DNA of 63,637 nucleotides, counting the filler, from Chiloscyllium plagiosum (taxonomy: Eukaryota): the NCBI RefSeq assembly GCF_004010195.1. It is 6 parts of 6 records of this genome, joined end to end, with 100 filler letters (N's around TTAATTAATTAA, not from the genome) between each part and the next. Parts side by side here need not be neighbours in the genome. Positions count along the whole stretch, not along the records: positions 1 to 25,250 come from NC_057717.1; 5 more parts are not named here. The stretch is one strand, 5' to 3'. The first letter of the stretch is position 1, and each line of letters starts with the position of its first letter. Under the pieces are notes generated by a model. The model was not told where the DNA came from and did no database searches. It worked only from the letters and a program-made list of their open reading frames with translations. Of this stretch, positions 1 to 63,637 are shown piece after piece. Both the position numbers and the translations under genes were made by a program.

Positions 1-650
1 ATAAATAATGAAAACACAGATCTGTCAAGCTAGTCTCAGTAGTAGGGAAAGTATTGGAACTATTGAGGAGCGGAATTAGTCTTCATTTGCAAGATCAATC
101 AACAACTTTCAGCATGGTTTTATAGAAAGGAAGTCATGTCTTAACAATTTGGTGGTAGTTTTCAGATAGATAACTCAATGACCAGAAGACAGCAATAATC
201 AGAGCCATTAGGATCAGATTTAAATTGCCAAATTGGATCGAGAATTTGCTGAGTGGAGGGGAGCAGGGGATAATGGTCATAAGGTGTCTGCATGACTGGA
301 AATCTATGTCTCATGTTGTTCTGCAGGGATCAGTGCTGATTTCCTTGCTGTTTCTCTTATATACCAGTGATTGAGACTAGAATGTAGGAAGGTTAACCAG
401 CAAGTTCACAGATGAAAGCAAAATTGTCATGTTGGTAATCCATGAGCATGATAGCTTTAGATTGCAGGAGGATATACAAGGATTGATTATACGTGAAGAT
501 AAGTTGCAAATAGAAATCATTCAGGATCAGAGTAAGGTGATGCACTTCGGCAGAAGAAACTGTGAGGTATTACGTTTTCAATGGTGGAAACCTGGAAATG
601 GCTGAGGGTCATTGGTGTGCACACCCACTGGTCCCCTATATTACTACGTC
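1..650 (+). mobile_element. Decayed CR1-type LINE fragment (RT region)
   Basis: Degenerate match to the CR1 copy at 4460-6360 (cagggatcagtgctg ... aagttcacagatgaaagcaaaatt, the FADDTK region); many disablements. Confidence 0.7.
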
Positions 651-828
651 AAGTGCTGGCACATGAGACTGGAATAGTTAGGCGGCTGTTATTTTTAGGT
701 GTGGACTGGATGGACCAAAGGGCCTTTTCCTGTGCTGTATAAAATGATTCTGTGAGAAAGGTTATAAATAATGCATTATTCGGGTTAATCACAGATGTTC
801 TGTTGATCTCAGTTCCCACAAAACTTAG

Positions 829-1134
829 CCGGACATAGCATTTCTTTGTTCTTGTGTGACCCGCTGTGTTGAACATCACAGTAGATTTTGCTGGGGCAAT
901 CTACTGCTGACCCGGGCAGGGTTAACGGGCTGCTCTGGGTATAGGTTCCATTCTTGTTTCTCACTGATCGGTAAGTCTTCAATCCAGTCGTGATTAACTC
1001 CCCACCTTTCTTCCAGGTTATCCTGATTACGTCAGGGTAATAGTCCATTGCCAAACAACCGAAGATCAGAGAACCGGTGTTGTGGTCCTGACAGGAGGAG
1101 ACCAGGCCATAAAACGTGGGGGGAGACGGTGTCT
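829..1134 (-). CDS. IgM heavy-chain Cmu1 exon (splice donor mutated, possibly pseudogene)
   Basis: Acceptor tcctAG at 1136-1135. The 306-nt phase-1 exon encodes (E)TPSPPTFYGLVSSCQ...FGCLAMDYYP...TWKK...IYCDVQHSGSHKNKEMLCP, a C1-set Ig domain resembling shark Cmu1. The expected donor position reads CTAAGT. Confidence 0.9.
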
Positions 1135-1489
1135 CTAGGATAGAATGACCAATTGAGCACATTAGTTTCTGTTAATTTGTCCTTATCAGTTACTCAAATA
1201 TATCCTCAGCTGTAAACGTTTTCCAGCATGCTCCTGCTGAAGTCTACAGTATAACTGGAAGTTGTTTTGGTTTCTTACCAGATGTTGATCATGATCTATT
1301 GGTTCCCTCTTCATAAACATAGCCTCTACCTTGACCATTACCATATAATTTAGGAAGAAGAACATGCTGATCCCACTCTAGTAACTGTTTCAAAAGCTCA
1401 CCAACTGACACTTTCACTGAATTTCAAGTGAAGAGCAGAGAGGTTTCACAAAATACAAACCAAGGAAATGCGGATTCATCAAAATTCTA

Positions 1490-1795
1490 CAGTGTGGGCA
1501 AACAGGCCATTTGGCCCAACATATCCACACCAACCCTCTGAAAAGTAACCTATCCAGACCCATTGCCCTACCCTATTACTCTCCATTTACCTCTGACTAA
1601 TGGACCTAACATGCCAATCCCTGAACACAACATGGCTAATTTACCCAGCTTGCACTGGACCTTGGGAAGAAACCCACACCGACACAGAGAGAATGTGAAA
1701 ACTCCACACAGACAGTCACATGAGGATGGAATCGAACTCGAGTCCCTAATGCTAAGAGGTAGCAATGCTAACCACGGAAGCAGTGTGCCGCCCGA
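1490..1795 (-). mobile_element. HE1-type tRNA-derived SINE
   Basis: Reverse complement of the GGCACGGTGG..TAGCACTGCTGCCTCACAG head plus the gtgtggagttt body shared by many copies in the window. Confidence 0.75.
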
Positions 1796-2370
1796 CTAGG
1801 TACCGTGCTGCATGAAATCAGAAACAAAATCAGATATTGTTGGAAAAACCCAACAGCTGGCAGTATTTCTGGAAAGAAAGCAGAGTGAATAGTTCAGTTC
1901 CAGTGACTCTTCTTCATTTATCAATACAAGGCAGAATGTTCTCTCTGGGAAGATGGTCATTGCAGCAGCAGCACAGGCAGGAGCTGAGCACTGGGACGAG
2001 GAGGATGGCTGTCACGGCTGGACTCATGTCAATTGTCTGGAAGTTGAAACTTCTAATTTAAAATTATCTGAATTCTGGAGACCTCTGAAAAATGGAGGAG
2101 CATTAGGTTTCAGAGGTGTTGAAGGGTTACAGCTAACTGACTTGACTATTTACGTAAATATGATGTGAAAAATTAACAAGTACTCTTTAACTTTAATAAC
2201 TATCAAACTGACACGCAGTTCACCACCAAAACCATCATCTCTCAGACTAAGCACTGCTCTCCCTCGCTGTCTAGACCTAAATTTCCACTCATGTTGACAA
2301 ACCCTTCCCGGTTACTCACCCATTCATACCCAGATTACACCACCCCTATCACAAGAAACACATCCAAGGC

Positions 2371-3490
2371 AATCCATATTGGTAATGTAGATGAGCAGAG
2401 ACATATCGGTGTCCATGTACATAGATACCTAAACGTTCCTAGTCAAGTTGATAGGATTGTTAAGAAGGCATACATTGAGTTGGCTTTCATTAGTAGAGAG
2501 ACTGCGTTTCAAAACCATGAAGTCATGCTGCAGCTGTACAAAACTCTGGTGCGCCTGCACTTGGAGTATTGTGCATAGATCTGGTCACCATATTATAGGA
2601 AGAATGTGGAAGCTTTGGAAAGAGTTCGGAGCAGATTTACCAGGATGTTGCCTGATATGGTGGGAAGGTTTCATGAAGAAAGGATAAGGTTCTTGAGGCT
2701 GTTTCTGTTTGAGAGAAGAAGGTTGAGAGGTAACTTAATTGAGACATATAAGATAATCAGAGGGTTAGATAGGGTAGCCAGTGAGAGTATTTTTTCATTG
2801 GATGGTGATGGCTAGCAGGAGGGGACATAGCCCTAGATTGAAGGCTGATAGATAGAGGACAGATGTCAGAAGTAGGTTTTTTACTCAGACAGTAGTCGGG
2901 GCACGGACGGCACTGTCTGCAACAATCGTATACTTGTCAAATTTAAGGACATTTAAAATGTCATTGGATGAACATATGGATGAAAATGAAATAGTATGTG
3001 ATAGATAGGCTTCAGATTGGTTCCACAGATTGGCACAACATAAAGGCTTGAAGGGACTGTACTGCAGTCTAATGTTCCATTTTCTATATTTCAGATTGAT
3101 ACATAATGTCAATCCCAGAGGTTTACAAAATTATGAGGGGCATCGATAGGGTAAATAGACAAAGTAGTTTCCTTTGGTTCGGGGAAATCCAGAACTAGAG
3201 TGCATAGGTTTAGCGTGAGAGGGAAAAGATGTAAAAGAGACCTAAAGGGGCGACTTTTTCACAGAGAGGGTGATACGTGTATGGAATGAGTTGCCAGAGG
3301 AATTTATGGAGGCAGTTACAATTTCAACATTTAAGAGAAATTTGGATGGGTATATGAATAGGAAGGGTTTGGAGGGATATGGGTCGGGTGCTGGCATGTG
3401 GGACTAAATTGTTTTGGGATATCTGGTCGGCATGGTTGGGTTGAACCGAAGGGTCTGTTTCCATGCTGAACATCTGTATGACTCTATAAT
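2371..3490 (+). mobile_element. Two adjacent 5'-truncated CR1 LINE 3' ends
   Basis: ORF fragments LYKTLVRLHLEYC and ERVRSRFTRMLP...RRRLRGNLIETYKI are typical CR1 ORF2 C-terminal motifs. Confidence 0.85.
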
Positions 3491-4459
3491 TCCACTGCTG
3501 CCACCCTGCATCTGGTCCATGCTGAACCTGGCCCTGACTGGACCTGGCACCATCATTTTCACAACCTCTGTCAGAACCCCACTACACAAGGCATGACTTC
3601 AGCCCATTGTCACTGATCTCTCATCTTCCCCAAGTCAACCTGTTCACATTGTATCCTAGCTCCATTCGCATCTGTCCTTTACCACCTGTCATTTTGCCAG
3701 TCTCTGAGCTTTGCAGTTTGACATCACGTCCACCTGCCACTTCATTACAGTGACCTTCTGCTCTGAAAACAGCCTGGTGCCCTGCACACCTCTCCACTCA
3801 GCAGCGTGGCACCCTGTCGACCTCTCCACTCACAAGCTTGGCAAAGACAGACCTCCTGTATTTCAACTTAAATGGTCCCTCATTTACCAAGCACAATTCG
3901 ACCAAATTATCCTTGTGACCATTACCATTTATGTTGATGCCACCCTGCTAGATGGGGTGAATGCAAGTCTACCCATCAGCCAGCCAATACCTCACAGCCT
4001 ACCAGCTCAAACTCTCCCACATTCCCAAGCTAACCCCTCACTTGCTTACCAGCTTGCAACGTTGAACCAACTGCACCATAAAGCCAGAGAGTTATAAAGC
4101 CATATAGCACATAACAATTCCTTTGGTACAGGTTATCCATGCTGACCAGAGTTCACAAATTAAACTAATTCCATTTGTCTGCTTTTAGCACACATCCATC
4201 CGGACCTATCCAATTCCTATACCTGCCCAATTGTCTCCTAAGTGTTGTACCTGTCTCTGCATTTACCACTTCCTCTGGCACTTCATTCCAATGTCTGGTG
4301 CAGTTACAGAAGGAAGATTCAACTCCTGCACTCAATGCTCTGACCAATGAAGGCACATGTGCCAAAGCTTCAACACACTGGCTACTTGAGGCAATGTTTT
4401 CATGAATTTATGTACCTGAACTCCCAGGTCCCTGTATTCAACATTACTATCCAGTAAGA

Positions 4460-6360
4460 GTATAAAGGAAGTACTTAAGAGGGAAATCAGGAGTGCAGAA
4501 AGGGGACATGAGACAGCTTTGGCAAATAGAATTAAGGAGAATCAGAAGCGTTTTTAAAAATACATTACGGACAAAAAGGTAACGACGGAGAGAATAGGGC
4601 CCTTCAAAGATCAGAAAGGCGGCTTTTGCGTAGAGCCACAGAAAATGCCGAGAGTATTTTGCGTCAGTATTTACTGTGAAAAAGTATATGGCAGATAAAG
4701 ACATAGGGAAATGCATAGTGACATCTTGTAAAATGTTCATTTTATAACAGAAATTGCTGGATGACTTGAAGCGGATAAAGGTGGATAAATCCACAGGACC
4801 TCATCAGGTGTAGCTTACAACTCTGTGGGAATCTAGATAAGTGATTGGTGGGCCCCTTGATGAGATATTTGTACCATCGATAGTCACAGGTGAAGAGCCG
4901 GAAGACTGGAGGTTGGCTAACGTGTTGCCACAGTTTACGAAGGCTGGTAAGGACAAACCATAGAATTATAGACCAGTGAGTCTGACGTAAGTGGCGGGTA
5001 AGTTGCTGGAGGGAATCATGAGAGACAGGATGTACTTGGATTTGGAAAGGCAAGGACTGATTAGGGATAGTCAACATGGCGTTGTGAATGGGAAAGCATG
5101 TCTCACAAACTTGACTGAGATTTTTTGAGGAAGTAACGAAAAGGATTGATGAGGGCAGAGTGGTAGATGTGATCTATATGGACTTCAGTAAGGCGTTCGA
5201 CAAGGTTCCCCATGGGAGACTGATTAGCAAGGTTAGATCTCACGGAATACAGGGAGAACTAACCATTTGGATACAGAACTTGTCATAGGTAGAAGATAGA
5301 GGGTCTTGGTGGAGGGTTGTTTTTCAGACTGGAGACCTGTGCCCAGTCGAGTGCCACAAGGATCGGTGCTGGGGCCTCTACTTTTTGTCATTTACATAAT
5401 TTGTTTAGATGCGAGAATAAGAGGTACAGTTGGTAAGTTTGTAGATGACACCAAAATTGGAGGTGCAGTGGACATGGAAGAGGGTTACCTCAGATTACAA
5501 CATGACGTTGACCAGATGGGCCAAATGGGCTGAGAAGTGGCAGATGGAGTTTAATTTAGATAAATGCGAGGTGCTGCATTTTGGGAAAGCAATTCTTAGC
5601 AGGACTTCTACACTTAATGGTAAGGTCCTAGGGAGTGTTGCTGAACATAGAGACCTTGGAGTGCACATTCATAGCTCCTTGAAAGTCGAGTCGCAGGTAG
5701 ATTGGATAGTGAATAAGGCGTTTGGTGTGCTTTCCTCTATTGGTCAGAGTATTGAATGCAGGAGGTGGGATGACATATTGTGGCTGTACAGGACATTGTT
5801 TTGGCCACTGTTGGAACATTGCGTGCAATTCTGGTCTCCTTACTATGGGAAAGATGATGTGGAACTTGAAAGGGTTCAGAAAAAATTTATAAACATGTTG
5901 CCAGGATTGGAGAATTTGAGCTCGAGGGTGAAGCTGGACAGGCTGGGGCTGTTTTCCCTGGAGCGTCGGAGGCTTAGTGGGTGACCTTATACAGGTTTAA
6001 AATATTATGAGGGACATGGTAAGAGTAAATAGGCAAAGTCTTTTCCCTGGGTTCGAGGAGTCCAGAACTAGAGGGAATAGATTTAGGGTGAGAGGGGAAA
6101 GATACAAAAGAGACCTAAGGGTCAACTCTTTCACACAGAAGGTAGTACGTGTATGGAATGAGCTGCCAGAGGAAGTGGTGGAAACTGGTACAATTGCAAC
6201 AATTAAGAGGCATTTGGAGGGGTATATGAATAGGAAGGGTTTGGAGGGATATGAGCCGTGTGCTGGCAGGTGGGACTAGATTGGGGAGGGATGTCTGGTC
6301 GGCATGAATGGTTGGAATGAAGTGTCTATTTCCATGCTGTACATCTCTATTACTCTATGA
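4460..6360 (+). mobile_element. CR1 LINE, ~1.9-kb ORF2 reverse-transcriptase remnant
   Basis: VPQGSVLGPLLFVIYI, KFVDDTKIGG, WAEKWQMEFNLDKC, LYRTL..PLLEHCVQFWSP; frameshifts and stops. Nested within minus-strand CR1 pieces at ~4090-4460 and ~6360-6620. Confidence 0.92.
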
Positions 6361-9300
6361 CGCTGTAAGAATCTGTGTATCTGAGCTCCCAGGTCTCTCT
6401 GTTCGATGACACGACCCAGTGCCCTACCATTAACTCTGTAAGTTGGGACCTGATTTATCTTCTCAAAAAGTAACACGTCGTATTCATTTAATCTAAACTC
6501 CAACAGCAACTCCTCATCCCATTGGCCCAGCTGATCAAGATCACTTTTAAATCACGTTCACTGCCAATTATAGCACCAATTTTGGTGTCATGTGCAAACT
6601 TACAAACCTTGCCCCATTCGATGTTCTCATGGCTTTCAACCAATATTTTACACTGCTTGCCTTTTCTCCACATATCTGTAGTATTTCTTTAAGAATTGAA
6701 GGAATCTATCTCCTTCTTGAAATCACTTCATGTTTTGACCTCAATCAATTTCTGTGGCGGAGAATTCCAAAGGTTCACCATTCTTTTGTTGTACAGTAAA
6801 CAATCGGGTTCAATTTTATCGGGTGTTGGAAAGGCTGGTGAGCAGCAGGATTTATGATGATCCCATGAATGGAATAGCATTGTAAAGGGACCTAGGTGCC
6901 TACTTCAGCTTCTAATTTGTATTCTAACATGTCCCTTTGGCAGTATATTCCAAAACTGTGATCTTTGAGGATAAGGGTGTGCATGCATGATAATACTTCA
7001 TCTGAAAGATTTCCTCCAAATTAGACTCCACCTTGAATCGCAACTATTTCCCTGCCACTTTTACTTTTCCTCAATCAAAGCCATGGGACTCACTTTCTAA
7101 CAGTGCTGTGAATGTGCTAATACCACACAAACTTCAGCTATTCAAGTAAGCTGAGGACAACTGGTTTTTCAATGTGATATAAAAGTTTGACACTTCCACA
7201 CCTGTCTTGAGATGCAAATAATAGCCGGAAGAATTAAAAAAGTATTTGAGGCACTTGTGTGCCCACACAAGATGACATGTTGAATGGTTTCATTCTGTGT
7301 GGTTTGACTGCGTTTTCACTGAACTAACAGAGCTATTGCTTAATCATATAATGTGAATGAAGCTTCCCTCATTTTTAGCACGACAATCACACATTATGCT
7401 TCCTTGGAATAAAGAAATACCATGTTAAATTAGTGGAATACGAGACTGGGATGTTACAGCCTCATTGTGTCATTTTAATAATCACAGAAATGTCTTTCAA
7501 AAACGGTGTCTCCCTTTGTTATGGACAGTTGAACTATTAAATTTGGGAATAGTGTTTGCTTGCTAAACAACAGTGGTAAAGAGTTTTAGCCAAAGGGAGG
7601 CCTGTGCAGTTAGTGCACAGATGCACCATGATTTAAGTAAGTGGTGGAGCAGCTCGAGGGCTGAGTGCTCTCCTCTTCCCCATCCCTATCATTGTGTCAG
7701 TCGTTAGGCTAGCACTGGCGGTGAACAGTTTGTATTAAAATATTTTAGCAAATTAATTGTCTCACACATTCTTTAAAAAAGAATTCTGTTGATTTGAGTG
7801 ATCATAATAACTCCCACCCAATTACAGCAGGCACTGCACTCTGGAGTGTGTTGTTACTTCATGTTAGTTTCTTGTAAAACAACAATTTGAGATCAGAGCA
7901 TTAACACTCAATGATTCTCTGATACTACATATCTCTGAACATTCTCATTTTGTTCAAATGCATTTTCTCTCTGAACAACTTGTTTCGTCGAACAGAACAT
8001 ATTTTTAAATGAATCAAAAAACTTGGAATTCTAGAAAACTAAAATAAAGACAGAAATTTCTGAAGAAACTCAGCAGGTCTGGCAGCTCCTGTGGAGAGAA
8101 AACAAGGATAACGTTTGACGCCCCCCACCCATGCCTTCAGCAAATTGTTTTCATGCTTTTGGCACAAGAACTCACACCTGTTGAGTTAGACAGCGGTTAC
8201 GTTTGCTTGACTGCTGTTAGAAAAGCATTCTTAGCAGAGGTAGTGGATGAGCCGAGATAACAATTGAAGACCAGTTGAAAAGCTATAACCATCTGCTGCA
8301 AGTGTTGGAATCAGCGGAACCCCCACTGACTGAACAATCAAATTCAGCCACAGCACTGGTTTAATATAAAGTAAAACAACCTAGGTATAATCTCATCAAT
8401 TATGCTTCAAAACAAATCATTATGGATAAGTTATACGTGATATTATTGGAACACCAATTTAAACCTGGGAATTATTTGAGGACTTACTCGATTAACCCTA
8501 GCTAGAGGTGCCCAAAAGCTTGTGAACAAATATTGATCTCGAAAAAGCTGCTAAACGCCAAATTTTGTTTAATATCTAAGAGACAAAAGTCAGGACAGAG
8601 ATGAAATAGATTTCACCTGCCTCTGTGAGTGGAATTCCAACAAACATCCTCACAACTGAATCTGCTTTTCTGCCCCGAATTAACCGGATAAGAGTTGGTA
8701 TTACATACCTCTCTAACAGGCTATAAGTGAACACAAGGCCACCTGGCATGGAGTCAGGCACACTACTACAATATCACAGCAGACCTGAACACAATGAGCT
8801 TCACACTATGTCAGAGAACACAGCCCACCTGTTTGACAGTGCATTAACCATGTTAATTATTGACACCTTCCAACAACAAGGGGTTGTTCCAGAACGTATG
8901 TACAATGAAAGTAACATTGCAACAATTATCCAAGAATACTTTGACAGCAGCTCCGAATTGTTCGAACTCTCTGGGAACTACAGAGGAATAAAACATGGAA
9001 TTGCATTACCATCAATTCATTGTCACTGAATTTTAACCTCGAACTCCCTTCCCTAGAACCACTATTAATGTTGCTGCCCCAGGTGTTCTACTTAGTTTGA
9101 GATAGATGAAAATGTTTTGGAGTGCGTTATGACCGTTGCCAGTAATATTAAACGCTAATAGCTTTTCAAATAGTAAGATTCGAAATAATTTCTGATTCTA
9201 CATTGTGCTACATGTCCTGGACCAACTGAGGCACAAAGGACATAAGCAGCATGTTTCCCTCTGCCTCGCTCAATCAAATATCCCTTGTTGCCAACAACCA

Positions 9301-10001
9301 ATTTCAAAACACTTGGAATCTGCCTGCCTTTTGTTACTGTGGTATTCGTTCTGATTGGAACAACTTAGTCACGGCACTCAGTTCTGAGACACCCAATCAA
9401 ATATTGCATTTCTGGCAGAAAAGAGTAGATTTGAAGAGCAAGATAAAATTGAACTGTCGAAGATTTAGGTTCCCAAACCAGACAATTTACAAATGGTCAG
9501 GACCGGTTGACAAGTTAGTCGGAGATAACACTGAAACGAAATGTACAACAATCTATATGCTAGCGGATATATCTGCTCAATTGCACACATCCAATATATT
9601 CACTGTAATTGAACATTCACCAGAGGAACTAACAAGAGGATTAATGCGAACGAGAACGTGTTCACAATGAACATTGATAATCACTGAGTTAATAAACTTA
9701 ATAATTCGTTGTAATTATTGGTTCATGTCACCAATTAAAGCACAGCTCCAGAGGAAATGGATTATACTCTAAATTATTTTTACATATTCTGAAAGCATTT
9801 CTTGAACTGTGGAGATTTTACATGTACTGCATGATGTTAGTCCTACATTACAGTGTGGAAATGCATGTCTGTTGAAGAATTTAGGGGAAATTCATTTTCT
9901 TGTTAGCAGCATTTAATTTACGAAAATGTTATTTAAAAAGTATGAATTGAAAACATGCTTCTGACTGGAGTGGCCCGCGTTAATTGATGACTAAGCAAAT
10001 G

Positions 10002-10310
10002 TGGGCAGAGCGGTGGATTAGTGATGAGCACTGCTGCCTCACAGATCCAGGTACCCGGGCTCGGTTCAAGCCTCGCTTGACTGTCTCTGTGAAGTTTACA
10101 CATTCTCTACTTTGCGTGGGAATCCTCCCACAATCCAAGGATGTGCACGTCAGGTGAACTGGTCGTGCTATATTGTCCATGGTGTTAGGTGCATTACTCA
10201 GGGGTAAATATGGGGTAGGGGAATGGGTCGGGGTCGGTTACTCTTCAGTGGATCGGTGTGGACTTGTTGGGCCAAATAGCCCAAGGCATACTACAGGAAA
10301 TCAAATCTAA
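10002..10310 (+). mobile_element. HE1-type SINE
   Basis: gggcagagcggtggattagtgatgagcactgctgcctcacag head and aatct tail. Confidence 0.75.
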
Positions 10311-10559
10311 ATAACCATCACACTTATCTAATGTGAGCAGTCTCCTTCAGATTGCTACATTGCAATAATCGGTCAAGTATATTAATTAAAATAAATATTA
10401 CTCTATTTTCAGTGTTTGAATAAACAACGTGCTCTGTTATCCTCTAGTTCATGTCTTCTGAAAATTTGTGAACTCTGCATATGTCTGAACACATCGATGT
10501 AAAATACATTGTCGGTTGTTGCAGCAAGTACTTCCATGATTTTAGAGTATATTTCCTCC

Positions 10560-10870
10560 AGGATGGAAACAGGCCATTTGGCCTAACACTTCCACACTGA
10601 TCCCCCGAGCAGTCCGGAGCCCACGCAGACCCATTTACCCAACCTATATTCAACCCCTACCGAATGCACCCTAATCTACACATCCCTGAACACTATGTGC
10701 AATTTGGAACTGCCAATTCACTTAACCTGCATATCTTTAGGAGAAAGCCCAGGCAGACACTGGGCGAATGTGCAAACTCCATGCAGATAGTTACCCGAGG
10801 GTAGAATCGAACCTGGGATCCTGGCGCTGTGAAGCATCGATGCTAACTACTGAGCCACCATACTGCCCTG
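10560..10870 (-). mobile_element. HE1-type SINE
   Basis: Reverse-strand copy ending ctgagccaccatactgccc. Confidence 0.75.
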
Positions 10871-11203
10871 CGAGTGCATAAGTGGATTGTTTCAATTAAT
10901 TCGAAATTTAGCCTTGGTCACATAATTCACTATAGCAGTTGTTTCCAAAAGAATGACTCTTCAGTTGATATGGGGCTGTAAAATGTAACTATTTATTTAA
11001 ACCGTAGGGATTGGGGACACCTAAAGCACTGTGCAGAATAAATCATTCAGTTGTTTTTTTTTCACAGCAAATTCAGTTTAATCAGGGATAGAACAATTTA
11101 CTTGTGAAACTGATCAAAGCAATGAAACTGATCTGTTGTTCATCGAATGGAGCAGAATTTCCAAATGGTCTTTGCCAATGATATTTTCCAAACAGAAAAC
11201 TTG

Positions 11204-11703
11204 NNNNNNNNNNNNNNNNNNNNNNNNNNNNNNNNNNNNNNNNNNNNNNNNNNNNNNNNNNNNNNNNNNNNNNNNNNNNNNNNNNNNNNNNNNNNNNNNN
11301 NNNNNNNNNNNNNNNNNNNNNNNNNNNNNNNNNNNNNNNNNNNNNNNNNNNNNNNNNNNNNNNNNNNNNNNNNNNNNNNNNNNNNNNNNNNNNNNNNNNN
11401 NNNNNNNNNNNNNNNNNNNNNNNNNNNNNNNNNNNNNNNNNNNNNNNNNNNNNNNNNNNNNNNNNNNNNNNNNNNNNNNNNNNNNNNNNNNNNNNNNNNN
11501 NNNNNNNNNNNNNNNNNNNNNNNNNNNNNNNNNNNNNNNNNNNNNNNNNNNNNNNNNNNNNNNNNNNNNNNNNNNNNNNNNNNNNNNNNNNNNNNNNNNN
11601 NNNNNNNNNNNNNNNNNNNNNNNNNNNNNNNNNNNNNNNNNNNNNNNNNNNNNNNNNNNNNNNNNNNNNNNNNNNNNNNNNNNNNNNNNNNNNNNNNNNN
11701 NNN
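11204..11703. other. Assembly gap (500 N) inside the putative JH-Cmu1 intron
   Basis: Exactly 500 N. The round size suggests a scaffolding gap of unknown true length. Confidence 0.97.
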
Positions 11704-12238
11704 TCCTGATCATGAAAATCTTGTGCAGGGCACAATAGAGCATTTGAAGGCATATAATGATTAATCCCTTTAAGGACAAAACAAAATTACTCAAATGGAC
11801 AAATATTAGCACATTATAATTTTATATTGTAGTAAGTTAGTTTCAATTACGTGAACTGAGCAATTCTGCAGTTGCAGAATTTAGTCCCAAATTTTATTTT
11901 GAATGAGCTGACTCAAAACAAAGTTCGGTTAGTTTACAATTAGAAACTAGATTTTTTAAAATCGTCACTGCATTAAAAAATCGAGTTTTTCATTCCTCAC
12001 ACATCTTTATTTTTGCCTTAAGTTGGTTTTCAGACAGTTTCAACAGATGCAAATTTTTCAATCAAGCAGAATTAAAAATGTCATACGAGTTTAACAAATG
12101 CCGAAACGATTCAGGAAAATCAAAGAACTTCACAAATATTGGTAATTAAAAGTAATCCAGAGAAACCATCTCCTCACCAGAAAGAAAACACCAGTTACTG
12201 AAAGCATGAAAACACAGATCAATTCCACAAACTGTATA

Positions 12239-12530
12239 AGAATCCAATCAACTCAATTCAACAGAATCAAAGAAAATAAAACCAGAATCCAATCAACTCA
12301 AAACAACAGATTTAAATGAAACATAATCAGAATCTAACCAATTCAATTCAACAGAACCAAATAAAACAATTTCAAAATTCAATCAATGCAATTCAACAAA
12401 ACCAAGTAAGAACAAAGTCAGAATCCAATCAACTCATTTCAACCGAATCAAATAAAACAAATTTTAAATCCGAACAACTCAACAGAATCAAGTAAAACGA
12501 TCTTAGAATCTAAATCAACAGAATGAAATA
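12239..12530. repeat. ~45-bp A/C-rich tandem repeat (~7 degenerate units) in the J-C intron
   Basis: Unit approx. AGAATCCAATCAACTCAATTCAACAGAATCAAATAAAACAAAATC, starting near 12239, 12284, 12329, 12374, 12420 and 12465. Confidence 0.85.
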
Positions 12531-13050
12531 TAGCACTGCAAAAAAAATTATGACCGTTATAAACCTGCTTGTCATCAACAAAATTAACAAAATAAAGGAG
12601 AAAATATAATTATGGTAAGAACATAATGTATACAGGAAATATATTCAAGAAGTTGATAATGATATTTTAACATATTTAATCATGTTTGGTAATATTTTGA
12701 ACATCTTTAACTTCTTAGCATTTGTTGTCGATAATGCAATTCCTAGTCCCAGTGTCACTGACCTTAAACATTATTTATACCTGACTGATTAAGAGGCATT
12801 AGGTGTTTTAAGTAACCCAGTCGCACCGAAAGCCTATCGAATCAAAACAAAGAGATATTCAGAGCAACTGACTCCGTCATAACCATTATAACTATTTGCT
12901 GAGCCTTAACTGAAGTCTATAATCAGCCTGAACAAAAATCATTCCGAACCAAACCAAACTCAAGACAGAATCTGAGTTTCATTTAATTCAGAAATTAGTC
13001 ACATGAATGGAAAGTGTTTAAAAAGTCACAAAAAAGGTTAAAGTTCTCAC

Positions 13051-13098
13051 CTGAAGTCACTGTCACCATGGTCCCTTGGCCCCAGTCATCAAGATAGA
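13051..13098 (-). CDS. Ig heavy-chain JH segment (unrearranged)
   Basis: Encodes YLDDWGQGTMVTVTS (WGxG motif), followed by the donor G|GTGAG at 13050. Confidence 0.95.
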
Positions 13099-13137
13099 CA
13101 CAGTGTTACATTATCTGCACTGGGCCACACAATAACT
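13099..13137 (-). promoter_or_regulatory. 23-RSS of JH
   Basis: On the + strand: CACAGTG (13099-13105), 23-nt spacer, ACAATAACT (13129-13137). Confidence 0.92.
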
Positions 13138-13447
13138 AGCTCTGCATAAAACAAACCAAAAGTCTACCATTAAAATTTCGGAACCACAGGCAAAATAAAG
13201 TCAAATTAAATCTTCATCACATGTGCGAGTGAATTCTGATCATTCTTGATAAATTGAAGTGTATTGTTTTATACTTCACAGAGTTACACTTCAGCTGATT
13301 CTCAAAATCACCAATTGGTGCATCAATAATTATCACCACTTTTACAAATTGAACTTGCACAAAAACCCACAGAACTAATACTGCACTGCAAGTTAAGACG
13401 GTTTGTAGAAATAATCACTGACTTGTTTCAAACAATACTGGCTGAAA

Positions 13448-13475
13448 GGTTTTTGTATTGATCCTAATTGCAGTG
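13448..13475 (-). promoter_or_regulatory. 12-RSS immediately 3' of the V-D fused segment
   Basis: On the minus strand: CACTGCA, 12-nt spacer ATTAGGATCAAT, perfect nonamer ACAAAAACC. Confidence 0.88.
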
Positions 13476-13797
13476 TGAATCCAGCTCCCCACTGCTCTTG
13501 CACAGTAATAGATGGCGGTGTCTTCGATCTTCAGGTTTTTCATGTTCAACGCAAAAATGTTGCTTGAAATCTCTTTGGACGCAGTAAATCGGCCCATAAT
13601 CGCTGGTGCATAGTTTTTGTCGGATGAACTATAGTAGTACAGCAGCCATTCCAGGCCCTTGCTGGGAACTTGTCGGACCCAGTGCATGTAGTTGCTGCCA
13701 AGATTGAACCCGCTGATTTTACAGGTCAGTCGCAGACTGCCAGCGGGACGTCCAGTCTCTGCTTCTGGCTGAGTCAAAACAACCTCCGACTGGACAC
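13476..13797 (-). CDS. IgM-type VH exon already joined to D-like sequence (VD or VDD)
   Basis: Acceptor tttaaAG, then (C)[25 protein letters not shown]...WVRQ...GLEW...RFTASK...[10 protein letters not shown] and 20 extra nt (GCAGTGGGGAGCTGGATTCA, read as AVGSWI). Frame open; no 23-RSS after CAR. Confidence 0.93.
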
Positions 13798-13924
13798 CTT
13801 TAAAAAGAAAACAAATAAACATTGAGCAATAATGCTGATGAAATGATGGCTGAATATTTGACATTCCTGGGGTAGACGAACGTTGAGACAGTAACAAAGA
13901 AAGACTTGAACAAAAAACACTCAC

Positions 13925-13973
13925 ATGATAAGAAAGTCAGTAACAAACTGAGAAAAATTGTCGATACAATCAT
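13925..13973 (-). CDS. VH leader (signal peptide) exon
   Basis: ATG at 13973, [16 protein letters not shown], phase-1 donor T|GTGAGT. Splices in frame to the V exon across a 127-nt intron. Confidence 0.93.
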
Positions 13974-14060
13974 TCTGATAACTTTTGGGAAAAAATTCTG
14001 TCAAGATCTTTCTAAACAAAGCCGATCCAGGAGTGTTGAATTACGGTCCAGTGCCCAGGA

Positions 14061-14182
14061 TTTATATCGCCATCGGAAGGGGCAGGCTGACATCTTCCGC
14101 CTGTTGGTGTCCTGCTGGAGTCTGAGACCAGATTCTGGTATCAGCTTGCACAGCCCGAACAGATGGGCTCATGTATTTACAT
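14061..14182 (-). promoter_or_regulatory. VH promoter (TATA box, CRE-like motif, octamer variant)
   Basis: TATAAA at 14066-14061 (~90 nt upstream of ATG); TGACATC at ~14088-14094; ATGTAAAT (one mismatch to the octamer) at 14182-14175. Confidence 0.6.
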
Positions 14183-14369
14183 GAGGTAATGCTTAAACAT
14201 GGAGATATACACATCTTGGGATATTTGTTTTGCTGAATAGCTTCTTTGGAAGTATTTTTTTAATGGTGGAATTAAATTTTAGTAGCTTCAGGTCTGTTTC
14301 AAATGATAGTTGCAGGTATTTTGTTTAAAAAAAATACAAAACGAATTAAATTGGAATTTAGCTCCCTTT

Positions 14370-14790
14370 ATTTCTAAATTCATTCACAAGCAGATAAAAC
14401 TAAAATCAAAGTTCAAAGATATTACCAGCTAATAAAACAATTGAGCATTTTTTTCCTGGACACTGCAATTCTCTGTCGCACTACAAAATAACATGTAATT
14501 CATACTAAACATTTCGAAGATCAATTTAGGCAACTGAATACAAAGCGTGTCCAACGTGGTTATATTTAGAATATTCAATTAGAATTTAATTCTACATTCA
14601 ACCACAAGCAGATAAAGCTAAATAGAACTTCAATAATATTATTAGCCAACAAAATTAGTGGCGTTATTTTTACTGTCCCTCAAAGTCTCTCTGACATTAC
14701 AAAATAACATATCATTTCCAATTTGCGTTTCTGAATTCAATCTAGGCACCTAATATGAATCATGTCTGAAGTGATTATGTTCAGAATGTG
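14370..14790. repeat. ~218-bp diverged tandem duplication upstream of the VH promoter
   Basis: cacaagcagataaa...tacaaaataacat...taggca...attat.ttcagaat occurs at ~14385 and again at ~14603. Confidence 0.75.
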
Positions 14791-16980
14791 AGTGTATGTC
14801 ACGAAATAGTTTGGACCCTGAGATTAGAAGCAGAATGTCTCTCCTTGCATCTTTTTTTTTCGAATTGCTCCGACTCAAAGATGCATAGTAAAGGAAAACT
14901 GTTTGCCTGAGAAACAAAAAGTGAGTTGGCAGTGATATACAACACCCAGGTAACCTTTTGAAAGAGCATCTAATAAACTAGAACAAGCCAGTCCATAAGT
15001 TAAAGCAAAATCCTTAAAATCTAAACCAGGTAAGATTTTGCAGGTAACTGTCTGGGTACATCAGAGTGTTTAGTTATATTAGAGTATTACAATAATAATT
15101 ACCACGAATGTAGGTCATAAACAGTACATTTCTCTGATGACTGATAGCTCTGACAGGGACAGTTAACTCGTAACAATCAGCAAACATTCGTCGTTACATT
15201 ACACTAGTATTAACCATGAATAAAGGGCCCATTCAGTTTTAATGAGATGCATGAATCAGAGAATCGTGCATTAAGTGATGTAAGTTTGAACCAATTAGTG
15301 TTTGTTAATTTATTTTGAAACAATAACAAATGTTACTGCAATGTGGGATTTTGGATCAATTCATTTCATATTCTGAAGCTTTAAAGATACTGAATAAACA
15401 GTCTGAACTAACCAGAACTTCATTGCATTCAATTTCCTGTTTTCTCATAGTCAAACAGTGAATGCTGTATTCAGTGACTTTGCTTTTTAAACAAGAAATG
15501 CCAAGTGGAATGTGTCCATTGTGAGAAAATGGGAAAATATAGATTGTTTGGTAGAATCTTATTTTGGTTGATTCACTTTCTCTTTAATCTGCCAGATACA
15601 ATAGGTGACAGCAATTAAACTAACTGCAGAAAACGTCCTTGAGTTCCCAGTTTCATTTACTGGAAATATCTGGAGTTTCTGCAGTGGACCAAAGATATTT
15701 TGTCTCACTGTTGACCAGGTGATGGAAAGCCAATTGCAAACTATAACCACTGCTTCCGCAGAATCAAATCGACACAGCAACAATGCTGGTGAACATTTTC
15801 TTTCTCAGTTACGTACAATGGAGAACTCACCCCTCCTCTCATTGAAACAAGTATTCACAGAGACTCAGACACAATCTAAACATCAACAGTACATCAGAGG
15901 ATCGCTACAACACTGTTTAATATTGAGAAAAATTGATAAACAGTCGCAGAGTCATGGAGTGATACAGCATAGAAACAGATACTTTGGTCCATCCAGTCCA
16001 TGCCAGTCATTATCCCAAACTAAACTGATCCCACCTGTGTGTACTTGGCCCATATCCTTCCAAATATTCGATACTCATTTACTTATCCAAATACCTTTTG
16101 AAGGTTTTAACAGTACCCACCACGAACTCATCCCACACACAAACCATTCTCTGTGAAAAAAGTTGTCTCCGTTATCTTTTTTTTTACAGTTTTTCTCCTC
16201 TCATTATAAAAACATGTCACCTACTATTGAAATCCCCCAACATCAGGAAACTACGCCAATGTCTAAGTCAAACATTGAAAGCAATCCCAGCTCCAAACAT
16301 TTACAAAATATCACTATGGATCTTCCTTGAGTCCAAAAAAGATTGTCCCCTTTGATCAATGGTTTCAAAAATTTACTTGCGTATCTGTTGTGAAGGACGT
16401 TTTCAAACATTTCTGAAGTGCAAATTGTTCACATCAATCGGATTAAAGTAACACTTCGTGTGTTACCCCACACACAAAAAAAGCACATTTGTTAAAACGA
16501 TTTGCTCTGAGGAAGTCTACGATGGATTCATTTATCAAACTAAATCATTTCCAATGTTGTGAGGGCTCGTCTATCTTCTGTGCAATGGTCTAAATTTTAA
16601 GTTGTATCTGACTGCAGAAGAAACTGACTGATTTGAGTAAAAGTACAGTTTGTGTCTTTCACATTGTTAATATTTATTGCTGACTTTATTTGATTAAAGG
16701 GATATTGTGCCAGGCATCGTTTGGCACCATCATTTACACCATTAATTTCCACATCGCTGGTGTCACGTGGAGTGTATTTATATGTGATATTTTTGAAACG
16801 AAAGCTTCGAAAATTTCCGGAATGAATCATGTCAATTAGAGCTATTTGCCATTCCACTCATGTCTTTATAAAGTTACATGAGGTCACCACCCACCCCACC
16901 CCCCCCCCCCCGCACCCCGAACTCTCAACCTCCAGTGAAAAATGTTCCAGTCTATCTGGATTTCCAACATTGATTCTGTA
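14385..16980 (+). repeat. Left arm of a ~2.6-kb inverted segmental duplication
   Basis: cacaagcagataaaactaaaatcaaagttcaaagat (14385) is the reverse complement of the end of 25201-25250; tccagtgaaaaatgttccagtctatctggatttccaac (16931) is the reverse complement of ~22677-22714. Confidence 0.93.
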
Positions 16981-17069
16981 CTCTGTCAAACTTGACTTTA
17001 ATGTCAAAGGCTGTCACTCTCCCTTCATTTCTGGAATTCAGTTCTTTGTCCATGTTTACATCAAATCTG

Positions 17070-17680
17070 TAATTCAGTCATGAGCTGAGCTGGCCTTTCT
17101 AATCCACATTGTGCATCACCGAACAGGTTATTGCTGGGCCAGTGTTGCTTGATAGCACTGTCGATAATACCTTCCTACACCTAACTCATGATTGAGCATG
17201 GACTGATGGGGCACTAATTCATCAGAATGGTTCGTCCTATTTTCTGAGCACAGGACATGCCTGGCCTATTTTCCACGCTGTCGGGTCGATGCTAGTGTAG
17301 TAGCTGTACTGGGAGTGCTTGGCTGGCAGAAGTCAACAGTATTATTGCCAGAATTTTGTCAGGCTCTATAACATTTGCAGTAACGAGTGTCCTAACAATG
17401 TCTTGATATCACATGGAAAGAAGCAAATTCCCTGAAGACAGGTATCTGTAATATTGGTGATCATTGGAAAATGCCAAGATGGGTCATACAATTGGCACTT
17501 CATGCTAAAGATTTTTGTGAATGCTGCAGCCTTAATTTTTGCGCTGATGTGTTATGCTCTCCATCACGGAGTACGGGAATATCTGTGGAACCTATTCCTC
17601 GAATGAATTGTTTAATTAGCAACCATAATTCACGACATGATGTGAAAGCACTGCGGGCTGAGAACCGAGTTTCCTGAATT
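17070..17680 (-). mobile_element. Decayed LINE fragment (CR1/L2-like)
   Basis: Degenerate reverse-strand RT-region text typical of shark LINEs; no intact ORF. Confidence 0.5.
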
Positions 17681-19530
17681 AATAGTCTAACCATAATATC
17701 TGGAGACTATCGCTCACCCCTAACCCATCACATGATATGGATATGCACAACAAGAGATCGCTTACCATTTGTGTTTTGTAGGTTCCAACCGTGCATCGTA
17801 TATTTGCTTAAATTGTAAGTCTCGAAAATGCTTTCCTTCACAGACTTCAGGATATAATGTTCTGTTTTCAATTCATTCTTCTGTCCGACAGGCAAGTCAT
17901 ACTGTATTCCAAGGCTTTCCTCCTCATCAATTGCAAATCCAAACGCTTTTCACCTCATCTTTGACCTTACTGATCAAAATTGCTACGTTCTTGACTAGAT
18001 CATTCATATACACTGCACACAGCCAAGAATCCAGCACCAAATCTTATAATAAGCCACTGGACAAAAGATGTCTTCATAAAGATTACCTTCGACCATTACC
18101 CTCTACCTTCTGCCACCAAATAAACCTTCGATGCATTTGCCAAAGTGCAACAGATCCCATGAACTCTTACCTTATTGAAGATGCAATATCTTGTCAAACA
18201 CCTAATTGAAGTCAAGAAGCATTTCATCCAGTTTTTTAAACTCGGTGACACACCTCATTACATCTTCGGAAAACAGTATCAACCATGTCCGATATGATAT
18301 CACTTCACCAAAGCCATGCTGAATTTTATTGTTTGAATCTTACAATTCCAACTGTTAATGAATGCGGTCTCTTAGATTTATTTATTAACTTACCACAAGC
18401 TTTTTACTTCCAAACAAAAATTTATGAGCGAAACTATGTATTGTCATTTACCTCCTTTGGCCCGATGGTAACTCTTCGTATCTCTCTGACAGGTAATTTA
18501 TTATGACTTAAATAATCTTTTGACACTTCTTAATTCTGGAAGATGGGAATCGAATTGAATATAATTTTGAGGCCAACAATAATCTGTCTGTTTGTTCTTG
18601 ATACTGTCAGTGTGTATTCACCCTCAGGGGCAGGATGACTGTTTGTGCTAATAATACGGAATGTAGTGCCTGGTGCATCATTCTCAGCTGGCACACAACT
18701 TCCTGTTTGTATGTGCCAGCAGCAAGCCACACATCTCACTTCTCAGCAGACAATAAACTAAGGGGACACAATCTGGCGGAATCATCTGCCAATGTGGCCT
18801 ATATCAGGGCACAAAGTGTGAAACGATCGCATTGAAGTGACATTTGCAAATCGACCTTTCGATCTCTGTTTCACGGTCCGATTCCAGGACGTCATTGGAC
18901 CAGTCTCTCGAACATGTAACAAGCTCATTCGAATCACCAACGTCTGGAACACTTCGACTGCACCGATTCATCTCTTTGAGTAACTTCTTGTTATTCTCTC
19001 TTCAGATTTAATGTTCCCAGTTTTATATACTGTCTTCGGTATATATCACCTCCCCAGCTGAATACATTCTGGTTGATCTATTAATAGGTTTTAATCAACT
19101 AAACAAACAATAAAGTTTTGTACAGACAGGAATGTCGGTCTGTCAGATTGACAGAATCCATATCTGGAGAGATCACCTTGTCTGTGCCTAACGCTGACCG
19201 ACATTGAATTGAAATAAAGCGCAGCACTGTATAGCTTCAAACTTTGCAAATCCTCTTTGAAAGAGCTATTTCTAACGGCTAAGTATTTTCTCGATTCTTT
19301 CAGAAACTATGACTGAAAATGCCTATTTTTAACAGTGTTTCAAATATTATTAAAATTTGAGTCACTGGCATTTCCAACAGTGAGCTTTGTGGTGTTTAAC
19401 GTTGTGGTCAAAATTTGCTTCAAGCAGAAGACTGAAACATTGTTTTTTTCTGAGTTCCCAGCCATTGCACTTGCAGTTCCATAAAAACTGCAAGCTATTG
19501 ATAAGCCCCAGATTGAACCGAATGCTCAGG

Positions 19531-20682
19531 CCCTGTACACATCCAAACACCATGACGAAGGCCTTGAAGCCCTCAGTTTTTTCCTGTCACACCAACCCAA
19601 GCAGTACCCTGCCACTCACACTGTCACTCACTTGGCTGAACAGCTCAACCGTCGACACTTTTACTTCCAATCCTCTCATTACCTCCAAACCAAAGGGGTA
19701 ACCATGGGCACCCATATGGGCCCAAGCTATGTCTGCCTCTTTGTCGGATATGCGGAACAATCAATCTTCCACAGCTACACGGGTACCGTTGCCCACCTTT
19801 ACCTCCGCTACATTGATAACTGTATCAGCGCCATTTCATCTCGGAGTTTGAACAGTTCATCAACTTCACTAAAACCTTCCACCCTTACCTCAACTTCACA
19901 GGGACCATCTCGGACACCCCTTCCCTTTGCTACACCTCTCCATCTCCATCTCCAGTGACCGACTAAATAGTTACTACAAGCTGACTGACTCCCACAGCTA
20001 CTTGGACTACATCTCCTCCCACCCTACCTTCTGTAAAAAAGCCATCCCTTCTTCTCAATTCCTCTGCCTCCACCGCATCGGCTCCCAGGAGGACCAGTTC
20101 CACCACAGAACGTACTAGATAACCTCATTTTCCAAAGACTGCAATTTTCCCTCCCACCTGGTCGACAATGCCCTTGAAACCCACCCTTCCAATCGCAACA
20201 GGGAGCCCTCTTGGTCCTCACCTTCCACCGCACTGACCTTGCATATATCATATCATTCTCTGCCACTTCCACCACCTGCAAGCAGACCCCATCACTCGGT
20301 GTATATTTCCCTCCCTACCACTATCTCCATTCTGGAGACACCATTCCCTCCACGACTCCCTCGTCAGGTCTACGCCCGCCACCAGCCCACTCCCCACCCC
20401 TGTCACCTTCCCCTGCCACCGCACAAAGTGCAAAAGCTGCCCCCACACCTCCCTCTCACCTCCGTCAAGGCCCCAAATGATCCTTCCACATCCTACAGAA
20501 ATTTACCTATACTTCCACAAATGTCATCTACTGAGCCTGTACCACCAGATGTGGTGTCCTCTACATCAGGGAGACAGGATGCCAACTTGCGGATCATTTC
20601 AGAGAACATCTCTGAGACACCTGCGTCAACCAACCCACGGTCCCTTGTCTGGACACTTTAACTCCCTCTCCCACTCCATCAA
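19531..20682 (+). mobile_element. Penelope-like element remnant (RT + GIY-YIG endonuclease)
   Basis: GVTMGTHMGPSYVCLFVG...LRYIDNCI (RT motifs) and NVIY*...RCGVLYIRETG..LADHFREH (GIY-YIG); frameshifted. Confidence 0.88.
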
Positions 20683-21234
20683 TAACAGGCTGGTCATATT
20701 CTGTTCATTTCCAATGAATACATACAAGATAACTGATCCTGAATTTAAACGATATGAATAGGATTTATTTTGATCAAAGCAGGAACAGAGTATATTGACA
20801 AAACAGGTGGAGAGATTCACTTCCTGAAAAAGCAGCTCGAGTGATATAAGCTGACACCAAACCAGGTTTGGTCAAAACTGAGGCAAAATGCAGCATATAA
20901 TAGTTGTAGTCCTGAGTGAAATAAATAAAGAAACTATCTTAGCCCCGGAACAAGATAGGGTGTATTAAGTATAAACAAAGACACAATTATTTTAAATTGT
21001 AGTAGAAAAGTAATTTATAGTATATTGAAATGCAGCCAGAGGCGTGTATTTGTGTTTTTGCATTCTTCCTAGCAAAATTAATCATTTCATAAATGCCTTT
21101 GTTAAATGTCATGTATAACTCGTCGGTCCATTACACGAACTTTGCTAGGTCCTTGTTAAGTTCTGAACCATCGTCTTCCTGGTTCACAGTGGTTGCTAGT
21201 TTCATGTTACAGCAAATTGTGAAGTTATGTACTG

Positions 21235-21820
21235 TACGCCAATGTCTTAGTCAAACATTTAAAGCAATCACAGTTCAAAACATTTACAAAATATCACTAT
21301 GGATCTTCCTTGAGTCCAAAGAAAAAATGTCCCCTTAGATCAATGATTTCTAAAATTTGCTCACGTATCTGCTGTGAAGAATATTTTTCAAATAACTTGA
21401 AGTGCAAATGGTTCACATCAATCAGAATAAAGTAACATTTCGTATGTTACCACACACAAAACGAATCAAGCAACTTTGTTGACATGAGTTGCTTTGAGGA
21501 AGTCTACGATGGATTCTTTTATCAAACAAAATCATTTCTAATGTTGTGAGGGCTCATCTACCTTCTGTGCAATGGTCTGAATTTTGTGTCTGACTGCAGG
21601 TGAAACTGGGTAAAATTACAGTTTGTGCTTTTCACCTTGGTAATTTATAATGCTGCCTTTGGTTGAATAAAGGGACGTTGTCCCTATCATCATCTGTCAG
21701 CATTAATTAGACCATTAATATCAACATCGCTAGCCGGAGTATCAGGTGGTGTTTATTGATTTGTAATATCATTGAAATGAAGGCTTGGAATGTTTCCGGT
21801 ATAAACCATCTGAATTAGAT
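21235..21820 (+). repeat. Third, partial direct copy of VH 5'-flank sequence (16252-16840)
   Basis: tacgccaatgtct.agtcaaacatt...catttacaaaatatcactatggatcttccttgagtccaaa shared; similarity continues for ~590 bp. Confidence 0.88.
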
Positions 21821-22664
21821 CATCTTAATTAGAATAAAGTAGGAAAGATGAATTTAGAGTTGTAGAAAGTTTTCACGACACTTCGCTCATCGCACCGGTG
21901 CCACCTGAAAACAGACCCTTCCAGCCGACACCCACTTTATAGCATGTTGTCTGTAACCCTGCAGGTGATAGCACGTGAATCAAATATTCGGGATCATTAC
22001 GTAGGGTCTAATCCATTATCAACATAGATATGATCTCAAATGCTGTAAGTCCTGTTTATGGAGAAAAAGTAGGGGCAAAACTATATCAATATTCAAACAG
22101 TTGGTGCAGCCCTGAGGAGCAGATGGGCCCCATTTCTAAACATTGTTTCTCAAAACATGTTGACGATTCGTTACTTAACATCAATGTAAACTGACATGAA
22201 AAAATGCAGATAAGTTCCCCAGAAATGCTGACAGCAGCATTCGGCCAAGATCAGCAACATGAATTAAGCATGTTTTTTTTTTAATAAAAACACTTCTTTT
22301 AACTGATTATTGACAATACGGATTTCACAAAGTGCAAAGTACAGGTCGGGGAGGAGGGGCGGGGCGTGTGTGGATGGTGGACGATGTTCGCTGTTCCCTG
22401 ATGTCTACTTGCGTTTGTGAGCAACAGGTGAATCTGCGAACCAGATTCAGGATGGTGCTGCAGATATTTCAGCAGATACTGTGTACATGGCATTCTCCCA
22501 TATATCAGCAATAACATGAACATTTATTTTTGATGGGGTTTGAAGCCAAATAAGGTTGAACAATATGGTGGGACAACTTCCTTTCTTTTCCTTGAACTAG
22601 TATCAAGGGACGCTCTCTATGGACCTGGGGTGGCAGGAGGATCTTTAACAGCAGAATATGAGGG

Positions 22665-25250
22665 AACAGAGTCAACGTTGGAAATCCAGATAGACTGGAA
22701 CATTTTTCACTGGAGGTGAGAGATCGGGCGGTGACCTCATATAAGTTTATAAAGCCATGAGTAGAAAGTTGAATGGCTCTACTTGACATGATTCACACCG
22801 GAAATCTTTGAAGCATTCGTTTCAAAAATATCACATATCAATAAACTCCACCTGACATTCCAGCTAGCGATGTGGAAATTACTGGTGTAATTAATGGTGC
22901 CAGACGATGCCTGGGACAGCATCCCTTTATTCAACTAAAGTCAGCAATAAATATTGACAATGTAAAAGCACAAACTGTACTTGTACACAGATCAGTCAGT
23001 TTCATCTGCAGTCAAACACAAGTTAAAATTCAGACCATTGCACAGATGATAGACGAGCCCTCACAACATTGGAAATGATTTTGTTATATGAAAGAATCCA
23101 TCATAAACTTCCTTAGAGCAACTCGTGTCAACAAACTTGCTTGTTTTTTTTTTGTGTGGGGTAACACACGAAATGTTACTTTAATCCGATTGATGTGAAC
23201 AATTTGCACTTTAGAATTTATTTGAAAACGTCCTTCACAACAGATATGCAAGCAAATTTTAGAAATCATTGATCAAAGGGGACAATTTTTTTGGACTCAA
23301 GGAAGATCCACAGTGATATTTTGTAATGTTTGGAGCTGGGATTGTTTTCAATTTTTGACTGAGATATTGGCATTATTTCCCTATGGTGGGGGATTTCAAC
23401 AGTAGGGGGCATGTTTTTACAATGAGAGGAGAAAAAGTTTTGAAAAGATAACGGAGACAACTTTTTTTCACAGAGAATGATTTGTGTGTGGGATGATTTG
23501 GTGGTGGGTATTGTTACAACTGTTAGAAGACTTTTGGATAAGTAAACCAGTATCAAATGTTTGGAAGGATATGATCCAAGTACACACAGGTGGGATCAGT
23601 TAGTTTGGGATTATCACTGACATGGACTGGTTGGACCGAAGTGTCCGTTTCCATGCTGTATCACTCCATGAATCTGAGGCTATTTAACAATTTTCTCAAT
23701 ATTAAACAGTGCTGTAGTGATCCTCGAATGAACTGTTGATGTTTAGATTGTGTCTGAGACTCTGCGAATATTTCTTTCAATGAGAGGAAGGACGAGTTCT
23801 CCAAGGTACAAAACTGAAAAAGAAAATTTTCTCCAGCATTGTTCCTGTGTAGAATTGTTTCTGCGAAGGCAGTGGTTATGGTTCGCAGTTGGCTTTCCAC
23901 CAACTGGTCAATAGTGAGACAAAAATATCTTTAATCCACTGCAAAAATTCCAGATGCTTCCAGTAAATGAAACTGGGAACTCAAGGACCTTTTCTGCAGT
24001 CAGCTTAATTGCTGTCAACTATTGTATCTGGCACATTAAAGGGAAAATGAATCAACCAAGGTAAAATTCTTCCAAACAAACTATATTTGCCCGTTTACTC
24101 ACAATGGGCACATTTCACGTGGCATTTCTTCTTTAAAAAGGAAAGTCACTGAATACAGTATTAACTGTAAGACTATCAGAAAACAGGAAATTGAAGCAAT
24201 GACGTTCTGGTTAGTTCAGCCTGTCTATTGAGTATCTTTAAAGCTCCTGAATATGAAGTTAATGGATCCAAAATCCCACATTGCAGTAACATTTGTTATT
24301 TTTTCAAAATAAATTAACAAACTCGAATTGGTTCAAACTCACACCACTCGTTGCACCATCCTCTGATTCATGCATCTCATTAAAACTGAGAGGGCCATTT
24401 ATACATGGTTAATAATAGTGTAGTGTAACGGCGAGTTATTGCTGATTTTTACGAGTTATCTGCCACTGTCAGAGCCACCATGGAACAGAGTAATGTACTG
24501 TTTATAACCTACATTCGTGGTAATTATTATTGTAATACTATCTAAATTAAACAAACAGTCCTGATGTACAAGACAGTTACCGACAATGGTTTACATGTTG
24601 ATGATTTACTTTTAACTAATGGACTGGCCTGTTCCAATTCATTAGATGGTCTTTCAAAAGGTTACCTGGGTTTTTTGTATCATTGCCAAATCACTTTTTG
24701 GTTCTCAGGCACACAGCTTTCCTTTCGATGCATTTTAGGGTCGTAGCAATTAGAAAATAAAAGATGCAAGGAGAGACATTCTGCAATGTAAGGAGGTGCT
24801 TCTAATCTCAGGGTCCAAACTGTTTAGTGACATATACTCACATTCTGAACATGATCACTTCAGACATGCTCCATATTAGGTTGCCTAAATTGAATTTAGA
24901 AATGCTGATTGGAAATGAAATGTTAAATATCAGAGAGACTTTGAGGGACAGTAAAAATAAAGTCACTAACTTTGTTGGCTAACAGGATTATTGAAGTTCT
25001 TTTTAGCTTTATCTGCTTGTGGTTGAATGCAGAATTAAAGGGAGTTAACTTCTAATTGAATATTCTAAATATAATCACTTTGGACATGCTCTGTATTCAG
25101 TTGCCTAAGTTGAATTTCGAAATGTTTAGCATGAATTCCATGTTATTTTGTAGTGCGACAGAGAATTGCAGTGTCCAGGAAAAAAAAACTCAACTATTTA
25201 ATTAGCTGGTAAAATCTTTGAACTTTGATTTTAGTTTTATCTGCTTGTGG
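22665..25250 (-). repeat. Right arm of the inverted duplication, truncated by the contig end
   Basis: Reverse complement of 14385-16980. ORF translations mirror each other (MESQLQTITTASAE / MVESQLRTITTAFAE). Confidence 0.93.
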
Positions 25251-25350
25251 NNNNNNNNNNNNNNNNNNNNNNNNNNNNNNNNNNNNNNNNNNNNTTAATT
25301 AATTAANNNNNNNNNNNNNNNNNNNNNNNNNNNNNNNNNNNNNNNNNNNN
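25251..25350. other. Artificial contig linker N44-TTAATTAATTAA-N44
   Basis: Palindromic all-frame stop 12-mer at 25295-25306 centred in Ns; the identical structure occurs five times. Confidence 0.97.
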
Positions 25351-26030
25351 TGGGAGGAAACCAGAGCACCCAAAGGAAACCTGCTCAGACAGGGGGAGAA
25401 TGTGCAAACTCCACACAGACAGTTGCCTAAGGCGGGAATTGAACCCAGGTCTCTGGCACTGTGAGGCAGCAGTGCTTTCTACTGTGCCACCATGCCGCCC
25501 ACTAAGCAGTCAAAGTTGGCAAACCCATAACATATATGGTAATGAATAAAATGAATGTATTATTGGAAGGATGTGATTACAGTGGAAGGAGTGCAGTGGA
25601 GATTCACCAGGATTTTGCCTGAAGAGAGGCTTATAGGCCTGGGTTTGTTTTCTTTAGAGCAGGGAATGCTGAGGGAGACCTGATTGAGGTGGTGAAGGTT
25701 ATGAGGGGCTTGGACATGGTGGATAGGAAGCAGTCATTCCCCTCAGCTGAAGGGTCAATAACAACAGATTACAATTTAAAAGGGAAGGCAGGAGGTTTGA
25801 AGGGGATTTGAGGAAACATTTCTTTCACCCAGAGGATGGTGGGAATCTGGTATACACTGCATTGGTGGGGTATTCAATGGGAAATGTCACAACCTTTAAA
25901 AAGAACAGGATGGGCACTTGAAATGTTATAACATTCAAAGCTGGGAACCAAGTGCTGGAAAGTGGGAGTAGACAAGTTGACACAAGCTCAATAGGATGAA
26001 GGGCTTCTTCTGTTCTATATGACTGTATAG
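25351..26030. mobile_element. HE1-type SINE fragment (-) followed by a CR1 3' fragment (+)
   Basis: SINE head reverse complement ends at ~25502; CR1-like gagggagacctgattgagg...ttcacccagagg follows. Confidence 0.65.
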
Positions 26031-27171
26031 CTCTATTATTTCCATTAAAATCCTGACCAAAGAAATAATTAATCTCCTGATATAATCGACTGTAATTTCT
26101 CATCTCACGTTTTATCTGGTAGAAATCTGCCTACATTCTTTTTCTTAATTTACAGTAAACTCTTACTGTTCAAAGGGACTGCGTTGTCAGAGAAAATCAG
26201 AGTCAATGATTTTTGGGAATGGCCAACATATGCAGTGCATGAAGCATGCATAGTGCACACTTTCGCTCTCAACAAACCATGAACAAACATTGGAGGTGCA
26301 TGGGCTACAAGGTACACTTTAGATTTTGTGGATAAGGAAATTCATGAAGAGTGGATGAGGGAATGGCAGGACTTTGATGTGTTATTTCATGGGATATGGA
26401 TATCACAGGCAAGGTCAGCACTTGCTGCTCATCCTGAATTATCCTTGGGATTGTATCAAAGACCCACATTCCTCAATTGCAGCAGTCCACCCAATATGAC
26501 TTTTTCTGTAGTGTTTCAATATAATTGAGTGGCATACAAGGAGATTTTAGGGGACAGATCAAAGGAAGCCACATTGCTATGGATCTGGAATTCCATATAA
26601 GCCTGAACAAGTAAGGATGCCATTTCTCTTTCTTCATTAGTGAACCAGATAAGATTTTTAGAGCAATATAAGATTGTTTCATGGTCACCATGACTAATGC
26701 TAGCTTTCCAATCCAGATTTATTTATTAATTGAATTTAAGTTCTACTAGCTGCCATGGTGAGACTGGAATCCATGTCCCCAGATCATTAGCCTGGTCCTC
26801 TTGAATACTAGTCCAGTAACATTGCCAATATGCCACTACATCTCTGTAAATTGTGTACAAATTTAAGTCATAATATCAAACATACTATCTCGTAAACTCC
26901 AGCATCTTACTCCAAAATCATTCTTCTTGACATTGATCTTTTTGATCATGGTTCCCTATTTGTGCATCCACTTGGTAACTTGACCATGTAAGTTTTAAAG
27001 TTTTATTTAGACATATCAATATTTTCATTTGTGCGCTAGAATGTTAAGAGCTGTACAAAAGACATGTGGAGTTATGCACTGCAAATAGTAAAACATCTTA
27101 TTGTCAATTGCTTGATTTGTTTGCTGTACAGATGATTCATTGGTTTTAAATTATGGGTTAATTAGAGTTGT

Positions 27172-27816
27172 TGTTATGGACTAGGTCAGACCACTCAAAA
27201 CATTCTTAAGCAGGCAGCCCAGACCATAACTTTGCAATTTGTTCCAGTAAGTGTACAGTGAAAATTACCTGAAGTAAGAGAGCTAGGTTGACGACTAGAT
27301 TTTTAAACAGACAAAAATTATTCACAAAACTATACAATAAAACATAAAGAACAGAATAAAGAACCCCTACAGAACTCAGTCTATCCAAACTAGACTTAAT
27401 TATGCTGTTCCAAATACACACAACAGTTCCAATAAGCAAACTCCCTTTAAAACCCAGTATAAATGGAATATATGCTTACAGGTTGAAGTTGAAGGGCAGA
27501 AAGAGAGGGAAAGTTTCCACACAGCTCAGTGTTGAACTCCTCACCAGTTCAGGACTGAACTAAACTGCTCAGCTCGAGAGCTGACCACTTCCCTTTCATT
27601 ATACAGGTCACTTCTAAAACATGACCATTTTGGCCTGAAGTCTCATCTGTTTACATATAAACAAAAGGCCTCTCAAAATCCTTTTCATCCCTGTACCAAA
27701 CCAGTGTGATTGGAGCCCGACCTGGTATATTAACCCTCTGAAAAAAATCAGAGGACAGAGTCTCTTTGAGCCAAGGAACAGCTTTGAGATAAAAAAAAGT
27801 GACTACCTTTGTGACA
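27172..27816. mobile_element. Putative solo LTR
   Basis: ~645-bp block bounded by TGTTAT...GTGACA (imperfect TG/CA inverted termini); no convincing TSD. Confidence 0.45.
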
Positions 27817-28449
27817 AAGTCAACACATTGTTTCAATTAAATATTCAAATCAAGATACAAAGTATCATAAGACAGCAACCTTTCAAACTATTCGATGAAA
27901 ATTAAATATAACACTCTGCTAGGTTGCCACCTGCTCATTAGAAATTCGTGAAAACTTTCAGCAACATACAACATCTCTATCTAGATGAAAATATGTGGAT
28001 TCAGAACTGTTATGTTTTTACAATTTCTTTAGGTTTTTACAATTTCAAAAGAATATTAACTTGTGATTAATGAAAACAATATTTTGTGTATTCCAATATA
28101 TTGTGGTAAACATTTCCAAATAAGATTACTATCCATCAATTCAATCACTATAAATTCACCAGTAATAAATCTCACAATTATATTGTAATCTTGTTATTCA
28201 TAATGCATTAAGGTACCAAGTAATGATGAGAATAAAAGCAATAGATATTTGTCAAAGGTATCAAAATTAGCAGTCTACATGATCACAGAAAGACTGTGAC
28301 TATATGCAATGTTAATAAGGAAATACAAGTAGTCTGCATCTGTATGATGCTTTATTCTGACTACAATTTTCTTCAAAATAAGCCGCTAGTTGACTTGTGC
28401 TCAAATTTATCTCAAACTAGTGAACACGTTGGGGTGTCATGTTACATTT

Positions 28450-28806
28450 ACACGGTGGCTCAGTGGTTAGCACTGCTGCCTCACGGCACTAGGGACCAGG
28501 GTTCAATTCCCACCTCAGGCAACTGCCTGCGTGGAGTTTGCACATTCTCCCCATGTCTGCGTGGGTTTCCTTCGGGTGCTCCGGTTTCCTCCCGCATATT
28601 TGGATGGGTTGGACCGAAGCGTTTGTTTCCATGCTGTACATCTCTAAGATTCTGTGCAGGTTGGGTGAATTGGCCATGCTAAATTGCCAGTGTCAGTTGC
28701 AGGGTTAAATGTAGGGGAATGGGTCTGGGTGGGTTACTCTTCGGAGAGTCGGTGTGGACTTGTTGGGCCGATAGGCCTGTTTCCACACTGTAGAGAATCT
28801 AATCTA
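28450..28806 (+). mobile_element. HE1-type SINE with a small internal CR1-tail insertion
   Basis: cacggtggctcagtggttagcactgctgcctcac (A box), ggttcaattccc (B box) and aatct tail; CR1 3'-end-like piece at ~28600-28650. Confidence 0.85.
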
Positions 28807-30951
28807 AATGTGCTATATACATGCTGTTTCACGTAATATGTATTTAAAGTGATCTTGATACACTTTCTCATCATTGAAAAACTCTACCATCAAACAGTTT
28901 ATAATATGGCAAAAATTGAAGAGTATGAAGATGACAATGTGGAAAGCTGAATAAAATTTAAATACTATTTTATAGAATCTCTTCCACAAAAATAATTTGA
29001 ATCTCCTTATCAGAACATTAGCATAGAATTAAAAAAAATTATTTTATATGTTTTCCATAAATCACGTACAGTCTAATATATCGTGAGCCATATTGAACCA
29101 ATTCTCACTCACAATGCAAGGTTGTGTGGAAAAATAATTGTCTCTATGATAGATCAGAAATCTGACTTATCTAAAGTGGTAAGCTTTGATGTTTCAGGTT
29201 AAAAAACTTTGGAATTACACATGGTATATAGGCTGCTTCAATGTATTTACTGCAACAAAATATGCATTGATCCCAGAGTGAAATGTTATGACTACCCTGT
29301 GACGATGTTTAGATGCTATGAATGCATTGGGAAGACGTCCTGCAGGGAAACCCTGTTGTGAGGCTGTGGGGATAGTTTGCTTCTTTTCTTCTGAAACTAA
29401 TCAATGAACATTTCAGTCCAAATGCATATGTACTCTTTGAGATCTTGAAATCATTAATTTTATTTAATAACTTAAATTATTTATAAATTATTTTTGGATT
29501 CTGAGATCTGTGAATCAGCAGATCTGTACATATGGTTTAGAGTTAGCGGTAGGATTACTAAAATATGACATCCTAATCATTTGCAACTGAGAATTATGAG
29601 TTTTCATTGGTAGTTTTATAAAATCAGTTTCATTGATTTCTTGCCACTGATTAATTTTTGCCATTATTAAATCTGAGTAGGTTATAGACTAAGGTTATTC
29701 TTATTCACCAATGGGATGTGGGCATTGCTTGCGGGCCAGAATTTATTGTCCACTGCTAATTGCTGAGAAAAACAGTTGAGAGTCAACCACATTGCTGCGA
29801 ATCTTTAATCACATTTAGGCCAGACCAGGTAAGGATGGAAGATTTCCTTCCCTAATAAGAACATTAGTGAACCACATGGGTTTTTACAGCAGTCAACAAT
29901 GGCAAACGTGAGGACTGCAGATGCTGGAGATTAGAGTCGGGAGTGTGGTACTGGAAAAGTGGATCACCAGGGTTTGATTTAATTCCAGATTTTTATTCAA
30001 TGCAAATTTCATGATCTGCCATAGTAGCAAAATACTGCAGATGCTGGAATTCCAAAATAAATGCTGAAGAAACTCAGCAGCTCAGGCAGCATCTGCGGAC
30101 AGACGAACAGCTAATATTTGAAGTTCAAAATGACTCAGTTCTTGAAGAAGTGTCATACTGGACTTGAAACATTAACTTGATTGATCTCTGCACAGATGTC
30201 ATCACACTTGCTGAATTTCTTCTACATTTTCTGTGCTTGTTTCACTCTCTGCTGTGGTGGGATTCAAACCTACAACTCCTAGAACATTTTTCTGAGGCCC
30301 TGGATTATTAGTCCAGTAACTATCATGACACAACCATCTCCCCTTAAGGTCTGTCAATTTTCATTCCTTCATTAACCCACGCTCAGAGAAACACAAGATG
30401 GCTTTGATATTCCTCACAAGATGTTTCAGGGCTCTATAAAAACTTTTCACGTTCACATCACGTGATTGTAATTAATCAGATATTTATTTACAGTGATGAG
30501 TTAATGACTTACTTATTTCCTTAAAAGCAAGAGTAAAATTTTACACTGTGGAATTAACAAGAACTTCTTTGATAAATAACATGTATTGGTGTGTAGTAAC
30601 TATTTCCTTTACACCAACATGGTTTTGTGTAGCTATCAAACTTTTAGTTAATGGATTTCTATAATTTTCACATTACTGGTTTATTTTCTTATCCAATGTA
30701 AATGTCAATGTAAATGAGCCAAAGTTCCCTGACATTCAGCATGCTAGGATCAGAAAAATCATCTAACTTTAATTGCTTTCCCACCACCAACCTCTGGGTC
30801 TGGTTGCATTAGTCTTCCACGTACCCTTTCTCCCTCAATCTAATCATGTGCAGCCCATTTGATGCCCATGTCCAATCCAACCCTCTGCTATCATAGAATA
30901 AAATCATGATGATCAGAGAATGAGGCTATTTGGCCTATTGAGATCATGCTA

Positions 30952-31210
30952 TGATTTGGAGATGCCGGTGTTGGACTAGGGTGTACAAAGTTAAAAATCA
31001 CACAACACCAGGTTATAGTCCAACAGATTTAATTGGAAGCACACTAGCTTTCGGAGCGACGCTCCTTCATCGGGTGATAGTGGAGGGCTTGATCGTAACA
31101 CAGAATTTATAGCAAAAAATTTGCAGTGTGATATAACTGAAATTATACATTGAAAAATTGATTGTCTATTAAGCCTTTCATCTGTTAGAATACAGTGATA
31201 GTGATACAGT
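30952..31210 (-). mobile_element. Short Penelope-like terminal fragment with 10-bp TSD
   Basis: GATCATGCTA at 30942-30951 and 31211-31220; body matches 35110-35305 in reverse. Confidence 0.7.
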
Positions 31211-33925
31211 GATCATGCTAGTTCTCCACAAGAGTTATTTAGCTAGCCCTATTTCCCAACCCTTTAATAATAGTCCAATCTTTATCTGGTTCCCTTTTAA
31301 AGGTTTGGATAGAATGCATCTTCATCAACTCCTCAATGATTTAAAAAGATGAAAATTTCCTATAAATCTAAATTCAAGTGTGTTTCCTCTCAGAATTAAA
31401 AATCCTGCATTCTGAAATCACCTTCTTGATTTTATCTGAAGTATTATAAAATACATCCTTTGATTTAGAAGATAGAGAATTGTTCACCGACTGCAAATAA
31501 TAGACCATCCATCATCAAGATGAGAAAAAGTCCACTTGCTTTTCTAAACGAGCCTACTTAGCAAGCAGCAAGAAAATGGAAATGAATCATTTCGTTGAAG
31601 CAGCCAAGACTCAGACTGGTGTCAATGTATTGATATATCTACAGACAAGAGCGAAGTTACTTGAGAACATAAATTTGTTACATGCTACTTACACTTTTAA
31701 ATTCAGTGCCAGTTACTTCATCTGCATCCAGGAAGGAAAAGGCACAAGAAACAATTGGTTGACTGTGAATTAATTTCAGCTCTTTGACAAAATCCTGGAA
31801 TTTCTCTAATGTTCAGATGTTGAAGGACGTTCAAATGTATTGGGCTCAAATTTTCTTTTATAGATAGCCCTGTCAGGGGCTGTTGTGAAACTAGAGCACT
31901 GCTGATGTAATATCACTGTGTTTGTTTGCTTCCTTCCTCCTCCAGCACTGCAAATAAACTTTCACAAATAAATATCAGAGATAGGGATTGTTCCAAAGTG
32001 CCACTAGTCTATGAGAATCTGATTTCTTCAGTCTCAAATCTCAGCAGAAATCTCATTTTAAAGCAGAAAAAGCATCACCAATGAGCAGAAACTGCAAAAT
32101 AGCAAATAGATTGTTTATGAACCTAATCATTTATTTGCAACAAAAATCTGCCATCTATACCAAGACTTTTCTCTCTTCAGAAATGTATTTCCTGCACTTA
32201 ATCTCGGGTAACTGCAATTTAACCTCTTCACACCAGGTCTTATCGTTTTCACCAGTGCATGATTCAAACAAATGAATGATCAGTGGCTTTGCACAATGCT
32301 GCAAACATGAAGAGACTTTGAAAACTCGCTTAAGTGCTGATTTCGAAGGGCTAGAATCATGAATTGATGTGCAGTGTAAACAGACATGATTATGGGGCAA
32401 CATTTAGACAGAACTGAACGTTGATTTTGAATGTTATTGTTGTTATTCTACACATTGAATCAGGTGCAATGGCAACTGCGAGAGAATGTATTTCACTCAA
32501 TTAGTTACCTTTCAGATGATTGCTGATTCAGTTTTGTTAATTATTAGAAAATCATTCGTATTCTTGAACTAGTGCATTAATGTCATGAGGTATCTAACCA
32601 TATCTTTTTTATTGACTTACCAGATAAGCTACCTTGCAACGTAATTTAGTAGATGTGCTTCCTTTACTAAAGCAGATTACAATGGGCTAATATGTTAGTT
32701 GCAATGAAATAAAATTGTTTAGATTGGATAGTGCAAACACCAAGAGCTGTCTTTAGCTGGTTTGAGTTAAATGAATATCGTTTTAATTGTTCTGAACAAA
32801 GGGGCTTATCTTTTCCAAAGTCTGAAATTTTTCATTCACTGAAGCATTTCACATTGTCATACAAATAAAACTTTTTGGAGTCATGAATTTATATTCCACA
32901 AAATTAAATTTTAGTCAGCATTTATTTAATTCACAAATGAATAATAACTGAGCTGAGAGCTGTAATAGTTGCATTAATTCAGCCTTCCAGCAACCAATGG
33001 CGTATGAAAGGTCAGAAGAGAATGGAACTCATAAGGAGTGATTAGAATATAACTACTGACATTTTCATTCATATATTTTACTGCTTTTAAGTCTAAATTT
33101 ATTTTAACCTTTTTCATCTCTGTTGTTCAATGTTGGGAGCTGTTTGTTTTGTACCTTGAAATGAATGGGTTTGTAGTAGCAATGGGTGATTAATTGCTTA
33201 AAAAATGCAATTAGCTGTTCAGTTTCCAGCTTTAACCTTTGCTGCTGGGCTCTTTCTTAGTTCAGTATAAATTTGAGTTAAGTATTAAGAACTCAGTCTT
33301 ACAGCGACATACCAATGAAGTGTGAAAGGCTAGGACAGTATGACTAGTTGTTGCAGATGGTGCATTAGATATAGTTTTCATTGAGTTTTGCCAGGTTTTT
33401 GAAAAGGTTCTACATAGAAGACTGGTCATTTACTTAAAATCACACAAGTTTCCAAGGGAAAGTGGTTTGTTGGATTAAATATTGATAAATGTTGATGGAT
33501 GTTTTTGCGACTGGTTGGCTGTTGTGCAGGGCTCAGTATTCAGTCTCTGCTGTTTGTTGTAGGTATCAAGTATTTATACATAAAGTGGAGGGGCCTCAAT
33601 TTAGTAGAAAATGCAAAAATTGTGTGCATTGGTAGTGAAAAAGAAAACTATACATTTGCAACAAGCTAGCAAAAGGTTTGGTCAGGTGGCCAAAAAAATG
33701 GCCAATAGAATTCAATACAGAGAAGCATGAGGTGATAGATTCTGGAGAAACAGTCAAAGTAATACACAAAGAATAATAAGATTCTGAAAAGTGTAGAGGA
33801 ACAGACGAACCATACATATACCCACAGATCCCTGGAAGCAAGACATTGGTGAGATGGTTAAGTAGGCCATGGTTTGCAGTATAAAAGCAGAGATACTACT
33901 CTATAACTGCATAAAAAAGTTACAC

Positions 33926-34145
33926 TGGTAGTGATTGGAATGAGGGCCAGGTGGATCTCAATGACAATGAGATCCTTGATTGGGGTTGTTAACCTGGGCA
34001 TTCAGGGAGCCCTGGCTGACAGATATAAAGAGGAAATTCAGAGAGTCTCCTCAGTCTGAGCTGGCTGGTCAGAGCCCATGTACAGTGCACATGTAAATAA
34101 AGGGTGACTTGGTGATGGAATACCAGCCTCTGTGCAGTTTTTCCA
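33926..34145 (+). mobile_element. Putative solo LTR inserted in a decayed CR1
   Basis: TG...CA termini, with internal TATAAA (~34024) and AATAAA (~34096). Confidence 0.55.
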
Positions 34146-34329
34146 ATAGCCAGGAGTAATACATACCAAATGGATTGGGCATTACATTAGACAGAGAACA
34201 GAGGAAATTCACAATGATATTTCCATCAGTGCAAAATTTCAGATGTGTGGTCAGGTTGATTGCACAGACTAATTTTATTTGGAAGAGAGGAAGCTATTAG
34301 AGGATTTATTATAACATTAACAGCTCTAT

Positions 34330-35305
34330 GGCCTCAGCTACGGCATTGGATGAATGGGCACCACACAACAATCACCAGCCAGGAGTGTTCCTTCCCAGTC
34401 GGGGAACACTTCAGCAGTCTGGGAGGTTCGACCTCGGACCTTTGGGTGACCATCCTCCAGGGCGGACCTTGGGATATGCAACAATGCAGAGTGGTCAAGC
34501 AGAGGCTGATTGCCAAGTTCGTTACCCATGGGGATGGTCTCAACCAGGACCTTGGGTTCATGTCACACTACAGGTGACCCCACTGCAATATACCTCTCTC
34601 TCTCTCTCACACTCACACACAAACTCATATAGACCCTCTTATACACAAGCTCTCTCTCATATGCTTGCATATACACCCCTCACACTCATACCCACACACA
34701 CACCTTCTCACAGACTTATACCCCTTCAGACTCACATACACATACACACATACATTCTCACAGACATTCATAACTCCCACCCCCCCCCATCACACGCACA
34801 CATATAAGTTTGTGGATTGAAGTTGTACTTGCAGAATTTTATCTTGCTGAAACCTTGCATGAATCCATGTAAAATTCTGTAAATCCCTTTTTAGAAATAG
34901 AATCAGTCTGAACATTGGGGTAAAGACAGACAGACTTTAACCTCACACCTTCAATGCATTATCTGAACTGACATGGCACCTATTGTTAAAGTTCACTTGA
35001 GAACGTAACTTTAAAGGAAGTTCTGAAATTTACATATTAAAGAACTGAAATCAACATGGTCATTCTAAGAGATAAAAGACTTAACAAACATTCCAGGTCT
35101 TCTTCAATATATCATTTCAGTTGCATCACACTGTAAACCTTTGCTATAAATTCTGTATCTTACAATCTTATACTCCACAACCACCTGATAAACATAAAGT
35201 GCTCCGAAAGCTAGTGCTTCCAAATAAACCTGTTGGACTATAACCTGGTGTTTGTGTGACTTTCAACTTTGTACACCCCGGTCCAACACCGACACCTCCA
35301 AATCA
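34330..35305 (+). mobile_element. Penelope-like element 3' portion with CA-rich tract
   Basis: PVGEHFSS.G....DL.VTILQGG...QRLIAKF.TH.DGLN.DLGFMSHY resembles a GIY-YIG C-terminus; terminal ccaaataaacctgttggactataacctggtg. Confidence 0.8.
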
Positions 35306-35949
35306 GGAAGGTATAAAGCAGCCTCAGGAGGATGTGGATAGACTTAATGAATGGGCTAGAACATGAAAGATGGAATATAATGTGGTAAATGTGAGGTTGT
35401 CCACTTTGGTAGGAAAAGCATTATGATGAACTTCACTGAATATAATACTAAGTTTTATGATTTTATGGGAAGAGCTCAGAGCACAACAAGAACTCCTGTT
35501 CTTTATGGAACTTGTTAGGCACTCAGCAGACACAGAACCTTCACCAGATTGGTGCATGTTGTTGCTGAAACTGGATAATAATGGAAACGCAGTCCTTGTT
35601 ATCAGGGTGCTGCTTGTCTCACTGTTTGAAGTGTGCAGTCCTCATCTGCAGGGCATGGCACCATTGACTGTTCTCAGAGCTGAGAACCTGTTTTATTCTT
35701 TACGTTCCCCATATATGTCATTGCAACAAGTCTGCTGCAGATGGACTTTGATTGTTGCGGCTCCCTTCCTAAGAAAGTGCCGTGACTCCATTTCTGAGGA
35801 TGAGCGGGGCACAGTGTTGATGAATGCCCTAGGACACTGTGATGGAATTGTGTCTGATGTTAGAGTAGGACCTAATGGTTACAGGAGTGGGAAGCTTTCG
35901 TCTCCTAGTAGCTGGGAAGTTGACAGCTGCTTTGATGTTTTATGTAATT

Positions 35950-36600
35950 GGCTCCTTACAAGGAATGGTGGGTGATCGGTGTGGGATCTCTCTGTTGTGT
36001 TCCCACAAATGCATCAGGACTGTGACCAATGCTATTTATGCAAGATGACACTGGCTCATTTTGCTTCCCCCATGATGAGTTGAGCAGTAAATCCCAGGCA
36101 GTAGGGGTCAGGAACATACCTGACACTCTATAGATGCAGGGTGCCATTGACTGCTTACACATGGCGCTGAGAGGGCCCTATCACAACACTGCCGAATTTA
36201 TCAACAGGAAAGGGCTCTATTCCATCAATGTTCTGGTGGTCTGTGGTTGCTGTCACCAGTTCCTGAAGGTGTGTGCCCACCACCCTGATTGCTGCCAGGA
36301 CTCCTAATGCCAGAGCACTCTTGTGAACCTTGGTATTTGAGGGTCAAGGTACCATACAAGGCTTGTTACTAGGGGTTAAGGGATACCCACTGTGACTTTG
36401 GCTCATGACACAATTGTGCAGCACCCAGCTGAAGTACAGCACAGATAAAATGCTGCTCCTGCTTTGACCGTGGTTGAGTAGATGAAAGGAATAGTGAGCT
36501 ATGGTTCCAGTACTTGCACCAGTCTGGGCTAGGAGCCCTTCACTATAATGCAGACTGAGTGTGCCACACCCTAGCAAATTGTGCTCTGCAATGAGGCAAT
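35950..36600 (+). mobile_element. PIF/Harbinger (HARBI1-like) DDE transposase relic
   Basis: 36137-36307 translates QGAIDCLHMALRGP...FINRKGLYSINVLVVC...HPDCCQDS*; ~36363 gives LLLGVKGYPL*LWLMT. Confidence 0.82.
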
Positions 36601-37068
36601 GTGATAGATGCTGAGGAACTGAGGGATCAGGAACATTTGTCTGAGGACGAGGATAAAACATTGAGCTAGAAGAAGCTCTCCTTGTGGGTGACAGAGCTTA
36701 GGTCTTCGGTGTTGGCGGTGCTACAAGCCAGATAGGACCTGGTTGAAATCCAGTTGAGAGATGAGATTTGGGGTCAAAAGACAACTGTGGACTATAAAAC
36801 AACTATTGGTTGTCATTCCAGCATTTAGTTTGCATTGTGGTCACATTTCAGCCTGTGCTCAGTTTGTTTGCATTCTCTTTTGCTAGCTGTTAATAAAAGC
36901 CCATCTTTGGAATTGTCTAATTGTTTACCTGTCTGTGATGTTCCCCTATTGCATAATGACAATCTATAGTCTACAGTGGCCATTAGGAAGCTGGGAGAGG
37001 CTGGTTAGACAAGAGGTAGAGGGATAGAGTGTGTGGCCTGATGGGTAAACAATGACTAAAGTGAGAGA

Positions 37069-37204
37069 TTCCATTCCTGATGCAGGGCTTTTGCCCGAAG
37101 AGTCGACTTTCCTGCTCCTCGGATGCTGCCTGACCTGCTGTGCTTTTCCAGCACCACTCTAATCTTGACTCTGATCTCCAGCATCTGCAGTCCTCACTTT
37201 TGCC
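37069..37204 (+). mobile_element. Short Penelope-like terminal fragment with TSD
   Basis: CTAAAGTGAGAGA flanks both sides (~37056 and ~37204). Confidence 0.65.
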
Positions 37205-39959
37205 TAAAGTGAGAGAATGCCAGGGTTACATTGCCAGGGAGTGTAAAACATGCTAGCTATGTGCTGCGGTCAGTATGGTTTTGTGTCTGCTGTGTCCTTT
37301 CATTGCTAATGATGGGCAACAGTAGATTGCTAATACATTTCTTGGTGCACAGCGACCTTTCAAAGATGGTGTTGGTGCCATGGATGTTCATTTTTTCAGG
37401 GCGATCTGGTGAATTCTTCTGGGAATGACATATGATAGAAGAGGACTAGAATTGGGTGAGAGCGGTACTGTATGTTCGTTTGGGAAGTTAATGAGGTGAG
37501 ATATGGTGAGAAAACGCACTAGGCTTCATGGAGGGAAACCCTCTGAAACTTGAATGAATTGACACTCGTATATGCTTCAATATGGTCACTTCTCATTCCT
37601 CATGACTACAAGCTGAACCTACTTAACCTCTCATGAAAAATTCCTCTATGCACAGGATCAACCTTATGATCTGCATTGCCTCCAATGCAGTATATCGTTC
37701 CTTAGATAAGAAGACCAGATCTGTTCATGGTATTCTAGTCCTGGTATGACTAATGCTGTGTATAATTTTAATACGATCTCCCTATTTTTATACTCCATGC
37801 CTTTGAAATAAAGGCCAGCATTCCCATGTTCTTCCCTACTATCTGCTGAGCTTTGGAAATTAGCTTTTTTATGAATTATGGATGAGGACCCCCAAGTCCC
37901 TCCTTGTTGCAGGTTTCTGCAGTCTTTCTCCATTTAAATAATATTGTTTTACTATTTTTCTTGCTAATATGTAGAAGAATTCTTGTACACAAGTATTTAT
38001 GTCTTCATTCCAGTTCATTTTCTGGTCAATGGTAACCTCCCAGGATGTTGATATTGGAGGATTCAGTAATGGAAATGCCACAGAATGACAAGAGCCAGTC
38101 ACTGGATTCTCTCTTTTTGGAGATGAACAATGTCTGGCATTTGTGTGGCATGAATATCATTTGCCATTTATTAACACAAGACCAGATGTTGCCCATCAAC
38201 AATGTGGATCTACTTCAGTATCTGAGGAGTCTCATATGGTCCTGAAAACTGCGTAAACATCAGCAAATATCCCCATTCCTGATCATATAGTGGAGGGAAG
38301 GCCATTGGTAATGCTAATGAAGATGGGTTGGGTCCAGGAACCCAGTATGTGGAACTCCTGCAGTGTTGCCCTGTAGTTGAGATGGTAGATCGCCAACAAT
38401 CACAACCACCAACCAAACTGCACCTAAAATTGTACCCATTTTGAAAAGTTTTCTTCTCCTCTAGAGTTTCCACTTAAGTCTATTTAATTGAATGCAAAAT
38501 GTGCCATGAACGAGCATGCATGCATTTTAAAATAGATTAATTTTTTTTAAACATGTTGCTTGAGGTCACAATATCTGGGGTGATCCATGGACACTACGCT
38601 TTCAATCATAGTGTTGTTAGGCTTGCTCAGAAACTGTTTATATTTTGTTTTCTATTAGACCAAGTATTGCCTCATGAAACAAAAAATATAGATATGCAGA
38701 TCAAAGTAGGCCAGTGGTTAAATTTGAGAAGTGACCTTGTTTACATACCAATGCCTTTCTGCTCAAAATCAAGCAGATGAAAGCAGATGAAATTGAAGTT
38801 TCCTGATTCAAAGGTGTCCTCGCTTCTCACTTTAGATAAGTAAGACCTAACCTTCACACTTGCTGTAATGGTTTAATAATCTAAATTTAAGTTTTCTCTG
38901 GTTGAAAGCTAAACAAAACAAATGCTAATTATTTTTCTTAATGCTGCCTTGGCTGAATTTTAAGAGTAGGAAAATCTTTTTAATATGGGAGTCATGAATT
39001 AAGTTAAAAATATATGGCATGTACAGTGGTTTGTGTGGAGAACTGTATGTATGGCAGGGTTTTGAATTGGGTCCTAACTGCATTGAGTTAGTTGAACTGA
39101 GCTGGGCTAGCAGCATAATTGTTACAATTAGCTTCAGTGGCAATGAGCCAGGTAGAGAGATAGCATCCACCTTCCTCTTTCAATCACTGTCAGCACTGGA
39201 CTTCCTAATTTGTGGCAGATTTGGGCAGATTGCCCCTCACTCCTTTTTTTTACAAAACATAGGCACTCCATTTCTGTGGACCTGACACCCCTCTTCCCTT
39301 GGACCCAAAACCCCTCTTCCCTCACTGCTGAAGGCCATGCCCTCTTCTGCTTCAACCCAATCGACCCTCTCCCACGCTGAACCCTAAACTTCCCCCCTTC
39401 CACTCTGCTCCAGACCTAAAGTCCCCTTTCTTACTCCTGACACAGTACACCCGCCCCTACTATGGAACCATCAGCCCCTTCCCCACTCTGGACCTGACCA
39501 TCTCTGTGCCACAGCAGGACCCTGCTCACATGCCCGCTCCACCTTTCTCACCCCTCCCACACAAGATTGACACCATCACTCCCACCCTCACCAGACCCTA
39601 TGTCTCCCACCCATCCAACCTACCCTAACCCCACTCCATCAGTTACCTAGCCCCCTTGTCCCCTGGCACTTTACTTTCCCAACATCCTAATCTTACATAC
39701 TTATCCTTTCACAGAAGTTGTCAAAATGGTTGTAAGATGGGAGAGGGAGTTGTCAGGTCAGAGCTTTCAGGATCTGGGGAGTGTAGTTGAGGGTGGCTGA
39801 GGTAAGCTGGGGATCAGTTCAATGGTTACTGAGAAGTTAGACACAATATTTAATAGAGTAACTTTTCCCAAATAATTATCTGCTTAACTGTAGTGGAACC
39901 ATATGAATGTTTCAATTTAAATGGACACCATTGAAGATTTTGAGACAATGTAGAGGTGA

Positions 39960-40715
39960 GGCATGTTCTGCAGTATTGTGTTTAGTTCTGGTCACCCTGT
40001 TATAGGAAGGATATTATTAAGCTGGAGAAGGTTCAGGAAAGATTTACCAGGATGTTGGCAGGAATGGAGGGTTTGAGTCATAAGGAGAGGCAAGATAGGC
40101 TGGGACTTTCCTCACTGGAGCATAGGTGTTTGAGGGGTGACCTTATAAAAGGTTTATAGAATCATGAGGGGTATAGATAAGGTGAATGGCAGGTATCTAT
40201 TCCCTTGTCTGGGGGATTTCAAGACTAGCGGGTATACTTTAAGGTGAGAGGAGAAAGATTTTAAAAAAGACATGAGGTGCAATCTTTTACATAGAGAGTG
40301 GTTTGTGTGTGAAATGAACTTCCAGAGTCAGAGTTATAGCCATACAACATGAAAACAGACCCTGTAATCCATCTCCTCCATTTGGTCTAAGTTTCCCAAA
40401 TTAAACTAGTCCATTGTTTAGACCAGTGCTTGGCACATATCCATCCAAACATTTCCCATCCACCTACCTGTCCGAATGTCTTTTAAATTTTACAACTGTA
40501 CCTGCATCTGTCACTTCATTCCATGGATGAACCACCCTCTAAGTGAAACGTTGCCCTCAGGTCCCTTTTAAATTTTTCTCCTCTTACCTTAAAACTATAC
40601 CGCTAGTTTTGAACTCCACAGCTGTTGGGAAAAGCCCTTTGCTATTCACCTTTTCTAAACCCCTCATTATTTTATAGACCTATATTAGATCACTCCTGAA
40701 TCTCCTCTGCAGCAG
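39960..40715. mobile_element. CR1 3' fragments in opposite orientations
   Basis: + strand CR1 ORF2 end at 39960-40325; - strand CR1 tail at 40325-40715. Confidence 0.7.
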
Positions 40716-42016
40716 TGCTATCCACTGAGCCACCATGCCACGCCTACCTTTCATCTCAACTTGTTGAGCAGATTGGAAATCTTCATTTGCCCCATATAGT
40801 TGTCCGACTGGTCAACTAGACATGTTCACAACCTCAGTTATGGTACAAGATGATTGCTGCCCACTTAGCTTTTTTTTCCACTGGTGCTGACAATTCTTTC
40901 TTGAAACACAAATGACATGTCAATTCATCATCGAGCATTAAAAGCAAATTTGTTTGATCAATTTGTTCAGAGATCTGACATTGATTCAGAACAGTTTCAT
41001 TCAAAGATTTGTCAATGAGTCAAGTGAGTTGTGCAGCTCATTCTTGTTGTCAGTATTTGCTTTTGCTGTTATACTTGCTGATTATTGTTTTCTGCATTTT
41101 CTTCTGCAATAGGAGTAGAAAACATTTCCACCAACCTTACAGGTTCCGTAACTTCCTTTCCATTGATAGTATGAAGCAATTTCCTCTACTTTCTGGGTTC
41201 CTCCATGAACCTAGGAAGCTCATGAAATCTTTTACCAATTGTCCTTTATCAACTGGTGAACAATGGTTTGTTTCAGAATCAGTAATTCTCTTGGAACTAG
41301 TTGAACACCTGCTTCTGCAAGGATGTTGAGATCAAGCCATGTCTGCCGGCTCAAAACTGAAAACTGTTGATTATGGATTGGGTAAACACTATCAACTTTT
41401 ATGTCTTTTGTGTTGCAATGTTACTTATATCATAGCTTTGCTGTTGAGAACTATTCCAACTGCAGCAAGCAGTCTCATCTCTGTAGGCAGTAATTTCCGC
41501 TCCTTCAGCCATGGTATTTGATCTGATAGGACAGTGATACTTGTTCATGGATCAAGCTTAAATTAATAATATCAATTGGTATTAAAAAAATGTTCTGTCA
41601 AACTTGGGCCTGTTGCATCACTAATTTCCCTTAGATATTCTTCCGGTATGTTTTTCCAGTGGCGTTTGTTCTACAATATCATACTCTTTGCAAGTGTAAC
41701 CTCTACCACAATAACTGCTCTGAAACTGAGTCCTACTTCTGCACATCTTCTAGACCTACAGTTTTATAGAAGTAACATTCTCTTGTCAGAGAATGCCTCT
41801 TGGGCTTGTAACTCTTTTCTGCTCCACAGCCTTGACACTGACTCTCAGTGTCTGCTGTTTGCCCACCCTTTGTGTTGGCTTGTGAGTGTGTATTTTATAC
41901 TTTATAAAATGGATAGATTCTGGTGCTCTCCAGTTGTTAGATTGTCCTTCTGGATTTCTGAACTCTCAGGATTTGTTTTTGACTTTCTGGTTTCTGTTTC
42001 GAACACAATTTCAATA

Positions 42017-42505
42017 GATAAACTGTCCCGTGGCTGAACACTTTAACTCCCCCTCCCACTCCGCCAAGGACATGCACGTCCTTGGCCTCCTCCATCGCCA
42101 GATCATGGCAACACGACGCCTGGAGGAAGAGCGATTCATCTTCCGCCTAGGAACCCTCCAACCACACGGGATGAATGCAGATTTCTCCAGCCTCCTCATT
42201 TCCCCTCCCCCCACCTTATCTCAGTCCCAACCCTCGGACTCAGCACCGCCTTCCTAACCTGCAATCTTCTTCCCGACCTCTCCACCCCCAACCCCTCTCC
42301 CGCCTACCACCCTCACCTTAACCTCCTTCCACCTATCGCATTCCCAACGCCCGTCCCCCAAGTCCCTCCTCCCTACCTTTTATCTTAGCCTGCTTGGCAC
42401 ACCTTCCTCATTCCTGAAGAAGGACTTATGCCCGAAACGTCGATTCTCCTGCTCCTTGGTTGCTGCCTGACCTGCTGCGCTTTTCCAGCAACACATTTTT
42501 CAGCT
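42017..42505 (+). mobile_element. Young Penelope-like 3' fragment with 12-bp TSD
   Basis: VAEHFNSPSHS..DM.VLGL...RRLEEERFIFRLGTLQPHGMN; TSD ACAATTTCAATA at 42005-42016 and 42506-42517. Confidence 0.88.
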
Positions 42506-43499
42506 ACAATTTCAATAAAGACAACTTTCATTAGACAATTACGTTTGACAAAGACTTATCAATAATTTCAGCAACAATTCTACTTCTTATGAATTCGGAT
42601 CTCAAAGTTCTCAAAGAAATAAGGTTATCTATGGATCCTCGAGGATTTTGAATTCTTCTGTTAAATCTTGCTCTTTTCAAGGAATTTGCATGAACTTCAT
42701 AATGAAGTAACTATCTGTTAGATCTTATATTTTCCAATGGGAGTCTGAGTCTGGTGGTAGATTCAGGTACAGCTTTATTTTGGTACAACTTCATTACAGC
42801 TTCAGATTTTCTTTTCAGTTAGACACACAAAAACCTCAGATTGTATACAGTGAAAACTTAGAGGGCACAGGCCCAACCCCCGTATGACTGGTCAGAGGTG
42901 CCCAGTTATCCCTCTGTGATTGGCTGTCTGGTACAGCACCAAAAAGCCACAGACAGGCTGGTGATCCAGCCTCGGTGATGATGTTTTCACAGATTTTAAT
43001 GATAAAAGGGGGCATTTCTATTGCCTGAAACCTTTTTTTTTGGTGATTTTTTTTGTATATATGTGGATCTGTAGCCACTTTGGAACCTATATCTATGATT
43101 ATCTGAAGAATCTTAACTGAAACCTACTCTTGATTTTGTAACAGTTGATTAAATAATTCAAGAGAAACAACTACTTAGTGTCAAATGTTCTTATCCATGT
43201 AAGAATTTGCAGCGGCACATTCCATCCTAGCCAGTAACCTTAATTAAACAGTCTTGCTGTTGCTTGACTTGCTGGGACTACGTTAAGAAAATATTTTCCC
43301 AAATCTGTCTATCTACTGTCAGCCATGTTCTGCTGCAGAATTAGTCAGGGGCAGTTCACGACCATTTTATGCTGCTCTGTCATGGGCATCACTAACAATC
43401 CCCATGTTGATTCCCTCTTAAGTGAATCACAAAGTACGCAAGTATGTAGTTACTTATAAAAGATAGGCTTTCTATGCAAGAATGTTTGCCACACAGGTT

Positions 43500-44790
43500 G
43501 CTTATATTTTAGGAACCTAACTTACAGGACTGCGGCACTTGTTGGCAACAGCATTTGATATAATGAAAACAAATAATATATAATGAGAATTACTACAATG
43601 AATTACACTGTATCCTGCACCGGGTAGGTTCCCAAAAATCCCAACCAGCCTGTTGCCTAACTTCACAGCGTGGAGGATGGGGGTTGTTTTAGTTTATCCA
43701 TTTCCTTCCTAATGTGCGCTGCCAGGTCAGTGATTCCCTCAGAGTTGTCAGGGATGTGGGTACACAAGTCTGTTCTGGTCAGAGCACAAGTGCCTACCTT
43801 CTCCATTAATATCAAATCAAGGGCCATCCTGTTCTGCAAAGCTGTTTGCCAGATGGCCACCATTTCAATGCTAATCTTATCTAAAAGTTGGGCTATATCA
43901 TTGGCTACTTGTTCTAGGAGAGCTGTCATGTTAATTGGTTCCCTTGCCAGTTTGGCAGTTCCATACCAGGGGAGTAGGATGAAAAAGAACCTCTCAGTTT
44001 CCATGATAGCTCTCTTACCCCTTTGCCCGTCTATTGTATTTCAGATATGGAGGACTATGATGGAAGACAAACCTATTCATGCTGGGGATAAATAGGCATA
44101 GATCTTGAGGCCAGACACTAAGTTTGTGTTGTTGTAAGGAGTAACCCTAGTTATTATCTCGGGATACCATCTTTGCTGGAAAGTACCTTTGCTGGTGAGG
44201 TTTTGGAATGTCAGGAGGGTGGAATTTGCACCCTGGGCTACATTCCAATATTGAGAACACTTGTTGTATCCTATCTCCTGCCCTACCATCCGGATTCTAC
44301 ATAAACATATCCCTCCTGCTGGTCTCCTCATTCCAGAGGTGTTGGCAAGGGTCAAGAATGGGGGTTGTTATGAGGTGTTGTAATTAGTCTGACACCACCT
44401 CTGAAAGATGGTAACCTGTTGGCACCCACTGCTTTCAGGGGTCAGCTTTGTACACGCAATACACCCCTTTCCCTGCTGAGGACTGCCGTGCCAGTGGTAC
44501 CGGATCCTCTGAGGACGCATTCTGGTGAATTACCCATTCTGCCATTTTTTGGATGCATTAAAAGACATGGGTCTTAACGGGATGCCCTCTTTCGAGTGGG
44601 CGGGAATGTGGGAGCATACCTAGCAACTGGAAACATTAACTTGTTCGGCATAGTGTAGAACATGTACATTGCGTGCAATTCCCTTTTCCTTCATCTCCCT
44701 TCTGGTGCAGTGGTTGGCAAATTACTAGTAGGCAAACACTCAAATACACACAGTTAATAATATAACAGGTCTTAAAACTTTAACTTTAGC
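43500..44790 (-). pseudogene. env: Decayed gamma-type retroviral env
   Basis: SU motif NVSSC*VCSHIP (CWVC with W changed to TAG, ~44625); furin site RGKR then AIMETERFFFILLPWYG; ISD LQNRMALDLIL; degenerate CX6CC (CALTRTDLC); hydrophobic TM at ~43570-43610. Confidence 0.88.
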
Positions 44791-44939
44791 TGTGGGGATA
44801 GTTTTTTAGAGCAATATATCATGGAGCCAATCAGGGAGCAGGCTATCTTTGATTAGGTAATAAATAATGAGGCAGGTTTGATCAACTACCTCCAAATAAA
44901 AAATCTCTGTGAAGTAGTTAATCATAACATGATAGAATT

Positions 44940-46125
44940 TAATATTAGTTTGAGAGTTGGAAACATGGGTCAGAAACAACAGTGTTTAACTTAAATAAGG
45001 GGAATTACAAAGGAATGAGGATAGAATGAGCTAAAATAGATGAGATGGTTAGATTAATGGGAAAGACAGTAAGTAAGCAATGGCAGGCATTTAAGGAGAA
45101 ATTCACGACTCCCAGTAAAACATATCCCAGGAAGGGGAAAAGATTCAAAGGAAGGGATAAACAAACCTAATCAAGGAAGTTAAGGACAGTAGGATGTTGA
45201 AACAAAAAGCATATAAGGTAAAAGTCAGTGATAATGCCGAAGACTGGGATAAATTCAAAATCCAGCAAAAATGAACTAAAAAGATAATAAAGAGAAAGAA
45301 AATGAACTACTAGGGTAAACTAGTGAGGAATATAAAAATTGACAAACAAATTTACTTTACATATATAAAAAGGAAGAGAAAAGTCCTTTAGAAAATGTAT
45401 CTGGGGAGATAGTTATGGGGAACAATGAAATGAAAGAGGAGTTAAAAAGATATTTTGCATCAGTCTTTATGGCGAGAGATACTTTGAACATCCCATACTA
45501 AAGCGTATTGGGGGGAGGGGGTGGAAATTAAGTACCATCATCATCACTATAGAAGTAATGTTACACAAACTAATGGGGCTGAAGGGAGTTAAGTCCCTTG
45601 GCCCTAATGGCTTGCATCCTAGGATCCAAAAGGAAGCAGCTACAGAGATAGTTTACTGGGAGTTACTGATATGTTAAGTAAGTGGGCAAAACATTGGCAA
45701 ATGGAGTATAATATGAGAAAATGTGAAGTTCATTTTTGAAGGGACAGTATTATTTAAATAGAGGAAAAACTGCAGAATCTGTACCACAAAGGGACTTAAT
45801 GTTGCTGTGCATGAAATACAGAAAGGCTAATGGAGTATTGGTCTGAGTTTAAAGGAGTTAGAGTGTAAGAGTGAGGAAATCTCACTGCAAATATACAAGG
45901 TGCTAGTGAGAGCACATCTGGAGTACTGTGAGCAGGGTTGGTCCCCTTTAGTTTAGGAAAGATATCATTTCATATGCTGTTCAGAGGCTAGCAGGTTGGC
46001 ACTCATTGGAATCTAGAAGACTGAGAGGTGATCTCATTGAAACATATCAGATTCTTAAGTTGCTTGACAGGATAAATGCTAAGAGCATGTTTTCCCTCAT
46101 GAGAGAGTCTGGGATAAGAGGGCAT
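44940..46125 (+). mobile_element. Decayed CR1 LINE
   Basis: ggcttgcatcctagg, tggcaaatggagtataat and tacaaggtgctagtgagagcacatctggagtactgtg are CR1 ORF2 motifs. Confidence 0.7.
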
Positions 46126-46127
46126 TA

Positions 46128-46408
46128 CTGAAAATGTGTTGCTGGAAAAGCACAGCAGGTCAGGCAGCATCCAAGGAGCAGGAGAAACGATGTTTCAGAC
46201 ATGAACCCTTCTTCAGGAATGAGGAAAGTGTGCCAAGCAGGCTAAGATAAAAGGTAGGCAGGAGGGACTTGGGGGAGGGGCGTTGGAAATGCGATAGGTG
46301 GAAGGAGGTTAAGGTGAGGGTGATAGGCTGGAATGGGGATGGGGGCGGAGAGGTCAGGAAGAAGATTGCAGGTTAGGAAGGTGGTGCTGAGTTCGACGGT
46401 TGGGACTG
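46128..46408 (-). mobile_element. Penelope-like terminal fragment running into a gap
   Basis: Reverse complement of ~42225-42505. Confidence 0.85.
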
Positions 46409-46855
46409 NNNNNNNNNNNNNNNNNNNNNNNNNNNNNNNNNNNNNNNNNNNNNNNNNNNNNNNNNNNNNNNNNNNNNNNNNNNNNNNNNNNNNNNNNNNN
46501 NNNNNNNNNNNNNNNNNNNNNNNNNNNNNNNNNNNNNNNNNNNNNNNNNNNNNNNNNNNNNNNNNNNNNNNNNNNNNNNNNNNNNNNNNNNNNNNNNNNN
46601 NNNNNNNNNNNNNNNNNNNNNNNNNNNNNNNNNNNNNNNNNNNNNNNNNNNNNNNNNNNNNNNNNNNNNNNNNNNNNNNNNNNNNNNNNNNNNNNNNNNN
46701 NNNNNNNNNNNNNNNNNNNNNNNNNNNNNNNNNNNNNNNNNNNNNNNNNNNNNNNNNNNNNNNNNNNNNNNNNNNNNNNNNNNNNNNNNNNNNNNNNNNN
46801 NNNNNNNNNNNNNNNNNNNNNNNNNNNNNNNNNNNNNNNNNNNNNNNNNNNNNNN
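46409..46855. other. Assembly gap (447 N)
   Basis: Run of N. Confidence 0.97.
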
Positions 46856-49800
46856 TCTTTTAACTACCTTGCCACAGAGAGCTATTGGGGCAGAGTCCTT
46901 GAGTATACATAAGCTGAGATAGATTCTTGAACAGTCGGGAATCAAGGGTTAAAGGGGAATGGTGGAAAACTGGATATGAGGAATGTCTGACCAGCCATGA
47001 TCCTAATGAATGGCAGGATAATCTTGAAGGGCTGAATGGCCTATGCCTGTTCCTATTTCTTATGGTTTTAAGGTCTGGTTTTCCTGCTTCCTGGCAGCTT
47101 TCCCACTTTCTGCAGACATTATGAATGTTTCCTTTTTTTAAAGACACAATTTTCCCAAATTTCATGATGCAAAACACAATGCAAACCACTTGCACATTTC
47201 TTAAAATAATCTTCTGTGGCTGCATTCTTAACAAATCTTCACACCAAAATCACAAAGTAAATTATGAATGTCCCAGTTTATTAGAATCATTAAGTAGAAT
47301 CTTATATTAGACTTTGTTTTCAAATTACCCATTAGTCATCTCAGATATACCCTTGTGACTTTTTGATACTGAGGTTCTTGGTTTAAAGAAATAAATCACT
47401 GGACCTTGTTTTGTCCAGTGTAGACTTCTCTCATGGAATGTGCTTGAGAGTAACTCCTTTTCACCTTCTAACATTCCCAGCATTTCGTTTTGAACTGTTA
47501 TTTTAAAACTTTTCTTCTTGCCCATAAGAATTTCTAACTTTACTCATGGGGCTTTGCACTGTTCTCCCAGATCTTTCTTCTGTACGAACTCTAACTTCCC
47601 AATATGAGTATTCTTGTCTTCGCCCACACTGTTATCCTGTGACTCTTAACAACTTGGAGGTGAAGGCTTTCATCTGAAGGGTTGCTTTTGCTGCTACTTC
47701 TAAGAATGCTGCTGACCTTTCGGTTGCTATTGTGATGTCATAAAATGATACCATTTGTAAATTGGTAAACTCACTTCTGAAATATCCTCCTCCTTGAGCA
47801 AATGGATTTTTTATCACTGCTGTTATATAAATTATTTTTACAATGATTCTACTGTTGATCACCATGTCATTTGATGAAGTATGAACCATTAATTGCTCTT
47901 GGTTGAGGTAAGGTGGTGTCACCAATCCATATTTCTGTGCTTTGAAACATAAAGTTTACAAATGGTTAAACTGCCACTGATGGGGTACCAATCCTCCTTT
48001 CTCAACTGAGTCTAAAGGCCTTTGAAATTAACAACAGTGGAGAATAAAATACTGAAACTTAATGAGAGAAGCACTGATTTTAACAAGATGTCTGTTTTAT
48101 ACAATAGCATTAAGTACGAGTTACACTGCCTAGATAGGCATAATTACAAAGTCCAACAGAAGACGGCAATGATACCACTGTTGGGACCTCTTGCTAGACT
48201 GCTTCTTCTCAACCCAAAGGTTTTGTGACATTATCAGATTGGGTAGACTTCAATAACAGCTTCAATATTGACTCCTTCAGAACCATTAACTTATAAGAAT
48301 TATCTCACCTATTCTTCCTCAAAGTATTGATGTGGCATCTTCCATATCCATCTGACAAAGTAATTAAGGCCTCAGATTGATATCTTAACCAAAAGTATTC
48401 ATTCAGTACTGCAAAGGAATGGCAACCTTAAACTTTGTCTTGAATGGAAACCTAAACTTACAACCTTCTGATGAAAACGTTACCAACTAAGCAATATCTG
48501 ATATGGCCATACATTAGAGATCACAATTTCAAACTAACATCTGCAGGTAACTCATGTTAAATGACTGAAAATAACTTTTAATGAAAGTATAAAACTTATT
48601 TTGTGGAGGCACTGTAGGCAGTTCCTTTTAAACTATTCAAACTTTTCCAATTCGTGTCCTTGTATCCTAATTTTGCAGCTTAATATTTAAAGCTTTCCTT
48701 TCAGGCCTGCAAATCAATCAAGTATAATCAATCAAAGCAATTCCAGCAAGTATAAATTTCAGGCTGTAATCTTTGTTTCAGTATTACAGTATCACATTAA
48801 GGAGCTGTAATCACTGTCTCTACACAAAACATGGTCTGCAACATAATGTTGCTGAGGTTCACAGCATTTACTGTGCATCATTATAAGGTGGGAGGCATTC
48901 ACTGTCTTAGTGAAATCTAACTGCTCAGACAGATGACTTCTAGTACACAAGTCCAAGAAGCTGGTTTCAAGTAGGTAACTTCCAGTAAGAGTTTATAAAT
49001 GTGTCCAAAATATTCTTTAGTAACCTTTTAAAAGCATCAAGTCCATATTCCTCAGTCTGTTAAATGAAACAATTATAACAATCCCTCAAACACCCATCCG
49101 TGGATTGATATTTCCGACATTTTGGCAAAGTGCTATTTTCAGGAAGATTCATGAAGTGTTTCTGTCACGGCTCATTGTGAGTTTTCTCCCACAATCTCAT
49201 ACTCAGCCAGAGTGAAGTGGCTCATTGATGCTTGGACACTGCACTATTCATGTCCATGCCACATAGTATGCTTCATCGGGCAACGCGCACTGGAATTACC
49301 ATCGCTGTAAATTCATTGTTACAATACGTATATTTCTATCCCTATTGAACACCAAATGGCCTCTCTTCCATTATGCAAACACCAGGGGTGTCACCACACA
49401 ACACCCACCCACCTCACACCATCAACTCCTCCTCCGCCTCTGAGAAAGAAGTCACAGATCCCTCAGAGGATGCAGTCATAAAGGATGTCCCCTCCACCCT
49501 CTAGCAGCATAAATAATGATACCCTAGTGGGTTCTGTTTTCAGTTTAGATTCAGGAGCATATTGAGCAGCAAATCATTGGCATGTCTCTGCAGTCAGCCG
49601 AGGAAGAAAGGTGCCAGGCTGTGGGCATCCAGAGGACTGCTGGAGACCGGGCACTTGGGAATGCTCAGGCAGAAAGTGATTCCATGGTAGTGGCTGTGAG
49701 TAATTTGGTGCGAATGGACACACAAAGTCACAGCAGGCAGTGTTTGTCAGAGTCATTCAGTAACTGGATCAAAGGTTGGGCGACTGCACCAGTGTGATTA

Positions 49801-49871
49801 ATACTGTGCTGCCTCTAGCTAATATGCTTCTGGTTGTCTCCATGGACAGGTTGGCAGTTGCCATGAAGAGT

Positions 49872-50735
49872 TGAGAGTGTGTTGCTGGAAAAGTACAGCA
49901 GGTCAGGCAGCAGCTGAGGAACTGGAAAATCGACGTTTAGGGCATAACCCCTTCATCAGGAATGAGGCATGTGGGCCAGGAGGACTGAGAGATAAATGGG
50001 AGAGGGGTTGGGGCTGGGGGAAGGTAGCTCAGAATGCAATTAGGTAGATGACGGTGGGGGAAAAGGTGATAGGTTGGAGTGGAGGGTAGAGTGGATAGGT
50101 GGGAAGGAAGATGGACAGGTCAAGAGGGCGGTGCCAGGTTGGAGGCTTGGGACTGGGATAAGGTTGGGGCGGGACTGAGGAAACTGGTGAAATTCACATT
50201 GATTTCCATATTGGTTCCTGTGGTTGCACAGTCCCAATGCAGAAGATGAGGATTGGGTGGTTAGGGATTGGCGATGGAGGAGGCCCGGGTGGCAGGAGCA
50301 GGCTGACACAATGGATTAACCGGGGCAGTCAGGTTTGTGAATCTTGGGTAGGAGGTAGAATCGGGTGGTGGGGGTTCTCAGATTGTGAGATTGGAGGCTC
50401 TGGGTGGGAGATCCCCAGAGGTGGTGAGGTTATGGATGATCTGGGAGATGGTGGTTTGGTGACGGGAGGTGACGTCATGGTCGAGGGGGCAGTAGAAGGA
50501 GGTGTCTGCGAGTTGGCACCTGGCTTCAGCGGTGTAGAGGTTGGTGTGCCAAACTGCCACTGCAACCCCACACCCCCTTGTCTGCTGGTTTGATGGTGAG
50601 GTTGGGGTTGGAGAAGAGGGAGTGGAGGGCTGCGTGTTGCGAGGGTGAGAGGCTGGAGTGGGCGAGGGGGGTGGGCAGGTTGAGGCAGTCTATATCATGG
50701 CAGCAGTTGGAAATGAAGAGATCAAGGGCAGGTTA
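49872..50735 (-). mobile_element. Penelope-like element remnant
   Basis: VWHTNLYTAEARCQLADTSFYCPLDHD...IHNLTTSGDLP resembles Penelope RT N-terminal region; family terminal sequence at ~49872-49960. Confidence 0.75.
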
Positions 50736-52962
50736 CTTGCCATAAAGAGCCAGTATCAGGTGTATGCTCAGCTGCTGCCAGAAACGCATGTAGACGTACA
50801 CTCCATCCCTTCAGCTATTTGTGCTCAGCATTGTGGAATCATAGTACAGAAGATGCCCTTTGGCCCATCAGGTCTGCACCAACAAAAAAACACTCTAAAT
50901 CTACACAAATGCCAAGGCAACTGGGGGAATGATGGATCTTGTCCTCATTCTAAGTGATCTTTTCTCTCAAGGAGATGCAATGTTTCCAGAGAGCTCCCTG
51001 ATAAAGGCGCAAACCACAAACAGCACACCCCTCCAAGAATTGTGCTCTCAAGACACTCCAGAGGTGCCTGTCCTTCTACTTCCACTCTGTCTCCAATCCC
51101 CAATCCCACGGAAATTACAACTGAGCAAGATAAGCCTGCATCTGGGCAGGATCCTCTCAGAGCATCTTGGTTCTTGAGTCACAAATACCCCTGGGGTTGT
51201 CTGCCCACATATTCCAGGCTAAAGGGTCTACCACAGAGCAGGCTCCCCCTACCATGGACTGTGAGAATTCATTTAGATGCAGTTGGAAGGAGAGGAGTAA
51301 ACTTTCTGAGGACGGATAGGTTTCATGATGAGGTAAAATTAACATCCTTTCACAATTGTAAAGCAAAATGCACGTTTAATCTTCACACATCTGGTGGATG
51401 CTCATTTTAGCTGTAGAATCTGGCTACTATGTCAGAGTCATGTAAACGTTTGTATGTCCCAATGATTATAGAAGTTATATTAGTGAAGCATTTCTTATCT
51501 CTGATAATCATACTAGATAGCAGCGGATATCAAAAATCCTTCTCCCCTAGCATTCATAAATGCATCCAAGACTTGACAATTTAGTGAAGAGAGCACTGAG
51601 GCCAAAGGGAATGGGAATGCCATGTGACAGGACCTGACCTGTGATCTCAAGTGTTTCACTAGGTGACAATTCATTAAAGTGTACTTCTCTCAAGTCAGAG
51701 GTAGTTTCCATCCATCTGTTTTACAAAGGAGCACACGCTCATTCAAGGTTGGGCGATGTCCAATGCTCTATTGTCATCAAAACTGTGTCTCTGGAAAAAG
51801 ATTCTGCAAGTGCAGCTTTGTAAGTTTAGATTTTGGAGAGAGTTTCAGTATTTTGACACAACACTGAAGGAACAGCAATATATTTCTGAAGGGTTAAAAG
51901 GCTTCAGTTAGCCAAGGAACCGCTCAGATTTATCAGGTGGGAATTGGCGATGATTAGTTTCTCACAAATGTTTGGGGAGTTGCAAATTCTGTAGAAATGA
52001 AAAGAGATTAGCCAATAATAAGATGCAAATACATTGAAATAAAGTGGTCACTGCTTATTAATGAGATACTGATATAGCCATTGAAATATTAAGCAGAAAA
52101 TCAAACTTATGTATCTTGATATCAAGAATCACATATTTCTCATTCTCACTGCATTTTCCCAAACCTCTTGCCATTATTCATGTTATTCAGACGCTGAGAA
52201 AAGTCCACTTCCTATGTTTAAAGAATTGTTTTCATAACAATATTTAAATTGAAGAAACTTCAATTAGGTACATGTACACAGTGTTTGGGCCCCAGCTCAT
52301 ATAATCTATATTAATGACTTGCATATTGATGACACTGATGCAACCTTTCCACATTTGCTAACAACACACATCTAGGTGGGAATGTGGGTTGTGAGAGGGA
52401 TGTGTAAAGGACTGCGGGGGATTTACACAGGCCAAATGAGTGGACAAAGACATGGAGGATGGACTATAGTGTGGAAAATTGTAAAGTTATCCGTTTTGTA
52501 AACAAATGCAGATTATTTCTTAAACAGGGAGAGATTAGGAAATGTTGGTGTCCAAAGGGAACTGGGTCTCTTTTAGTTCGTAATTTACTGCTGTGGGATC
52601 ATTTTCAAATAACGATCAAAATCGATGAATGGCAAAAGTAGCCTCCTTTATTCAGAAATCACAAGTAGCACAAGTTCATGGCAATGGAATCCCGAAATAC
52701 AGTTCTTACACGAGCCCCTTTATGCACAGTTCTTACATACATTAAATTCCATTATTATGGTGTTACAATTTTTATCTCTAGTCCACAAAGGTTTGAGGGG
52801 CTTTTGTCCTGGGAGACAGGAGATGGGTTAAAACATGTGCTAAGTGCTGGCTGTTACTTCTGATAGGATTAAGAGTGTCTGCCTGTCTTGCATAATTAAG
52901 AGGTGTTAGTCCTTTTGTCTTTTAAGTTAGTAAATGTGAGTAAAAATACTAGGCCTATATAG

Positions 52963-54260
52963 AATCATAGAGTCATAGAGATGTACAGCGCAGAAACAGA
53001 CCCTTCGGTCCAACTCATTCCTGCTGACCAGATATCCGAACTTAATCTAGTCCCATTTGCCAGCAATTGGCCCCTATCCCTCTAAACCCTTCATATTCAT
53101 ATACCTATCCAGATGCCTTTTAAATGTTGCAATTAGACCAGCCTCAACCACTTCTTCTGGCAGCTCATTCCATAAACACACCACTCTCTGCGTGAAAAAG
53201 TTGCCTCTTAGATCCCTTTGATATCATTCCCCTCTCATTCAAAATCTCTAGTTCTGGACACACCTACCCCAGGGAAAAGACCTTGTCTATTTATCCTATC
53301 CATGCCCCTCACAGTTTTATATACATCTATAAGGTCACCCCTCAGCCTCCAAAGCTCTGGGGAAAACAGCCCCAGTCTTTTCAGCCTCTCCCTATAGCTC
53401 AAATCCTCCAACCCTGGCAACATCCTTGTAAATCTTTTCTGAGCACTTTCAAGTTTCAAAACATCCTTCCAATATGAAGGAGACCAGAATTGCACACAAT
53501 ATTCCAACAGTGGCCTAACCAGTGTCCTGTACAGCCGAAACATGACTTCCCAACTCCTGTACTCAATACTCTGACCAATAAAGGAAAGCATACCAAATGC
53601 CTTCTTCACTATCCTATCTACCTGCAATTCCACTTTCAAGGAACTATAAACCTGCACTCCAAGGTCTCTTTATTCAGCAACACTCCCCAGGACCTTAACA
53701 TTAAGTGATAAGTCCTGCTAAGATTTGCTTTTCCAAAATGTAGCACCTCGCATTTATTTAAATTAAACTCCATCTGCCACTTCTCAGCCCATTGGCCCAT
53801 CTGATCAAGATGCCATTGTATTCTGAGGTAACCTTTTTCACTGTCCACTACACCTCCAATTTTCGTGTCATCTTCAAACTTATTAGCTATACCTATTATG
53901 TTCATATCCAAATTATGCATATAAATGACGAAAGGTAGTGGACCCAGCGCCGATCCTTGTGGCACTTCACTGGTCACAGGCCTCCAGTCTGTAAAACAAC
54001 CCACCATCACCACCTTTGTCTTCTACCTTTGAGCCACTTGTGTATCCAAATGGCTAGCTCTCCCTGTATTCCATGAGATCCAGCCTTGCTAATCAGTCTA
54101 CTATGAGGAACCTTGTTGAGTGCCTTACTGAAGTCCATATAGATCACCTCCACTGCCATAGCCTCATAATCCTCTTTGTTACTTCTTCAAAAAACTCAAT
54201 CAAGTTTGTGAAACATAATTTCCCCCTCACAAAGACATGTTGACTATCCCTAATCAGTTG
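52963..54260 (-). mobile_element. CR1 LINE ORF2 remnant
   Basis: VPQGSALGP...KFEDDTKIGG...LYRTLVRPLLEYCVQFWSP; closely similar to 5050-6360. Confidence 0.92.
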
Positions 54261-54684
54261 TGCTCTAAAAAAGTTGGAAATTGTACCTGTACTTAATCAA
54301 AGAATAAAGAATATTAAACTGATTACTGCAGCTGGGTTATGAGATTTATTTACTATTTGCTGGTGTGAATTTCATTCATTTGTGCAATTTCACTTAAGCG
54401 CTGTTTTGACAGTTAGTTGCTTAGAGGGATAACAACCCAGTTAAAACATATTTGACAAGTACATACTAACAGGGGAAATTATTTGGTGTTCTGTTATCTA
54501 TTCAGACTCCGGAGATTGTTGGTAAGGGCTGATCAATATTATAATGCTTCATGGAGACATGAAGGCAGATATGGTATTGCTCTCAATGCTACACTTATTC
54601 AGAAATAGCAAGAACTGATAAGGTATGAAAATGCAGAAATGGCTTTGAAAGGGCTATTTTGATTAGAAAAGGTTGTTTTAAATT

Positions 54685-54955
54685 TGTTCTGATTAGGTTA
54701 GATTCCCTACAGTGTGAAAACAGGCTCTTTGGCCCAACAAGTCCACGCCAACCCATTTCCCTCTGACTAATGCACCTAACACAATGGGCAATTTGGCATG
54801 GCCAAATCACCTGCCCTGTACATCTTTGGACTGTGGGAGGAAACCCACACAGACTCAGGGAGAATGTGCAAACTCCACACAGAGCGCTAGCCAAGGCTGG
54901 AATCAAACCTGGGACCCCGGTGCTGTGAGGCAGCAGTGCTAACCCCTATGCCACC
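54685..54955 (-). mobile_element. HE1-type SINE
   Basis: Reverse-strand SINE body and head. Confidence 0.75.
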
Positions 54956-55676
54956 TGTGGTCTATCTCGTGATAGTAAAATATACTACAGAACTGTGATT
55001 TTATGAATTAATGAAACTGATAAAGTAGGGAGCTATGAATGAATGAAATGGGAATGCGATGTTCATTTGTGAGTGGGTTAGTAAAGGAATTATGAATGAG
55101 TAAATGTAAAGCATTTGTGAACGGGAAATAAATACTGCTTGTGAGTGAGTTAGTGAAGGGACCTAGAATGTAATAACTCACACTACAAACTAACAAGCAG
55201 CAAGTAATTTGGAGGCCTTGATCAGACAAGGAATTGAGAACTGGAGTTAAGAAGTTCTGCTGCAATTGTAAAGAGCTTTGGAATATTTTGTATAGTTATA
55301 GTCTCCTTACCTAAGGAAGAATATACACTTGCAATGCAGGAAATTCAATGATGGTTCAACAGTCTGATTCCTGGAAAGGCAAGATTGTGCTATGGAGGGA
55401 CGTGGTTAAGGATACTGGGTCTGTGTTCTAGAGAGTTTATAGGTGATTTCATTGAAACTTTCAAAGTTCACAGGTCACATCTTCAGTGTGAAATGGAACG
55501 TTAAGGACTGAGATGCAGAAGAATTTTTTCACTCAGAGGATCATGAATCTTTGAATTCTCTAACCCAGAGGCCGTGGATGTATACCCAGACATTCGGTAT
55601 ATTCAAGACGGAGATTGATAGATATTAAAGATATTAAGGGATATAGGAACAAGGTGTGAAAATAACATTGAATTTG

Positions 55677-55882
55677 AATTGGAGAAGCACGTGTTGGACT
55701 GGGTTGTACAAAGTTAAAAATCACACAACACCAGGTTATAGTCCAACAGGGTTAATTGGAAGCACACTAGCTTTCGGAGCACTGTCTGATGGACAACCAC
55801 CTGATGAAGGAGTGGTGCTCTGAAAGCTAGTGTGCTTCCAATTAAACCTGTTGGACAATTACCTGGTTTTGTGTGATTTTTA
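55677..55882 (-). mobile_element. Penelope-like terminal fragment with TSD, internally palindromic
   Basis: AACATTGAATTTGA duplicated on both sides; aaaaatcacacaacaccagg...cctggttttgtgtgattttt inverted arms. Confidence 0.65.
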
Positions 55883-56267
55883 ACATTGAATTTGAAGTTT
55901 GACTTTGATCTAGTTTAGTGGTAAAACAGGCTCAGTGGGTCAAAGTATATCCGATTAACTCCTACTTCCCAATTTCCAATATTTGAATAAAATCCATCTT
56001 TATGTTAATCATCTCTATGATTATTCCAGCATTTTCCTAATTTCTGTATGCAGATATATTAAAGCAGAACTTTATCTTGAGCATTAGAAGAATCATATTC
56101 AAATTAAAAACAAAAATAAATCACTGGAAAAACTCAGCATCAATGGGGAGAAAACAGAGTTAACATTTCAGGTCCAATAACGCTTCTTCAAAAATGATCA
56201 TAGTTGGGAAAGTTTCCTAAATGCTAAAGTTGGGTTGGAGGGAGTAGGGAGGAGTAAATAGAATAAA

Positions 56268-56570
56268 ATAGAATCTCTACAGTATCAAAACAGGCTCTTT
56301 GGCCCAACAAGTCTACACCAACACTCTAAAGAGTTACCCACCCAAACCCATTCCCCATCATCCTGTATTTACCCCTGACTAATGCACCTAATCTACACTA
56401 TGGGCAATTTAATATGGCCAATTCACCTAACCTGCACATATTTGGGTTGTGGGAGGAAACACACAGACACAGGGAGAATGTGCAAACTCCACACAGACAG
56501 TTATCTGAGCCTGGAGTTGAACCCAGGACCCTAGTGCTGTGAGGTAGCAGTGCTAGCCACTGAGCCATTG
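56268..56570 (-). mobile_element. HE1-type SINE
   Basis: Reverse-strand SINE. Confidence 0.75.
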
Positions 56571-56994
56571 CAATATGTGGAGGTGATACCCAGAGAGTAA
56601 AAACAATTGAACAGACAAAGGATTGGGTAAAGGTTAGCCGCAGGGAATCAGTAGCTGCTAATGGGAACTATTAGTGGCTGACAATGGGTTGTGTGTGGTA
56701 GCAGCCCATGTGATAACAAGGTCTGGTGTGTGGGTTTTGGAGAAGGACATGAGAGAAGGTGCTCAAGTCCTAAAGTTGTTGAACCTGATATTGAGTCCAG
56801 AAAGTTGCAGGGTCCCTGTGAGAAACAAAAGCTCACTCACTTCAATAATTTCAGTCCGAGACCAAAAATCTGAACTAGTAGTGCCGTTTTATTTGTACAC
56901 TTGCAAGTGGGTGCAATGCCTAATGCCAGGTAAGACTCTCGAAATTTATACAGTTTGAATCCCCATATTTTTTCTTATTTCATTGTTTGCCCCC

Positions 56995-57094
56995 NNNNNN
57001 NNNNNNNNNNNNNNNNNNNNNNNNNNNNNNNNNNNNNNTTAATTAATTAANNNNNNNNNNNNNNNNNNNNNNNNNNNNNNNNNNNNNNNNNNNN
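56995..57094. other. Artificial contig linker
   Basis: TTAATTAATTAA at 57039-57050 within Ns. Confidence 0.97.
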
Positions 57095-57384
57095 TAGCTA
57101 CCTGATGAAGGAGGAGGGCTCTGAAAGATTGTCCTTCCAAATAAACCTGTCTGAATCTAAGCTGGTGTTGTGTAATTTTTAACTATGGCCATCTCAATGA
57201 GGTGCCATCTCAGACTGGATCAGTTGAATTGTTGTTCGTTCGTGATTTGAGAAGCTTAAAGCCTAATATTCAACCCCCAGCACAAAGCCCATTCTCTCTG
57301 CATCGTTATGAGACAAATACCTCAGAGAGACACTGACAGGCTGCACGAAGTAACATACACAGGTAACACTGAGTCACTGAGTAA

Positions 57385-57722
57385 CATGCTTTCACTCCAT
57401 GCTGCCTGTAGGTGTCTCAGTGTAAGCATGTCACTCAGTGCTGCCTGTAGGTGTCTCTCTGAATGTGGGTGTGTTCCTCAGTACTGCCTGTAGGTATCTC
57501 TCTGAATGTGGGTGTGTTACTCAGTACTGCCTGTAGGTGTCTCTCTGAATGTGGGTGTGTTACTCAGTACTCCCTGAAGGTATCTTTCTGCGTGTGAGCA
57601 TTTTACTCAGTGCTGTCTGAAGGTGTCTCTCCAAATATGGGAGTGTTACTTAGTGCTACCTGCAAATGTCTCTCCGAATGTGAGTGTATTTGTCAGTGCT
57701 GCCTGCAGGCGTCTCTCTGAAT
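57385..57722. repeat. ~42-bp minisatellite with inverted flanking units
   Basis: Unit CTCAGTACTGCCTGTAGGTGTCTCTCTGAATGTGGGTGTGTTA, about 8 copies; inverted-like copies at ~57320-57385 and ~57750-57820. Confidence 0.85.
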
Positions 57723-58150
57723 AACACACACACTCAAACTCAAACTCAAACCTCAGAAAGACATCAGCAGGCAGCATTAAGTAATACACTCACACTTAGA
57801 CAGACACACAGCCTACACAGTGTCTGTGAAAGGCCGAACATCATTTTCAGGTGCTACCCAGCATGCAGCAGAGAGTGCACAGTGCAATCCCACCAGCTGG
57901 GTTTGGACCACAGAGTGATGAGTGAATGCCTCAGATTGTAATTATTGAGTCACAACAGCTTTCAGTTTCTGTTCTGTTTGGAATCATTTAACCTCCACAG
58001 ATTCCAGATAAAAGGGATCATTTGAAAGTGATTGGTGAAAGACTGTCAGTGTCATCTACAACTGATGTGCCATTGATTGACAGGCCAATAGCTAATTGTG
58101 ACAATGACTTGCTGAAATGCAGCCAATCAGCTAAGGGCAGTTGTCCATTT

Positions 58151-58600
58151 CCAAAGTACACAGGCAGCATTGCCCTTTGATGTGAAGGGCACTGCTTGTC
58201 ACTGGCCACTCGGGTGTTTCCTTTCTTCCTGGTGGTGGAAACTGAATTCGTGCACCTTGTGTTTTCACTGTGTCTCACACCTGCACACACACATAACATG
58301 GGGGCTGGGGAAAAGATAAGCACTACCGCAGTTAGGCGGTAGTGTGGGGGAAAACAATAAAATAAACAGGAATGTCAGAGGTTCTGTTCACTCAGAGCAG
58401 GCTCTGAGGAAGCTGGAAAACAAAATAAAATCCAAAGTACACAGACAGCATTGCCCTCTGATGTGAAGGGCACTGCTTGTCACTGGTCACTTGGGTGTTT
58501 CCTTTCTTCCTGGTGGTGGAAACTGAATAAAGATTCGTGCACCTTGTGTCTCTCACTGTGTCTCACACCTGCAGACACACAACATAGGGGCTGGGGACAA
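58151..58600. repeat. ~160-bp direct duplication downstream of the light-chain poly(A) site
   Basis: ccaaagtacacag.cagcattgccct.tgatgtgaagggcactgcttgtcactgg... at 58151 and 58432. Confidence 0.88.
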
Positions 58601-58645
58601 AATAAGTCCAAAGCACACAGAGACAGAGACCCAATATTCTTTATC

Positions 58646-58651
58646 TTTATT
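58646..58651 (-). terminator. Candidate poly(A) signal of the light-chain gene
   Basis: AATAAA on the minus strand ~530 nt after the stop codon. Confidence 0.55.
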
Positions 58652-59179
58652 CCCTTTTCCAGATTCACATTGACAGAAAACAGTCAGCAATTAACAGTCC
58701 AGACAGAGGAAGCTGCACAAATTCAACAGCAACAATGGAGCTTGAGGAAAACACTTGTGGAGACTTTCTCAATAATCTGAGAATCCTGTCCCTTTAAACA
58801 GTGACAAGACCTTAAATTGGAACTGATGGCTGAGCAGGAAGGTGATCTGGTTTCCTGAAGCAGAGACTTCTGAGGTTCACATTGTTTTTGTACAGCTGAC
58901 AGTCTTCAGCATCTTCGAGAGGTTTGACTTGGCATCACAAGTCAACCCTGTCCCTATCACATACTCCCAGAACAGGGATAGCATACTGTTTGACACAGCA
59001 TAAAGGTCTCTCTATACTATCGCAACAACCTGTTTTCACTACTGAACCTCAGAATTTGCCCCGAGCAGTCCTGAGATGGAAGCGAGTTGAAATTCAGTGC
59101 TGACAATGACCTTTGTCCTGCCAGCTCAGCCCTGCTCTATTTTAAAGTTGTGTCTCCTCTGTGGACTGTCTCAAACACT

Positions 59180-59508
59180 CTACACACATTCTGATCTCCT
59201 GATGCTCTTGCTGAGGGGAGAGGAGAGGGTCACGTGGGTGAGGGCACAGGAGAAGTGAGCGTTGGACTCCCAGTCAGACCCAGAGAGGGTCAGCAGGCTG
59301 CTGACACTGTAGGTGCTGTCTGAAGCTCGCAGGTAGTTGCTGGTCTGAACCCCGTCCGAAATGACTGCACCATCCTTCTTCCACTGCACCTCCAGCTCAG
59401 CGGGATAGAAGTGATTGGCAAGGCACACCAGGGTGGCAGTGCCCTTGGCATTGACCTGCTCCGGGGAGGGGGGCAGCAGGGTCAGCTTGGGCTGAGAGTT
59501 CTCACGGC
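59180..59508 (-). CDS. Ig light-chain constant exon, kappa (type III / NS4-like)
   Basis: Acceptor tctttcAG, then RENSQPKLTLLPPSPEQVNAKGTATLVCLANHFYP...WKKDG...FSCALTHVTLSSPLSKSIRRSECV*. Intact, with the C-terminal inter-chain Cys. Isotype assigned from recalled similarity. Confidence 0.92.
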
Positions 59509-59821
59509 CTGAAAGACAAGAGAAACAATTTTACTCCCTGCCAAACAAATGGATTCTGACTCTCAGCATATTCACTGGCAGTATGAATGTGGGCAGCTGG
59601 AAAGGCTATCAATGGGGGAACATTTCAGTGACAGTGATCAGAACTCAGTGAGATTGAGAGGAGGGATGGAAATGGAGAACAATGGAGAACCAAGTGTAAA
59701 AGTTTTCATTGGCGAATGAACTATTTTACTAAACTGTGGTGATTTATCAAAAGTGGACTGGCACCAGCGACATGATGGAAAATCAGTATCAGGGCAGTGG
59801 AAGCCCTCGAAGGATGAGACA

Positions 59822-59921
59822 NNNNNNNNNNNNNNNNNNNNNNNNNNNNNNNNNNNNNNNNNNNNTTAATTAATTAANNNNNNNNNNNNNNNNNNNNNNN
59901 NNNNNNNNNNNNNNNNNNNNN
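59822..59921. other. Artificial contig linker
   Basis: TTAATTAATTAA at 59866-59877. Confidence 0.97.
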
Positions 59922-60566
59922 CAAAACGGATATGATTTGAAAAATAAACAAAATTAAACAGTAGTTCCGACGTTAGGTAAAATCTCCTGGACAGAGGTGA
60001 ACTGCTGAAAACGATAGACCAATCACTTTATTCATTTTGTATCTTACTGTGTATAATGACACAAAATTGTTGGGTGACATTCGGGCAGCTATTTTTGAAA
60101 ATTGTCTCGACAGGTTATAAGAAGTTTACTCGAGTTGCATTTCACCACAGCAAATAGAATCAGAAATATAACATTCATTACGGAATCATATAGGAGAGCA
60201 TTCAACACACCTGTGTTTACTGCCCTTTTTCGCGTCCACTCAACTTGTTCCTACTGTGTTTGACTTTTCTCCACAGTCCGGACTTCTTGCCCATTTAAGC
60301 TGCTGCTTATTTCCCATTTGAAATTTACTGTTCAATGAGTTCCAATCACTCGTTTTGGCAGCTCATTCGACATTATAAGAAGACAACATATGAAAGAAAA
60401 CGTCACCCGATCTCCTCAGCAATTTATATTTCGATAAAAGAGAATAGATTCAAATGGATTATCAACAAAGTTAACTGCCACAAAAATCAGGTCAAGTTCG
60501 GTGATTTAGAATTTCCTTGTAGAAACAGTAGTTGAATAATTACTCATGTTCAATGTCATTCTACAG

Positions 60567-60878
60567 ATTCCAGTCTCCCGACGTCTCAGAGACCGCTTGT
60601 GCAAACTTCTCCTGCTGGCGACAACGTTACTCTAAGTTGTAAGTATTCAGGATTCTGTCAGTGCACAGTTTACTGGTACAGTCAGTCCCCAGGACAGGCT
60701 CCGAAATATCTCCTTCAGAGAGACACTACAGGAGAGGCGAAGAAAGAAAATGCTGCTGGGCTACGAATTTCTGAATCTTTTGATCCTCGGGCAAAAATCA
60801 GCCGGTTAATGATCTCTCGAATACAACTACGTGATTCTACTGTTTATTACTGTGCAAGGAGTCGGCGGTCAGCACACA
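60567..60878 (+). CDS. TCR-delta V segment, NAR-TCR supporting-V type (no leader seen)
   Basis: Acceptor ctacAG, then (D)SSLPTSQRPLVQTSPAGDNVTLSCKYSGFCQCTVYWYSQSPGQAPKYLL...LRDSTVYYCARSRRSAH. Non-canonical CDR1 Cys; no signal-peptide exon recognised in the 645 nt upstream. Confidence 0.8.
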
Positions 60879-61039
60879 CACACTGATTCAGCATACAGAG
60901 AGAGCTGTACAAAATCTTGAGCATAGGGGGATTACCGACACAGTGATGCACAGCTGGAAGAGAGCGTTACAAAAACCTGAACATATTAGGATTACAGACA
61001 CACAGTGAGGCAGAGCACGGAGAGACATGTACAAAAACC
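60879..61039 (+). promoter_or_regulatory. Three tandem 23-RSSs
   Basis: CACACTG-23-ACAAAATCT (60879-60917); CACAGTG-23-ACAAAAACC (60939-60977); CACAGTG-23-ACAAAAACC (61001-61039). Confidence 0.93.
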
Positions 61040-61058
61040 CAGAACATGGTGCTGTTAC

Positions 61059-61158
61059 NNNNNNNNNNNNNNNNNNNNNNNNNNNNNNNNNNNNNNNNNN
61101 NNTTAATTAATTAANNNNNNNNNNNNNNNNNNNNNNNNNNNNNNNNNNNNNNNNNNNN
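61059..61158. other. Artificial contig linker
   Basis: TTAATTAATTAA at 61103-61114. Confidence 0.97.
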
Positions 61159-62034
61159 GTGTTCCAGAAAACTGAGGCAAAACTATGGACTTCAAACTGG
61201 GATGATGCAAATACCAGTTCAGGATTAAGGGGAGTCAATGTTAACAAACGATTAACAGGGTCAATCATGTCGAGCATTTTCAAAGGTATTATTTTGCATG
61301 GAAAGATGGAATCTTCAGACAGTAAAGCTGAAGCTGACTGTTCCTGTCAGCGACTGTGGTACATTCCAGTGGATTTCTATCTTGAAAACTCTGCAGAGTA
61401 AGTAAGAGTACAGACCGTTAATGATTCCCCTTTCCTCCTCCTTCGGCTGAACAATACTAACCTTCCTTTCGGGTCTCTTTGTTGGGGAAATTAACGTGCA
61501 TTCTGTCAACTACTGCATTGGTACAAGATCCCTGGTGACACAGACACTAATGTTATATTCAACTTAATCTGCACTCTTTGCGATTGGTATTTTCCAATCA
61601 AAACTAATTTCAAATGTCTCTTAAGATTGCTTTCCCACTTCTTGCATTGTGGCAGTTGAAAGCCGACATGAATTTTGTAAGAATGTGCAATCGGGGAATC
61701 AGGAAAACCAAGTTCAAAATTCGTATTGTTCACTTGACAGAAATTGGGGATTTTGAGATTTCGTTTTATTAGAATTTAAAATGGAAAAGGTACTTTGCAG
61801 AATCCGGCATTGCGTGAGCTTTACTCTATCTATGATCTTAACTTTGTCCGAGCAGGGAACATTTACTGCACAAGACATGAGTCCGACACCTGTTACTAAT
61901 CCAACTTAACTTTACAATTTGAATATAATTAAAAGTGAGAAGCACAATTAATTAAACGGTTGTATATTAAAATCACAATTGGAAGAAAAAGCTTTATTAC
62001 TTTTGTTGAATTATTAAAAACATCTTCGAATTCT

Positions 62035-62397
62035 TTATTGACATGAATTAATAGTGCCCATCAGTGCAAGTGAAATGTTCACAAAACTTGGTTTACCGCT
62101 GTATTTATCGACTGTTCTGTTGATGATCTAGAGTGGAATCGTTTCATGTCCCACCACACATGAATAAGAAGCACCACTGGCCCACTCCTCTGCTGTAATG
62201 GACAACAGGGTGTACATGAAGAAGGAGGTGCTCTGGCTCTCTGCCATCACCTCGGTGTTCTTGCAGTTACTGGGATTAACTGGCTTGTCATTGTTTGTCC
62301 ACTTGACGAAGATCTCTCGGGAAGAGAAGCCTCTCACTAAACAGGTGAGGAAGAGAAACCTCTCAGCGGAAACGTCTTCAGTTGGTGGCAGGAGGAT
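62035..62397 (-). pseudogene. IgM Cmu4 + secretory tail exon with premature stop (5' end truncated by linker)
   Basis: [24 protein letters not shown]...[46 protein letters not shown] at 62130-62128 replaces a Lys; AATAAA at 62039-62034 and 61998-61993. Confidence 0.9.
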
Positions 62398-62497
62398 NNN
62401 NNNNNNNNNNNNNNNNNNNNNNNNNNNNNNNNNNNNNNNNNTTAATTAATTAANNNNNNNNNNNNNNNNNNNNNNNNNNNNNNNNNNNNNNNNNNNN
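62398..62497. other. Artificial contig linker
   Basis: TTAATTAATTAA at 62442-62453. Confidence 0.97.
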
Positions 62498-62652
62498 TGA
62501 ATTGGCCATGCTAAATTGCCTATAGTGTTACATGCATTAGTCAGGGGGAAATGTAGGGGCATGGGTCTGGGTGGGTTGCTCTTCGGAGGGAGGTGTGGAC
62601 TTGTTGGGCCGAAGGGCCTCTTTCCACACTGTAGGGAATCTAATCTAATCTC
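62498..62652 (+). mobile_element. HE1-type SINE 3' half
   Basis: aattggccatgctaaattgcc...aatctaatctaatct tail. Confidence 0.8.
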
Positions 62653-62773
62653 AACTGCACAGATGGAGTAGAAGAGTAGGAAACAATTAATTCAGCGGTT
62701 GTGTATTTAACTCAAATGTGGAGGAAAACACTTTATTACTTTTGTTGAATTATTAAATACAACTTTGAGATTA

Positions 62774-63150
62774 TAATTGACATGAACTAACAGTGCAAGC
62801 GAAATGTTTACAAAACTCGGTTTACCACTGGTTTTCTTGACTATTCTGTTGATGATCTTCAACGGAACCACTTCTTGTCCCACCACACAGGAGTAAGAAG
62901 CAAGATTGGTCATCTGCTGAAATGGATAACAGGCTGTGCATGAAGAAGGAAGTGATGTCGCTCTCCGCTATCACCTCGGTGTTCTTGTAGTTACTGGGAT
63001 TTACAGGCTTGCCATTGTTTGTCCACTTGACGAAGTTCTCTCGGGGGGAGAAACTGCTCACTAAACAGGTGAGGGAGAGAAACCATTCAGCAGAGATTTC
63101 TTCTGTTGGTGGCAGGAGCACAGACACTGATGGCTCCAGTGGATTACTCA
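62774..63150 (-). pseudogene. IgM Cmu4 + secretory tail exon with two frameshifting deletions
   Basis: Acceptor ctgcAG, then [21 protein letters not shown]...LTCLV...KWTNN. Relative to the 62035-62397 copy there is a ~5-nt deletion at EEWASG and a ~10-nt deletion in the tail. Confidence 0.9.
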
Positions 63151-63469
63151 CTGCAGAATATTTGAGACAAATATAAATCAAGTATAATAATCCAGAATCA
63201 ATATCGCGATTTCACTAAATATTAAAATATGCCATTTGTAATTTGGGATTTATTCACTTTCATTTTCTAAAAGGTGCAGAATGGTATCCATAATGTTCAG
63301 TAAAAGATGTAAAATGTTTCATTTGAAAGTCGTCTCCATGTTTCCAGCCCACAACGAGGACATTCTGGCCATTTGTCATTGCTGATAGTGACGTCACAAC
63401 GCAGGCTTCTTCCCGCCTTATCTGACTTAATCAGAATACAATATCCTTTGGTCAGTCTCTTTCTTAGGA

Positions 63470-63637
63470 GGAGAAAGTGAGGTCTACAGATGCTGGAGAT
63501 GCTTTTATCGTAGCCTGCTGGACACACTTTCCTCATTCCTGAAGAAGGGCTTATGCCCGAAACGTCGATTCTCCTGTTCCCTGGATGCTGTCTGACCTGC
63601 TGCACTGTGCCAGCAACACATTTTCAGCTCCGACTCT
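63470..63637 (+). mobile_element. Penelope-like terminal fragment
   Basis: cctcattcctgaagaagggcttatgcccgaaacgtcgattctcctg, as at ~42406-42505. Confidence 0.75.

What the first reader, a model, noticed from the sequence alone, without database searches (positions are those of the whole stretch)
13051..13505. Partially pre-rearranged IgM gene: V-D(D) fused, one RAG step from complete
Seen: YYCAR runs straight into 20 nt (GCAGTGGG-GAG-CTGGATTCA) and a 12-RSS. The V 23-RSS and the V-D and D-D intervals are gone. JH with its 23-RSS lies only ~380 nt away, so 12/23-compatible joining remains possible, and leader-V-D is open. Established: shark IgH clusters are V23-12D23-12D12-23J, and germline-joined VD/VDD-J genes are known in elasmobranchs. 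Inference: CAGTGGG and CTGGAT look like trimmed D1 and D2 cores separated by N-like GAG, a fossil of RAG (and possibly TdT) activity in the germ line with a half-fixed CDR3.
Basis: partly seen in the sequence, partly recalled or inferred. Interest (0 to 1): 0.7.

Follow-up and report, generated by a model that had tools for sequence, protein, structure and literature searches.

The report
Dead half-assembled shark IgM gene
A shark antibody heavy-chain gene has its V and both D pieces already fused, with the same joint in a sister copy and in a related bamboo shark, so it is very likely inherited; its constant region is broken, so it is likely a dead example of the half-assembled antibody genes already known from sharks.

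Summary
On the minus strand an open IgM VH runs into 20 nt, then the family's normal D2 3' 12-RSS; JH and its 23-RSS lie 377 nt on. Against unrearranged paralogs the 20 nt parse fully as V end (G) + D1 (CAGTGGG) + D2. The 'N-like GAG' is templated, and organism C has D1's own last T there, so there is no sign of TdT. The joint is very likely germline: a 96%-identical sister copy, a Chiloscyllium punctatum gene model (AVGSW plus colinear D-J read-through) and contigs of two samples of organism C carry it. The 12/23 pair is intact, but the constant region is broken: Cmu1 donor GT>CT, a 50-nt Cmu3 deletion and a Cmu4 stop. The likely sister C exons have their own stops. No read or contig showed the finished join. 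It is not rare: 7 of 54 readable IgM V ends in this genome are VDD-J and about 20 carry some join. Partly germline-joined IgH clusters are in the reviews, and this scan noted the kind before on other DNA. Verdict: new member of a known kind, likely a pseudogene; low interest.

The parts
13925..13973 (-). Leader exon ([16 protein letters not shown]), GT donor intact
   Evidence: a spliced joint at the matching place (13797/13925) in run X1, from family members
13496..13797 (-). IgM VH exon, open, ends YYCAR
   Evidence: 91.9% identical over 99 aa to C. punctatum P0018, against about 82-84% for the other paralogs shown
13495..13495 (-). One base (G) of the 3-nt V overhang; two trimmed
   Evidence: unrearranged V ends read AGA-GAC/GAA/GGC/TAC before the 23-RSS
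13488..13494 (-). D1 core CAGTGGG (D1 = ATACTACAGTGGGT, 6 nt lost 5')
13476..13487 (-). D2 remnant (G)AGCTGGATTCA with its 3' end uncut; 13487 is T in organism C (last base of D1, also D2's own T)
   Evidence: 9-10 of 12 with AGCTGG-type D2s
13448..13475 (-). D2 3' 12-RSS, CACTGCA-12-ACAAAAACC, family consensus
13138..13447 (-). D2-J interval, about 84-86% identical to unrearranged paralogs (over the 441-nt query)
13099..13137 (+). JH 23-RSS, CACAGTG-23-ACAATAACT, family consensus
13051..13098 (-). JH (YLDDWGQGTMVTVTS), GT donor at 13050
1135..13050 (-). J-Cmu1 intron, colinear with paralogs on both sides of the 500-N gap (11204-11703)
827..1134 (-). Cmu1 exon (1134-829), open, but its donor reads CT (828-827) instead of GT. 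Cmu2 (open), Cmu3 (50-nt deletion), Cmu4 (stop), secretory tail (2 nt lost) and TM1 (open) lie beyond the window start, at G000:C8:56401335-56394678

Best explanation
This is a shark IgM heavy-chain cluster whose V, D1 and D2 are fused while J is still separate (VDD-J), very likely joined by RAG in an ancestor's germ line and now likely a pseudogene because its constant exons are broken. Inferred history: two deletional RAG joins (V-D1 and D1-D2) with short trimming and no added bases removed the V-D1 and D1-D2 intervals in a germ cell or early embryo, before the lineage of this shark split from that of Chiloscyllium punctatum. The gene was then likely duplicated (96% identical sister copy), and each copy collected its own disabling changes in the C exons. 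RAG could still join D2 to J in lymphocytes, since a family-consensus 12/23 pair remains, but the transcript would likely give no mu chain. Shown: anatomy, parse of the joint, sister copy, the same joint in other species, C lesions. Inferred: RAG as the enzyme, germ cell as the place, order of events, pairing of the sister V with the sister C contigs, silence at the protein level.
For: Joint parses fully into V, D1 and D2 with all four cut points within 0-6 nt of coding ends and no RSS letters left. Sister copy L002 has an identical 20-nt joint and 39 differences in 1052 aligned columns; only these two places match the joint pattern in G000. C. punctatum model P0018 (GCC20352.1) reads YYCTRAVGSWIVTAIMIDTKTFQPLLFETGQ, 113 of 127 aa identical with no gaps across V, joint, 12-RSS and D-J interval, and its best matches among 30 loci are L001 and L002. 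Two samples of organism C have gap-free contigs across the joint (X14 record 17, 13381-13723; X16 record 15). C lesions: Cmu1 donor G|CT against G|GT in 11 of the 12 other Cmu1 exons printed (13 of 30 fetched were printed); 50-nt Cmu3 deletion; TAA at the end of Cmu4. The 96%-identical C contigs L113 and L112 have a stop in Cmu1 and one in Cmu3 and share a 2-nt loss in the secretory tail with the window's copy. V exon differences between the copies are 6 replacement and 1 silent, with no sign of purifying selection. Partly joined IgH loci are a known feature of sharks (PMC3308330, PMC5192425, PMC4279169, passages).
Against: Of 8 runs laid, only the 2 of organism C bridge the joint. The 4 runs of organism A (the best-matching organism) and the 2 of organism B show no contig or read over 13484-13487; the tool warns that its filter leaves holes, so this is inconclusive, not negative. 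Two assembly gaps (500 N and 1184 N) lie between J and Cmu2, so Cmu2-TM could be mis-scaffolded, though both flanks are colinear with paralogs and the Cmu1 donor loss lies before the second gap. The V frame is open in three sequences, leader and J splice sites are intact and the upstream region is conserved, so the V half does not look decayed. P0018 is a protein model, so its DNA was not seen. VDD-J is also a frequent somatic intermediate in nurse shark thymocytes (PMC2435157, passages).
Confidence: 0.87

Rival explanations
1. Still-used one-step gene: RAG finishes the D2-J join in B cells and the V is expressed, either with an intact C in other individuals or after switching to another cluster's C, giving a half-fixed public CDR3 (CARAVGSW...).
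For: Open V in the window, L002 and P0018; family-consensus 12- and 23-RSS; 16 of 49 simple trimmed joins would be in frame and stop-free; switching between clusters is stated in PMC5192425 (passage). Run X1, which looks like RNA, holds contigs with 3-4 differences from this V, its leader intron and its D-J interval.
Against: Both C regions carry several independent lesions. None of the 8 V-to-J joints listed for X1 and X3 has this joint, and 0 of 15 raw reads laid from X21 (about 2% of the run) carry it. Expression of germline-joined H genes was not detected in horned shark (PMC2193156, passage).
Confidence: 0.07
2. Somatic VDD-J intermediate from lymphocyte DNA that entered the assembly.
For: VDD-J is a frequent intermediate in nurse shark thymocytes (PMC2435157, passages); the tissue behind this assembly is not known to me; no run of organism A showed the joint.
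Against: The same joint in a 96%-identical second copy, in C. punctatum and in two samples of organism C cannot come from one lymphocyte clone.
Confidence: 0.02
3. Two ordinary deletions (slippage or microhomology repair) rather than RAG removed the intervals.
For: A 1-nt T overlap at the D1-D2 joint is possible; non-RAG deletions occur in this family (L004 lost its J heptamer, L136 has a shortened V-D1 interval). No clear P or N bases mark this joint.
Against: All four breakpoints lie within 0-6 nt of RSS-coding borders in intervals of about 350-440 nt. About 20 of 54 readable loci show joins at such borders in several combinations, and the six VDD-J loci in the tree are rejected as one clade (p-AU 1.7e-9), so the event recurred.
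Confidence: 0.03
4. The joint contains TdT-added N bases.
For: G at 13487 is not the T expected from D1 or from most D2s.
Against: AG is D2 sequence; GAG is in the D2 of L021; organism C has T at 13487, so G is best read as a later substitution. Three V-DDJ loci (L011, L012, L016) have the same kind of GGGT|A D1-D2 joint with no added base. PMC2193156 (passage) found little evidence of TdT in germline-joined light chains.
Confidence: 0.04

Closest known systems
Partly germline-joined IgH clusters of elasmobranchs (VD-J, VD-DJ; reviews PMC3308330, PMC5192425, PMC4279169, passages; Kokubu et al. 1988 seen only as a reference, not held)
   Same: V and D coding ends fused in inherited DNA, intervals gone, J still behind its RSS, in a V-D-D-J-C cluster; mixed with unjoined and fully joined clusters in the same genome.
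   Different: Here the D1 and D2 parts are resolved base by base and the same joint is traced in a duplicate and in other species. The exact label 'VDD-J' turned up in one paper only, as a somatic form; that the reviews' 'VD-J' covers V-D1-D2 fusions is my recollection.
Somatic VDD-J (2R) intermediate of nurse shark thymocytes and B cells (PMC2435157, passages)
   Same: Same configuration and same remaining 12/23 pair.
   Different: Fixed in the genome, shared between species, no clear N region, and has drifted since (two changes in the D2 3' end).
Nurse shark IgM1gj (PMC4279169, PMC5192425, passages)
   Same: Germline-joined IgM-type V region.
   Different: IgM1gj is fully VDJ-joined, lacks Cmu2 and is expressed in pups; this gene is unjoined at J, has Cmu2 and has broken C exons.
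Germline-joined NS4 (kappa) light chains of nurse shark (PMC2193156, passages)
   Same: Several independent germline joins beside split paralogs, trimmed coding ends, little sign of TdT.
   Different: Heavy chain, two joins made and one left open.

Membership tests
Cartilaginous fish IgM heavy-chain cluster | Split leader, one VH, D1, D2 and one JH close together | tested here: met
   D1 and D2 present as fused remnants
Cartilaginous fish IgM heavy-chain cluster | Cmu1-Cmu4, secretory tail and TM exon downstream in the same orientation | tested here: met
   tblastn with nurse shark mu chain P0010: 59-83% identity per exon piece, about 12-21 kb beyond J; two assembly gaps on the way
Partly germline-joined IgH (VD-J / VDD-J) | V 23-RSS and V-D1, D1-D2 intervals absent; coding ends fused with short trims and no RSS remnant | tested here: met
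Partly germline-joined IgH (VD-J / VDD-J) | Remaining D 12-RSS and J 23-RSS with their interval | tested here: met
Partly germline-joined IgH (VD-J / VDD-J) | Joint is inherited, not somatic | tested here: met
   same joint in L002, in C. punctatum P0018 and in organism C samples S11 and S12; 2 of 8 runs laid bridge it
Partly germline-joined IgH (VD-J / VDD-J) | Direct detection in non-lymphoid DNA of several individuals of this species | tested here: inconclusive
   no listed contig or read of organism A (4 runs) covers 13484-13487; X2 holds V contigs with 0-1 differences from the window
Partly germline-joined IgH (VD-J / VDD-J) | Made by RAG in germ cells | not testable with these tools
   inferred from breakpoints at RSS borders and from PMC2193156 (passages)
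Functional IgM heavy-chain gene | Open C exons with intact splice sites | tested here: not met
   Cmu1 donor CT, 50-nt Cmu3 deletion, Cmu4 stop, secretory-tail frameshift
Functional IgM heavy-chain gene | Completed VDDJ transcripts | tested here: inconclusive
   none among 8 listed V-J joints in X1 and X3 or 15 raw reads of X21; sampling is shallow
IgM1gj | Fully joined VDJ and no Cmu2 | tested here: not met
   J unjoined; Cmu2 present and open
TdT-modified junction | Bases not templated by V, D1 or D2 | tested here: not met

The most novel reading that the evidence does not exclude
The fused V-D-D exon outlived its own constant region as a working part: kept open with both signals intact in several bamboo-shark lineages, it is finished by one RAG join in B cells and expressed on another cluster's Cmu by inter-cluster switching, giving a trans-species public CDR3 (AVGSW). 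Such half-joined genes could also be way-stations that get finished in the germ line of sister lineages, as C. punctatum P0007 (QWSG run on into J, against the unjoined QWSG locus L004 here) hints.
Probability: 0.08. Interest if true: 0.6.

Novelty: new member of a known kind. Interest (0 to 1): 0.2.

Why it matters
As it stands it matters little: one more partly joined shark IgM cluster, likely dead. Its use is as a datable fossil of recombinase activity in the germ line. The joint is older than a species split, shows no added bases, and sits among about 20 other joined loci in several joining states, so this genome and its relatives could be used to time germline joins and to ask whether they happen in steps. 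It would matter more if repertoire data showed the AVGSW joint in expressed antibodies.

Tried and rejected
TdT/N reading of GAG: rejected. Somatic artefact: rejected by sister copy and other species. One origin for all VDD-J loci: rejected on a tree of 28 D2-J intervals (6 VDD-J, 20 open, 2 ungrouped; L005 lacked J and was left out; p-AU 1.7e-9; bootstrap not fully settled). Finished (VDDJ) form of this joint in G000: the long pattern gave only L001 and L002; the short V-D1 pattern gave 5 places, of which one more is an Ig gene (L047 = L121, a different joint) and two are not Ig. Intact sister constant region: looked for and found broken. Expression: no RNA holder listed; X21 gave 15 reads from about 2% of the run, none informative; uncovered places in organism A and B runs are not evidence either way. 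X16 record 12 also crosses the joint but has under 31 letters on one side and 2 gaps, so it was not counted. Dating: 4% between copies with the epaulette shark pedigree rate (7e-10 per generation, PMC10587355 passage) gives about 29 million generations, which I do not trust, so no date is offered; one search listed papers on divergence but I read none for a date. A finished QWSG form in G000: only L004 matched exactly; the nine 1-mismatch hits were not examined. Kokubu et al. 1988 not held. Search of earlier scan findings by sequence: nothing. No structure or complex prediction was run, as it would not bear on the question.

Full report
Check of the observation. The gene lies on the minus strand of the first stretch of the pack, which is G000:C8 (window 12950-14100 = C8:56415854-56417004). 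Leader (ATG 13973), leader intron, an open VH exon (13797-13496; Pfam V-set), 20 nt (13495-13476), CACTGCA-12-ACAAAAACC (13475-13448), the rest of a 377-nt interval, a 23-RSS (13099-13137) and JH (13098-13051) follow in order. The nearest named relatives are Chiloscyllium punctatum IgM V regions, so this is a bamboo-shark-type genome, close to but not identical with C. punctatum (inference).

What the joint is made of. Unrearranged paralogs in the same genome give D1 = ATACTACAGTGGGT with a 22-nt 3' spacer and ten D2 variants such as ATATAGCTGGAGTGA and AAAGAGCTGGAATGA, most followed by CACTGCA-12-ACAAAAACC. Their V ends carry 3 nt past the Arg codon and then a 23-RSS. The window's 20 nt are G (V overhang), CAGTGGG (D1) and GAGCTGGATTCA, which matches the last 12 nt of the L021 D2 at 10 places and of ATATAGCTGGAGTGA at 9. 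None of 200,000 random 19-mers met both criteria. The one doubtful base, G at 13487, is T in organism C, which is the last base of D1 and also D2's own base. The simplest ancestral joint is CAGTGGGT|AGCTGGA with no added base; three V-DDJ loci here have the same kind of D1-D2 joint. That germline joins show little TdT work agrees with PMC2193156 (passages).

Germline or somatic. VDD-J is a frequent somatic intermediate in nurse shark thymocytes (PMC2435157, passages), so this had to be tested. Three lines point to inheritance. First, L002 (C7502) has the identical 20 nt and differs at 39 of 1052 aligned columns; these are the only two matches to the joint pattern. Second, the C. punctatum model P0018 reads through V into AVGSW and on, without gaps, through the 12-RSS and the D-J interval (113 of 127 aa); among 30 V loci its best matches are L001 and L002 at 91-92%, against about 82-84% for the next five. 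Third, two samples of organism C (one study) have gap-free contigs across the joint (X14: 13381-13723, 29 other letters; X16: 13381-13545, 17 other letters); I take these runs for genomic DNA because X14 shows germline RSS ends and no spliced leader and X16 shows germline RSS ends, but their kind is not on record. Against this: of 8 runs laid, the 4 of organism A and the 2 of organism B show nothing over 13484-13487. X2 does hold V contigs with 0-1 and with 4 differences (the sister's count in that stretch), and the tool warns that its filter leaves holes, so I count this as inconclusive. Four percent between the copies is about twenty times the diversity reported for a related shark (0.002, PMC10587355, passage), which favours a duplicate over an allele (inference).

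Can it still work? Both remaining signals are family consensus, and 16 of 49 simple trimmed joins would be in frame and open. The constant region is the problem. Cmu1 (window 1134-829) is open, but its donor reads G|CT where 11 of the 12 other printed Cmu1 exons have G|GT and one has a deletion (13 of 30 fetched loci were printed). Beyond the window start, Cmu2 is open, Cmu3 has a 50-nt frameshifting deletion, Cmu4 ends in TAA just before the SGK codons where the membrane-form donor lies (position recalled), and the secretory tail lacks 2 nt. The J-C intron is colinear with paralogs on both sides of two assembly gaps, so these exons most likely belong to this cluster. A 96%-identical set of C exons on small contigs (L113, L112), likely the sister's, has other stops in Cmu1 and Cmu3 and shares the tail deletion. 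So the tail was likely lost before the duplication and each copy decayed on its own afterwards (inference). Between the copies the V exon has 6 replacement and 1 silent change: few, but no hint of purifying selection. None of the 8 V-to-J joints listed in X1 and X3, which look like RNA, carries this joint, and none of 15 raw reads from about 2% of X21 does; this sampling is too thin to prove silence. X1 does hold contigs within 3-4 letters of this V, its intron and its D-J interval, which could be unspliced transcripts or DNA.

How common is it? A pattern for the V end gave 55 places; 54 could be read. Seven are VDD-J (L001, L002, L003, L004, L005, L123, L135; six different joints), three VDDJ, two VD with D1's RSS, two VD-DJ, four V-DDJ, one V-D-DJ and one likely V-DD-J: about 20 of 54 with at least one join. 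This is a lower bound, since many contigs end early, and some small contigs may be haplotypes. A tree of 28 D2-J intervals places L001 and L002 as a well-supported pair outside the main group of open clusters and rejects one clade for the six VDD-J loci included (p-AU 1.7e-9), so such joins recurred.

Comparison with what is known. Reviews state that many shark IgH clusters are partly (VD-J, VD-DJ) or fully joined in the germ line, about half of the loci in one account, and ascribe this to RAG in germ cells (PMC3308330; PMC5192425; PMC4279169; all passages). PMC2193156 (passages) adds that expression of joined H genes was not detected in horned shark. The label VDD-J with 'germline' and 'shark' was found in one paper only, where it is somatic; Kokubu et al. 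1988 was seen only as a reference. PMC8692893 (passages) counts 37 IgM clusters and pre-joined IgNAR D segments in a bamboo shark but, in what I saw, does not describe joined IgM. PMC12227049 (passages) and PMC2192082 (abstract and references) added nothing on this point. I found no paper on this locus; most subscription papers and all supplements were unseen. Earlier notes of this scan report the same kind in this and other genomes; they are unchecked and not support.

Verdict. The TdT reading and 'one step from complete' as a working antibody gene are not. It is a new member of a known kind and likely a pseudogene (0.87). Interest 0.2. The bold reading, a V-D-D part still used through another cluster's constant region, is not excluded (0.08).

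Noticed in passing
P0007 (C. punctatum GCC37862.1) and L004 (G000:C8:26272266-26273410): The C. punctatum model reads CAMQWSGYFDYW; L004 here has the same QWSG joint but is still VDD-J with a deleted J heptamer, and is P0007's best match by score among 30 loci (query included the joint). May be a second, later germline join in one lineage, or a gene-model patch; only the protein was seen.
   Followed up: partly
window 13092/13488 and 13088/13486, run X12 (organism B); 13097/13488, run X16: Contigs join the V-CAGTGGG side directly to J (depth 25 with TA between; depth 9.4 with 11 letters between; depth 8.8 with 9 letters between). The first would read about CARAVGIDxW in frame, which could be a finished relative of this joint or an independent join. 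Contig letters were not seen.
   Followed up: no
G000 IgM loci L001-L030, L118-L142: About 20 of 54 readable V ends show germline-type joins in seven states (VDD-J, VDDJ, VD-, VD-DJ, V-DDJ, V-D-DJ, likely V-DD-J).
   Followed up: yes
L020 (G000:C8:41676842-41677586): The V end is fused to an inverted piece of the J intron with no RSS, like an aberrant inversional join or a mis-assembly.
   Followed up: no
L008 (G000:C70258): A V-like stretch precedes D2 and a D2 5' RSS piece precedes J, out of the usual order; likely mis-assembly.
   Followed up: no
window 60879-61039 (+): Three tandem 23-RSSs (60879, 60939, 61001) follow a V exon (60590-60868, Pfam V-set). A like array was noted before by the scan (e1-8592395) as behind NAR-TCR supporting V genes; not checked here.
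   Followed up: partly
window 62038-62397, 62776-63151 and 59192-59497 (all -): Other stretches of the pack hold two damaged Cmu4 exons with secretory tails and an Ig light-chain-like C exon.
   Followed up: no
L091, G000:C8:56443540-56444177 (+): A Cmu1 exon of another IgM cluster lies about 27 kb upstream on the opposite strand; no V was found in L114 or L117, part of which is N.
   Followed up: partly
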